64,000 nucleotides of DNA, from contig NC_042997.1 in the NCBI RefSeq assembly GCF_006345805.1, forward strand, positions 130,324,001 to 130,388,000, written 5' to 3'. This document shows positions 1-64,000 of this stretch, piece after piece (position 1 is the first letter of the stretch; the number at the start of each line of letters is the position of its first letter). The notes under the pieces were generated by a model, which ran no database searches, was not told the DNA's origin, and was given only the letters and a program-made list of their open reading frames with translations. This DNA is from Octopus sinensis. Its lineage: Eukaryota. A program made the position numbers and the translations under genes.

Positions 1-562
1 TGATGGACCAAAGAGCTGCATTGTACTCCAGTGTTTGTTAGATTTGCTAGAGAATATTAACTTGTTAACAACAAAGCCAACAATATCTGGCCAAGATATT
101 CTACCCATTTTATGTTAAAACTGACCTGATCCAGACTCTCACACCTACCCTGCAATGTCATTCTAAAAATAAACAATCACATCATTGAAATCTTGAAGCT
201 ATGAGGGAATGTATAATTCATTCAAAACAATGTTAATAAATAAGCATCACATTTCACAGAATAATCTGAATGCTAGAGTACATTGATTTACTGTTGTTAA
301 TACCCTTTAAAATAACACAGTCTTTCAGTGATTGAATACAGTAAGAGTTTACAAGAGTTCAGTACACAACTCTGGGGAATAGTAATGAGAATAGCAATAG
401 TTTAGCTCTTAATGCTACTAAATTGGACTATATTATCGATTAGGAATTGAAATTGTGATGATTTTTGGTTGATAGCTGATGAGAAGTTGAGCATGTTTTG
501 TCCATTGTGTATGTTTACTTTTTTGCATATGTTCCTTTTTTATTCTCTTGTGCCACATTATA

Positions 563-603
<41 letters not shown>

Positions 604-873
604 CACACACACATATATATATACACACAACGACCTCGAACCCACAAGAGTAAACGAGAGACAGAGAAAGGCAGAAACAAGGAAAATGCCACTTATATTT
701 GAACACTATACAAATATTCTTTTAAAAAAACTTTTCTTTTAATTTTTCTAAATTTAATTATTCAATTGTTACAGTTGAAAAGGTCTCAATGACTGAAACC
801 GGTACTGAAATGTTCTTTATAAAATTATTTTAGCATTTTCTATCCTGGTTTGTTTTTTCATATATATATATAT

Positions 874-1151
874 TGTGGTGTCGGTGGAGAGGATGACAGT
901 TGGGGGAGGGCAGAAGTTGGGCTTGCAGGGCGCATGTGCGGTAGGAAGCGGAAGCGGCGAGGGACGACGCACGTGTGGCATCGACCAAGCAGGAGTTGCA
1001 GCTGAGACGAGGAAAGCACAAGACGTATCGAGCTGGCTGAGAGAGATCTGAACTTCGCGGAGTTTCGGTAGACTAATCTTTGCCGAGGTAAGGCCTACTT
1101 GTATTTCCATTCTCCTTTTTTCTGTTGTCCTCTTCCATCGTTCACACCACA
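874..1151 (+). repeat. 5' LTR
   Basis: TG...CA ends with an 8-bp terminal inverted repeat; about 13 mismatches versus the 3' LTR by manual alignment. Confidence 0.95.
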
Positions 1152-1191
1152 AGCTATTTCGGCATATAAACAATCGGTTTTATAAATAAAA

Positions 1192-1995
1192 ATGATGAAG
1201 AGTGCCCATGTTTCGCACGAACTTATAACACCGTTTAGCGGCGACACAGATGTAGTCGCTTGGTTGAAGAAAGTGAAGTTGGTGGCGAAGCTCCATGGTA
1301 TAGGTGACCTGGCGAGCTTCATGCCGCTGTACTTGGATGGTCCGGCTTTGGCGTTGTATCTAGAGATGGAAGAGACAGACCAACTTAACGCGGAGAAAGT
1401 GGAAGTCCGGTTGATGGAGGCCTTTGCGGAGGGAATGTTCGAGGCATACGCTCGCCTGGGTAGAATGAGATGGACTGGGCAACAGGTGGACGTGTTTGCC
1501 AATGAACTTAGAAGACTGGCTAAACTGGCGTGTTACGAGGGAGAGTCGCTGGACCGGATGGTTAGGTTGGCGTTCGTGACTGGCTTTCCCGACAACATGT
1601 CGGTCGAGTTACAGAAACTTCCGAATGTGAATTCGATGCCGATGGCGGACATCATATCTCGGGCACGCATACTAGTTTCGTGCAGCAGGATGACGTCGGT
1701 AGCAGTGACTGCAACGTCGAAAAGTGGCCCAGCTAGGAGCAGCGGAGAGGGGCTAAAGAAAGAACATGTGCGCCCGTTCAAAGGACAGTGTTTCCGGTGC
1801 CAAGGTCCACACATGGTGCGTGACTGCGTGTCACCCAAGCCTGAGGTGATTTGCCACCGGTGTCGAGAGCCGGGGCATATAGCCAGCGAGTGTCTGTGGG
1901 GAAACGGACTGCGGGAGACTACTGCGCCGGTAGTTGTCCCTTTGGATCTGTCGGGGCGCGTTTATCATCGCTACCTGTGGTCGACATTCTGGTGA
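1192..1995 (+). CDS. gag: Retrotransposon Gag with two zinc knuckles
   Basis: 267-aa ORF containing CFRCQGPHMVRDC and CHRCREPGHIASEC CCHC-type knuckles. Confidence 0.9.
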   Translation: MMKSAHVSHELITPFSGDTDVVAWLKKVKLVAKLHGIGDLASFMPLYLDGPALALYLEMEETDQLNAEKVEVRLMEAFAEGMFEAYARLGRMRWTGQQVDVFANELRRLAKLACYEGESLDRMVRLAFVTGFPDNMSVELQKLPNVNSMPMADIISRARILVSCSRMTSVAVTATSKSGPARSSGEGLKKEHVRPFKGQCFRCQGPHMVRDCVSPKPEVICHRCREPGHIASECLWGNGLRETTAPVVVPLDLSGRVYHRYLWSTFW

Positions 1996-4460
1996 AGGGG
2001 AAGATGTCGCGAGCCCTTGTGGACATGGGCTGTACAACGACCCTGATGACTACAGAAGTGGCAGAGACGTGGAGTGGAGGAAGCAGTGTTAGGGCTGTCG
2101 ACGGAAGAGAAGTACACTGCGAAGGGGTTACAGATGCACAGATTGTAGTGCAGGGACTACAGCTGACGTTGCGAGTGATTGTGGTTGGTCACTTGGTGGA
2201 CGAGATTGACGTGGTGATGGGGATGGATGCAATCACCCGCTTGGGAGGTGTCACCGTTAACGAGGCTGGTGTAACGTTTGGGTTAGCGGGGAAACCATGT
2301 AGGGCGAGACCATGCACCGGCGACAACCATGAGGAAAAGGATGCTGCACACACCATTGAAGACCAGGATTTTCGGGCTGTCTTTGATGGCAAGAGGTGGA
2401 CAGTGGAGTGGCACTGGAAGGGAGAGCCCCCGATGTTAAAGAATAAAGTGGGCTGCTATCAGCATACTCTAAAAGGAGATGTCAGAAGTGAGTTCGAGGG
2501 GGAGGTGGAGCGGTGGATTAAGGAGGGCATATTGATCACTTGGGAAAAAGAAGAGAGCGGAGTCCTGCCACTGATGGCGGTGATACAGCCCACAAAGCAT
2601 AAGGTGGACAAAACCGTGATACCAGCAATGGAGGTCATAGGCCACCTGAAGAGTTTTGGACTGATCGCCAAGCCGCCAGAGGCAATGGAGGGAGGTGCTG
2701 CACTGGGCCTCAAGCTATGGAGAGACAAGGCCGGCGCGTTGGTGTTCCGGCGAGGGAATGAGGTCCCTGAACTGGGCGCCAGCATGAATAGACGGGAACT
2801 GTTCTCTGTGTGTGGGAAGCTGGTGGGACATTACCCGATTGGAGGTTGGCTCCGAACAGCATGTAGCTTCATCAAGAGACGAGCCGAAGGAGTGAAGTGG
2901 AATGATAGAGTGGGGGAGAGGATGATCGACATGATGCAAGAAGTCTTGGTCAGAGTAGGAACAGAGGACCCAGTGAGGGGCAGCTGGTATGTTCCCAAAT
3001 CAAAGAGCGGGATCGTATGGTGTGACGCCAGTAGCATTGCAATAGGGGTTGTCTTAGAAGTGGGAGGTGTCATGGTGGAAGATGCAGCCTGGCTCAGGAA
3101 GACGGATGACTGCAATCATATCAACGTGGCAGAGTTGGATGCCGTGTTGAAGGGGGTGAACCTAGCCTTGAAGTGGGGGTTGCACACCATAGAAATCAGG
3201 ACTGATTTGGCCACTGTACTTGGTTGGGCGACAGCATTCATCACCGATGAGCGGAGGGTGCGGACCAAAGGGGCTGCAGAGATGCTGGTAAAGCGTCGAT
3301 TGGGAATACTGCGTGAACTAACCACTGAGTTCAATCTGAAGCTGAGCGTGATCTTTGTGCCTTCCGAGAAGAACAGGGCAGACGTCCTGACCAGGGTAAA
3401 GCGAGCCTGGTTGCAGGTGCCAGAGGATGTGAAGCAGGCTGTAGCTGCAGTATGCCGTCTGAGCGACTCGGAGTTGCGGAGACTGCACACCATGCATCAC
3501 ATGGGTGTGGACAGGACATTGTTCCTAGCCAGAAAAGTTGACTCCGACGTAACAAGACAGAGCGTGCAGAGAGTGGTTAGCAGTTGTGACAGGTGCCAGT
3601 CCATCGATCCTGCTCCAGTCGTACATGAAGCGGGAAGTATTCCAGTGGACCAGGACTGGAAACGACTGGCGGTGGACATAACACACTACCGGCAGGGGAC
3701 ATACCTCTCAATGGTTGACTGCGGACCGGGGCGGTTGGCCATATGGAGGGAGATGAAGACGGGGACCGCAGAAGAAATTGTGAAAGTGTTGAATGAGATA
3801 TTCCTGGAACGAGGCCCCGTGGATGAACTGCTTCTGGACAATGGCACTGCATTTCACTCGGATGTGCTGAAAGAAATGCTTGATGAGTGGAAGGTCAACC
3901 GCTTCTTCAGGGCGGCATACCGGCCAAGTGGAAATGGGGTGGTGGAAAGGCATCATCGTACCATCAAGGCCAAGGCAGAGAGGGGTCACATTTCACCAAT
4001 CGAGGCCGTGTTTTGGTACAATATGTCGCCCAGATCAGGACAGGCTGAGGAGTCGGTGCCACACAGGGCAATATTCAGGTACGAGTGGAGGCATCCATGT
4101 ACTACATCAATGCGATCCGGGGCAGAGGAAGAGCACGCCTTCGTGCAGGTCGGGGAGGAAATCTGGGTAAAACCCTCAAATGCACGGTGTACATCACAAT
4201 GGGGAAAGGGGACAATAACATCTGTAAATTCAAAGAATAACATCTCGGTCGATGGTATGCCACGCCACGTTTTGGATATACGGAGGGTTGTCCATGCCTC
4301 AGAGGATGGGACCAGCAGCAGTGGGCAAGATGAAAACAACACCAGTAGACAGGATGATGAGGCCAGCAGCAACATACCAGGAACAAGTTCTAGGGTTGCA
4401 CCGCGACCACAGAGGGAACGGCACCCTCCTCTCTGGTTGGCTGATTATGAAACCAGTTAA
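1851..4460 (+). CDS. pol: Retrotransposon Pol (aspartic protease, RT remnant, RNase H, integrase), probably expressed by -1 frameshift from gag
   Basis: Open frame at -1 relative to gag. PR motif ALVDMG; RNase H WCDAS..AELDA..IRTD; IN HHCC (HTMHH..CDRC) and D-D-E (LAVD, LLLDNG, NGVVER). No YxDD motif anywhere. Confidence 0.9.
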   Translation: MPPVSRAGAYSQRVSVGKRTAGDYCAGSCPFGSVGARLSSLPVVDILVKGKMSRALVDMGCTTTLMTTEVAETWSGGSSVRAVDGREVHCEGVTDAQIVVQGLQLTLRVIVVGHLVDEIDVVMGMDAITRLGGVTVNEAGVTFGLAGKPCRARPCTGDNHEEKDAAHTIEDQDFRAVFDGKRWTVEWHWKGEPPMLKNKVGCYQHTLKGDVRSEFEGEVERWIKEGILITWEKEESGVLPLMAVIQPTKHKVDKTVIPAMEVIGHLKSFGLIAKPPEAMEGGAALGLKLWRDKAGALVFRRGNEVPELGASMNRRELFSVCGKLVGHYPIGGWLRTACSFIKRRAEGVKWNDRVGERMIDMMQEVLVRVGTEDPVRGSWYVPKSKSGIVWCDASSIAIGVVLEVGGVMVEDAAWLRKTDDCNHINVAELDAVLKGVNLALKWGLHTIEIRTDLATVLGWATAFITDERRVRTKGAAEMLVKRRLGILRELTTEFNLKLSVIFVPSEKNRADVLTRVKRAWLQVPEDVKQAVAAVCRLSDSELRRLHTMHHMGVDRTLFLARKVDSDVTRQSVQRVVSSCDRCQSIDPAPVVHEAGSIPVDQDWKRLAVDITHYRQGTYLSMVDCGPGRLAIWREMKTGTAEEIVKVLNEIFLERGPVDELLLDNGTAFHSDVLKEMLDEWKVNRFFRAAYRPSGNGVVERHHRTIKAKAERGHISPIEAVFWYNMSPRSGQAEESVPHRAIFRYEWRHPCTTSMRSGAEEEHAFVQVGEEIWVKPSNARCTSQWGKGTITSVNSKNNISVDGMPRHVLDIRRVVHASEDGTSSSGQDENNTSRQDDEASSNIPGTSSRVAPRPQRERHPPLWLADYETS
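1899..1942 (+). promoter_or_regulatory. -1 programmed ribosomal frameshift signal
   Basis: G GGA AAC heptamer in the gag frame at 1899-1905, 7-nt spacer, then hairpin GGGAGACTAC...GTAGTTGTCCC; lies in the gag/pol overlap. Confidence 0.75.
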
Positions 4461-4520
4461 GGTGCGGGAGCAGAGAGCAAGTGAGAAAGCCGGTTCAGTG
4501 ATCTGTAGATCAGGGGGGCG

Positions 4521-4798
4521 TGTGGTGTCGGTGGAGAGGATGACAGATGGGGGAGGGCGGAAGTAGGGCTTGCAGGGCGCATGCGCGGTAGGAAGCGGAA
4601 GCGGCGAGGGACAACGCACGTGTGGCATCGACCAAGCAGGAGTTGCAGCTGAGACGAGGAAGGCACAAGACGTATCAAGCTGGCTGAGAGAGATCTGAAC
4701 TTCGCTGCGTTTCGGTAGACTAATCTTTGCCGAGATAAGGCCTAATTGTATTTCCATTCTCCTTTTTTCTGTTGTCCTCTTTCATCATTCACACCACA
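4521..4798 (+). repeat. 3' LTR
   Basis: Direct repeat of 874-1151, preceded by a polypurine tract at 4512-4520. Confidence 0.95.
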
Positions 4799-4867
4799 TA
4801 TATATATATATAAATTATAACTGTAAAACTGTCATCTATGTTTGACTTTTATGTGTCTCCTTATCAG

Positions 4868-5113
4868 CTTGCTGAACAACAAGGGATTGATGTTGATACA
4901 ATGGTGATAGCACTTGAGAACGTAGATGAATCAGTTACTCCAATGGAATGGATCCAGACCCAGTGGCCAGATTATATCACAACTGCTACAGTCTTGATTG
5001 TTAACCGAATTGGAGTCCAGTTTCATAAAGAAGACGTAACCTGTGCCTTGAAGAAGCATAAAGGCAATGTAGAAAAAGCTGTCGAAGAATGTACTCATTC
5101 TTATCAAAAAAAG
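4868..5113 (+). CDS. RNF31: RNF31/HOIP coding exon (UBA-like region)
   Basis: ttatcAG acceptor and AAG|GTaact donor; 246 nt, phase 0/0; LAEQQG...ALKKHKGNVEKAVEEC is UBA-like and in frame with the downstream exons. Confidence 0.85.
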
Positions 5114-5175
5114 GTAACTTCACTAAAATGTTTTCTTCATGTGGTATAACATAATTGACAATTCATTCAATCAAA

Positions 5176-5712
5176 TTCGATGACTGGCATCTGTGTTAGC
5201 GGGGTGCAAAGGGCGCCATACGAGTGTGATTGTTGACAGAGCGGCTAACCGACTTCCGTGCCAGTGGCACATAAAAGGCACCATTCGAGTGTGATCATTA
5301 CCAGCGTCGCCTTACTGGCACTCGAACCCTGTGCTAGTAGGGTGCTAAGAGCACCATCTGAGCGTGATCGTTGCCAGAGCAGCTAACTGGCTTCCGTGCC
5401 GGTGGCACATAAAAGGCGCCTTTCGAGTGTGATCGTTACCAGCATCGCCTCACTGGCACCTGTGCCGGTGGCATGTGTAAAAAGATTTGAGCGAGGTCAT
5501 TGCCAGTACCGCCTGACTGCCCCCCGTGCCGGTGGCACGTAAAAGCACCCACTACACTTTTGGAGTGGTTGGCGTTAGGAAGGGCACCAGCTGTAGAAAC
5601 TCTGCCAGATCAAGATTGGAGCCTGGTGCAGTCATCTGGTTTGCCAGCCCTCAGTCAAATCGTCCAACCCATGCTGTCATAGAAAGCGGATGTTAAACGA
5701 TGATGATGATGA
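5176..5712 (+). repeat. RTE LINE 3'-UTR fragment with internal ~60-65 bp tandem units and (GAT)n tail
   Basis: Repeated GCC(G/A)GTGGCAC(A/G)TAAAAG(G)CACC units; the end GGCGTTAGGAAGGGCA...CCAACCCATGC...(GAT)n matches the 3' end of the RTE at 23450-23900. Confidence 0.8.
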
Positions 5713-6548
5713 TATTACACAACACTGTTATGTACCTAGAATTTATTGTAGACAGCATTGTTATGCAACCAACAATTCAGTTATGTTACATAACCTTATA
5801 ATGCAATCCACAACCTGTTCATGTTGCACAATATTGTTATACAACTAACAATCCATTTTTGTTGCACAACATTGTCACATGCATAATCATACTTCCTATT
5901 CCTACTCTAATATTCTTATGATGTCTTGCACTTTTTAACTCAAGCAAGCACAAACTGCTGCTACATTAGTAAAACTAGCCATATCCTTAAATAATATTAC
6001 ATATATTTTATCAACTGTAGTTATGTCTGTTACTAAGTGGTGTATCTAGCAGTAAGTGATTGTGTCTAACACTGATTGACTGACATGTCAGGCAGTTATG
6101 CCCGCTACTCATGGCTTTGTTTGTTAAATGCTAATACCACGTAATTGTATCTATGTTCTTGTTCTGTCACTGGGTGACTGTGTGTGTTACTGGATGACTT
6201 CTGTCACTGGGTCTCAGTGTCTTATTGCGTGACTGTTTATTGGTGGATGACTGTCTGTTACTGCGTGACTATGCCAACAACAGACTGTGACAATAGGTTA
6301 CTGTGTCTGATGATAGCTGACTGTCTGTGGTCAATGGTATTTGCCAGCAGGTGATTGTCTGTCTGTCTTTGTGGCACAATGTTTGTCTCTGGGTTACTAT
6401 CAGTGAGTGACTGAGTGACTCACTAGTTGATTGTGTCTGTCATAGAATGATAATTCTTGTACCTGTTATAGTTATTGAAACTATGTCTTGGGAGTATACT
6501 AATTTTTTAAAAATTTTATTCACTTATATGTATTTTTTGTTTTTTCAG

Positions 6549-6764
6549 CTTAGAAAGTCGCAAGAATTTGGCAATTTCTCTGAAGAAGATTTCAAACAAG
6601 CTTTTCAGAAACATAGTGGAGATGTTGATCTAATACTCCAAGAGTTATTTACACCTAGTTTAGATGAATATGAGAAAAGAATTTGGGCTATAAATGAGCC
6701 TCTCAATCGTTCGTTATCAGCTGACTTAATTAACCTTTTAAAAGACAATCAAGTAGATGTCCAA
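6549..6764 (+). CDS. RNF31: RNF31/HOIP coding exon (UBA-like region)
   Basis: tttttcAG / CAA|GTaagt; 216 nt; FSEEDFKQAFQKHSGDVDLILQEL. Confidence 0.85.
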
Positions 6765-6894
6765 GTAAGTTCTGCAACAATTCCATCAATTACTTATTTC
6801 GTCTAGATATCCATTTTTAACAGAAGATTACATTACATTATTAATCTAATTATATTGTAGCCTTTTCTGACTTTACATGATGTAGTGGTAATAC

Positions 6895-7120
6895 CTATTT
6901 CTTTACTACCCACAAGGGGCTAAACACAGAGAAGACAAACAAGGACAGACAAACAGATTAAGTCAATTATATCGACCCCAGTGCATAACTGGTACTTATT
7001 TAATCGACCCTGAAAGAATGAAAAACAAAGTCGACCTTTTGAACTCAGAACGTAGCGGCAGACGAAATACCGCTAAGCATTTTGCCTGGTGTGCTAATGT
7101 TTCTGCCAGCTCACTACCTT
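6895..7120 (-). repeat. tRNA-derived SINE family B (Meta-domain-like CTTTCATCCTTTCGGGGTCGATAAA..GTACCAG); other copies at 16121-16348(-), 27180-27430(-), 28210-28395(+), 50003-50175(+)
   Basis: Multiple homologous ~230-bp copies in the window with a head containing a box-B-like GAGTTCAAATTC. Confidence 0.75.
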
Positions 7121-7860
7121 TGTGGTGGTGATACCACTGACTGGGGAGTGATGTTACTGATTTGGGTCAAAGTGTCATTGATTGGGTGGTGATGTCACTG
7201 AATAGGGTCAAGATGTCACTTAGTGTCTAAGGTAGGATAGGCACTCAGTAGAATCAGGATTTCATTGGAAGGAAGTGGGTGATGTCTCTTAGTGAGGTGA
7301 AGATGCTATTTAGTCTGAATTGTTGTTTCATTGTAGAATTCTCTGCAACTACTTTGGAAATTGTTTTATTTCCTCAACATCCCTTATTTTATTTGACTTT
7401 GAAAGAAGTACACTTGATTCTACTATTTCAAAGATTTACTATTCACCCCATCCCACACACATTAATGTATCCACTTTCTGTTATTTTCAACAGCATGTAG
7501 AATTGATATCAACTGGTATTTATAACTTCAAAGAACTGACAAAATTATTTTTAAAACTAGGTCATTGACAAGATTTGAGTGTATTTTCATTTAATAAACT
7601 AGTAAGGTAAAAGTGCATCAAGTATTGATTGATAAGGGTAGTTATAACATGTCAATTGAGTATCTATGTCTCCTCCAGGTTTAGTATATGTGGAAGTATG
7701 TAAGATATTTTCACTCATAGTATGTGTGTGTGTGTGTGTGTGCGTGTGTCTATATTTTACCAGGCACCGAAAGAGCATAAAATAAGAGCTGAAAAATGTC
7801 ATTTGCTACATATTCACCCTCTCATATTTTTATCAGTTTCATTATTTTATTTCTTTTCAG

Positions 7861-8076
7861 AGACGTGTTAGGGCAGCCTATTCTGAAATTGCATTCAAAG
7901 GTTGGCGCCGAGCTGAATATGTTGTAGGTATTATTGACAAAAGTCTCCAAACTCTTGAGAACTGTGATATTGCTGATATTGTTGAAATAGTGCAGAATAC
8001 AACTAGTATGGACCTTGCTTTGAAACAGTTGAGAATTGAATGCAAAATCTGCTTTAATTCTCACCCCCAAACCAAA
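7861..8076 (+). CDS. RNF31: RNF31/HOIP coding exon (pre-RING1 and start of RING1)
   Basis: ttttcAG / AAA|GTaagt; 216 nt; RRVRAAYSEIAFKGWRRAE...ECKICF resembles human HOIP RRLLAVYALPSWGRAE...ECAVC. Confidence 0.92.
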
Positions 8077-9406
8077 GTAAGTATCACACACACACACAGA
8101 ATCCACTGTAAAAAACACTACACATTACAACCATATTAGAATATACCCTACAAACTACTACACTGCACTCACTACAAACCACACAACACACTATAATCTA
8201 CAGAGTGCACTGCAAACAGCACAATACACTCCTCAAACAACATAATACAAACTACAAAAAACACAACACACCACCTGCTACAACCTATAGAGTACAATAT
8301 ATACTAACCCATGCTTTCTTAAGATTCTCCATCTTTATTATTTGATGGATATTTTACCTTAATTTCTGGACCATTTGATTGCTAGAGATCTCAGCTTTGA
8401 TTGTAGATGGGACAAGTAAATGTTTGGTTGGAGAAGCCACGTGTAACTATGTTTGTTTGCTTCTTTTCTCACTTCTCTGAATAGTACTGAGTGTGTTTCT
8501 CCTATATATCTTCAGTCCCTGTTTGGCAGTGACTCTGTTAAAGGGAAGATCAATTAGCAATATCTTCCAGTCTTGAAAGACTGATTCTACATCTTTTCAA
8601 AGTGATCTTCAGTTAATCTTTGAACTGCTTTTTTGGTTCTTCAGCCTAGTGTTGCCCATCATGTACTTGCAGGAGATCCTGATGTGAATTACGTATCTGA
8701 GTCATCTTAGTTGATGCCTGTATCTTGTGGGTTCAATGCTGGCATTGGTATTGGCTCCATGAAGGATTTCTCTGTGCATAAACATATCTTGCTAGGTAAT
8801 TGAAAGGATCTTCTGGAAGCACTGGATGTTAAAGGTCTTCAGCATCTTCCTTTTAATTACATTTTGGTAGAATACATTTAGATATTTACCTGTATTGCAA
8901 TTATCAGCAGCAGTAATATAACAGTCACTAGCTCCCAACACAATATTCACCAAACCAACAACCACAAACAACATCACTGGAGGCTACCTGTGCATATATG
9001 ATCTATATTACTATACAACTTGTGACCGTTCTTCCTATAGAATTTTCTTATCCATGTTTCTACTTTACAGCAAGTCATCTATCCCTATCCACTTTTCATC
9101 CCTCTCAACTGGCACAAAGCCACCCCCATCAGTACTACTCCACACCCCCAGCTGAGGGTTTTTTTGTCTTGCAAGTTACTTGGTGACCCTGTCAGTGCTG
9201 GTCCCACATAAAAAGCACTGGTGCTAGTGCCATGTAAATATCACTCAGTACACACCGTAAAAGTGGTTGGCATTAGGAAGGGCATTCAACCAGAGAAACC
9301 ATGCCAAAACAGACTATGGAACCTGATGTGGCTCCTGGCCTTATCAGCTCCTGTCAAACTGTCCAACCCATGCCAGCATGGAAAACACACATTAAATGAC
9401 GATGAT

Positions 9407-9791
9407 AGGTGCAGGAGTGGCTGTGTGGTAAAAAGCTTGCTTCCCAACCACATGGCCCCGGGTTCAGTTCCACTGCATGGCACATTGGGCACATTGGGCA
9501 AATGTCTTCTACTATAGCCTCGGGCCAACCAAAACCTTCTGAGTGGATTTGATAGATGGAAACTGAAAGAATTCTGCTGTATATATATATATGTATTTGT
9601 TCCCCCAACTTTGCTTAAGAACCAATACTGATGTGTTTACATCCCCGTAACATAGCGGTTCAGCAAAAGAGACCGATAGAATAAGTACTAGGCTTACAAA
9701 GAATAAGTCCTGGAGTTGATTTGTTCGACTAAAGGTGATGCTCCAGCGTGGCTGCAATCAAATGACTGAAACAAGTAAAAGAATAAAAGAA
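9407..9791 (+). repeat. tRNA-derived SINE family A (CORE-like), following an RTE tail fragment at 9190-9405
   Basis: GGTGCAGGAGTGGCTGTGTGGTAA head, GGTTCAGT(T/C)CC box B, TTGGGCAA(A/G)TGTC central motif and (AAAAGA)n tail; homologous to 22664-23063. Confidence 0.8.
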
Positions 9792-10207
9792 TGGTGATGT
9801 TCTACTCTGTAGCCATTTGAACATCACCATCATCATCATTTGCTTCTTGCCTCCTACTCTTTCTATCACCCTCTTCCTCACTTCTTCCCTCTTTACTTAA
9901 CCTCCACTTGAGATTTGTTCAAAGCTTATGCCCTTTTTCTCTCTACACCCCCTTTCCCATTTGTTTACCTTGCATCTCACCTACCCCACTTCTTATATTC
10001 TGGTCTTTCCCCCAACTCTCATTCATCATTCACTAAGTCAAAACTACAGCAATATCATCTTATTTGTCCTTACTGTCAAACAAAAGGCAAGTGTTCAAAA
10101 CCTTAGGTTCTTTGCTGCAGTGAAATTTATTGAATTCTACAAATTTTCCTGTAAAATCAGTGTTTACCTTAGCTCTGACCTTTCAACATCTCTCTCTCTC
10201 TTTTCAG

Positions 10208-10381
10208 ATTATGACACTTTGTTCGTGTGATTGTAAATTTTGTATTGGATGTTTCCAACAATATTTTGAGCTGAAGATAAATAATGAACCTGTTGTTACT
10301 TGGACTTGTCCTATATGTAGCTTACCTGAACTTAGTGAATCTGACACAGTTCGTAATTATTTCAACATTTTAGGCATCCAG
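10208..10381 (+). CDS. RNF31: RNF31/HOIP coding exon (RING1)
   Basis: ttttcAG / CAG|GTaagc; 174 nt; CSCDCKFCIGCFQQYF...CPICSLPEL...YFNILGIQ. Confidence 0.93.
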
Positions 10382-10431
10382 GTAAGCATCTTGTACAATG
10401 TTCTGTTATTTTCATTCACCTTTGATGATTT

Positions 10432-10940
10432 CATCATCATCATCATCATCATTTAACGTCCGCTTTCTATGCTGGCATGGGTTGGACGATTTGACTGAGG
10501 TCTGGCGAACCAGACTCCAATCTGATCTGGCAGAGTTTCTACAGCTGGATGCCCTTCCTTACGCCAACCACTCCGAGAGTGTAGTGGGTGCTTTTACGTG
10601 CCACCGGCATGAGGGCCAGTTTGGTGGTACTGGCAACGGCCACGCCCAAATGGTGCTTTTTACGTGCCACCTGAACAGGAGCCAGTCCAGTGGCACTGGC
10701 GACGGCCTCGCTCGAATATTTCACATGCCACAAGCACAAGTGCTAGTAAGGTGACGTGGTAACGATCACGCTCGAATGGTGTGCTTAACGTGCCATCGGC
10801 ACAAAGGCCAGCTTGTTGCTCTGGCAATGATCTCACTCGTATGGTACTCTAAGCGCTCCACTAGCAACGGATGCCAGTCACCGAATTTGATTTCGACTTC
10901 GATTTGATTTCAACTTCGATATTTGATTTCAACTTCAACT
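10432..10940 (-). repeat. RTE LINE 3'-UTR fragment
   Basis: (CAT)n start on + and TGCCCTTCCT..GCCAACCACTCCGAGAGTGTAGTGGGTGC with tandem GGTGCTTTT.CGTGCCAC units. Confidence 0.8.
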
Positions 10941-10954
10941 TTAAATGTCTTTAA

Positions 10955-11171
10955 CCCTTTCATTACCATATTTCTATTGAGATACTCTGCTTTTGTTTTG
11001 ATTAATTTTGAAAATAATGAACAACTCTGTAAAATAACTTTTTTATTGTTAAGCTGGTGTTAGGAACATATTTTTTCCATCAAAATTTCTGAAATATAAT
11101 TCTGATCTCTTTGAAACAAGGAATTTATATCAGAAGCAAGAGTGTTCTCTGGTGGGTTGGTATCAAGAGAG
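10955..11171. mobile_element. piggyBac-type MITE family 1 (diverged copy)
   Basis: TTAA-CCCTTTCATTACC ... GGTATCAAGAGAG-TTAA; homologous to 20992-21211. Confidence 0.7.
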
Positions 11172-11239
11172 TTAAGTATTGAAAACATCATCAGCATTCT
11201 TGGCAGACACCCATAAAATTATTAACTATCTTACTAACA

Positions 11240-11602
11240 ATAACTCTGAGCACCTTTTCAAACTCCATCTGTTTAACACCTGTGGACATGTTTACAGTCA
11301 GCTCCCATGACTTTTGGAAACATTTTTTCACGCTAAGAGTTGCTGAAGCATGGAACAAACTGCCGGCATCAGTTGTTAGTTGTCGGAGCACTGCATCTTT
11401 CAAAACTTCCATGCTTCCTGAGATTCGCCAACACTACACCTGATTTTCTCTCCTCCATACACACGCAAGCATGTATCTGACTCATACGCTGTTCACTTCC
11501 CAGACATTTGTACATTACTGCAAATGCTTTATACACACTTTTGACAAGTTGTGGTGCACCTGAGCACTGTATACAATAATTTCATTGTTATTATTATTAT
11601 TA
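11240..11602 (+). mobile_element. CR1-like LINE 3' end fragment; second copy at about 47760-48110 (-)
   Basis: Encodes HFFTLRVAEAWNKLPASVVSCRSTASFK, a typical CR1 ORF2 C-terminus, followed by a (TTA)n tail. Confidence 0.75.
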
Positions 11603-12856
11603 CTGCTACAACATTTAACCATTCTAACTGTAAACTCTATTGTCAGCTGCTGTGGTTACTGTTTAACTACAGTCTGCCTCTTGATTCAACAGACTTATGA
11701 TAAGAGGTATTCCATCTAACATCATTCCACCTTTTCTCCAGGCATAAATTATATCAGACTACATTATCTAATTTGCTTTTTTTTTTTAATACTGTAGGGT
11801 GTTAGTTGAAGGATATTTGACAATTATTTCTAGCAGGTCAAATAAGAAAGTCGAAAGCCCCTTGTTGGCTTGCTTCTGTTATGTGATTAGTTTGGCTGGT
11901 ATTTCATATAACAATAAGCATCTTTATAAATTCACTCACTTTTACATTGAATAATAGTATGAACATGCAAGAGTATCCCTAATCTTGTTCAGAAGTTGAG
12001 AAACAAGTATCTTGCCTAAGAATCATATGTCACTCTATATTTTAATTTCGTCTTTTAACCCTTTAACAATCAGATTTATCTATCAAATGTACTGGTTATT
12101 TATTCACATTGGTTTGAATTAATCATGCATTATCTTGTAGCATAGAGATTTCAATGATGTGATTGTTTATTTTTAGAATGACGTTGCAGGGTATGGGCGA
12201 AAGCCAGATCAAACTGTTTTGGACATAAAAATAGGTAGAATATTTGAACTGGATGTGGCCAGCGTAAGCGCAAAAGTGTTGTCCCATGATTTACCACTCA
12301 ACACTCACACATACACATTGCATCACTAGTGCTAGCAGCAAAGGGATTGGTTTTTATAGACAAAGAGAAGATTATATAATGGTTATCTCTCAGTAGGACC
12401 TTGTATAGTCAGGGTAGAAAATTCTTAAGACTTTCAAAAGTTGAAGAGAAATAGGGTACAGTACTTCAGATATATCATACGAAATTGGTGGGTAGGGTGA
12501 ATAGTTTTCATAAATCATTTATGAAAGTAGGTGGTTATTATCAGTTAGCTACACTGTTTTTGTCTAACTCTAGGTTAAACTGTGACCAAGAAGATCCTAT
12601 GATCAAAGGTATTTCATGTATCAATGTCCCGATGTAGTGTTTCGTTTTTAAGATAGTCAGATATGATTTGAGGGCAATTTACCTGTTACTTCTAGCAGAA
12701 TAATTGACCATATATATGACCAGTTGTTGGCCATAATTGTGTTATGCAATTAGCTAACATATATTGAGTATTAAAAATGTCTGAATATTGATTCTCTTAC
12801 TCTGTTGTTGCTTTTTACTAATATTTTGAAAATATTTCAAAATGCAAATTTTTCAG

Positions 12857-12958
12857 ATTAAACAAAATAATTTTAGTCATAAGACTAATATGTTGTATGA
12901 GACCAAACTACGTGATTGGCACTTACAGAGGGATCCTAACTTCCGCTGGTGTCAGCAG
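12857..12958 (+). CDS. RNF31: RNF31/HOIP coding exon (start of IBR)
   Basis: tttcAG / CAG|GTgagt; 102 nt; KLRDWHLQRDPNFRWCQQ. Confidence 0.93.
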
Positions 12959-13667
12959 GTGAGTATTGCTCCTTTTGTAGTGTCTTCACTCTGTGTTGTA
13001 TTCACTTAATTTGTTGACTGAAAAAGAAGCCTGTCGTGTGTGTGTGTGTGTAATGACATTACAGGATAGTTGTAAACAAGTGCCTCTGTTACACATGTGG
13101 TTCCTTTGCATCCAGTCTTCCATAAAAACATGCCTGGTTATGGGGAAATCTTACCTCGCTCGGAAACAAGTGAGGCTTAAAAATCTGGAAGAGCCTCAAG
13201 ATGCAGAAAATCTTCCTGAATGAAATCTTTCTGATACGTGCAAGTACGGAGGAACAGGTGTTAAAATGATTATGATGATAATAAATATGTTATGGCATGG
13301 CACTTTCGTACAATTTGTTGAATTTTAATTATATTTTGCTTTTACAAAATATTGTGTGATGGCCTTAATTAGTAGACTGCACATGATATTTAACTTTTTT
13401 CCCACATTCTAAATAGGACACTTATATCAATTCCGAGGCTCTAAAACTACCAGCAAGGCTGAGGTTTAGCTTGAATGTCTGCTGGGGAAACATAAAGGTG
13501 CCACATAAAAAGTGTTGGTGCCATGTAAAAAACCACCCATCTGTACTAGTGCCACATTAAAAAAACACCCAGTACAGTCTGCAAAGTGTTTACTGTTAGG
13601 AGGGGCTCTCAGCTATAGATATCAAGCCAAAATACAGCCAGCTCTAGCCAAACCATCAAGCCCATCA

Positions 13668-14070
13668 TCATCATTGTTCGACCGTGGTCGAGACAATGGA
13701 ATTTACTATGTTATGCCAGACTTCACAGTCCATCATAGCATTACAGAGGTCCTGTTGCTGGATGCCTGTATCCCTGGAGATTACATCAGGGTAGGAGAGT
13801 GTGCGCCCTCTGGTATCGCGAGCAGATGGCTTCCAGAGGAGAAAAGTAGAAATTACCTCGTCTTCAGCTCTACAACAATGTCCAGCAAACTGGACTCTTT
13901 TACCTTTCACAAGAGATGATACAGGTGGTAATTTCCCATATATTTGTACTTTGGTTGGATGACGCTTCCACGAGAGATTTTGAGCTCTCATAAGGAGGCG
14001 AGTGTAAGTTCCATCCAACCGCCTCACAAACTTCTTTGATAACATCCAGGTTTCTGAGCCATATAGTAGA
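13668..14070 (-). mobile_element. RTE-like LINE 3' fragment from a second family
   Basis: LLYGSETWMLSKK...RVQFAGHCCR...SYPDVISRDTG post-RT region, ending in (GAT)n. Confidence 0.75.
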
Positions 14071-14479
14071 TGGAAAATGGACATTAAATGATGATGATGA
14101 GTCCCAGAAAGTTACAGTTGTATATATAGAAGGAGGATCGAGCAAGTTATTTGGTCTACAATTTGGGGATGGAACACAGTAAGGACGTTGAAAGGTGGAG
14201 AGAGAGACAGAGAGAGGCAGTCATATTAGGTGTGCTTGGATGGCACACAACTTGTAAGTTTTGAAGACAGAGAGTATTGTATTAGCTATAGAAGTGATGG
14301 TGGAGAAGTAGGATAGGGATCTGTTACGGTGGTGACTAAAGGATTACTTAACTGTGAGGTTATTCTGGTGTGTGAAGGGTCTTGAATGGGGGTGGGAGTG
14401 TAATGATGTGGTTAATAGTCTGTGTATATAGTAAAGTATATTTTTCAAATGCATTCTAATCATGTGAATATAGAAAAAT

Positions 14480-15075
14480 GTAGTAAGAAGCTTGCTTCCC
14501 GACCATGTGCTTCGAGGTTCAGTCCCACTGAGTGGCATCTTCTACAAGTGTCTTCTACTATAGCCTCAGGCAGACCAAAGCCTTGTGAGTGCATTTGGCA
14601 GATGGAAACTAATAGAAACTTGTTGAATACATGTGTATATATATATCTTCTGGTCATTTCAATATGTGACCGCGTGTGTATTGTTGGCGATTTTCTTTCT
14701 CTGTCTTCCCTTCCTTTGACCTTTCCTTTTTCTATGTTTCTGATGAAGAGCGCTGCTCGAAATGTTAAATCCTCCTTCTTTCTTTCCTTTCCTGAGCATC
14801 CAATAACACTATACTTGTTCCACGTCCTCGCGTTGTTGTGTTTTCTCTTTGTTCATTTTTGGATTAACTATGTGTGTGTGTGTGTCCTACTACCGCTTGA
14901 AAATCAGGTTGGTGTGTTTATGTCCCCATAACTTAGCAGTTCAGCAAAAGAGGCCAATAGAATAAATACCAGGCTTAAATAAAGAAGTACTGGGGTTGAT
15001 TCGTTTGACTAAAATTTCTACAAGGTGATGCCCCAGCATGGCTGCAGTCTAATGATAGAAACAAATTAAAGATAA
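14480..15075 (+). repeat. SINE family A copy interrupted by a Penelope-like terminal-repeat insert (about 14646-14870)
   Basis: SINE head at 14480-14620 and tail at 14880-15075. The insert sits in the internal (TA)/(TG) tract, carries CTGATGA-AGAGC-GCT-GCTC-GAAA, and recurs at about 45800-45880 (-). Confidence 0.65.
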
Positions 15076-15227
15076 GTGTTTGTATGTGTATTTTTATGTG
15101 TATAAGTGTGTGTGCGTGCATGTACTTTGCAAAGAATACAGGAAAATGAAGGGAATTTGCTCCTGTTTACCAGAACACACCAGTATAAGGAAAAAATTAT
15201 TGAAAATTCATTGTACTTCTTTTTCAG

Positions 15228-15317
15228 TGTGGTGGTGGTTTTCTGTTTGATGGAAAAGGACTGAAGATGAGTTGTCCATTTTGTAACAGAGCGATGTGTT
15301 TTAAATGTGAGAAAGTG
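15228..15317 (+). CDS. RNF31: RNF31/HOIP coding exon (IBR)
   Basis: ttttcAG / GTG|GTaagt; 90 nt; CGGGFLFDGKGLKMSCPFCNRAMCFKCEKV. Confidence 0.93.
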
Positions 15318-15995
15318 GTAAGTTTTTACTTCTCTCTTTTATTATGCTGCAGACGAGATGGATTAAGTTTAGGACCAAAGAGCAGACTACTATCATCTTC
15401 TCTCTTAATTTTCATCATGTTTCTATTTTTTGCAAAGTTTCCAGATTTACCTATATCATTCTCTTACACATGCAGGTACAACACTAAATTTCCAGACACT
15501 GATGTTCTGGAACTGCTTATATTCTGCACTAATTAATGAGTGGGAACTTCAGATTCTTGCAGCCTCCAGACTAGTTTCTGGTACCTTAAACTTTTATCAT
15601 TCATACTAATATACAGGCATCTGTATTTCATTTAATTATTTGAAGCAAATTTAACATTTGTTTACTTTAGAGGTGACCACCTCTTATTTGGAAAAGTCAA
15701 TAATCTGAAAAGGCTTCGGAACCAAAGGTTTTTGGAAAAATTGGTGTTGTACCTGCAGCTTACTATAAATTTAAACTATATCTTGTCTTAGTTCAACTCA
15801 TAATTAGTGTTAATTTTATCTATTGCTGAAGGTCTTCTCTTAGAATTTAACTTGTGCTTTGTCTGTGAATTATTCAAGTTCAGGAAATACAATCTTACAC
15901 TTTAATTATAAAAAAATATAGAACATTAATGATAGTCTAGGCATCACCAAGAACTGAGATACCTATTCTGTTTAGGTTGTATAGATGAGGTGATA

Positions 15996-16723
15996 TCTAT
16001 AATAATAATAAAAGCGAAATTTTGTCTGTCCGTCTGGACCCCCGTATCTCAGTCTATATTTGCTCTACATAACCATATCATACCTTTTTGGAATCAGGAT
16101 GATCCTGGGATTGAAAATCTTATTTATTTATTGCCCACAAGGGGCTAAACATAGAGGGGACAAACAAGGACAGACAAAAGGATTAAGTCGATTACATCGA
16201 CCCCAGTGCATAACTGGTACTTAATTTATTGACCCTGAAAGGATGAAAGGCAAAGTCGACCTCGGCAGAATTTGAACTTAGAATGTAATGGCAGACAAAA
16301 TACTGCTAAGTATTTCGCCCGGCATGCTAACGATTTTGCCAGCTCGCCTGGGATTGAAAATCTGCCCTTCATTTCGTTCTTGAATATCCAGCATTGGGAT
16401 CTGACTTAAAAACATTTGTGTTGCTATTTCCAGCAGGTAAAGTTTGGCTAATCCATGCCACTTTGGTTGGCGTTTATCACATGATGCCAGAGATCAAGCA
16501 GGAGATAAATAACATTTGCTTTGTTAATTTTATGCCAAGATAAGAACTTTGGGACAAATTGGCCAACTGTCCTTAACCTCTAATCAAACACCATGGAGGC
16601 ATATATTCATTATAGAAATATTATAGTCATGCTATTTAGATCTCTTTAGTTTTGGGCAACAGGCCCGATTAGCCCTCTACAGGAGGAAGCTTAAAAGTCC
16701 GCACAGTGTGGCTTTTAAGCTAG
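15996..16723 (+). mobile_element. Non-autonomous Helitron containing a nested SINE
   Basis: A|TCTATAATAATAATAAAAGCG 5' end and a subterminal hairpin CCGCACAGTGTGG before the CTAG|T 3' end, with no TSD. The SINE at 16121-16348 is flanked by the TSD TGGGATTGAAAATCT. Confidence 0.8.
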
Positions 16724-17001
16724 TAACAGATATTACTTGCTTCATCTGATGCCAAGATATTTAATGATATTGCTATGCATCACTATTCCTTCTATCTCAC
16801 TTCCTGTCTTCCTTTTCTGTAAAGACATGGGAAGAAGTGATGGTGCCAAACTAAGATTAAAAAAGAAGACTCCCACAAGAGATGAGAAATCAGGCAGATA
16901 TATCCAACCTTTATAACACCGTAGAAAAATGTTAAATATTGTTGATGCTGATATGATGTTTATTGTTGTTGCCTACTACTAAATGTTGTCTTCTGTTTCA
17001 G

Positions 17002-17116
17002 TGGGGTGATCAGCACCAGAATCTAAGTTGTGAAAAATACAATGAATGGTTGATTAATAACCATCCAGAAAATCAAGCACAAGGTCTTGAAATAATACTC
17101 AAAAAGAATGGAATTA
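17002..17116 (+). CDS. RNF31: RNF31/HOIP coding exon (IBR end and linker)
   Basis: tttcAG / A|GTacgt; 115 nt ending in phase 1; WGDQHQNLSCEKYNEW...PENQAQGL...NGI. Confidence 0.93.
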
Positions 17117-17350
17117 GTACGTATTTAAGTTTTCACCCTAAAACTTTTCACCCACAGCTCTCCTCATCCATCCATAGTACATGACCATACCAATGCAAAC
17201 GTCTCTCTTGCACACCACATCTGATGCTTCTTATGTCCAACATTTCTCCCAGGGCGTCCTGTTTCTATATGTAGCACAATCTATTCTATACCTTATCTAT
17301 ATGTTTACATACACACAAACAAATAATTGTTACTACCTCTTCTATTTCAG

Positions 17351-17469
17351 TCTGTCCACAATGTAAATACGTTTACTTCCTAAGTAAAGGTGGTTGTATT
17401 CATTTTACCTGCAAAGAATGCCGACATCAGTTTTGTTCTGGCTGCCAGAAAAAATTTTACTCAAAAGAT
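17351..17469 (+). CDS. RNF31: RNF31/HOIP coding exon (RING2 with catalytic Cys/His)
   Basis: tttcAG / GAT|GTaagt; 119 nt; [31 protein letters not shown] (human GGCMHFHC). Confidence 0.95.
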
Positions 17470-17687
17470 GTAAGTCATATATTTAAATTATGTTTGCTGA
17501 TCTGTAGATTTGTCATTTAAGGAGTGAATACCAGTGTTTAATAGATTGCAGACTTATTTTACTCTTTTCCTATTCACAGTGGTCTAGACAAACTGATCTC
17601 TTTGACAAGTAGTAACAGAAATACCACTGTCTAGGCACTTTTCTGCTAGATATATGCCATGTATTCTATCTTGCCTTCATATATATA

Positions 17688-17743
<56 letters not shown>

Positions 17744-17849
17744 GTGTGTGTGTGTGTATATATATATATCATCATCGTTTAACGTCCGCTTTCCATGCTA
17801 GCATGGGTTGGACTGCTAGTGTATATATATATATCAGCTTCATCATTAG

Positions 17850-18980
17850 CCTTTAACGTCCTCTCTCCATGCTGGCATGGGTTAGATAGTTTGACTAGAG
17901 TTGATGAGCCAGAGAGCTGCACCTGGTTCCAGTCTGATTTGGCATGGTTTCTACAACTGGATGCCCTTCCTAATGCTAACCAGCAATGACCATGGCAATT
18001 ATTCACAGATGGGTGCCATTTACATAACACCGGCAATGACCACGATTCTGATTCATGGGTACCATTTGCATGGCACCACCAATGATCATGATTCCTGGGT
18101 ACCAATTTACATGGCACCATTTTACATGGTACTGGCATTGACCACGATGATTCATAGGTGCCATCTACATGGTACCATCAATGACCACAACTATGATTCA
18201 TGGGTGTCATTTACATAGCACTGGCAGTGACCAAGACTACGATTTCACTTGGCCTGATGAGTCTTCTCATGCACATCATATTGCCAGAGATTTTGGGTCA
18301 CTTGTCATCATCTCTCTGAGGTCCAAAGTTCATAGATCATGCTTCACCACCTCATCCCATGTCTTTCTGGGTTTATCTCTACCACAAGTTCCCTCCACAG
18401 TTAGAGATCAACGCTCTTTACAACTTTTTCATCCATATGCATCATATGACCATACCAACTGAGTTGTCTCTCTTGCACACCACGTCTGTCAAGATGCTTA
18501 CACTCTGTTGTACATACACATCGACATTGTACATCCAGCGAAGCATACTATCGTCATTTCTTTCAAGCCGACACATGTCTTCGGCAGTCACAGGCCCACT
18601 TCACTGCCATGTAGCATGGTTACTTGCACACAGGCGCCATACAGTCTGCCTTTCACTCTTAGGGAGAGGCTCTTTGTTACTAACAGAGGTACGAGGTCTC
18701 TGAACTTTGCCTAGTATATTCTTATTCTAGCAGTTACACTCTTGGAGCATTCACCTCCACTACTAACTTGGTCATCTAGATAATGGACGCTATCAACTAT
18801 CTCTAGCTTACCTCTCTGGCATTTGATGGAGTCTATTTTTTGTACATTTGTGGTGTTAATTGTACCTGTGCACCTGCCACACACAGTGACTAGTTTCCCA
18901 TTTTAACCTTCCTTTGGTATTGCTGCACCGCTTATGTATCCATAGCTTATACTGGGTACATCTTAAGGAGTTTCTACCTA
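17850..18980 (-). mobile_element. Decayed RTE LINE 3' portion with an expanded ~39-bp tandem repeat (17985-18240)
   Basis: Colinear similarity with 23900-24690 and a 3'-UTR tail. Confidence 0.75.
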
Positions 18981-19135
18981 TATATATATATATATATATA
19001 TTTTTTGAGAGAAGATTAAATGTTAAGATTGAGAAAAGAACCTTTTTAGAAAGCTGAAAGACAATAACCTTTCGGAAGTGGTTTCACAAAATGTGTGTGG
19101 GCTTTGGTTTTATAGATATGCAAGTGCTTTCAATT

Positions 19136-19460
19136 CTTAACGTTTTCAAGCATGTGTTATTGTATATTGTGGAAGTTGTTTTCAGTCAAATTGTTGTTGA
19201 CTGTTTCTGGTTTAGTTTTGGATTCAGGGATTGCACCTAGATGCATACCATGTAGTAATCATCTGGACACCTATGCACAAGGAAAATTTATAATTTTCCT
19301 TCTTCATAAAATAAATGAAGAGAATGATCTTCTCCGGAAGGTAAAAGAAGAATATTTCATAAAATTTCTGAGTCCAAAACTGAACCGGAAATAGTCAACA
19401 ACAATTTTACTGAAAACAACTTTCACTATATACAATAACACGTGCTTGAAAACGTTAAGG
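19136..19460 (+). mobile_element. Penelope-like element fragment (GIY-YIG C-terminus) with inverted terminal duplication
   Basis: CIPCSNHLDTYAQGKF...LRKVKEEYFIKFLSPKLN; ~95-bp inverted arms at 19136-19230 and 19365-19460. Confidence 0.7.
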
Positions 19461-20181
19461 ACTCTGTAAAGTGATTAGCATTAGGAAGGGCATCCAGCTA
19501 TAGAAATCATGCCAAAACTGACATGGAGCCCAGGTATCTCTTCAACTGGCCAGCTCTTGACAAATTGTCCAACCCATGCCAGCATGGAAAGCAGACGTTA
19601 AATGATGATGATTAAAGATGAAATATGTTTTGATGTCTCAAGGACAGCCTTTGTCTTGATCTTTCCAAAAAGGATTTTCAACTCAATATTTACATGCTAT
19701 TATAGTTTTATATATGCTCTAAGAATCAATTCCAAGAAAGAATTAGGTATATTGGTCAAGCTTTACACGCATCAACAGACATACGCTATGCTGTTCAAAA
19801 AGCAAAATGAAGAAAAGAATTTGTCCTTTTCTGATCATGAAATGGAGATCTTGTGTTTGTACCTGATGGCATGTTTGTCTTGTGCTTTTGCATATTGTCT
19901 TCAACGAGAATTCTCTCCCAAGACTATTTGCACAGCAGAAGGTCTTCCCACAACTGGGTGTACTTGACTGTTTTTAGATATGGCTTTACACAGTTTCCCA
20001 TGATTTGAAAGCTATTTTGCTGCTATTTCTGGCAGGTTGAGAATCTACATAGAAGTGCCCTCATTAGCTCAATATCTTTTTTTATTTAGAACTGTATGAA
20101 AATAATGATTTAATTTAAAATATTTATTGTTTCATTCTAATATTAAATGTATTTTAAAATTTGCATCTATCACTTCACTAG

Positions 20182-20295
20182 GAATGCAAAAAATTCAAAA
20201 GCTGTTGCACAAAAGGTATCCATGCCCACCATCCAAGAAATTGTTTATATTACCTGCGAGACAACTCTATTGGAGACCTGCAGAAATTACTTCAG
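20182..20295 (+). CDS. RNF31: RNF31/HOIP coding exon (RING2 zinc-finger insert and LDD start)
   Basis: cactAG / CAG|GTaagt; 114 nt; CKKFKSCCTKGIHAHHPRNCLYYLRD...LQKLLQ. Confidence 0.95.
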
Positions 20296-20602
20296 GTAAG
20301 TTTGAAATGTAACTGTGCTGGTGGTGGTGGTGGTTTATATTACATTGAGGTATTTAGAATAATATCTTTTCCAAATATCAAGTTGTTTTGAAGTGTCTCA
20401 TACCAAAATTGTTTCTCCAAAGTGGCACCTCTCTTAGTTTTAACTCTTCATCATCACTTTAGGGTTAAAGTCCACCTTTCCATGTTTGCATAGGTCAGAT
20501 GGAATAGGGAACATGTCTGCTTGATTTCAAAGATTAATTCAGAGAGTTAAAATTCTGTACCTGGTTCAAGATGCCTAGCCATTCAACTGTGAAGTGAACA
20601 AT

Positions 20603-20921
20603 ACTGGCACTTCGTCAGTTATGACAATGAGAGTTCTATCTGATCCACTCAACAGAACAGCCTACTTGTGAAATTAATATGCGAGTGGCTGAGCACTCCA
20701 CAGACACGTGTACCCTTAATGTAATTCTCAGGGAGATTCAGCATGAAAGAATGTAACAAGGCTGGCCCTTTGAAATTCAGGTACTATTCATTTTTGCCAG
20801 CTGAGTGAACTGGAGTCAGTGTGAAATAAAGTGTCTTGCTCAAGGACACCACACACCACCGAGAATCAAACTCACGTCCTTATGATCGTGATGCAAATAC
20901 CCTAACCACTAAGCCATCTGC
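20603..20921 (-). repeat. tRNA-derived SINE family C; related decayed copies at about 35130-35345(-) and 41350-41540(+)
   Basis: Head ATGGCTTAGTGGTTAGGGTA...GAGTTTGATTCTC followed by GTGTCCTTGAGCAAGACACTT. Confidence 0.65.
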
Positions 20922-20991
20922 TTTCATTAAAGCAAGTAATATGTTAACCGAAGCAACTATGGGATAGAAATGTTAAGAAAAATTGTTTTAA

Positions 20992-21211
20992 CCATTTCGT
21001 TACTGTATTTATTTTGAGATGCTCTGTATTTCTTTCAATTACTTTAAATATAACAAAGAATTTAGTAAAATAACTTAGTTATCATTCAGCCAGTGTTAGG
21101 AACATAAATTGTGACTAAGGTTTGGTGGAAGATTTGAATTCAAAACTGATGAAAACAAGACATTTGTACTCTGAGCCAGAGCCGGTTTCAGCTGGGTTGG
21201 TAACAAAAGGG
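20992..21211. mobile_element. piggyBac-type MITE family 1
   Basis: TTAA TSD; TIR CC(A/C)TTTCGTTAC / GTAAC(A/G)AAAGGG; about 220 bp. Confidence 0.85.
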
Positions 21212-21558
21212 TTAATCTTTCCAAGCTTCTCTCTTAGTTAACATCTGGTTGTTAGGTGTTGCTTGTACAGGAAAGCATAGGTCTTCAGGTTTCCAACTAA
21301 CAATAACCACGCCTTGGATAACCCTCATTGGCTATGGTACTGCCTTCTCATAGCATTAATTTATTTTAAACTTAAGCAGGAATGATGCAAAAAATATTTG
21401 CAATTAAAATGTGAGAAATGCATGAAATCTGTTTACTTTTCTCTTCCTTTGCACAATCATAGCTGTCTGTGTTTGGATTAGAAATTAGAAACCCTTTACA
21501 TAGCAAAGCAACTGCCATGAAGAATTATCTTGCATTTTTTTTTCCAACTATTTTGCAG

Positions 21559-21701
21559 ATGAGTCATGTAAATTTTGACACAGAATCTAAAGAACAAGTC
21601 GATGTGTGTCCTGTGATTGAACAGAAAGAAATCTCGTCTGATACTTACAAAGATGCCAAATGTGGAAAAGATGCTTCACGGGGTAACGCTGGTTTTTGCA
21701 C
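21559..21701 (+). CDS. RNF31: RNF31/HOIP coding exon (LDD)
   Basis: ttgcAG / AC|GTaagt; 143 nt ending in phase 2; CPVIEQKE...DAKCGK...AGFC. Confidence 0.94.
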
Positions 21702-22196
21702 GTAAGTTCAAAGGTTTTTATCTAGTATTCTGTAAGATGAGATATGTATAAGAACTTGTTGATAATCAAATATCAAGAAAGAATATGGGATAATTTGAGA
21801 CATATCTCTATTCAGCCTCTACCAGCATAGAACATTCTTTGATACTTATAGGGATTATACATGTGTGGGCATGGCTGTATGGTTAAAATCTTTACTTCAC
21901 AATCATCTGTCTTTATGTTATGTCTCTCTGTGGAACCTTGAGCAAGTGTCTTTTATTATAGTCCCTAACTGACCAAAACCTTGTGAGTGGGTTTCATTGA
22001 TAGAAACTGGTTATATACATCTGTTTATTATGTACACTGTGTATATTAGTTAGGCTGGTGTCCCTCATCTTGATTCTTGCTGTGACTATGTTTCAGCTGT
22101 TGTATGCTTCAGCCTTCTTCAGGTGTCTTGTGATCCACCTTAGAACTTTGCTTGGGATTGGACTCAAAACTAGCCAACACTTTTTATCCTCTACAC

Positions 22197-22486
22197 CAGT
22201 GGTTCCCAAAGTGGGTGGCATTGCTCCCCTGGGGACGGTGGAAAGATCCGGGGGGGGGGGCTTTGAAGAAAAGTGGGGCGATAATGGGGTAACCAAAATG
22301 GGGCAATGGATGCAAAACAAATAAAATAAAGGGTTAATTAGGTCAAGTTTTATTTGTGACATACTGTTGTATTGAACTTGCTGCAGAAAATGGTCTATGT
22401 CTGTGATGGTAAGTGGAGCGAGGGGTACTAGGAATGTGGCCTTAGAACCAAGAGGGTGGCAGCCTGAAAAAGTTTGGGAATCACTG
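22197..22486. mobile_element. hAT (Charlie-like) MITE
   Basis: TIR CAGTGGTTCCCAAA / TTTGGGAATCACTG with a perfect 8-bp TSD CTCTACAC on both sides. Confidence 0.9.
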
Positions 22487-22663
22487 CTCTACACTATACC
22501 CATAGATAGAGCAAATTTTTTAAAGCTTATAAAACTCTATTGATGTCTTGTGTTGGCTCCGTACCAATTGGGTAATAAATACAGAATTGTATATATGTGT
22601 TTGTATTGTTTGAGTTTGTATTTCTATCATCTACATGTGTATTTTGTTTGCTGATTGTAAACA

Positions 22664-23063
22664 GGCGCAGGAGTGGCTGTGTGGTAAGTAGCTTGCTTAC
22701 TAACCACATGGTTCGTGGTTCAGTCCCACTGTGTGGCACCTTGGGCAAGTGTCTTCTACTATAGCCTTGGGCCGACCAAAGCCTTGTGAGTGGATTTGGT
22801 AGACGGAAACTGAAAGAAGCCTGTCGTATATATGTATATGTATATATATGTGTGTGTGTCTGTGTTTGTCCCCTCTTCCCTCCAACATCGCTTGACAACC
22901 GATGCTTGTGTGTTTACATCCCCGTAACTTAGCGGTTCGGCAAAAAGAGACCGATAGAATAAGTACTAGGCTTACAGAGAATAAGTCCTGGGGTCGATTT
23001 CCTCGACTAAAGGTGGTGCTCCAGCATGGCTGCAGTCAAATGACTGAAACAAGTAAAAGAGTA
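22664..23063 (+). repeat. Full-length SINE family A (tRNA head, CORE-like centre, internal TA/TG microsatellite)
   Basis: GGCGCAGGAGTGGCTGTGTGGTAAG head through to AAACAAGTAAAAGAGT tail. Further copies or fragments at 41611-42187(-), 58869-59030(+), 61205-61315(-), 21860-22010(+), 28995-29110(+). Confidence 0.85.
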
Positions 23064-23449
23064 ATGGTTTTTCTAATAGTGTTGTTTGCTTTCAGTCCAT
23101 CTCGAAAGTATGTCGGGGCTTTTTGATATGTCTTGACATGTTGCATGGTCTTTGTAAACAAAAGGCTCATCTATGAAGAGAGTGCAGGTTTGTTGTGATG
23201 TATATGTATTGTGTGCAGACAGTTAGGGAAGAGTGGAAAGAGGTATTGTTTGCATAGGAATTGGCATTTGTTACAAGTGACAACAGGTAGATAGTGAATG
23301 TGCTGGAAAAGATTTGGTGGGGAACATAACTGAAACATGGGATGCTCAAGAGTTGGTAGAATGAGGGTTTTACTCAGCAAAGTATTCATCACTCTGAGGC
23401 TATAGAAGATACTTTTTCAAGGTGCCATTCAGTAGAATATGAATATATA

Positions 23450-26281
23450 TCATCATCATCATCATCGTTTAGTGTCCACTTTCCATGCTAGCATGGTTTG
23501 GACGGTTCAACTGGGGTCTGGGAAGCCAGAAGGCTGCACCAGGCCCAGTCTGATCTGGCAATGTTTCGACGACTGAATGCCCTTCCTAATGCCAACCACT
23601 CTGTGAGTGTAGTGGGTGCTTTTTATGTGCCAGGCGAGGCTGGCAAACAGCTACGATCGGATGGTGCTTTTTATGTGCCACCGGCACGAGGCCAGTTGGA
23701 TCGGTGCTGGCAACGGCCACGTTCGGTTCTTTTACGTACCACCGGCACTGTTACCACAGCTGCAATTTCCATTGATGTTGATCGATTTTGATTTTGATTT
23801 TGGATTTTCACTTGCCTCAACAGGTCTTCACTAGTAGAGTTTTGTGTCCCAAGAAGAAAAGGTATACATAAGTGGACTGGCTACATCCCATGTAGAGGCC
23901 ACGGGTTATGATCTCACTTGTCCTGCCAGGTCTTCTCACGTACAGCATACTTCCAAAGGTCTCGGTCTCTAGTTATTTCCTCGGTGAGACCTAAAGTTTG
24001 AAGGTTGTGTTTCACCACCTCGTCCCAGGTTTTCCTGGGTCTGCCTCTTCCACAGGTTCCCTCAACCGCTAGGGTGTGGAACTTTTTCACACAACTATCT
24101 TCATCCATTCTCGCCACATGACCATGTCAGCGCAAACGTCTCTCTTGCACACCACAACTGATGCTTCTTAGGTCCAACTTTTCTCTCAAGGTACTTACAC
24201 TCTGTCGAGTATGAACACTGACATTACACATCCATCGGAGCATACTGGCTTCATTTCTTGCGAGCTTATGCATATCCTCAGCAGTCACAGCCCATGTTTC
24301 ACTGCCATGTAGCATGGCTGTTCGTACACATGCGTCATACAGTCTGCCTTTTACTCTGAGTGAGAGGCCTTTTGTCACCAGCAGAGGTAAGAGCTCTCTG
24401 AATTTTGCCCAAGCTATTCTTACTCTAGCAGTTACACTTTCAGCACACCCGCTCCTGCTACTGACTTGGTCACCTAGGTAACGGAAGCTATCAACTATTT
24501 CTTTTTTTTCTCCCTGGAATGTGGCAGAAGTTGGTCTCAGAGCATTTTCAGTGTTTATTGCTCCTGAGCATCTGCCACATACAAAAACTATCTTCCTAGT
24601 TAGCCTTCCTTTGACATTGCTGCACCTCTTATGTGTCCATAGCTTACACTTGGTGCATCTTATAGAGTTTCTGCCTACGCCTTTTCTGCAGATCGAGCAG
24701 GGCCATCTACCTGAAGGCATTTGTGATTTGTCTACCTTTCTACTTATTAGGACTTTGGTTTTAGCCAGATTGACCCTAAGGCCCTTTGATTCTAATCCTT
24801 GCTTCCACACCTGAAACTTCTCCTCCAGTTCTGATAGTGACTCAGCAATTAGAGCAAAGTCATCAGCATAGAAGAGCTCCCAGGGGCATCCTGTCTTGAA
24901 TTCTTCTGTTATTGCTTGGAGGACTATGATAAATAGGAGGGGGCTGAGGACTGAGCCTTGGTGGACCCCAACCTCTACCCGGAATTCTTCACTGTACTCG
25001 TTGCCAACCCTCACCTTACTAGCGGTGTCCCTGTACATGGCTCGCACAGCTCTCACTAACCATTCATCTATCCCTAGTTTCCTCATTGACCACCAAATAA
25101 GGGATCAGGGGACGCTGTCGAAGGCTTTCTCCATATCAACGAAAGCCAGGTACAGGGGCTTATCTTTGGCTAGGTATTTCTCCTGCAGCTGCCTTACCAG
25201 GAATATAGCATCAGTGGTACTTTTCCCTGGCATGAACCCAAACTACATCTCATCTAAACTAACTCTCTCTCTAATTAGTTGGGCTATGACCCTCTCCGTA
25301 ACCTTCATTACCTGATCCAACAACTTGATACCTCTGTAATTATTTGTATCTAGGGCGTCACCTTTACCTTTGTAGCAGTTGACTATTATGCTGCTACACC
25401 AGTCATTGGGTATGACTCCTTCGTGTATCACCTGATTAACTATATGGGTGACTAGGCTATAGCTGACACTACCAGATATTTTGAGCATCTCTGCAGTGAT
25501 TTCTGATGGGCCTGGGGCTTTCCCTGTCTTCATGCTTCTAATTGCCTTAACTACCAAGGAACTGTCAACTCGGATAGCTGGTCCCTCTGTTGGGTCGACA
25601 TTCGGCAGACTCTCTTTATCCCATTCATTTTCTTTATTCAGCAACCTTTTATTGTGGCGTCTCCAAACCTCTCTCTTTGCATCCTCATTTAGCGCAAGTG
25701 AACCATCATCCATGTGAACACATTTCTCTCCTACCACATCACGATTCTCTCTCACACACTGTCTTGCAACACGAAATACCTCAAGTCTTTGGTCCTCACG
25801 GCGCAGAACATTGGCAAATTTTTTCTTATCTGCTTCCCCTCTGGCTAAATAGACCTGTCTCCTAGCTTCTCTTTTGGCAGTCTGATACAATTCCCTGCTA
25901 CCACCATTCTTCCAGTCCTTCCAAGCCTGTCTCTTTTGTCTAATAGCCCTGTCTACAACATTGTTCCACCACCACATTATTTTGGGTCGAGAGGGGTTTT
26001 GCACCATCCACAGATCTGGTCAGTGGCTCTCAGCAGGTTGTCCCTTAGAAACGTCCAGTTGTCTTCTACCCCATTTGAAGCTCTATCCCCTTCTACTTCG
26101 TCAAAGGCTTCAAGTAATATGTCCCTAAATCTTTGTCCATTCACAGGATCTTTAAGCTTCCAGATCCTTCTTCTCCATGTTGGTCATCTTCTGGTCGTTC
26201 TCTTAGTCCTGATCCTAAAGTCACTAACTACCAGTCTATGTTGTGGGGTACATTCTTCGCCTGGGAACGTTTTGGCATTTA
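23450..26281 (-). mobile_element. 5'-truncated RTE-clade LINE, antisense in an RNF31 intron
   Basis: APE end (PGEECTPQHRLV), RT motifs (NYRGIKLL, GVHQGSVLSP, FYADD), Cys-rich insert (CSIC..CTKCKLWTHKRC..CGRC), a few stops and frameshifts, and a 3' UTR ending in (GAT)n. Confidence 0.93.
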
Positions 26282-26290
26282 TATATATAT

Positions 26291-26430
26291 AAGTTCAACA
26301 AAAATCTAGATTCAGATGAATATGGTACTTAAGTTAAAGGCACCAGAATTTGGTATGGTATTATCCATATAAATTAAATGGGGTGATTATAATCAAAATA
26401 AGCAATGATATCCTTGTTGCTTATTTTGAG
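26291..26430. repeat. Short copy of the Penelope-like element at 58364-58756, inserted in (TA)n
   Basis: Shares AAGTTCA.CAAAAAT.TAGATTCA.ATGAATATGGTACTTAA and the terminal TTGTTGCTTATTTTGAG. Confidence 0.7.
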
Positions 26431-26924
26431 TATATATATATATATATTAACGAACTAGTTTGCTAGTTGCAAAACTAGTGACTGTCTGACACTGTTTTTT
26501 CTATATATATTGTAAGCTGGGTTAGACTACTGCTATGTCTAGCAGACGAGTATCCATCACTGAAGATGGTCTAATAAGATTGAAATCATGTGATATGGTG
26601 GTCTCTGAGCTAGGAGAGTAGGGAGTTCTCTCCCCACTTGCAATATATATATCAAGTGCAAAGTGCACTGAATAGCCAGCTGAAGGAAGTTTCCTCTTGA
26701 GGTTAAAATAACAGTATTGTCTGTCCTTAAAGAACATGTTTAAGTGGTGATAAACATTACTTTTATATATATAATATCATCATTATTTAGTATTCATGTT
26801 TCATGCCAGCAGTTGAATCCACCTATATATATGGAATATGAACATTTTTGGATGCTGTAAATGTTATTTACATGTTATGTTTAAATGTCTCTATGTACTT
26901 TATCAAGTAACTTATGTGTTGTAG

Positions 26925-27090
26925 GGATCATTACAAGGAATATTTAATAACATTGATCAATGAAAACAAAGTCGACCCCATTGAGTTGTTCACGAAACAG
27001 AAAATTATACAAGTTCTTTCTCGCTATGACAAAACTGCCCCAGACCAAGGCAATCAGTCAGAAAGTGAATATATCAACTCTCTCAAAAAG
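26925..27090 (+). CDS. RNF31: RNF31/HOIP coding exon (LDD)
   Basis: ttgtAG / AAG|GTaact; 166 nt, phase-compatible with the previous exon; HYKEYLITLINENKVDP. Confidence 0.94.
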
Positions 27091-28530
27091 GTAACTGCCA
27101 TTTTTCTCTCTCGACTGCTTTACTCACTTTTACTTTTTCTTTTAGATGATGTGCAAAAGGAAAATTTAGAGAAATAAGCCTTTCTAATTTTGGCACAAGG
27201 CCAGCAATTTTGATGGGAAGGGGAAACCGATTACATTGATCCTAGTACTCATCATCATCGATTAATGCCCGTTTTCCGTGCTGGCATGGGTTTGGTGCTT
27301 ATTTTATTGACCTTAAAAGAATGAAAGGCAAAGTCAATTTCAGTGGCATTTGAACATGGAATATAAAGAACCATGAGAAATGCTACTAAGCATTTTTCCT
27401 TGATGCTCTAACAATTCTGCTCGTTCACTTGTCTTTGTTTAAATAAATCATGGCTCTTCATTTTCTCAATGGATTCAGCTGTCTTTATGTTCAACATTTG
27501 ATCACTCTCTCACTCTGGCTGGGTAACCATATACTTCCTCAACTTCTGTCTCTCTGTCTCACTATAACCTTTCATCATCATCTGATACAAGATCCCCTCT
27601 TCCAATGCTTCCTCCACTCACAATGCAAGTTACTTGGTTTACTTGGTGACTCTACCAGTGCTTATGCCACTTAAAAAGCATCGAATCTACACTGTAAAGT
27701 GCTTGGTTTTTTGGAAGGGGATCCAGCTGTAAAAACTATGCCAAAACTAAACTTGCCTGTGCTTGTGCCATGTAAAAAGCACTCAGTTGACTCTGCTTGG
27801 TGGTTGGTGTCAGCTCCTGTCAAACTGTCCAACCCATGCCAGCATGGAAGGCAGACATTAAACAATGATGATGATGATGCTACTCTTTAGTTTTCATTAG
27901 TTTCTTCAGAACAAAAGTCTTTTTTTACCTTTTTATTAAGTCAAAAATTAATCATGAAATCCTGTCCAAACTGTTACAAATATTATTGGTATATTAGTTT
28001 TTCTTAATTTCTTTCAGTTCTTTCTGTAGTTACTATGCTATCATGGCAGCCACTTTGTCACTAATTAGGTTACATAGATAATAGGGGTAACCTATGATTA
28101 ACTACTACTGTGTATTTATCCCAGCTGAAGTTCTGATTGTCTATCACCCCACTAAATGCATTGTGATTAATCCAAACTTAGCTGCAACCATTATTATAAA
28201 GGCAGCCAGGGTGGTGAACTGGCAGAAATGTTAGCATACTGGGTGAAATGCTTAGCAATATTTCGTCTGTCTTCACATTCTGAGTTCAAATTCTGCCATG
28301 GTTAACTTTACCTCTCATCCTTTCGGGGTCAATAAAATAAGTACCAGTCAAGTTAATGTAATTGGCTATCCTTTGTGCTCTTAGTAGAAAGGATTATTGT
28401 AAAGTTACAATAGGTGCTAATCAAACCACACAGTTAAGCAGTTATTTCTGGGTGGAAGATGGTCAAATGATAATATCAATATTGCAGAATTACTTCTTGT
28501 AATGCTAGTGTGGAGAAGTGGATATAAAAA

Positions 28531-28567
<37 letters not shown>

Positions 28568-28721
28568 GATAAGGATAAAGACCCCTTCAGTCATGAATGA
28601 CCTAGAAATTCATTGTTGAATTGCTTCATGGTGGTTTTTCTCTAATTTATATACATATATTATATATATATTTATTTTATATGCATTATATATAACAATG
28701 AATATTTATTTCTATTTTCAG

Positions 28722-28754
28722 TTGCTGCAGCAAGTTGAACCAATTTTGAAATGA
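28722..28754 (+). CDS. RNF31: RNF31/HOIP terminal coding exon
   Basis: tattttcAG then LLQQVEPILK-TGA. Candidate AATAAA signals downstream at about 29813, 30213 and 30258. Confidence 0.75.
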   Translation: MLQQVEPILK

Positions 28755-29169
28755 AAGCCTGACTGATAATTTTATTTTTGTTAACCTGAGATATATTTTG
28801 TTAATTTATTTAATTTAATCTTTTTTTTTTTGATTTGTTAACATTCTGAGTCGTAGGAAATGGTACTCTTGGCAGAGCAGCATTTAATTACAAGAATTGC
28901 ATAAGTTTTTAAGCTTTCTGAAGTTAAAAATGGACAAGGGAATGTATAGTGTACAGATTGGATTGAAGTCTATAGATTAGTCATGTAGAGAGAAAGCATG
29001 GTTGAATGATAATGTAGACCACTTTGCAGCCATTGGTCCTGAGTTCAATCTCACCATATGGCACTTTGACCATGTGTCTTCTGTCCTGCCTTTCAACCTT
29101 GTGAGTGGAATTTAATTAGTTTCTGTCTGCTAAATTTCACTCATTAAACTGAAAGCTATGGTAAAAGAC

Positions 29170-29530
29170 ACACATACGTGTGTATGTATTTATCTGTGTG
29201 TGTGTGTTTGTGTATATGTGTGCATGCGTGTATGTGTGTGCATGCGTGTATGTGCATGTGTATATGTATGTGTGCATGTGTGTATACATGTGTGCATGTG
29301 TGTTTATGTGTGCATGCGTATGTGTGTGTATATGTATGTGTGTGTGCATGTACATGTATGTGTGTGTATATTTGTGTGTGTGTATATGTATGTGCGTGTG
29401 CATGTACATTTGTGTGTGTGTATATGAGTGGATGTATATATTTGTGTGTGTGTATATGAGTGGATGTATTTATATCTGTGTGTATATGAGTGGATGTATT
29501 TATATCTGTGTGTGTATATATAATATATAT
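29170..29530. repeat. Compound (TG)/(TA) microsatellite with a 30-bp minisatellite, in the RNF31 3' region
   Basis: Direct reading; TGTATATGAGTGGATGTA is repeated three times. Confidence 0.9.
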
Positions 29531-30829
29531 GCAATTTTTTGTCTATAATAGTCTAGTACCTTTAATCTGAAAAATTACTAGAGGGTACTTGAAATCTCCA
29601 TGGCTGGCAGTTTAGCTCACTGCCTTACCACAGGTGGCATTGTGTGTATTTTGTGTTTACATGCATTATATACACTGCACTTGTTAGTGGTGATACCAAA
29701 ATTTTGAGAGCTCCTCTGCTTATTTAGCTTAATGTTAGCTTTATTTTTGACTTGTATAGTAAGAGAACTGAAAGCACCATTGGCAATATCAAACATAAAC
29801 ACCAATCAATATCAATAAAGTAAAACTAATGAAAATATCGAACTGGGATGTCTCAGTACATAAGCTGTGTGATATCTGTGGTAGCTGGTTGAAGGATTAA
29901 GTGCAATCCACAGAACTGGTTTCCCAGTTATACAAAATTTAACCCGAGCTGAAGACATAGTGCAATGTGACGCTCTAGATGTGTTGCACTTTCCCCACTT
30001 ACCAGCCTATTTCAGTATACCTGCAGATTCTTGTGGTGGTCACAGTAGATATGAGACAATGTGGACTCTGTTGGTATTCAAACAAATGCTGACGGCCGTA
30101 ATTTTGACAAATATCATTCATTGTAATTTTTCTCAACCGCCAAGTGGAATTGCTAATACTTGGAACAACGTAGCATTCAGATTTTCTTACAACTTATCTA
30201 GTTTTTGTTCATAATAAAATATGCTTTTGTTTTGCGTTTTTTCATTAAAAGTTTATAATAAATTGCAAACATAAATCTTTCAACATTTTCTTTTTAATTA
30301 ACTTCTTTTAATAAGTGGTAAAATTTTTTTAAAACCAATGCCTACAAATATTGTATAATTAACTAGCATACTGTTCTAGATAATACAGTCTGATAGAATT
30401 TTAATTGGTGTAAGCTTACACAGTATGTTTCTAAAGTGTCCAGATGATCAATAAATATATTTATAGCAAATATACTTTATATAATTACAAATCTTGAAAA
30501 CTGCACCAAACAACTAGCACTAAAAGCAAGAATACTGTGTTAGTCAATCAATGAAGTGAACAGAATATTTAACCCATTAGCATTTAAACCAGCCATATCT
30601 GGTCCGAATATTCAAATTGACCAGATCTGACCACTCGCAGCTATTCTACATTGTCATACTAATAAATAAACAATCAATCAGAATTTCAAAGATATTAGAT
30701 AATGCACAATTAATTCAAATGGACATGAATAAATAAACATTAGATTTAACAGAGAAATCTGAGTGCTAAGGAATTAATATTAATGAATTATAGGTTTTGT
30801 GTTTAGATTTCACAACAGAAAATCAGTTT

Positions 30830-33350
30830 TGGCATCAAATTTTCTTCTATAAGTCTCTACTGGTAATCCAGTAGCTGTACCATTTAACTAAACTTAATTC
30901 ACATCCAGATGAAAGGTAATTCTTAATATGTATCAGATCATTTTAAGAGGGACACCTTGATTAGCTGATTTTAATTGAAATCATACGAGTGAATTCAGAA
31001 TCAGGTCTAGAGACTTGAAGTGTCCCATGACTGCCAACAACAGTTAAGGTCTTCAAAATCAACATTTCTAAGCAAATAAATAGTATATAACAGTCAATGA
31101 ATTAATCAAACCATTTTTAACTTTCTCAGATACGATTAATTTTAAATCCAAATACTGTTGGATTACTTTTGCAGCCATATTTTCTGTTTTTAAAGTAGCA
31201 GACTAGTTTTGCAATGTTTTTCTCACTCTCTACTACAAATTCAAAATATTTTGCATTTGTATTAAATCTAAAAACTCCCATTCTTTTAACTTATCTAGAA
31301 AGCTCTCATCTAAATGAAAGCATCACATATTCATATTTCAATGAATGCAATTTAGAAATTTACATCTGAATGAGAGCCGAGAAGCTCTTTTACTTTTTCA
31401 GTCCAGTGAACAGTATCATAAAGATATTGCAATCATGATTTATTCATTCTTACCATTTTTGGCATTCTACTGTGTTTTTACTATGTTCAAACAAGATTTC
31501 TGTAGGTATTTGCAGAATCTTATCAAATCATAAAAAAACTTTATCAAGAATACTTATTGCAATTCTTTGCTATGTCAGAATCTTGAGATTCATTTGCTCT
31601 TCATTGTAATACTAATTCATTGTAATTTTTTCACTAGAGCAGCTACAGCAAGAATGCCTTGAAAGCCTTCCTACTTCATTTAGAGGTCTAAATGATAATG
31701 CATTACAGTGCTAGTTAATTCTGCGAGTTTTCCTTTTACAATTGATGATCTATTGTATATACTTTGGCAACACATTCGTAGTAGTTTCTTCCTTGCATCA
31801 TCCAACCCCAAGTTTTAACTGTAAATAACAACACTGTTGTTATGATAGATGCTTTCCTTTATCATTTTAGAACAGCTGTGATCCCATTATTTTTTTCTTT
31901 GCATAATTTGCACTCCATCTGATTTAAACATCACCATCCTTTGAAGGTCAAGATTGCCGTGAATGTAAAGATTCTTTATTGATACCATGATGCTGACACT
32001 GTTAGCTTCAATATACCAGCAAACATAGTCATATAAAAAAATTTCATTTTGTAAACAGCATTTAACATACAATAATAACATTCTTTGGATGGTGCTATCA
32101 GTACTTTTGTCAACAAAAACTTGTATAGAAAGCGGATTTCTTCAACTCATCTATTTTCTATCTTTGAAAAATAACATTGATGCATTTGACAAATTCAAGA
32201 GCATATTCTTTGTCCTACCAACCTTCAGGAATGTTTACATATTTGGCTAGTGTGAATTAATGTGTTGAATAGAATGTATTGAAGTGTAAATTTTAACTGG
32301 TGGAATAACATTATCTACTAAATCTTTAACCATATTAGCAGTAAACCTTTTCAAGACTGGCCTCCTGGTTTACTCTAAATTTTTTGATTATGGTGTTTCT
32401 TGTTAGCATTCCCAAAATATTACCTTTCTTTACGTTTCCTAATTTAGTTAGGGCATCCAAACAATTGCATTATTAAGATGTCATTTTCAAATTTAACTCC
32501 AATTTTTCTGTAGTAAATTTTCCTCAAATTTTTGCTTTGGTACAAATGGTACAGATAACATCACCTGCATCTTGGTTCATGCAAACATCTGCTATTGTTA
32601 CTTTCTGTTTTTAGTGCAAAGATAGTAATTTGTTTTCTACAAGATGTGAAAGTCATTCTTGCTTATAATTGGAGCAAATTTTCTGTATTTCTTTTTTTTA
32701 ATTTCGATGTTTCTTCATAGTTTCTTTTGATATTGTGACAGCATTTTTATCTTTATAGCCATGCATTAAAAAAAAAGAAATCTGTCAAAAATATACTTGC
32801 ACCATTGTCTATTGTTATTTTGATAGCTTTCCTAGAAATAGTTGTTGAATGAAGCTGCAATGCAAGTGACAATATGATTTGTGGGAAATCCTGTTCTCAA
32901 TTTTGAGAACAGAAATGTATGTTGTGAAGAAGAAGAAGGATCTAACATTTTCGACTCTTGTTCTTCTCTAGAGTGAAAGATTACATTAGTGAATCAGTTG
33001 GGATGCCAAAATGTGGAATTGGGAAAATAAAGGAAATGGAAAAGGTATGTCAAAAGGTGGATATAGAGAGAGAAGGCAATTGTTTTGAGTTAACCAAGTG
33101 TTTATGGCATAAAATCCAGTATTTGGAGTTAACATGTTGGAATTTCAATCCAGTACATGCTTTCTTTATCAAGCAGCTGTGAGTTTCTAGCACTTGTTGC
33201 TCCCTGTATGCTGTGTGTATAATGAACTTGTGGATTCCTACAAGAAACATACAAACTATGCAAGTCTTGGGAATATTTTCAAAGTGCCCAGTCTTTGAAA
33301 CTAAACTACCGTATGTTTACAACTAACTTGCATTAAATTTACTCAGAACA
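30830..33350 (-). pseudogene. Highly decayed hAT transposase (ZNF862-like)
   Basis: Fragments in shifting frames: LDLQRMVMFKSDGVQIMQRKK, LGLDDARKK..RSSIVKGKLAEL, a decayed R-W-L-S-R-H-like motif, and a C-terminal DLIHIKNYLSSG. Confidence 0.6.
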
Positions 33351-34245
33351 ACCAATTCTCTGGAGGGTTGGTATCAATCTTTCAAGAGTTTTGATAATTC
33401 TCTCAACCGAGTCTTAAATACATTAAGAAAATCCAGCTAGAGCAAACTAACACTGAATTTTCAAATAAATATCTCTTGGGGTTAATCTGATGCGAACAAG
33501 TAAAAAATGTACCAGTGTTAATGATTATACTAAAAAGTTACTCTCAACCAACAGCATATTTTCCTAAATGTCATTGGCTCAGACTTTATAGTTTAGTTAT
33601 TTTAATTTTAAGACTAGTTGTTTTCGACAACTTTCAGCTTTTTAATATATTATTAAGTTTTGTAAATTTTGTATTATTAAATTATTAATTTTTTTTGATT
33701 AAATACAAATTTCGGGCAACTTCCTTCCATGTAATAGTGGAAGAAAGTTGCCAATTTCAGTTTTAAAATGAATTATTTTTTTAAAAATTAGTTTTTCTAA
33801 ATAAAATCTTGGTATTTTGAATATCAACAATTTGACTGGAGTTTTGTCTTGTCGGTATTTTGATTGTTGACATTTTGGCATTACATCTGAACATGGATTC
33901 ACTAAGAGCACAATTGTTAAGTTCATTTGCATTGTTAGCAGTGTGCATCCTAGCCCTTTGTTCAAGACTATTAAAGCTAGATTGAGTAGGAGAGATTTGT
34001 TTGAATGCTCTTTTGCACCTCTGTGTTTGGATGTGATTTACCTTGTAGTGGCAGTAACTTTGAAGGTTAAAGATTGCTGTGGAAACAAACTGTGCCCTCT
34101 CACATGTTCGAGTTGTCTTTCATTTTTAGTATTTTTGTCTCTTTGTGTATGCAGTCCATATATAAGTTGTGATGATGAGTAGTGTTCTGCTCATGTACTT
34201 TGTAGTTTATTGTACTTTATTGTGAAAACATGACTGTGTCTTTAA

Positions 34246-34469
34246 CCCTTTCATTACCAACCCGGCTGAAACTGGCTCTGGCTCTGAGTACAAATGTCTT
34301 GTTTTCATAAGTTCTGAATTAAAATCTTCCACCAATTTACAATTAGTTACAATTCATGTTCCTAACACTAGCTGAATGATAACTAAGTTATTTTACTAAA
34401 TTCTTTGTTATATTTAAAGTAATTGAAAGAAACACAGAGCATCTCAAAATAAATACAGTAATGAAAGGG
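34246..34469. mobile_element. piggyBac-type MITE family 1 inserted in the head of a SINE
   Basis: TTAA-CCCTTTCATTAC...GTAATGAAAGGG-TTAA; the SINE head resumes at 34474. Confidence 0.85.
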
Positions 34470-36133
34470 TTAAGAAGCTTGTTTCCCAATTATGTGGTCT
34501 TGGGGTCAGTCCTACTGCTCAGCACCTGGGCAAGGGTCTTCTACCATAGCTCCATGTTGTCCAAAACCTTGTGAGTGGATTTCATAAGCAAAAACTGAAA
34601 GAAACCTGTTGTATATATGTATGTGTGTGTGTGTGTGTATACCCTTGTCTAGACATCACTTGGTGGTTGTAAATGAGCATCAAGCAAGGTTGTTTGTTTC
34701 TAGTCTTCCATGAAAAACATGTCTAGCTGTGAGGGAATATTACTTTGCTTGGAAACAGGTGAAGGTTGATAGCAAGAGGAGCACCCAGCTGTAGAAAATC
34801 TCTCAACAAATACTGTCTGACCCATGCAAGCATAGAAAAAGTGAATGTTAAATGATGATTTAATAAGATGATAGTGATAAGGTTCGTAGGTTGGCATAAT
34901 CTCTGATGGATCTAATATAGTGTTTATACACCAGTTGTTTTTTTTTTCTGTTGGCAAAATATAGTTCCTGTGTTTGTTCTGATTTTCTGTTGGCAAAATA
35001 TAGTTCCTGTGTTTGTTCTGATTTTCTTTTCTTTATTGTATCTATGTTGTGATGGTTTGTTTGTAATATCTAACATCTTTGTCTTTTGTGTGAGTTATGC
35101 TTATATTATTTAGGATGACTGGGGCTCATAGAATCAGTTACTCAGTTTCCATGCCATATAAGTGACTGAGCTCATAAATTTCTTCCTGAAAGGGATGGTC
35201 AGTCTGTTGCAAGCTTAATCATTTAGAGTCAAGTGGACTGAAGCATTGTGAAATGGGGTGTTTTGCACAAGAACACTACGAAATTCCTGGTGCAGGAATC
35301 AAAACCATTATCTTGAAATCCTGAGTGCAATATGCTAACCATTAGATTAACTGAGGGTGACAGGTAAACATGAGATTATTTTACTTGGTGCTTTGTTGGG
35401 CTTTAGGAGGGAAAAAAATGATTTTGTTAGCTTCCATATTCTTGGAAAATATAGAACCAAATGTAGATTTTGGCATGCAGTGATTCTTTTCAGCTCCAGC
35501 TATTTTAGGTGTAAATTGTAATTTTGTGTGGTTCTGAGAGTTTTACATTTTTAGGTTTTCCTGTTACTTTTTCAGTTTCTTATGGAAGGACAAGATAAAA
35601 ATCATGATTAAGATGTAAGGTGTATAATTATTGCATTGTATTCCTGTTTTGTTTGTGTGGATTTTTGGTGGCTGATTTTGGAGAAATGTCAGTTAAGAGC
35701 TTTTGCTTGATGTTGGAGTGTATGTTATTTCTGGTCGTTATAATATGGCTGTTATTGATACTGCTGCTAATTGCTCCATAGTGTTCTAATGTTTGTTTCA
35801 TTGTTTATGTTGGATATAAACATTTACTAGTTTTCGCTTTTCTATAGTTATTTTTTTTATTTCCTGTGTTGCTTGTCATTGAGTTTTATTTTTGGATGTG
35901 TTTGGTTTATTTTTTGGTGTCAGATTTGAGGTTGGTCATTTCTGGAGTATAACTGTATTCATTTATGTTACCTTATGAAATTTATTTTCGTAGTTGAGTT
36001 TGTAATGTTTCTACTGAAAATTTCTGCTGCAGTGTCCATGTTGGTAATTGTGATGTTGATTTCTTAAAAAAAAAAGAAAAAAAAATTTTTCTTGCTAATG
36101 GTGAAACTTGTTTCAATGGTTTTTTTTTTTTAA

Positions 36134-36357
36134 CCCTTTCGTTACCAACCCAACTGAAACTGGCTCTGGCTCTGAGTACAAATGTCTTGTTTTCGTAAGT
36201 TTTGAATTAAAATCTTCCACTAAACCTTAGTCACAATTTACATTCCTAACACTTGATGTTAAAACATAGGAATGGTTATTTTACTAAATTCTTTGTTATA
36301 TTTAAAGTAATTGAAACAAACACAGAGCATCCCAAAATAAATACAGTAACGAAAGGG
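36134..36357. mobile_element. piggyBac-type MITE family 1
   Basis: TTAA-CCCTTTCGTTAC...GTAACGAAAGGG-TTAA with a perfect 12-bp TIR. Confidence 0.9.
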
Positions 36358-38659
36358 TTAAAGAAGAGTGCTGAAGTGTTTTTACCTTTTGACAAGACTT
36401 ATTTTTCTCTGTCAGTCTGAGAATTCCTGAATCCAACCTATAGTTTCACCCTGAAACATTTTCTCTTCTCCCTTAGGGATAGTTTAATCATTATTGATTT
36501 CCGTATAGGTTCAGAACAAGTCTGAGAAAATATGCAATCCATTTGCTCACTTTTGTATTTTTCCAGGTTGTTTATGAAGAGTGTTAATTGTATTTGTTAT
36601 GATATGTATAGTTGTTTGTGAGGATAGTTTTAAGTAGATGTTACTGTAGTAATTAATCAGAAGTAGTTGATGGATTAATAAGTAACAATAGTTCATGTAA
36701 TAGGAAGGGTATCCTGTTGCAAAAAGAACCATGCTGAAAATATCACACACATACAACAAAGATTGGCATTTTTTTCTCTGATGTTGTATGTATGAAATGA
36801 TGACAGACTATGACAAATGGTGAGACTGTGCTGGAGCAAACCTGTCCAACCTACACAAGTATAGAAAAACAAATGTAAATTGATAATAATTACAGATCTA
36901 TGATAATGGTCCCTTAAGAAGAATGAGGTGCTTCATTAGAGATCAGGTAATTAAGTAATTAAAAAAGAGCTCAAAAGTTATTTCTGAGTACCATTCCTAT
37001 GTTTTAAATAAAACTTTTGAAGAAATTTATTGTTTAAATATTTTTTTGTTTAAAAGTAGGACGAATGTAAATAAAAAGAATATAAATTAAAAGTTTTGTT
37101 ACTTTCTGTTGTCAACTTCTGTGAAATAATTCAAGTTATTTCTTCACTATTTCATCTCATCTGCATGGAAATTTTCCATAAACAACCAACAAATCCATCG
37201 ATAATTTATATTTATTTAGCAATGGTTCAAATATTGTACAAATTCCTAGAATTATTGCAAAACCAATTCATTTCCATTGCTTGAAATAACAGAACAATTA
37301 TTTTCAGTTTTATTTTCATGATTCACAATAAAAATCTATCGCTATTCTTTTGTATTAACATCTTTTATCTTTTTTAATCTAAAACTTGTGATAATATACA
37401 TTTGTGATAATATACATGCAGTGATGTGTTTGTTACATTATCTAATGAACAGGCCATTCATTAATTTTTCAAATGAAATAAAATTACTTTGATAATTTCT
37501 TATTTTCTCTTGTATGGAATTATTTTTTTTAAACCCTATTTTCCTTCTTTTGTTTTATGTTTCTGGTATAAAAAAAAAAAAAAATATATACCTTCATGTA
37601 CACGATGATAATTTTTTGGATTTTTTTCTTACAGCTGAGATAGTCAATTTTTCTAATATTTGACATCTGTAACAACAGAAGAGCAACAGTTTTGTGTTAA
37701 ATCTTAAATAATTTACATTCCAACACTTTTCACAATGCCTGCCACAAAAAAAAGAAAAAGGAAAAGAAAAAACATCTCTCATCTTTTCAATCTACATTTT
37801 TACCAATAAATCTTCAGTTTGTTTAATTACTACACTTGGCTTTCATAGGTCCAAAAATAAGTGCTGATAATTGAGATTGCTCTGAAATATTTGATCAGTT
37901 ACCTTTGTGCCATGGATCTTGCTCAAGGAAAGCTGGTCAAAACAATCTATGATATGTTTACTATGTTATATTTGATCTAACGTCTGTTTAGTGTTCTATA
38001 TGGTCATTTAGTGTTTATTATCTGACATTCTGTGACTCTTAGTTTACTTTCATTATGTGATATTTTGTAGCGATTGTTTTAAAACAGACTAAGAAGTTCA
38101 TTAGGGGAAATTTAATTGCTGTACTGAGTAGCTTGAATGACCCCAGGTCAGACCTGATGAAGCAAACCCTTGAATGAAAGCATTATTACTGCAATCATTT
38201 TCTCATTCTTTTCAGATACAGTATATCTTGGATGACACTATCCGCTGTATCTTTCTGGGTGTGATTTATTACTGTTAATTTATTTTTATTTCGTAACATT
38301 AGAAAAACTTGTCACTCTTCAATGAGACTTTTCATTCTGTTAGACTTCCTCCAACATAAAATCTGCTACTTAAACACACTCAGCGGCCACACCTGCACCT
38401 ATATATATATGAGCGTGGCCGTTGCCAGTACTGCCTGACTGGCCCTCGTGCCGGTGGCACATAAAAGCATCCACTACACTCGGTGTGGTTGGCGTTAGGA
38501 AGGGCATTCAGCTGTAGAAACTCTGCCAGATCAGATTGGAGCCTGGTGCAGCCATCTGGTTTGCCAGTCCTCAGTCAAATCGTCCAACCCATGCTAGCAT
38601 GGAAAGCAAACATTAAACGATGATGATGATGATTATATATATATATATAAATATATATA

Positions 38660-39780
38660 CATCATTTCAAAGTGTTTGGGTGTCCCTCTGAGGACACAAG
38701 TTACTCTGCCAGAAATTTGGAAACGACATGCTGTACTGCTTGGCATTCACCCCAGAAGCTCCAATACGAACATTTCAGAGTGTTTGGGTGTCCCTCTGAG
38801 GACAGTGCAGAGGATTTGGAAAGAGTTGGATGAGTCTAATGGTGATTACGAAGGTAGAGTAGCTCTGAAAACTCATTCTGATCATTCTGATTAGGAAAGA
38901 ATTCCTGAATTTGTTGGTGAGATCCAGACCATGGTTGATAACAATCCCTCCAAGTCAATCAGGACCCTCTCCAGGGAGTGTCTGAGTTTTTTATCAGGCA
39001 GGTATTGCATGAAGACATTTGGTATTTCTCATAAAAAATGAGAAAGGGCCAATTTTTATCCCAAGCCACCAAGGACAAGAGGAAAGGCCATGCTACGAAG
39101 CTTTTGAATAAACTCAAGCATCCCCTTACTTTGATTTTTCTCAGACAAGAAAAATTTTTGCCACGATCAGATGGTGAACACAACCATTGGCTTACTCTTT
39201 CTCCAAAACATGTACCGAGAGTGATAAAAATCAAGCATCCAGCCAACATCATGGTGTTTGGAGTGCTCACTAGTGATGGTAGCGTTATGTCTCCATTCAT
39301 CTTCCCACACAGCCTCAGATTCAACACAGAGACCTACATCAAGTGCCTGGAGGAGGTAGTGGTGTTCTGGGTCAAGAGGGTGGCTGCTGGAAGATCCTAT
39401 GTCTAGTGACAGGACTTTGCACCATGCCACACAAGCAAGAGAACCTAGTCATGGCTGTCAGACAATTTCTGCAACCACATCATTCCTAACATCTAGCTAT
39501 CTAACTCCCCAGACTGCAACAGTTGAGCGAGAGACCAACAAAACTCCTTGTAACACCAAAGATGAACTGAAGGCAAGAATTATGGCAGCATTCACCAACT
39601 TAAATTAGGAGACTGTCCAGAAAAGTTGCAGGAGATTCTGAAGTCATCTGAAGGCTGTGGTTGAAGCCAATGGCAATTTTATTTTACTCTTCAGTATTTC
39701 ATGATGTTTTTATGTAATTTTGGTAAATATATCTGTTAAAATGCAATGTCAGTGTTATTTTCATTTTTGTATACTTTAGA
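38660..39780 (+). pseudogene. Decayed Tc1/mariner-superfamily transposase
   Basis: HTH-like LGVPLRTVQRIWKEL, KHPANIMVFGVLTSDG, a decayed QQDSAPCH motif and CNTKDELKARIMAAF; several stops and frameshifts. Confidence 0.8.
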
Positions 39781-39809
39781 CTACAATTTAATCACCACAC
39801 CTTGTATAT

Positions 39810-41000
39810 ATACAGTGGGAAAGCAGACAAAACACAAATTCCTTCAGGTAGATGGTCCTGCTCGATTTGTAGAAAAGGCATTAGTAGAAACTCCATAAGA
39901 TGTATCTGGTGTAAGCTATGGAAACATAAGAGGTGCTGTAATATCAGAGGAAGATTAACAAGGAAAATAGCATTTGTGTGAAGAAGATGCACAGGTGCTA
40001 TAAACATTAAAAAAATATACAAAAAATAGACTCCATCAACTGCTAGAGGTAGTAGTTCTGTTATCTAGGTGACCAAGTTAGTCGTAGAGGTGGATGCTCC
40101 AAGGGCATTGCTGTGAGAATAAGATTAGGCTTGGCAAAGTTCAGAGAGCTCCTACCTTTACTGGCAACAAAGGACCTCTCTCTCAGAGTGAAAGGCAGAT
40201 TTGTTTGATGCCTGTGTGTGAACAGCTATGCTACATGGCAGTGAAACATGGCCTGTGACAGCCGAAGGCATGCATAGTCTTGAAAGAAATGAAGCCCGTA
40301 TGCTTTGCTGGTTGTGCAATGTCAGTGTGCATGTTTGACAGAGTGTAAGCATCTTGAAAGAAAAGTTAGGCATAAGAGGCATCAGATGTGTTGGTATGGT
40401 CATGTGATGTGTATAGATGAGGACAGCTGTGTAAAGAAGAACCGCTCTCTTACTGTGGAGGGAACCTGTGTTAGCGGTAGACCAAAGAAGACATGGGATG
40501 AGGTGGCAAAGCATGATCTTTGAACCTTGGGCCTCACAGAAGCAATGGCAAGTGACCGATATGCTGTGCTTGAGAAGTCCCTTCAAGCAAGTGAAATTGT
40601 AATCGTAAAAAGCACATAAAAAGAACCTTTTGAGCATTGGGCCTCCCCGAGGCAAATTGGCTGATGCTGTTGGCATGTAAAAAGTTCCGTTTGAATGTTG
40701 GGTCTCACAGAGGCAATGATTGAGACCGTTGGCATTAGGTCATGCTTGAGAGACCCATCAAGCCAAGTAAAATTTCAGTTGTGGTAGATACTGATGCCAC
40801 AAAATAGCACCCATGCCAGTGGCATGTAAAAGCACCTATTACACCCTTGGAGTGGTTGGCATTAGGAAGGACATCCAGCCACAGAAACCATGCGAAACCA
40901 GACTGGAGTCTGGCGTAGCCTCCCAGCTTGCCAGCCCTGGTCAAACCAGCTAACCCAAGACAACATAGATAATGGACATTAAATGAGGATGATGATGATA
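39810..41000 (+). mobile_element. Decayed RTE LINE 3' portion
   Basis: Colinear with 23450-24740 (WYGHVMCIDEDSCVKK..GRPKKTWDEV) and ends in (GAT)n. Confidence 0.8.
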
Positions 41001-41570
41001 TATATAAAACCATGTTAACTTGGGTTCAGTCCCATTGTGTGGCACCTTGTAAGTGCCTTCTAGTATAGCCCCAAAGCAACTAAAGCCTTGTGAGTGCAAA
41101 TGGTAGAGAGAAACTGAAAGATGACTATCATGCGTGCTTGTGTGTGCGTGTGCGTGTGTGCGCGTGTGTGTGTGTGTGTGTGATTGTCTTGATTTCAAGT
41201 GATGGTCATAAATGGGTTTCACCATCATACAATTGATGTTGTTCATTTCCAGTCTTCTATGTAAAACATCTTGTTATGGGGAAATTTTACCTTGCTTGCA
41301 AGCAATTGGGGTTGGTGACAGGAAGGGCATCTGACTATAGGATATCTGCATGTGGCTTGATTGGCTTTTGTGTTATAATGATCATTAAGTTGCAGGTTCA
41401 GCTCCTGAATTGAGTAGTGCAGTGTGCTCTCGAGGGAGGCACTTCATTTCATGTTGTTTGAGTTTACTGAAATGAAAATGAGTCCCGGTTGCATCATGGT
41501 TGGGCTTTAAACTTGCCACGGACTAGCATCCTGTTTAATGGTTGAACTAGTCTTGAAAATTCAGTTGCAA

Positions 41571-42018
41571 CCCTTTCGTTACCGTATTTACTTTGAGATG
41601 CTCTATGTTTACTCTTTTACTCTTTTACTTGTTTCAGTCATTTGACTGTGGCCATGCTGGAGCACCACCTTTAGTCGAAGAAATCGACCCCAGGACTTAT
41701 TCTTTGTAAGTCTAGTACTTATTCTATCGGTCACTTTTGCCGAACCACTAAGTTACGGGGACGTAAACACACCAGCATCGGTTGTCAAGCGATGTTAGGG
41801 GACAAACACAGACACACAAACATACACACACATACATATATATATATATATAGTCAATAATAAAAGGGTAAAATTAATTAATTATTAATTATCAATTTTA
41901 CCAAGTAGTGTTCAGTATGTAAAAAGACCATTTACGGTATATTTAAAACATTACATTATATAATTAGGGTTCAGTATAATAATTTACTTTACCACACACC
42001 GAACTTTTAGAAATAGCA

Positions 42019-42057
<39 letters not shown>

Positions 42058-42377
42058 CGGGCTTCTTTCAGTTTCCGTCTACCAAATCCACTCACAAGGC
42101 TTTGGTCGGCCCGAGGCTATAGTAGAAGACACTTGCTCAAGGTGCCACGCAGTGGGACTGAACCCAGAACCGTGACTGAACCCAGAACTATGTTTCTTTA
42201 AATTAATTTTAAATATAACAAAGAATTTAGTAAAATAACTTAGTTATCATTAAGCCAGTGTTAGGAGAATGAATTGCGACTAAGGTTTGGTGGAAGATTT
42301 TAATTCAAAACTAATGAAAACAAGACATTTGTACTACAGAGCCAGAGGCGGTTTCAGACAGGTTGGTATTGAAAGAG
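41571..42377. mobile_element. piggyBac-type MITE family 1 split by a SINE A insertion, which itself contains a 170-bp insert
   Basis: MITE halves at 41571-41610 and 42188-42377. SINE TSD CTATGTTT at 41603-41610 and 42188-42195. Unrelated AT-rich insert at 41852-42021 inside the SINE's (TA)n. Confidence 0.8.
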
Positions 42378-42574
42378 TTAAATGCTCAGAAAACTTCAAT
42401 AAGCAGTGAGTGACCTTAATAGTCCTGTAAACACAATACAGACTTCAACAATGTTGATTTGAAGGAGAGTTGACTGCTATTTCTTGTAGTTTAGAAGATT
42501 GTTTAACAGTTCTCTTGTTGACTTTGTGCAACACAAATGTATTTGTGATGATGGAAAATGAGATGAAGAGAGAT

Positions 42575-42620
<46 letters not shown>

Positions 42621-43669
42621 AAAGAGAGTGGAAGAAAAGTGGGAGAAGGACTGACATAGATTAAAAGGGAAAGAGAGAGAAAGATAAGGAGGGAGCTGCC
42701 GAGAAACTCCCTCCTTTTCTCTCTCTCTCTTTCTTTCCCATTCAGAGCAGAGGAAGGAGTGAAAGTCAGTGGGGGCAATAGGATGAATTAAAGAGGAAAA
42801 AGAAAAGTAAAAATAAACAAAGAAAGTCATTGAGGAAGGTAGAGGAACTAAAAGAGGAAAGGGACTAAAATGGATAGGGGTTTAGAAATTGGAAAAGGGA
42901 GAAAAAGAGAAAGAGAGAGAGAGAGAGTGTGGGTAAGAGAGAAAGGGAGAAGAGAGAAAAGGGGAAGAATAAAGGATTGTCTCAGGTGGTGATGATGATG
43001 ATGGGTGATGATGGTGTTGGTGGTGGTGGCAGTGCTGTTGTTTAGCCCTTGGTCTTTCACACCAGACATTCTGTTCACGTTTCATTTTACTGTAGTAGAA
43101 AGTGACTGGAGTGATCTCACACACACACATACACACACACACAGACTCACACTGAAGCTAGTTACCCTCCCCCTCTGCCCCACACACACATCCACATTCA
43201 TGGCAGTTACATCCACACCCACACACTCCGCCACACTCACACCCACATTCATGGATTTACAGTTGAGGCAAGCAGATAGGCGAATACATATTATTTGTGA
43301 ATAATGAAACTGAAGTAAAGCAGAGGGAAAAGAAAGGAACAGGGAGAAAGAAGGAAATAGAGGAGGGAAGAGAGGAAGAAAGGGAGAGAGGAAGAGAGAG
43401 AAAAAGCACATAAGATGCAAATTGCTTAAGTCAAAGAACTTTTATTAGAGAGGGAAGAAGAATGTTATTGGTTACATAGACTTTATAGTAACCACAGCTA
43501 AACATAATTCAGTCATGACTTATACCCAACACAACCAAATTTACTTTTGTCTTTACTATTATTGCCGGTGAGTCCTTATATTTGTTTTTTGTTTTCTTTT
43601 TTTCGTTCAAGTCTTTCTTTTTTTGGTAACATCTCTTCACTGTTGATATGTCTATTGGTATATGTTCTG

Positions 43670-43980
43670 CATAGATAGATAGATAGATACATACGTACAT
43701 ATATACATGCATGTATAAACGATGATGATGATGATGATGATATATACATACATATATATATATATATATATGTTTGTATATATGTGTATATACACACACA
43801 TAAATATATACATACATACACACACACACACACGCACACACATACATATATATTGAACCCTGGTGCCGCTCCCCAGCTTACCAGGTTTCAGTCAAACCGT
43901 CCAACCCATGCCAGCATGGAAAACAGACGTTAAATAATGATGATGATGATCATATATATGATATATATATATTGTGTGTG

Positions 43981-44046
<66 letters not shown>

Positions 44047-44120
44047 ACTATCTATCTATATGTGTGTGTGTATATAAGTATATATATATATATATATATA
44101 TATATGCATATGTATATATG

Positions 44121-44161
<41 letters not shown>

Positions 44162-44546
44162 TTATATGTATATATATATATTGTCGTCAGTATATATAAA
44201 AGTAGATAGATCGATAGGTAGATAGCGCTGAAAAAAATATTGTTTTACAGATGCCTACATACACTATGTGTGTGTATCTATCTATCTATCAATCTATCTA
44301 TCAATTTATCTATATATCTAACTATCTATCTATATGTGTGTGCATGTGTGTGTGTGTATATATATAATATATATATATTATATATATATATATATATGGA
44401 AAAAGAAAAAGAATGGCTTCACTTGTAGTTCTAATCAGTTGAATTTATTATTTTTTAATTTTTTAATATAAAGTTTACACTTTTAGTTCATAGATCTAAG
44501 AACTAAAGTGTACCAAGGATCTCACACATTTTCCAATACACACACA

Positions 44547-44603
<57 letters not shown>

Positions 44604-44735
44604 CATATATATACATCAGTATATGTTGTGCATGACATATGGAAAAATGCATTTATACACAATATCTTTAATATATGTCAACGCTCACATGTCTATTGTT
44701 ATATGTTTATATTTTGTCACAGCAAATATATTTTT

Positions 44736-44771
<36 letters not shown>

Positions 44772-45082
44772 ATGTTGAGTATAATATATACAAATGCGCA
44801 CATATCTATATCTACCTATCTATCAGTCTATCTTTCCCTCGCTCTATCTCTCTGTGTTTGTATGTTTGCATGCATGTATATAAATATATATGTGTGTGTG
44901 TTTGTGTGTGTGTTTGTTGTGTGTGTGTATGAGTGTATGTTTGCGTGTGTGTCGAATGTTGAATAAAATATATACAATTATGCATATATGCACACACACA
45001 CGTACATGCATATGTAGTACGTACGTATGTATGTATGTAAGTATCTATCTATCTATCTATTTATCTATACATACATACATGC

Positions 45083-45125
<43 letters not shown>

Positions 45126-45278
45126 ATATATATATATATATGTATATCATCATCATCATCATTTAGCGTCCGCTTTCCATGCTAGCATGCGTTGGACGGT
45201 TCAACTGGGGTCTGTGATGTGAAGCTGGAAGGCTTCGTCATGTACATATATGTATATGTATATATATATATATGTATG

Positions 45279-45333
<55 letters not shown>

Positions 45334-45349
45334 ATATATATATATATAG

Positions 45350-45387
<38 letters not shown>

Positions 45388-45400
45388 ATGTATGTATATA
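43670..45400. repeat. Dense compound microsatellite field (TATC)n, (TA)n, (CA)n with interspersed RTE tails
   Basis: Direct reading. Confidence 0.9.
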
Positions 45401-45880
45401 CACTCTTTTACTCTTTTACTTGTTCAGCCATGCGGCTGTGGTCATGCTGGAGCACCACTATGGGCTTTCTGGTTTTCTTAGTCTGGGGTGTTTTGCATCA
45501 TCACTCTTATATGCGCTTTCGTCCCAGCAGCTGTTAGCCCATTTGGTGTACAAGGGAGTTTGATTCCACTGCCCTTGTCTGCAACTCATGTTGGGCTGTT
45601 GGTTCATCTGGTATTGTGGAGATGGGTATGTCTAGTTCCTCTTTGAAGACATCTATTTCCACCTTATATAGATTTCTTAATTTTTTTGGCAGGGCTTTCA
45701 GGAGGTGTGGGCTTACTATTGCAGTATCTGATCCTGAATTTAGATGGAGTGGATATCATCTATAATAATATCTTTATATCTTATATATATATATATATAA
45801 AGTTAATCCAAACATGAAAACACAAAGAGAAAACACAACAATGCAAGGACGTGGAACAAATATAGTATTATTGGATGCTC

Positions 45881-45912
<32 letters not shown>

Positions 45913-46735
45913 ATATATTTATAAAGTGTAATATTTATCAGTATCATTTCACAATATCTGGTATATATTTATTACTGTTGTATGCACAAACAAATATGCA
46001 TATATATGTGTTTGTGCATATATATAAATATATATATATATATATACATACATGCATCATCATCATCGTTTAACGTCCACTTTCCATGCTGGCATGGGTT
46101 GGACGGTTTGCCTGAGGGCTGGCAAGCCAGAAGGTTGAACCAGGCCCCAAATCCGATCTGGGAATGTTTCTACAGTTGGATGCCCTTCCTAACGTTAACC
46201 ACTCCAAGAGTGTAGTGGGCACATTTTACATGCCACTGGCAAGTGGGCCAGTCAGCCAGTACTGGCAATGACCACACTTGAATGGTGCTTTTTAAGTGCC
46301 ACCAGTACGGGACCAGTCAGCCAGCACTGGCATTGATCATGCTCGAGTGGTGCTTTTTACGGGCCACTGGCATGGGTACTGTCGTCATCGGCCATGACAA
46401 CAACTTCACTTGCTTCAACAGGTCTTCACAAGCACAGTTTATTGCCCAATGAGTGAAGGGTACTCTTAAATGGGCTGGTTATGCTGCACTGGCATAGGCC
46501 ACGGTTATGATCTCACTTAGCTTGCTGGGTCTTCTCAATCACAGCATATCTCCAAAGGTCTCGATTACTTATCATCGCCTTAGTGAGGTCCAACGTTCAA
46601 AGGTCATGCTTCACCACATCCCATAAATATATATATTTATATTGATTCTAGAGCCTAGTGAGACATCCATGAGGTTAAGGTCTTTGTGGGTGCTAAACCA
46701 CTGGTCACTCTATGACCAAACATAAACTTTAATTA

Positions 46736-46769
<34 letters not shown>

Positions 46770-48713
46770 CAAAAGGATGCGTGATAACACCATTCCATAT
46801 ATACAAAAACAGCCATTCTGACAATCCAACATACCTCCATGATCAGCTGCTCCATGGATATCATTTGGTTTTGACACCCATGCAGTACCATTCAATCTGG
46901 CAATGTCAACGGCACTAAAAGGAGTGTTGTTTGGGAACAAGCATACCAATATATATACACACACACATATGCATACATATATATTAGAAGTGAAGTCGAA
47001 AATTTGTCTCATGACATGAGATACACACACACTCACACACCACACACACACACACATACACACGCGTGCGCGCACACACACACACAAACACACACACACA
47101 CACACAATAGTTGCAACACGGATAACACATGTTAGCCTTTCAAAAACACAGGAATATTGTTAATTTTCCTAAAGTATTTATTGTTTGTAATATGGTGTCA
47201 AAACTTTTGTCACTCCAAACTGCAAATTACTTTCGCACTGCAGTGCATTAATGTTGCCAATGACCAGGTTGTAGCTTGGAGCAATGAAAATTTTGACACC
47301 ATATTACAAACAATAAATGTTACAGAGAAGTTAACTATATTTGCGTGCTTTTGAATGACTAGCTTGTGTCTTCCATGCTGCAGCCACTTTAGTTGTAACA
47401 CAAAGTCTTAGATCAAAACACTTGCCATGCAAGTACATCTCTGGCATCATCATCTCATCATAAAAATAATAATCATCATCGTTTAATGTCCGCTTTCCAT
47501 ACTAGCATGGGTTGGACGATTTGACTGAGGTATGGCAAACCAGATTGCTGCATCAGACTCCAATCTGATCTGGCAGAGTTTCTACAGCTGGATGCCCTTC
47601 CTAACGCCAACCACTCCGAGAGTGTAGTGGGTGCTTTTATGTGCCACCAGCACGAGGGCCAGTCAGGCGGACTGGCAATGGCCACACTCAAATGGTGCTT
47701 TTTATGTGCCACCTGCACAGGAGCCAGTCCAGCGGCACTGGCAACAACCTCACTTGAATGTTATAATAATAATATATAATAATGAAATTATTGTGTATAG
47801 TGCTTAGATGCATGTATAGTATGAAAGTCAGGAAAGCGAACAGTGTATGAGTCATGATATATGTGTGCATGTATATGGAGGTGGGGATATCAGGTGTAGT
47901 GTTGGTGAATTTCAGGAAGCATGGAAGTTTTAAAGGATGCAATATCTCAGTGACTAACAACTGATGCTGGTTCTTTGTTCCATGCTTCAACAACTCAGAG
48001 TGTGAAAAAATGTTTCCAAAAGTCATGGGAGCTGTGCTGTTTTCTGACTTTGTAGGCATGCCCACGTGTGTTAGACACATGGAGCTCAAAAAGGTTCTCA
48101 AGGTAGTTATCATCGTCATCATTTAGTGTCTGTTTTTCATGCTGTCATAGGTTAACCAGTTTGACTGGGACTGTAAACTAGAGAGCTGCGCCAGGCACAG
48201 TACCAGAATTTTCAACTCAAGTCAAATATAATAAACTACTCTGAATCGTTAGAATATCTGCATAAGTGGGGTCTGGACTGGCTAGTTTGTACTGGCACTG
48301 ACTAATATTAGTAGTAATAAAGAAGTCAAAGTAAATACTGATATTTTGTAAATATTTAATAAGTTATCTTTCTGGATTGAGTAATCATCATTTAATGTCC
48401 CTTTTCCATGCTAGCATGGGTTGGACGGTTCAACTGGGGTCTTGGAAGCCATGGAGGCTGCACCAGGCTCCAGTCTGATCTGACAGTGTTTCTACAGCTG
48501 GGTGCCCTTCCTAATGCCAACCACTCCGTGAGTGTAGTGGGTGTTTTTTACGTGCCACCGGCACAGGGGCCAGGGGAGGCTGGAAAACGGCCATGATCGG
48601 TTGGTGCTTTTATGTGTCACTGACACGGACGCCAGTCAGGTGGCGTTGGCATCTGCCATGTTCAGATGGTGCTTTTTACGTGTCACCGGCATGGCTTTCT
48701 TAACTACAATGTA

Positions 48714-49186
48714 CAGGATTATTCAAAAAGAATGAACCGATTTCACTATGCAATAAGAAAAAGCAATAGAAATCTCCAGCTAAGTCACAAGTATTTACTC
48801 ACACTCACCTTTTATTTCCTCTCTTACAAGTGTTCAATGTGGCTACCACTTGCTGCACGGGCAACATCAATGCAATAAAAGAATTCCTCCCAGACAAGTA
48901 TCAGCATATCATAATCCATTGAGTTTATTGCTTTTGTTATTTGATGTTTAAGGTCATCGAGGTTAGTGGGTAGTGGTGGAACATATGCTGATACTCGTCT
49001 AGGAGGAATTTTCTTATTGCATTGATATTGCCCGTGCTGCAGGTGGTGGCCACATTGAACACTTGTAAGACAGGAAATAAAAGTTGATTGTGAGTAAATA
49101 CTTGTGACTTAGTTGGAGCTTTCTATTGCTCTTCCTTATTAAAATATTGTGTAATGAAATCAGTTCATTTGTTTTGAATAACCCTG
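48714..49186. mobile_element. Tc1/mariner-derived foldback MITE
   Basis: TA TSD; TIR CAGG(A/G)TTATTCAAAA.AA.TGAAC.GATTTCA; ~190-bp inverted arms; the minus strand reads YVPPLPTNLDDLKHQITKAINSM..VWEEF..HIEHL-stop, a transposase C-terminus. Confidence 0.8.
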
Positions 49187-49370
49187 TATAATAATAAATG
49201 CATCAGTTATATAAGCCTTCCTCAAAAGTTTATGTAATGGATGCATTTCTTAAATATTACTCAAGCCACAAACATAACACATTAAATTATTTCAAAATAT
49301 CAGTATTTAATTTGACTTCATTATTACAAATCTGTGTGTGTGTGTGCATATATATATATATGTATATGTT

Positions 49371-49411
<41 letters not shown>

Positions 49412-50459
49412 CAAAATGGGACAAGAACGAAAAACATCCGGACAATTAGGTGATACAAAAATGGAACAACAAAACATCCAGATAGACGATACAAAGAAAA
49501 CAAGGACGGGTCATTCGAAGTTTTCTTTCCTCAGTCAAGTACCAGATTATCTTCACAATTTCAGCTGATTGTACTTGAGATTGCTCCAATCTGGCCAGCC
49601 CCAAGGAAAAACTAAGCTAAGAGCATTAGATTCCTTAGAAGAAAGCAGCGAATGTATACAAAAACAAGAACGGAAAAAAAAGGGACAATGTTACACAAAT
49701 ACAATAAAAATAATAACAGGACATAACAACAGGTGTCTTTCGACTAAGGATGAATTATATTAAGCTGGCATGTGTGGAAATGAAGCCTTATGGCAGGGAT
49801 AAAAGATTTCACAGGCATAAAAGATTTCACAAGATAAAAGATTTCATATCGATGTCACATTGGAGGGTATATTTTTGTCATACAGGAACAGAAAATAACC
49901 TCAAGATACTTCATGCACAAAAAAAGATAGGGACACAGGAAAACCACCTTGATGTAATAACTAATGTAAGTTTTGTGGAATTAACATTGACTATTTCACC
50001 CAAGGTGGTGAGCTGGCAGAATTTTGTCAGCACACTGGGCAAATTGCTTACTGGTATTCTGTCTTTCTTTATATTCTAAGTTCAAATTCTGCCGAGGTCA
50101 ACTTTACCTTACATCCTTTTGGGGTTGATAGAATAAGTACCAGCTGAATACTGGAGTTGATGTAATCGACTTAACTTCTACTGGGTATGAGTATAAAAAC
50201 TGCATTCCTCTACCAAGCCAGTGTGGCACAGTAAGCTCATCAAACTAGTATGGCCTCAAGCCCAAATTCACAGCCTCCACATCTGGCCATGATTGGTTGG
50301 AGAGAACATGCTGAGGCCCTTGTCCTGCAGTAAACTGAACATGGGTAATCAAATGCAATCCAATTTCAGCCACATCACAAGTAGCTGCTCCAAAATCTCC
50401 TCACAGTATTACTTTGTCATGAAATATAATGTCATTGGCTAGAATATTCTTCTTTCTTC

Positions 50460-50825
50460 TTTATGCCTTTAACCCTCCAATGCGGAGTATAAGCCACTTA
50501 TAGTTGAATTCCATGTCGCATAATTTTTTGCTTCTGTACTTATACTCTTCCATGAATGTCCCCCTTCCTCTAATTCCTTTTGTGTCGATCTCCGCCACGA
50601 GTTCTTAGGCCTACCTCTCCTTCTATATCCATCCGGTTTCCACTCTAAAGCACTTTTCACTACATTTGGTGTGTCTTTTCTAATTGTGCTACCAATCCAC
50701 TTCCACTTTTTCTTAAATATTTACTCCCTAATTGAAACTTCATTTGTTCTTTGCTGTAGCTCCATATTGCTTATGTGTTCGGGCCATCTAATTTTAAGTA
50801 TACTACACAAACATCTGTTGAATGA
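50460..50825 (-). mobile_element. RTE/BovB-like LINE 3' fragment
   Basis: ALEWKPDGYRRRGRPKNSWRRSTQKEL. Confidence 0.7.
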
Positions 50826-51719
50826 AATTCAGAGAAAGGATAATCCTGAGAAGACAAATATAAGAAGCTAGAGTTATGTGACAGGATTCTTTGGGCCGAT
50901 GCCTCCTCTGAATGTCTTACCTTGCTTGATCAAATTCAGAACAAGTTGTTGATATGGTGGAGCCTGTGCTTTCTACTATGAGTCTTTGGCTCATCATGAG
51001 AATGTATCTTCATTGTGTCTTTTCTATAAGTATTTCAACAGTCATTGTTCCGATGAACTTTTTAGTCTAGAACCCTCTGTTCTAAACCGGCCATCCAATT
51101 CTCTTCCCAGGTGCATCATTTCTCTGTTGAGCTTTTTGTTGGTCACAAGTCCTTTCCTTGAACTGCTATTCTCTATAACCCACTACTATTAGCATGTTAT
51201 TCACTGGTCTATGAAATTCAGTTATTTAAGCTTTTGAATTTTGAATTTGTAGACCCCTTCTTTTTGTCCCTTATGCTACAGTAGACTTTGCCTTGTTTAA
51301 GACAAAATCATATCTATAAAAAAAAAATAACCAGACATAATTTGAAAGAATACTGATGAAATATCCTTGTCAAGAATTCAATAAAATGCAAGCACAGCAG
51401 AGAAGATATAATGATATGGGGCAAAGAAAAGAAACTGTGCACAGTAGTTGAAATCAGTTTCCCAGCAGGAGTCAACGTAATCTTAAAGATAGTGAAAAAA
51501 AAAATATCTATGTTAAGCTAATAATAAACTTGCAGTCATTCTATCTGGATTATAACTTTAGATTTCTACCAATAATTACTGGAACATTTGACTACGTGAC
51601 TAAATGCCTTAGTACCAACCTTGAGAAGCTGGGTTTCACAAAACCAAAATGAACACGCTTAATCTAAAAAAATTCTATCAAAGCTATCAAAGGTACTGTG
51701 AAAATGTGTGAAACATTCA

Positions 51720-54000
51720 GTTTGTCATAAGATCGAAATGACTGTTTACTTGAACTATCCATTACCGAGCCCAGAAGAATTGTGTTCTCAAAACTAAATG
51801 GAGGAAGCATTTTCTTGTAGACCTCTTGGAGGCCTATCTGCAGACACAAGTAGAGGAAGATTGTGCACACCTTTTAACACTCAATACTCACCATAGATTG
51901 TATAAATTCAAGTAGCTTCTTTTTGGAGTAAAAGTGGCACCAGCCATATTCCAACAAGTGATGGACACAATGTTAAATGATTGCGACTTTGCTATCGCTT
52001 ATCTTAATGATATTTTGATAAAGAGTGAGTCAATGGAGCAACACTTTGAACATATTAAAAAACTATTCAGAAAAACAAATGAATATGAGTTTAGACTAAC
52101 AGAGAAGAAGTGTTAATTTTTTATAAATGTTAAATATTTGGATCAAATAATTGACAAAAGGGGACAAAGGCCAGACCCATCAAGGCAATGGCAATATGAA
52201 ATATGCCTCCACCAGTGAATGTTAAATTGTTAAAAGCATTTTTAGGCGTGGTAAACTATTATCAAGTATATATCCCGAACATACACAACACAAGGGCTCC
52301 ACTAAATGAGCTGTTAAAAAGGGATGCCAAATGGTTTTGGTCAGAAAAATGCCAGAAGGCATTTGAGGAACTAAAAAGCATGTTAATTTCAGACTTGTCG
52401 CTTACACACTTTGATCCAAAGTTGGAAACGATACTGGCAACAAATACTAGTGAGCACAGGGTAGGTGCCATATTCCTACATAAATGTGAAGATGGCAGGC
52501 AAGGAAGCTATTGCCAGCAGAAAAAAAGTATAGCCAAATTGAAGAAGAAACATTGGTGATTATATTTGGCATAAAAATGTTCCATAGGTTTATACATAGT
52601 AAACGGTTTAGACTATAAATGGGCCATCACTCATTGCTAACAATTTATGGATCCAAGAAAGTAATCCCAGTACATACAACAAATAGGATGCAGCGATGGG
52701 GCACCATTCTATTAAACTACAACTACGCAATGGAATATTTACCTTCGAAAAAGCTAGGACATGCTGACGACCTATCCAGGGTAATACCCAGATATGGTGA
52801 ATCATTTGAGGATAGAGTAACTGCAGCCCTAAGAGCTGAAGTGGAAATTAAAAACATTATGTGAAACAGTATGACAGTTACCAATAACTCTGGAGGAGAC
52901 AAAGCGACATGCGTCAAAAGGCAAGTTCATTAATTGAAAAAATCTCTATGGTCAGCGAAAGAAAATGTAAAAAGGTTGTGTAAGGAAAAACAAGATGTAA
53001 ACCTATATTCAACATGCGATGGCATGCTGATGTATGGCGAAAAGGTAGTGATGCCTGAAATTACAAAAAAAGATGTTGAAATAATTCCATATTGGACATC
53101 CGGGGATCGCAAGGATGAAAGCACTTATGTGTATTGGCTGTAGATGGACAAGGAAGTTGAAAACGTAGTAAAAGGCTGCAGAGGATCTGCTTTGGCAGTG
53201 AAATTGCCTAGTCAAAAATGGGAGTCATGGCCAGAAGTAAAAAATCCATGGACAAGACTACACATCGATTTTGCAGGTCCATTATTTGGTTATTTACTAT
53301 TTAGTAGTAGTTGACAGTTTTACAAAATGACTGGAAATTGTTAAGTATGAAAGACTAACTGCCACAATGGTAATAAATCTTTTGTACAAATTATTCACAA
53401 GATTTGACATCCCAGACATGATTGTATCTGATAACAGGACACAACTTGTGTCCAGTTATTTCAGAAAATTCTGCGAAATGTTCATGGTAGAACATAAAAT
53501 GATGGTACCTTATCATCCCAGATCAAATGGTCAGGTAGAGCATTTTGCGGACACCTTTAAAAGAGCTTTCAGAAAAGCAAAGAAGGAAGATACAGATGAA
53601 ATTGCTCTGCAGCAATTCCTAAGGGTATACAGGGTGACACTGAACCCCAATACAGCAGCAGGAAGCTCACCAGCTGAACTATTTGTGAGGAAGGTGAAAT
53701 CAGTTTTTGATAAACTGTTACCTGGCGAGGAAAGAAAAAGTACCAGGAATTTTTCAAAACTGGTGATAACGTATACATTAGGCCATATAAAATGGCAAAC
53801 AAGACTGGGAAGAATTAAAAGCAGAAAATGTATTGAAAAAAGATGCAGAAACTAATTGAAGAAGAGATTCCTAAAAAATGAACCAGAAAAATTGGAAGAA
53901 ACGAAAGAATGGCTGTGTGACACATTCCAGGTACCAACACACGTACAAGTGGAAGAAAAAGGAAGAACACTGAGTTCCTACAAATAGATGTCAAGAAGGA
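51720..54000 (+). pseudogene. Decayed Ty3/Gypsy pol (RT, RNase H, integrase)
   Basis: APAIFQQVMD..AYLNDILI, FLGVVNYY, PWTRLHIDFAGP, IVSDNRTQL and PYHPRSNGQVE; many stops and frameshifts. Confidence 0.85.
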
Positions 54001-54999
54001 AAAAAAATTAAGTTGGGGGAAAACGCTAAAAGAGAGGAGCGATGAATAAAATAAAAGAAAATTACTTGCTTTCCAAAGAAAACTAAAACTAAAAGGATAG
54101 ATGTAGTGAAAATGGTACACTCCTTCCCATGTGAGAAAGTGGTATGATACAGCCACTACGAAGATAGCCAGTCAGTTGTTGTAGGAGGTCAGTAGTAGTA
54201 AAGTCGTTGTATGAGTTCTCAGTTGGAGTCAGTGCTAGTTATGTGATATATACGAGTTCGAGTTGCCATCAAGATAGACGTTACAAAAGTCGCTGTCTTA
54301 TGGAGCTATCAGCAATAACATGCTTGACGAGTCAAAGATAATAAGACACGGAATACTGCCACAACATAATAGCGGCAACAAGAATATTACAGTGCCAACA
54401 ACAACACATAAGTGGACAAGGATCCACTTTATAGCACATTCACAGAAAAAAGACTAAATATATGAAGTGTCTGAATTTTATTAGACAGAATTACAGATGA
54501 CAGTAACTTTGAAGTCTTGCTGGCAATGGCTTGTCAGACACTGTCTGACAGGTTATTGTTGGTGTAACTTTGCCTGACGCTACAATCATTTTGTAGTTTT
54601 GGCAAACAACTTATAACTATCTATATATCTGTCTGTCTGTCTTATACTAAAACTCAAAGTGTGTCTGTTTTCCTGCCATTTGATTAAGATGATTAAGTTT
54701 ATAAATAAGATAGTCATTTTCCCTTTTAAGAAGAAGAAAAAAAATGGAATTGAAAATGTTGACACTTCAAAGAGTCCTTGGTAGCTACTGCTGTCTGTCC
54801 GTTTTCTTTACTTTCTTTTTTTCTTCCCTTAGTCATTAATATTTTCAAGTCCCGTAGACTGAAAGAAAGTAATTCTCCCTATATTTTTATGAGATATTTT
54901 TTGAATCACAGTACTTGATTTTTTTCTTAAAGGAAAAAAATTACAATTTTAGACAGACTATCTCTTTATAAACGAAGATGAGCTGCAATGCTGCTATAG

Positions 55000-56700
55000 A
55001 GAGATTCACAAAGACATGAACAACAATTCTTACCATTACAACTGAGAACAGAATAATTGTTTCTCATAGTACAGACATTACAAAGGGAATATTCCAGGGA
55101 AATAACCTTTCTGTACTTCTTTTCATTTTGGCACTGAATCCATTATCATTCCTACTGCAGAAAACAAATGGTTACATGCTTGGATCTTCAACAGCAAGAA
55201 ATATCAATGTAACTCATAATCTCTTTGTAAATGACTTGAAGATTTATGCTAAAAGTGTTAACAATGCCAAAAAACAACTGAAATTAATAACAATATTTTC
55301 AGCTGATATAGGCATGGAATTTGGCCAAAAGAAATGTTCATATTTGGTTATAGAACAAGGAAAGTCAGTCCCCCAGACCCAAAACCTGTGCATCAAAGGT
55401 CTTTCTATCTCTCCCATTCCACACAAAGAATTTTACAAGTACCTAGGCATAGATGAAAATGTATCATATGAAGGTAGTGTGAATAAAGATAGAGAGACCC
55501 GAGAATATTACACCAGACTTAGGAAAATATGGCAGTCGGAACTCTCCTTTTACAACAAAACAATATCCCACAATGCATTTGCAATACTAGAACTGATCTC
55601 AACATTTGGGATACTTGAATGGTCTGTAGAGGAAAGCCACTCCATAGATTTCAAAACACGCAAATCCTGACAACAACTGGGAACTTTCACAGAAACAGTT
55701 GACAGGCTCTACATAAGAAGAAATGAAGGTAGTAGAGGCCTGATATCAGTGCAGACGGCCTTCAAATGCCATATGTTATCACTCAGCCGAAAAGTGAAGT
55801 GAGCAACATTGTACGAGTTGGCAGTGAGCTCCTCTAGAAGCACTCTCTTCCAGAGAGCCCAAAACAGCTGAGCTCTCTTACCTCAGAGAAGGCCTGGATG
55901 GAAGCACCCAGCATACAAAAAGAAAACCTATGCATGGGTATGTTGCCCAGAAACTTGAAGAAGTCAGCAGAATTGACATGAAGCACAGCCTCTCTTGGTT
56001 ACAAGACTACTACATCACATCACACTTTGAAGGTTATGCATTTGCAATCCAGGAACAGGAGATTTCCACAAAGTACCTGGTAAACAAAAGAGACAGTAAT
56101 GCTCTTGTAACCCCAAGGTGCAACTGCATGTGTAGGCTGTGTCATGTTTCTGTGGAAGACATCATTCATGTGATTAGCAGCTGTCCTAAAATGTCGTCAC
56201 GGTACTACCTCCCTATGCGGCACGATGTTGTTACTAAATTAATTGACAATGCCATCTGCAAAAAAAGACTGTCTCGAAATAAACTTAGAAAATCGCTCTG
56301 TTATGGAATACATTCATAAACACCAACTCAAGGAATATTGGTGGAATATTACCACCAAAACTTCTGTCAAATGTAAGCATAACAGGTTGGATATTGTTGT
56401 TTGGAACATAGGGGCAAAGGTATGTACCATCTTAGAGGTTAGCTGTCCTGTGGATATAAATATTTCTTTGAAAATCAAAGTAAAAGAGGATATCTCTGGA
56501 CAGCTGCTTTGAAACCTCTAGCTTCTATATCCAGACTACAAATTCATATTCATACCAATAATAATTGGGGCATTAGGTTTTGTTAGTAATTTTCATCAGG
56601 AGAAATTGACCAGTTAATTCGTACATTACAAGTGCAATCTGTGAGTGGAACAGTAAAAATATGCAAGACTTTTCTCAAATTCCAAATATGAATTTGTCTG
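55000..56700 (+). pseudogene. Decayed R4/Dong-like (restriction-like endonuclease) non-LTR retrotransposon; related C-terminal fragment at about 51330-51730
   Basis: GIFQG..LALNPLS, HNLFVNDLKIY, YKYLGI, CRLC..EDIIHVISSC (CCHC), RHD and RLDIVVW..ILEVSCP (PD-(D/E)xK-like). Confidence 0.8.
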
Positions 56701-56751
56701 TGTTAACTACATCAGAGAGACGGAGCCTTGTATCTTTAAAAATAATTTTAA

Positions 56752-56971
56752 CCCTTTAGCGTTCAGATTACTCTGTCAAATATAATGCTTTTTCATTCAC
56801 ATTGTTTTGAATTAATCCAGCATTATCTTGTAGCTCTGAGAACTTGATGAAGTGAATGTTTATTTTGAGGATGTCATTGTAGGATATGAGTGAGAAGCCA
56901 GATCTAGATGGTTTGAACATAAAAGAAGTAGAAAATTTGGGCCGGATACGGCCAGTTTAAATGCTAAAGGG
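56752..56971. mobile_element. piggyBac-type MITE family 2; diverged copies at about 62-279, 12055-12280, 30568-30776 and 60520-60746
   Basis: TTAA-CCCTTTAGC...GCTAAAGGG-TTAA, 220 bp; the internal sequence is shared with the other copies. Confidence 0.85.
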
Positions 56972-57206
56972 TTAAAAATAGAAGAGACAATATACATACA
57001 TGCATGCATACAGCTGTTTCTATACATACAAGCATAAAAACACGTACATATATACATTCACACATACAAATGTATATACACACATACATACATATACACT
57101 CATGTACACACTTACACACACACACACGTGTAAATATACACACATGATTTGCAGTATTCACCACATATCTGTATTTCCATATCTGTTGGATGTTTGTCAA
57201 CAGAAG

Positions 57207-57284
<78 letters not shown>

Positions 57285-57392
57285 AGAGAGAAAGAGAAAG
57301 AGTGAGAGAGGCCCACAGTTGTCAAATCTATCTCATAGAACAACTTAGTCCTCCCCTCCCTCTACTGTTGTTTTAAAGATTGAGAGAGAGAG

Positions 57393-57439
<47 letters not shown>

Positions 57440-58363
57440 TGACAGAATTATCTCACAGAAGGAATCATCCCTTCTCTCCATCTGTTGTTTTAGGGAACTG
57501 CTTTTATTGTTGTTACTTAAAATGATTCCCCTTATTGTAGTCAGTCAGGGACAGTCTGGGACTGTCTGAGACTTGTTGAAGCTGGCTACCACAGTAGCCC
57601 ATTGTTCTCTCAAAGTATAATGTAGATAAGTAATTGCAAACAGTTTGTAGAAAATTCTAAAGCAACCCTTTGCCGGCTGTAGAATACTCCGGACCTTGAG
57701 ATTCAGATTCAATCCCCAGTTATTACTATAGCAGTTCTTTGACATTCTAACGTACTTGGAACGTAGTATGTATTTCACATAACCTATTTTTTTTTTTACC
57801 ATTCCAAATAGACAACATAGTTTTGTGTCAGATATATAATTGTTTGAAACTAAACAATGAAGAATTAATAAGAAAAATACAAAAAAATTATTTATAAAGT
57901 TTAAACTTGGAATGCAATGGTGCCTTTAACATTCATATTGAATGTGATTTAAAGAAAAACATTTCCCACACATACGCACCCACTTCCATCGCACCAGCGC
58001 CTGCATGTATATCAATGTGCACACACACACACACACACACACCACATATACCCTGCCCACACATAAGCAAATTTGGATGCCCACTTCCAGAAAACCCCAT
58101 TTAAATACTCATAGTAGAATATATTCATTTAATAGACTATATGTGTGAGTACGTATACATGTATGTATATATATATATGTGCATGTGTATATATATATAT
58201 ATATGAATACACACACATATATATGTATATATATATATATTATATATATATATATATGAATACATATATATGAATACATACACATATATATGTATGTATG
58301 TATATATATATATATATACATTTATATGTATGTGTATATGTATGTGTATATATATATATATAT

Positions 58364-58756
58364 AAGTTCAGCAAAAATTTAGATTCAAATGAATATGGTA
58401 CTTAATTTAGATGCACCAGAATTTTGTATGGTGTTATCCATAAAAATAAGCAACAAGAATGACTCCGGTAATTTGGTACGATCGTTTTGTACTACATCAT
58501 TTTATTAAATGTTGTAAGTATTACAACAGATTTAAGATGCTGAGTACTCATCAGCCAATTATAGATTTATTAAATGTTGTAAGTATTATAACAGATTTAA
58601 GATGCTGAGTACTCATCAGCCAATTATAGATATATAATTGGCTGATGAGTACTCAGCATCTTAAATCTGTTGTAATACTTACAACATTTAATAAAATTAT
58701 GTAGTACAAAACGATCGTACCAAATTACCGGAGTCACTCTTGTTGCTTATTTTGAG
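58364..58756. mobile_element. Penelope-like terminal-repeat element with a long inverted duplication and hammerhead-like motifs
   Basis: ~120-bp inverted arms (58443-58565 and 58631-58753) plus a ~65-bp tandem duplication; CTGATGA-GTACT...AGTAC-AAAA-CGATCG-TA on both strands; flanked by (TA)n. Confidence 0.7.
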
Positions 58757-58798
58757 TATATATGAATATATATATATATATGAATACACACACATATA

Positions 58799-58871
<73 letters not shown>

Positions 58872-59193
58872 TGCAGGAGTGGCTGTGTGGTAAGTAGCTT
58901 ACCAACCACATGGTTCCGAATTCAGTCCCACTGCGTAACACCTTGGGCAAGTGTTTTCTACTATAGCCTTGGGCCGACCAAAGCCTTATGAATGGATTTG
59001 GTAGATGGAAACTGAAGAAGCCCATTGTATATATGTATATATAATATGATAAATATAAGAGAGTGGTCACTATATTGCTCACTCTAGCACCAGTTAATCC
59101 AAAAGGTTTCAACCACGAAAATACATGTTTCCCATGAAAGCCAGTACGACTGTTAGCTCACACGGACAGGGCAAATAAAAAATAACAAAAATA

Positions 59194-59288
59194 CAGATTA
59201 TTTTGGGACAATTGTTTCGCTATTAATGAATTAAATGTAATATTACTTACAAAAAATCCATTTGTAGCTCGTCAGCCAAGACTATCTG
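59194..59288 (-). ncRNA. Type I hammerhead ribozyme motif
   Basis: Minus strand: stem I CAGAUAGUCUUGG/CCAAAAUAAUCUG, core CUGACGA, stem II GCUA/UAGC, GAAA, short palindromic stem III (ACAAUUGU) and a GUC cleavage triplet. Confidence 0.8.
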
Positions 59289-59900
59289 GATGAAATCCAC
59301 TCAATCACATGCCAGATTTTACCATAACGATAAATACGCGTGTGGTTCAATTGATTACATCCGACGTTATAATTCAAATGCCCCAACTAACAGCGCGCCA
59401 AACTTTCACGGAAAACAAATACAGCATTTAGAAATAAATGCAGCATAATTATAATTAATTAATAAGGGTGAGAGAATTAGATACTAATTTAATAGTATAT
59501 TTATTCAACACCAAGTGGCCTAGTGCTACGAGAAACCTGGATTATTATAATATTTTATAACATATTATAATATTTTTACAAAATAAATATAAGAGAGTGG
59601 TCACTATATTGCTCACTCTTAATTGATAAACGAGTACATTATATCATTATAAAAAACCATTTTCTTCAGAGGAATACATGAACCATACAATTATGGACAT
59701 TTAAGAAACATTTAAAATCCACAGCATGTGGACACATGTGGGAAGTGGGTATTTAAGATTTATAGTCTTGAAGGGGGTTAGTTGATATATATATATCAAT
59801 ACATATGCATATATATGTATGTATATACATAGATGTGCTTGTATATATATATATTCTTTTACTTTTTTTTTACTTATTTCAATCATTTGACTGTGGTCAT

Positions 59901-59976
<76 letters not shown>

Positions 59977-60255
59977 GATGTGTCGCCCGTCTTTGGCCAA
60001 AGCATTTATCAAATTCAGTGCTATGCATGGTTGGCTGTAGGAAGGTTAATCCATCTATAGAAACTATTCCAAAGCAAACAGCTGGGTTTGGTGCAGTCAT
60101 GTGACTCACCAGTTCCTGTTGAACCGTCCAATTTATGTCACCATATAAAACGGATGTTGAATGATGATGATGATGATGTATGGCATAAAATTCTAGAACC
60201 TTGAGTAACTTCCATAATATTTTTAGTTAATAAAAAACATTCTATATATAATTAT

Positions 60256-60288
<33 letters not shown>

Positions 60289-60876
60289 GTCATCAACGTC
60301 ATCATCGTCATCATTTAATGTCTGCTTTCCTTGCTGGCATGTGTCGGACGGTTTGACTGAAAACTGGTAAGCCAGGGGTGAGGTGGGGTGGGAGCTGCAC
60401 CAGATTCTGGTCTGATTTAACAAGGTTTCTACAGCTGGATACCCTTCCTAACACCTACCACTCCGAGAGTGTAGTGGGCATTTTTTATATATGCTATATG
60501 TTCATTCATTCATTATCATTGTCCATTAACATTTAAACTGGTCATATTTGGCCCAAATATTCTACAAATTTTATGTTCAAACTACCCATATCTGGCCTCT
60601 CACACCTATCCTACAATGTTGTTCTAAATATAAACAATCACATCATCAAAATCTCAAAGTCATGAGTTAATGTAGGAATAATCTAAAATGATGTGAACAA
60701 ATAAGCATTATGTTTGACAGAGAAATCTGGATAGTAAAAGGTTAAGGCTTGAAAATCAAGCCAAAATTTAACATATAACCTCATGATGGTCTGTAAGCCT
60801 GCACTCACATGTTTAGTGAGTACTTCATAAAATGTATATACATGTACATACATACATGTATACATGGCTATACATG

Positions 60877-60913
<37 letters not shown>

Positions 60914-60923
60914 TATATATATG

Positions 60924-61006
<83 letters not shown>

Positions 61007-61377
61007 TGGAAGTTGACATGTGACTGAGTATGATCACTTCCTAGACCCATTTCACTCTCAGAATCACCACAAGTTTTGTGTCCCTATTGCTGATGACATC
61101 TCATATGAGTTTTAACGCTTGCAAGGGACAAATTTTTCCCCACTGATCACTCACATATACACACATATATGTATATATATATGTCTGTATGTGTGTATGT
61201 TCTTCCTTTGGCTTCCATCTACCAAATCCACTCACAAGGCTTTCATTAGCCTGGGGTTATAGCCATAGTAAGGCACATGCTCATGGTGCCACACAGTGGG
61301 ACTGAACCTGAAACCACACATACACCTACATCTGTGGCTAATAGCTTCACTTACACTAAGACAACTGCACTCATGTC

Positions 61378-63771
61378 CAGTGGCAGATCTACAATATTGG
61401 GGCAGTGAAGCTTAAAATGTTATGAGGGCCCCCTTTACAACAGCAACAGTAGGATAACATCCAACAAGGGTCAAACAAAAAATTTTTGTGCCCTTGCAAG
61501 GAACTCCAGCTTGAGGCCCTGATAGCCCAAATGGTGGAGTTATGATGTGGGGGTCCTTAAAAATGAGCATGAAAGTGAGCCCGCTTTCCACTAGAAACGA
61601 GGTGTGGATAATCACCAATTTCCTTGTTGATGTGGTTGTTCCATGGTAGATCACTACAAATATTTTCCAGGCTATGCCTTATACTTTTAGAGTTATGGGG
61701 GTTGAAAATCAGTGAAGCGTTATATACATGCATGATGCATCATTATGATACATATGAAGATTACAAAATACTCTTTTTTCTGTTTTTTTGTAGCAACAGT
61801 TTTGTCATATGACAGCTTCCTTGCAATGTCATTTTCTAGAGACAATATTCAATTTAAATGCTTTTCAGTCATGGTAGACCGAAATTTATTCTTAACAAAG
61901 GAAAGATGTGAGGAATTCCTTTCTTCTTCACGGCTTGTGATGGCCATTGTCAAGTACAGCTTATGTGCAGTGGTAATATTAGGGGACACTTCAATTAATT
62001 GTTGCTCATAAATAAACTGAAGAACTTCTATGCATTGTATTTTAGCTGGTGTGTTTTCTTCTGTGTTCTGGTATTTCCTAATGTGTAAATACTCTTTGAA
62101 CTGATAACACCCGTTTATTAATTTGTGGTCAATATCGTCTTAGTAATACAATATTATAAGTTTGATACTGTTCTCATCAAATTCTGAATTGTTCATCAGT
62201 TCTGAGAGAAACTTGAACCTTTTCACAATCTGCTCATATAGATCCATCCTCTTGCTTAACTGGATTATCAAGCAATCATAGACTTGTTTTAGAACTCCTA
62301 AATTTTTCAGCCCCTTTCAAAAAAGCCCAATCACTTGTTCCATCTGCAAATTCCTTTGTAACAATGTGTTTGGAAACATCAGAATAATTTGAGGTGATAT
62401 TTTCACATAAACCTTTTGCTACTGATTCATAGTGTGCAATCCTGTTGACTGAATTTTCTCGTAATTCTTTTACAAATGAAAGCAAAGATGCTATCAGAAG
62501 ATAACCTTCAAATACATCAGAACCAGGGGTTTGGAGTTTCTTGTTTTGTTAAAACGCTCCATAACTTCTTGCCAAACGACTGTTAAAACAGTATATTCCA
62601 ATTTTATCAACTTGCAGTATAAATTCTTTGCATCTCAATTAAATTCAGGCTTCTCTTCTGAGTCTTCAAACATATGTTTGAGAGTTTGTAAAATATCCCT
62701 ATATCCATTTTTAATTGTCCAAACTGCTTCATAGTGTGCAGACCATCTAGTTATACTTAAGCTCTTTAGAGAAAAGGTTAGATTGCCCTGCTTGTTCAAA
62801 ATCTCCCATCTGCAAAGGAGATTCAGAAAAGAAAACACAACTGCTGCAAGATGCCAAAATAGTCAACAACTTCAGGTACAGTAGACACTGCCTTTTACCA
62901 AACAAGGTTGAGTGAATGGCTTGTACATGGTACATAGTCTGAATACCTGTTAATGTTTTTAAGAAGTGCTTGCAGCCTTTTCTCTGAGCCTTGATGCTGT
63001 AGTGCTGGTGGCATGTAAAAAGCACTATCCAAATGTGATCGATGCCAGGCCTGCCTGACTGGCTCCTGTGTGGGTGGCATGTAAAAAGCACCCACTACAC
63101 TCTCAGAGTGGTTGGCATTAGGAAGGGCATCAAGCTGTAGAAACATTGCCAGATCAGATTGGAGCCTGGTACAGCCATCTGGTTTGCCAGTCCTCAGTCA
63201 AATCGTCCAACCCATGCCAGCATGGAAAGCAGACGTTAAACGATGATGATGATGATGATGATGATGAAGAATTGTTCATTTTGTACAAGGTGATATTCAA
63301 ACAATTTTCAAAGTAGAAAAAATGCTTTGTTACTGAACAGATTGTAAATCCAAAATTAGGAGGCAAACCCTTTCATTGGTCATTACATAATGTAGTGAAA
63401 ATAAGAATTCTTATCTCTACCATGCTGATGTAGTAGTAGATATATTTGATGATGGAGGGGCAGAGCTGAAGCTTCCAAAGTAATTCAAGTAAAGCGAATT
63501 ATCTGCGAGTCGTTTGTACTTTTAATTTTTATGCTACTCCACATTGGCAGAAACAGTAGGTGAACAACTCATGGCTAGGCACTGCGTGTTTAGACTCTGA
63601 GTAGGAGTATGATATGATGTCCACTCTGACTGGTAACAACAATCTGCATGGCAAAATACAAAAACAAAAAAATTGATAGAATGAAAAAATTAAGTTGCTT
63701 CAGAAGGGCCCCTCCAGGATTAGGGGCCTTGAAGCTTAAGCTTCATTAGTTTTATGGTAGACCCATCACTG
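61378..63771 (-). mobile_element. Decayed hAT DNA transposon (ZMYM1/Ac-like transposase) with TIRs and TSD, interrupted by an RTE tail at about 62995-63268
   Basis: TIRs CAGTGGCAGATCTAC / GTAGACCCATCACTG; 8-bp TSD CTCATGTC/ATCATGTC (7 of 8 match); motifs YVPCTSHSLNL and LKSLSITRWSAHYEAV, plus a dimerisation-like LYLTMAITS..ERNSS.L..VKNKFRSTM. Confidence 0.85.
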
Positions 63772-64000
63772 ATCATGTCACTGGAAAATAAGCCAAACCA
63801 AACCAAATGAAATCAAAAATACAGCGAATTTCTATTAGGAATGGAACCAGTGTAATATTGTACTAGTGAGTGATAATCCAATGGAAAAATATTTTCTTTG
63901 GTTTGATCAGAGGAAATTGGTTATAGTAAAGGGTTGTTGCTGTTGTTTAGCTCTGTGTTAGCTCTGAGTGAGTAAAGTCAAGAATGAAATATATTCCAGT

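Follow-up and report, generated by a model that had tools for sequence, protein, structure and literature searches.

A decaying LTR retrotransposon copy in Octopus sinensis without a reverse transcriptase palm, from a family probably primed by the 5′ end of tRNA-Phe

The LTR retrotransposon described here, from a 64,000 nt stretch of the Octopus sinensis genome (the window), is most probably a decaying copy of a multi-copy family, in which a 339 bp loss of the reverse transcriptase (RT) palm occurs only once and is likely to be microhomology-mediated, while the family as a whole is likely primed by a 5′-terminal piece of tRNA-Phe. The notable feature of the element is its primer-binding site (PBS), and not the deletion.

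Results and discussion

Structure and classification of the element

The features of the element are listed in Table 1. It is in sense orientation, within the intron preceding an exon with similarity to HOIP/RNF31. The LTRs are 95.3% identical (13 mismatches), which agrees with the approximately 95% of a preliminary description made from the sequence, and the polypurine tract (PPT) mentioned there was also found; within this genome, 9 of 34 related elements have LTRs that are at least 99% identical. The TATAT at both ends, previously read as target site duplication (TSD), falls in a (TA)n run and is thus insufficient on its own, but 27 of the 34 related elements whose two ends could both be placed have a 5-bp duplication. 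The gag and pol frames are both open, with pol measuring 871 aa from stop to stop rather than the 869 aa first given. The proposed frameshift signal has its heptamer in the gag frame, pol being at −1, and 44/61 aligned rows carry this heptamer, whereas a stimulatory structure behind it was not significant (z −1.22, with 21 of 200 shuffles folding equally well). A Pfam scan detected protease, DUF7047, RVT_3 (the RNase H), the integrase zinc finger and rve, without an RVT_1 match, consistent with the absence of the RT palm noted earlier. The catalytic residues of RNase H and integrase are retained in this copy, as are the LTRs, PBS and PPT.

Table 1. Features of the element and its surroundings (window coordinates)
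Feature	Position	Strand	Comment
Left TSD TATAT	869..873	+	within (TA)n run
5′ LTR, 278 bp, TG...CA	874..1151	+	
PBS, 12 nt	1152..1163	+	reverse-complements host tRNA-Phe(GAA) exactly over nt 1-12 (5′ end); abuts LTR
gag ORF, 267 aa, two zinc knuckles	1192..1995	+	overruns usual sibling stop by 14-15 codons
Predicted -1 frameshift heptamer G GGA AAC	1899..1905	+	predicted from reading frames
Open pol frame, 871 aa	1845..4460	+	protease, RT N-terminus, thumb/DUF7047, RNase H, integrase
Protease active-site motif	2019..2030	+	codon 2025-2027 gives a residue unseen in homologues
Deletion junction	2603..2605	+	RT palm minus 339 bp; 3-nt microhomology; one occurrence in assembly
PPT region	4507..4520	+	directly 5′ of 3′ LTR start at 4521
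3′ LTR, 278 bp	4521..4798	+	
Right TSD TATAT	4799..4803	+	
Host exon, HOIP/RNF31-like UBA domain	4868..5113	+	69 bases downstream of element

The element resembles Metaviridae (Ty3-Gypsy) in its LTRs, gag-pol arrangement, PR-RT-RH-IN domain order, PPT, CCHC knuckles and 5-bp TSD (PMC7879559). The TG...CA termini, a TSD within 4–6 bp, the PPT and the domain order (with the RT palm supplied by the siblings) are those of Gypsy elements; the exception is the PBS, which in Metaviridae is 18 nt long and complementary to the 3′ end of a tRNA (PMC7879559), and here has 12 nt directed against a 5′ end. Other known Gypsy elements, Tf1 among them, likewise depart from the tRNA 3′ end. RT is divergent, with RVT_1 matched in 17/21 members at an E-value of 2e-7 at best, and the RNase H matches RVT_3/RNase_H, with no match to an RT_RNaseH family. 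Searches for two clade motifs in four supplements of PMC6238403 gave no matches. The Troyka elements and Kuafuorterviruses, as outlined in PMC12440569 and PMC11673190, are also LTR elements from aquatic animals that are compact and divergent and have the order PR-RT-RH-IN, but are characterised there by CG...CG termini, a 3-bp TSD, [ILV]ADD and CX2CX8-10HX4C, against TG...CA, 5 bp, YIDD and CX2CX4HX4C here; membership of this group was rejected on both termini/TSD and RT/knuckle motifs.

The RT palm was lost in a deletion found once in the assembly

Alignment to siblings showed a gap of 339 bp (113 codons) relative to 25 of 26 loci and of 338 bp relative to the remaining one, which bears out the earlier proposal of an in-frame deletion of the polymerase core. 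The equivalent stretch of a sibling gives an RVT_1 match that is below the Pfam cut-off (E 1.8e-5) and lies entirely within the portion missing from the window. The deletion took the polymerase palm, while RT N-terminus, thumb, RNase H and integrase remain. Direct reading of the junction gave a microhomology of 3 nt, GGT, rather than the suspected GGTG (automated scoring gave 0, owing to gap placement), and the break point is ambiguous from 2602/2603 to 2605/2606, instead of being at about 2606/2607 as originally placed. The loss of these 339 bp is likely to have occurred by microhomology-mediated deletion.

A 22-nt junction pattern with up to two mismatches was found in the 2.72-Gb assembly only in the window and at one unrelated site, and a gapped version of the pattern matched once, versus 125 sites with an unbroken left breakpoint, all of these counts being from one assembly. 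None of the Logan contigs (X1–X4, X6) crossed the deletion, but most of them lack the single-base variants of the window as well, so that this absence carries no information. The 3′ LTR is joined to the flank without differences in three contigs, with only 29 letters on the LTR side, short of the threshold of 31. A unique junction is also what an error of assembly or polishing would give in a copy that is otherwise ordinary, but we consider this quite improbable, as the break is clean and in frame with a 3-nt microhomology, which resembles the private deletions seen elsewhere in the family, and is surrounded by open frames with neutral-looking substitutions.

Deletion and decay are common among the siblings

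Deletions of at least 50 bp numbered 36, spread over 25 of 61 aligned copies, and 13/36 were in frame; the 60 siblings in this count were, with one exception, selected via their unbroken breakpoint. Microhomology of at least 2 nt was present in 18 of the 24 deletions that could be scored, the other 12 of the 36 being without a clean comparator. Of 72 further loci, picked by their PBS, four had lost the RT core wholly or in part and retained gag, protease, RNase H and integrase. The sole real shared deletion junction was a duplicated block with identical flanks. Apparent deletions of 3.7–4.0 kb in the same comparison were discarded as LTR-to-LTR jumps, and the long lists of sharing loci for L310, L322 and L364 match full-length copies, from which we take the probes to fall in sequence that is undeleted or belongs to an LTR.

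Open frames are a minority state in the family, with a pol ORF of at least 850 aa in 8/60 siblings, and of at least 950 aa with YxDD in 6/60. The [YF]xDD motif was kept in all 120 of the homologous Pol proteins listed. In the window, the catalytic Asp of the protease is followed by Met, as in 0/107 homologues and 2/51 siblings, and the gag stop that 37/45 siblings have 16–17 codons beyond the slippery site is lacking. The private changes of the window copy (13 synonymous, 25 non-synonymous) are indistinguishable from neutral decay (p 0.19–0.86), with dN/dS estimates of 0.61–0.86 that are below 1, though not significantly, and the chance of finding zero stops given these 38 changes is 0.2–0.3.

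These data bear on the suggestion of the preliminary description that an RT-less derivative is propagating as a non-autonomous family, which would receive RT in trans and supply its own Gag and integrase. The in-frame deletion, the open gag and pol, the intact RNase H and integrase residues and the retained LTRs, PBS and PPT would all suit such a derivative, and the six siblings with long pol ORFs and YxDD are potential helpers. The lack of a functional RT with LTR, PBS and PPT kept is also shared with TRIMs and SMARTs, which are presented in PMC10886601 as multi-copy families with a common structure, whereas the lesion in the window is single and was not found at several independent insertion sites. 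A unique junction had been named in the preliminary description as grounds for abandoning the suggestion, and that is what this assembly contains. Since, in addition, about a third of deletions in the family are in frame anyway, a stop-free frame is not unusual by chance, the protease motif has changed and the usual gag stop is gone amid neutral-looking changes, and zero RT-less homologues occur among the 120 proteins listed, we regard a spreading RT-less family as very improbable. Whether the copy still supplies capsid and integrase, as was supposed, is doubtful given the same alterations. The deletion in the window is ordinary decay; the copy would have inserted into the host intron and subsequently decayed neutrally.

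A primer-binding site complementary to the 5′ end of tRNA-Phe

The PBS did not figure in the preliminary description. Its match to nt 1–12 of tRNA-Phe is the only run of at least 9 nt in the element that is complementary to this tRNA. No TGG-type site is present at the PBS position, and the PBS is complementary neither to a tRNA 3′ end nor to an anticodon arm or the LTR of the element. It is exact in 30/41 family rows, and its pattern was found at 271 sites in the genome versus 1 for a control; 100 of the 271 were examined, and gag was located downstream at 65 of 72 fetched sites, with 36–89% identity. Several families of the O. sinensis genome have the same form of PBS behind the LTR, as do 28/29 distant metagenome relatives that were chosen by Pol motifs, and all 28 of these end in GGC, even though GGC was outside the search pattern. 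Conservation ends at tRNA nucleotide 1, with base 13 being free, and the PBS is constant while the LTRs diverge to about 65%. The named matches among the relatives are from a cephalopod, crustaceans and a gastropod, and include Argonauta, Oratosquilla, Petrolisthes and Aplysia; no relatives were found in viral contigs. From these sequence comparisons it is likely that the clade primes reverse transcription from a 5′-terminal tRNA piece.

No tRNAs matching the variant PBSs were found in this genome. For two variants, tRNA starts made up 23/108 and 8/40 of the matches in viral contigs; 4 and 2 of those starts belonged to Phe, which is a weak result, and Thr was commoner than Phe. A quick tree of 35 rows, carrying no host labels and with L307 left out as too short, had at least 9 PBS changes, which were clustered.

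The mechanism that we favour starts with invasion of the tRNA acceptor stem by the PBS, which would pair with nt 1–12, followed by a cut near nt 10–12 that would free a 3′-OH beside the LTR end, from which minus-strand synthesis could begin. Such invasion and cutting would account for a PBS of exactly 12 nt whose end falls at tRNA nucleotide 1. The cutter would most likely be the RNase H of the element itself, by analogy with Tf1, where the initial 11 bases of that element's own RNA are reported to be cut off to give the primer (PMC7175516); the proposal thus amounts to a Tf1-type cleavage applied to a tRNA. According to the accounts in PMC7175516 and PMC6317226, Tf1/sushi elements similarly have a short PBS that pairs with 5′-terminal RNA bases and needs a cut for a 3′-OH, but there the RNA is their own, while here it would be host tRNA-Phe acting in trans, with no LTR complement and with a putative cleavage.

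The element was not assigned to the Tf1/sushi group, as the complementarity to its own LTR that defines the group is lacking. Self-priming of this type, with an incidental tRNA match, is the least probable of all explanations considered: some 70 nt short of the LTR end, the window and close siblings have a stretch of 9–10 nt that could pair with the PBS if G-U pairs are counted, but it is not retained in other subfamilies, the longest Watson-Crick run in 23 distant relatives equalled that of shuffled controls (5.09 versus 5.13), and the PBS stays fixed despite the LTR divergence. Alternatively, the site may be an auxiliary contact with the tRNA 5′ strand in a bipartite arrangement, or a target of 5′ tRNA fragments, with priming elsewhere or from the CCA end. 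Ty3 is indeed described as pairing with tRNA arms besides the 3′ end (PMC5371799), but we judge this unlikely for the present elements, where the site holds the PBS position with zero gap to the LTR, with neither a TGG-type site nor a second stretch of at least 9 nt pairing with tRNA-Phe, and where a silencing target would hardly persist across Pols that are 40–57% identical.

A more serious alternative, to which we nevertheless give less weight than to cleavage by the element, is that a host nuclease, and not the RNase H of the element, releases the primer as a 10–12-nt 5′ tRNA fragment. It fits the sequence evidence equally well, but the cut would be inside the D-stem. The 5′ tRNA fragments described are, to our knowledge, longer than 10–12 nt, which we counted against it. 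The role of host RNase P in cutting the tRNA that primes Ty5, as summarised in PMC5371799, is a precedent for a host nuclease, whereas the agreement in length with the 11-nt Tf1 primer (PMC7175516) points to the element's own enzyme.

The proposed priming can be compared with known half-tRNA priming. In copia, Ty5, Osser, Bianca and the fungal Helenus, the primer is described as the 5′ portion of a tRNA that has been cut internally (PMC5371799, PMC6317226, PMC10886601), but these Copia elements pair with the anticodon arm, and here pairing is with nt 1–12 in an element of Gypsy-like domain order; lacking both an anticodon-arm PBS and an integrase placed before RT, the element was not classed with them. 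Priming of Oikopleura Tor elements on SL RNA was considered as well, and found no support in the passages of PMC4402516 consulted.

Significance

A systematic survey of LTR elements lists three primer types, these being whole tRNA, half tRNA and self-primer (PMC6317226), and a site against tRNA nt 1–12 fits none of these three. We tentatively propose, as a possibility somewhat weaker than the reading of the copy itself, that the element belongs to a clade that is widespread, marked by DUF7047 and apparently without a name, with compact members of about 4.2 kb, in which the 5′-terminal 10–12 nt of tRNA-Phe would be cut by the element's own RNase H to serve as primer, constituting a fourth, undescribed mode of priming with a PBS that tracks the acceptor stem of the host. 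For a site of this kind to be used, the acceptor stem would have to open and the tRNA be cut close to the D-stem. Since the clade ranges over a cephalopod, crustaceans and a gastropod, and includes copies with LTRs that are at least 99% identical, natural intermediates of priming can be searched for. A 5′-end PBS would escape PBS finders that test tRNA 3′ ends only, and priming from the 5′ end would place these elements beyond silencing by 3′ tRNA fragments.

Loss of the RT palm from a single copy

The two LTRs, PPT, TSD, open gag, open pol (871 aa, rather than the 869 first given) and lack of YxDD reported in the preliminary description were all confirmed, and its proposed deletion of the polymerase core was borne out by comparison with siblings, the related copies elsewhere in the assembly. 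The window copy lacks 339 bp relative to 25 of the 26 two-sided sibling loci (24 distinct copies; 338 bp relative to one locus), with the break at a 3-nt microhomology, and the missing part contains YIDD in 21/26 sibling loci. Because the RVT_1 match of a sibling falls entirely within this part, and its similarity to MLV RT starts ~55 residues upstream of that match, the window copy has lost the RT palm and kept the RT N-terminus and thumb.

When the 2.72 Gb assembly was searched with the junction 22-mer (≤2 mismatches), only the window and one site without similarity to the family were found, and a junction-flank pattern allowing 0–30 bases between the flanks matched the window alone. With the junction seen once versus 125 sites with an unbroken left breakpoint, the suggestion of a propagating RT-less family fails, and from these sequence comparisons the lesion is a one-off, attributable to ordinary decay. 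Less probably, the gap is an assembly error in this copy. Deletions of at least 50 bp numbered 36, in 25 of the rows formed by the window and 60 siblings; 13 were in frame, and microhomology of at least 2 nt was present at 18 of 24 scorable deletions (~16% calculated by chance). As these siblings had been picked by the unbroken breakpoint, 72 additional loci selected by the primer-binding site (PBS), from the first 100 of 271 PBS sites listed, were added as a second sample; in four the RT core was partly or wholly missing, with gag, protease, RNase H and integrase kept. The only real shared deletion junction was that of loci L093 and L319 (contig C2, ~125 kb apart), where the copy carries another in-frame RT deletion (288 bp); since the flanks are identical too (99.9% over 4702 bp), this is a duplicated block, through segmental or assembly duplication, and not transposition. 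[YF]xDD was kept in 120/120 listed homologous Pols.

With regard to the proposed supply of capsid and integrase, the catalytic residues of RNase H and integrase are kept, but the protease motif has a residue found in 0/107 homologues, and gag lacks its usual stop. The codon changes private to this copy (38, of which 13 are synonymous and 25 non-synonymous) gave a dN/dS of 0.61–0.86 (p 0.19–0.86), consistent with neutral decay, against which we counted the rarity of open frames, an ORF of at least 850 aa being a minority state (8/60 siblings). The usefulness of this copy as a helper is doubtful.

Genomic setting and classification

The element lies in sense orientation within an intron of a HOIP/RNF31-like gene, with a splice acceptor 69 bases behind it. 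Locus L305 is a processed fragment of this gene (98% identical), in which the two exons flanking the element, namely the UBA_HOIP-matching exon and the one ending before the window, are directly joined. The window also contains a dispersed SINE-like repeat beside (CAT)n runs, on both strands, and two long hairpin-type inverted repeats with short spacers. Several family copies lie close together at loci L010 and L021 and on contigs C2365, C6359, C8689 and C12541, on short unplaced contigs; some are oppositely oriented, and these groups may represent nested insertions or assembly artefacts.

Coordinates of the element, its host gene and other features (positions within the window, G000:C1:130324001-130388000, unless a contig of assembly G000 is named)
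Feature	Position	Remark
Element	874-4798	
5′ LTR	874-1151	
PBS	1152-1163	
Junction	2603-2605	
3′ LTR	4521-4798	
HOIP/RNF31-like exon	G000:C1:130323692-130323891	end ~110 bases before window
HOIP/RNF31-like exon	4868-5113	UBA_HOIP match, E 2e-10
HOIP/RNF31-like exon	6552-6782	
L305	G000:C1:194599915-194603089	processed fragment
SINE-like repeat	10421-10627, 23437-23655, 47451-47670, others	
Inverted repeat	48752-49140	158 nt, 91%
Inverted repeat	58443-58753	128 nt, 97%
tRNA-Phe tandem array	G000:C15:43562502-43577351	period ~200 bp; >60 among matches listed
tRNA-Phe cluster	C6:4205042-4331753	second, looser

As a working classification, the element resembles LTR elements of the Gypsy type; identity with Troyka was rejected. 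DUF7047, rve and RVT_3 were matched by 21/21 aligned homologues and RVT_1 by 17/21, and none of the 21 matched an RT_RNaseH family. The clade RNase H (alignment A2) matches RVT_3/RNase_H and leaves no space for a tether. Among the best 60 of 148 PDB matches, two were DDI1 chains and the others retroviral (integrases, RTs and Gag-Pol). The clade may represent a deep-branching lineage.

A primer site matching the 5′ end of tRNA-Phe

The PBS occupies the 12 bases directly after the 5′ LTR and does not start with TGG. Its reverse complement is the start (nt 1–12) of the host tRNA-Phe(GAA), and it is the sole run of at least 9 nt in the element complementary to tRNA-Phe. A pattern from the reverse complement gave 126 genomic matches, with nearly all among the matches listed being tRNA-like, and ARAGORN confirmed 3/3 tested matches.

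The PBS was exact in 30 of 41 placeable family rows and off by one or two bases in the other 11, in contrast to LTR identity, which falls to ~65%. It is common to several families of the genome, since gag followed directly behind it in 65/72 PBS-selected loci at 36–89% identity. Several more clade families (L306–L377) have gag 36–61% identical to that of the window, and some of these copies are young, given LTRs 99–100% identical. As an independent test set we used 59 metagenome loci picked by Pol motifs alone, 29 of which had a gag start and upstream DNA; 28 of the 29 carried ACA followed by the same PBS form, all 28 ending in GGC, an ending outside the search requirement. Six PBS variants differ mostly at positions facing tRNA nt 5–6 and imply at least 9 changes on a quick tree, base 13 after the LTR is free to vary, and no LTR complement to the PBS was found above control.

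Three primer types are named for LTR elements in PMC6317226. The nearest precedent for the mechanism proposed below is Tf1, in which RNase H frees the 11 leading bases that are paired with the PBS (PMC7175516), and in Ty5 and copia the primer tRNA is cut in the anticodon arm (PMC5371799). The literature base also included PMC7879559, PMC4402516, PMC3229502, PMC12786077, PMC12859917, PMC11673190, PMC6238403, PMC12471100, PMC8220671, PMC7472051 and PMC10886601. The only paper found to contain the 12-mer, PMC7038984, concerns Drosophila tRNA methylation, and a term search of the available text of PMC12440569 found no mention of a PBS. The literature searched, which did not extend to Repbase Reports, GyDB or the majority of subscription journals, gave no account of a PBS directed at the 5′ end of a tRNA; given that scope, priority is uncertain.

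We propose that the PBS would pair with tRNA nt 1–12, displacing the acceptor-stem 3′ strand, and that a cut near tRNA nt 10–12 would place a 3′-OH at the LTR edge; for this cut we prefer, but only moderately, the element's own RNase H over a host nuclease. On strong sequence evidence, the predicted primer site is clade-wide, and of a type apparently undescribed.

Follow-up and report, generated by a model that had tools for sequence, protein, structure and literature searches.

The window, i.e. the whole analysed stretch of 64,000 nucleotides from Octopus sinensis, carries on its minus strand a copy of a non-coding unit of 534 nt (GC 32%), here named family A. The longest open reading frame within this unit has 52 aa, in agreement with the preliminary description, which had seen no meaningful ORF there. 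Positions in the unit are given as q, defined as 59620 minus the window position, with q1 at 59619 and the numbering running along the hammerhead strand. The copy and its surroundings comprise the following features (PLE, Penelope-like element; pLTR, terminal repeat of a PLE):

58347..58760, no strand assigned: neighbouring pLTR piece of family B, a Hydra-clade PLE, inserted head-to-head; it carries an apparently homologous hammerhead and shows the same two-ended geometry
58870..59048 (approximately), plus strand: flank, high-copy putative SINE with a TA-rich tail, landing site of the 3' end of the unit
59042..59053, plus strand: candidate left copy of a target duplication, 11-12 bp, recognised by eye and 1 base longer than the right copy
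59049..59619, minus strand: insertion of family A with a single arm, covering 571 nt or 1.07 periods of the 534-bp unit
59049..59085, minus strand: 3' copy of the 37-bp repeat, ending at the fixed 3' end site A (q37-40) and preceded by a small hairpin
59194..59288, minus strand: type I hammerhead with core and three stems, its activity being predicted
59450..59579, minus strand: 130-nt "tail" from site A to site B (q164-170, about 59450), internal in this copy
59583..59619, minus strand: 5' copy of the 37-bp repeat at the 5' truncation point; internal unit sequence and no target-site duplication (TSD)
59620..59630, plus strand: candidate right copy of the target duplication, recognised by eye
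59620..59730, minus strand: flank outside the unit, an older hammerhead-bearing repeat (family C), about 85% identical to other copies

The window copy (L082) spans q1 to q37 of the next period and differs in 2 positions from the majority of the sampled family A units. Its direct repeat had been described as 35 bp long at 59051 and 59585 with a period of 534 bp. Repeat and period are real, but the two identical copies (59049-59085 and 59583-59619, spacing 534) start at 59049 and 59583 and are 37 bp long. That the repeat bounds the element could not be upheld: the same 37 bp are internal to every array unit elsewhere, and the 5' end is a truncation. The arm stopped 37 nt past one period and therefore the terminal repeat is a by-product of this truncation. 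The window copy is a 5'-truncated 1.07-mer with a single A arm and one predicted ribozyme and, because there is only one, it is unable to release a unit-length RNA by two cuts. By itself it is an unremarkable, dead-end truncated monomer.

To the left the unit adjoins a TA tract, as had been observed before, and the segment in front of it we take to be a SINE from its copy depth and appearance, with no library match. It had the highest contig depth of the comparison, the depths not being taken as copy numbers. The candidate target duplication (11-12 bp with one indel) overlaps on the left with the last 5 bases of the element, and its size fits the duplications at other family A loci. In the contigs of 6 different runs, none of the joints listed skips the unit, as an empty allele would. 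At the 5' junction of the unit the family C repeat, which is absent from the preliminary description, is broken inside its loop II, and its 3' half is missing there. The family B neighbour shows an internal duplication of 65 bp, AAAA instead of GAAA in the hammerhead core of both arms, and a tail of about 100 nt in one arm and not in the other. Within 1.4 kb there are three hammerhead elements and one SINE, which fits a shared TA-rich target.

The hammerhead had been announced as a complete type I motif of the minus strand with the core CUGACGA and a predicted cut between 59207 and 59206, and exactly such a motif is present there. Stem I is formed by 59288-59276 with 59206-59194 and pairs in 11 of its 13 positions, in line with the imperfect 13-bp stem reported before. 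It is followed by the core at 59275-59269, by stem II (GCUA/UAGC), which closes a structured loop of 42 nt, by GAA and by the palindrome ACAAUUGU of stem III at 59215-59208, next to C17 at 59207 (q413). Enlarged loop II and palindromic stem III had been recognised correctly; only the attribute "minimal" does not suit a motif with a stem III and an enlarged stem and loop II. A descriptor search gave a single match in the 64-kb window, namely this hammerhead, and none in each of 60 dinucleotide shuffles. The Rfam hammerhead models, put forward earlier as a check, gave no match at the gathering threshold, nor at E<=10 across 58300-59800, probably because loop II comprises 42 nt.

Across about 160-170 unit pieces of family A the core is nearly invariant, and the common variant C340U mends a mismatch of stem I. 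The sequence of stem I differs yet pairs in families A, B, C, D, E, F and H, stems I and II covary, and the ACAAUUGU stem III is common to most of seven related families. In some units of families D and F (L296, L326) the core CUGANGA is changed to CCGAUGA, or stem II has a U-U pair at its base, and with these changes the activity may differ among sister families.

In folding calculations the monomer hammerhead reached -18.7 kcal/mol compared to -24.3 kcal/mol for a fold that buries the core, i.e. the latter is predicted to be better by 5.6 kcal/mol. For the double hammerhead -48.6 kcal/mol was calculated, compared to -37.4 for two monomer hammerheads and -52.4 for the best two-strand fold. 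Since the monomer favours the core-burying fold and the double hammerhead folds better than two monomer hammerheads (by 11 kcal/mol), cleavage in multimers and a stable monomer circle are predicted. The dimer dependence suggested at the outset thus stands as a prediction. Cleavage in multimers and stability of the monomer circle are ascribed to dimeric hammerheads in the relevant passages of PMC4209133, and the 2026 preprint (bioRxiv 2026.07.22.740005) mentions that 8 of 9 predicted frog retrozyme dimers were uncleaved in vitro, which, together with the better core-burying and two-strand folds, counts against the reading preferred below. Folded in silico as a circle, the unit had a z of -7.0 compared with 40 shuffles (antisense strand -5.2, sister family D -7.7).

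Searching the own genome for other copies, as had been proposed, yielded 228 unit matches in 40 scored of 953 candidates, and the full-length ones are 97-100% identical. An exact 23-mer of the core gave 537 matches and a degenerate 24-mer 1,298 (controls 0); as these counts of hammerhead-core matches are lower bounds, at least 1,298 units exist. Most unit words are also present in public contig sets under four organism labels. Family A is young, non-coding and found mostly as head-to-head tandem arrays in (TA)n. Its early assignment to a retrozyme-type family with many tandem copies is borne out by multi-unit arrays of the 534-bp unit, as is the suggested origin from multimeric or circular RNA, the many-unit arrays fitting either template. 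The sister non-coding family D has a period of about 525 nt, is identical in 341 of 534 positions, collinear over the whole unit and has the same two ends; family F is a second non-coding sister. A LINE fragment carrying a tail of short repeats interrupts the stem III palindrome of one family D hammerhead (L296, G000:C21:6486550-6489701; also L295). Whole insertions with identical junctions recur nearby in L061/L062, L134, L210/L223 and L283-L307 (contig C27) and represent segmental or tandem duplications, with more than 10 copies of one family D insertion on C27.

The geometry of insertion was followed in 83 regions (40 from the first search, 25 with all new loci among the first 100 listed 23-mer matches, 17 from the 24-mer list and 1 found by accident). 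They contain 85 insertions, 62 of them two-armed (head-to-head) and 23 single-armed. With the exception of six, all arm ends fall into q30-52 (site A, mostly q37-40) or q148-176 (site B, mostly q164-170), two sites 130 nt apart, and enter AT-rich, mostly (TA)n flanks. Two-armed insertions combine A with B in 57 cases and never A with A or B with B; the remaining five join B with another end (three with arms of 28-33 bp, one against unrelated sequence and one like an A end over-extended into TA). Single arms end at A (10, the window copy being an A arm), at B (12) or elsewhere (1). Two pairs being duplicates, 55 A+B cases are independent, and free choice would give them with a probability of 0.5^55. 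A+B also holds for the longest array, L159/L160 with about 20 or more units, which stands outside this count because it spans two regions. Pairing of A with B implies that the two target ends use different start sites.

At the other side the 5' ends of 143 arms are scattered over the whole unit; 71 ends showed no significant clustering around stem I or the terminal hairpin (p about 0.15). "Monomer plus overlap", proposed earlier for the window copy, is thus not supported as a meaningful form: its 3' end is a fixed end, but its 5' end is one of many. Of the 60 head-to-head junctions, 18 are joined bluntly, 28 share 1-3 nt, 3 share 6-9 nt and 11 contain inserted bases. At about ten loci whose TA flanks are imperfect, candidate target duplications of about 8-15 bp were recognised by eye, most flanks being uninformative. 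No upstream extension common to the arms was seen in the 85 insertions; the arms begin inside the unit, at the junction with the other arm or in flanking DNA that is unrelated or rich in TA. Within the 130-nt tail a hairpin (about 59527-59505) is kept in the sister families.

How many templates contribute to one insertion was read from haplotypes in a first set of 39 loci (one duplicate dropped) with 126 unit pieces of at least 400 nt. Substitutions per unit amount to 1.22 within the same arm, 1.38 between opposite arms and 6.34 between loci, a pattern reached by none of 1,000 permutations. The 39 loci show 18 stepwise related haplotypes, which are fixed across arrays of up to about 11 units. 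At four loci every covering unit of both arms has an allele that is absent from the other 38 of 39; of these four "private" alleles one (q215) recurs in loci of the second set. Mosaicism is seen in 12 of 124 locus-by-allele cells, mostly in single units, and the arrays L161 and L162 (second set, read from the allele table) and L054 are also mosaic.

The predicted cut site is crossed by arms 278 times, and none of the 143 5' ends lies within q411-417, where 1.9 would be expected by chance. This lack of ends is weak evidence, since uncleaved linear RNA fits equally. In 165 of 172 unit pieces q408-418 is identical, the rest showing one substitution and length slips in short C/A runs. From the crossings, the lack of starts and this near-identity it follows that a cleaved linear monomer joined by template jumps is unlikely, the arms passing the site without scars. 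Circle and uncleaved multimer both fit the cut-site data, but with a circle alone a new monomer variant would give rise to multimers again with no additional process. We consider a circular template probable. Internal jumps end at q413 in one of 5 cases (L053) and one contig joint lies at q415, which is indistinguishable from chance. The jump in L053 (4686-4739) leads from q413, the predicted cleavage nucleotide, to q470-473 with a microhomology of 3 nt; it is a single case and not significant.

With respect to the mobilising enzyme the family B neighbour (58347-58760) is informative. At other loci this family continues into an ORF with the motifs CxCx5C, CxxC and CxH, which are given as marks of Hydra-clade PLEs in the corresponding part of PMC8557442. 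The genome contains 19,183 first-look candidates for Hydra-type ORFs, some with open frames of more than 750 aa. In Hydra terminal repeats the hammerhead likewise has an enlarged loop, often with the ACAAUUGU stem III, and 3' ends occur at two points separated by about 100-130 nt. Aligned to family B, hammerhead A reaches a score of 56, compared to 26-28 for three other hammerhead families and 24.8 +/- 3.7 for shuffled sequences, in which the common core is destroyed too. Judged by sequence likeness, it is homologous to the hammerheads of Hydra-clade PLEs in this genome. Between the tail of family A and Hydra tails the similarity does not exceed that of shuffled sequences (z -1.5 to 1.1). Linkage to Penelope ORFs, another early suggestion, did not emerge: no ORF-bearing element with family A ends was found among 120 loci (50 GIY-YIG loci, 50 Hydra loci and 20 solitary tail-motif loci), and the sampled loci contained for family A no ORF with RT and GIY-YIG between pLTRs, i.e. 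no autonomous PLE. Among matches with a named animal source, a PLE protein of this genome is best matched by one from Argonauta hians. We regard it as very probable that family A is a non-autonomous retrozyme mobilised by a PLE. The Hydra clade is the likely source of this enzyme, as a candidate class whose exact family was not found among the loci examined.

A young Neptune-like PLE (L208-L212, L223) with intact frames of 780-781 aa, in two copies together with an overlapping upstream frame of 479 aa, lies less than 2 kb from the family A arrays L045, L081 and L210/L223. Its long repetitive 3' region contains no hammerhead by descriptor. As a partner of family A it was rejected, having no shared ends and a 3' region without match to the unit.

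On balance we favour the view that a Hydra-clade PLE spreads the young, non-coding retrozyme family A in trans and primes from both strands of the target, with a circular monomer as the probable template, and we hold this account as a whole to be moderately probable. Multi-unit arrays would be transcribed, and neighbouring hammerheads would pair via their palindromic stem III and cut. The monomer might then be closed by ligation to form a circle with strong self-pairing. In (TA)n a PLE protein, probably dimeric, would make a staggered cut of about 8-15 bp. From there site A would serve as the start for one DNA end and site B, 130 nt downstream, for the other, a pattern present in the genome for which the chemistry is presumed. 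Both arms would run up to many units past the cut site and stop at scattered points, and would be joined head-to-head, bluntly or via 1-3 nt of microhomology, both patterns again being visible in the arrays. Of the window copy only the A arm would remain; its end after 571 nt left the 37-bp terminal repeat. A bolder version, which we put forward tentatively and with slightly more doubt than trust, sees in each insertion the record of one RNA circle: a dimeric Hydra PLE would start at two points 130 nt apart, one per strand, and roll round the same circle, and the circle lineage (families A, D and F) would have been kept as whole units while diverging to about 64% identity. If true, this would answer how animal retrozymes move, and the one-sided tail and 5' inversion of PLEs would amount to obligatory twin priming.

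The same two-site priming by a PLE could also have used an uncleaved linear multimer, with arrays lengthened by template jumps or local duplication and a ribozyme dispensable for mobility. Such a route has precedents, since according to the experiments described in PMC11167929 the PLE PAc uses unprocessed RNA for insertion and mutation of the ribozyme leaves insertion in vitro normal, and local amplification is the model outlined in the 2026 preprint (bioRxiv 2026.07.22.740005). The mosaic arrays L161, L162 and L054 and the array of about 20 or more units in L159/L160 can be read in this way. On the other hand, 18 haplotypes in 39 loci, fixed array-wide, would need a repeated monomer bottleneck with re-expansion, the cut site shows no jump scars (165 of 172 pieces identical at q408-418), and the ribozyme core is nearly invariant, its stems covarying across sister families. 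We consider the linear multimer rather unlikely, though more probable than the other rivals.

It is highly improbable that the unit is the pLTR of an autonomous PLE, with ORF-bearing copies outside the sample and the arrays being stacked pLTRs. The neighbouring family B is exactly such a pLTR, and only 85 insertions were examined compared to at least 1,298 units; but these 85 share no upstream extension, family D is collinear across the whole period, and the PLE ORFs near L045, L081 and L210 belong to the Neptune-like family, the 3' region of which does not match the unit. This mismatch also speaks against mobilisation of the retrozyme by a non-Hydra element (Neptune-like PLE, Naiad or LINE), to which we assign a very small probability even though intact 781-aa frames of a young Neptune-like PLE occur less than 2 kb from three arrays and the tail likeness to Hydra is not significant. 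A shared (TA)n targeting can explain this proximity, the hammerhead plan and the two-ended geometry match Hydra repeats, and a one-sided tail is described for PLEs and not for LINE target-primed reverse transcription (TPRT) in the respective section of PMC8557442. An ordinary TSD around an insert of 497 bp, which the preliminary description had named as a refutation of its reading, would account for two identical copies flanking the unit. It can practically be dismissed, since the same 37 bp are internal to every unit at other loci and the apparent duplications at informative loci consist of about 8-15 bp of local AT-rich DNA. The retrozyme moved by a Hydra-clade PLE, probably via a circle, thus remains the preferred reading.

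Compared with known systems, family A is a non-LTR retrozyme on every sequence criterion with a clear result. With metazoan non-LTR retrozymes, as presented in the main parts of PMC7229834 and the 2026 preprint, it has in common non-coding tandem units of low GC content with one type I hammerhead each, monomers to long multimers, a predicted self-paired circle and, as proposed in those texts, a PLE mobiliser and a circular template. It differs in unit length (534 nt, above the 150-450 nt of PMC7229834 but within the 51-972 of the 2026 preprint) and, from the retrozymes described in these sources, in the 42-nt loop II and in escaping Rfam. In the terms used in the preprint the window copy alone, with its one ribozyme, is a "monomer". 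For the origin of such elements Cervera and de la Pena 2020 (PMC7229834) propose, in the part concerned, reverse transcription on circles with PLEs as candidate mobilisers, while Li, Clavereau and Pollet 2026 (bioRxiv 10.64898/2026.07.22.740005) propose a pLTR origin and local amplification. Head-to-head arms with two exclusive fixed ends and array-wide haplotypes were not found in the searched text of either, nor were octopus data in that of the preprint. No publication on octopus retrozymes or on retrozyme arrays with two ends turned up in the open literature, and the words hammerhead, ribozyme and retrozyme are absent from the main text of an Octopus vulgaris repeat annotation (PMC13282606).

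The minimal or dimeric hammerheads of PLEs discussed in PMC4209133 are similar in their short palindromic stem III and in being predicted to act as dimers. In contrast with the minimal type, family A has a stem III (2 bp and a 4-nt loop), a long stem I and an extended stem II. Endonuclease-positive (EN+) PLEs, which form partial tandems with an inverted 5' copy as described in the relevant parts of PMC8557442, PMC3846280 and PMC11167929, share with family A the head-to-head arrangement, the one-sided tail, AT or (TA)n targets and a hammerhead in the repeat. A tail at one end only is regarded there as a PLE hallmark (PMC8557442), and target duplications of 8-10 bp (PMC3846280) are similar in size to the candidates of about 8-15 bp recognised here by eye. 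For PAc, the only system studied in vitro, the tail is reported to be the stretch between two RT start sites, both strands being nicked and extended, and the protein is predicted to dimerise (PMC11167929). The start site of PAc is, in that account, the same for both strands, whereas family A shows strict A+B pairing. Further differences from the published EN+ PLEs are the lack of an ORF, a tail of 130 nt compared to 30-40 nt in print, arms that are both multimers of one unit, and a near-absolute A+B rule (57 of 57 classifiable two-armed insertions). Hydra-clade PLEs are close as well: the proteins of families B/E have the Hydra motifs of PMC8557442, (TA)n is the target of both and their hammerheads resemble that of family A. 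The hammerhead published there for Hydra-1_Obim has a loop II of 9 nt, whereas families A and B/E have enlarged loops, and family A is non-autonomous.

PLE-driven mobility of animal retrozymes via circular RNA has so far been proposed in print from co-occurrence and sequence likeness. Family A offers a countable footprint: its two starts are fixed and exclusive, each insertion has a single haplotype, and the same genome contains a candidate enzyme class whose open frames are long. With a defined template of 534 nt and two predicted start sites the question becomes testable in vitro; it also touches on how the tail and the inversion of PLEs arise, which is unsolved. Family A is an unusually clean record of PLE-driven retrozyme insertion.
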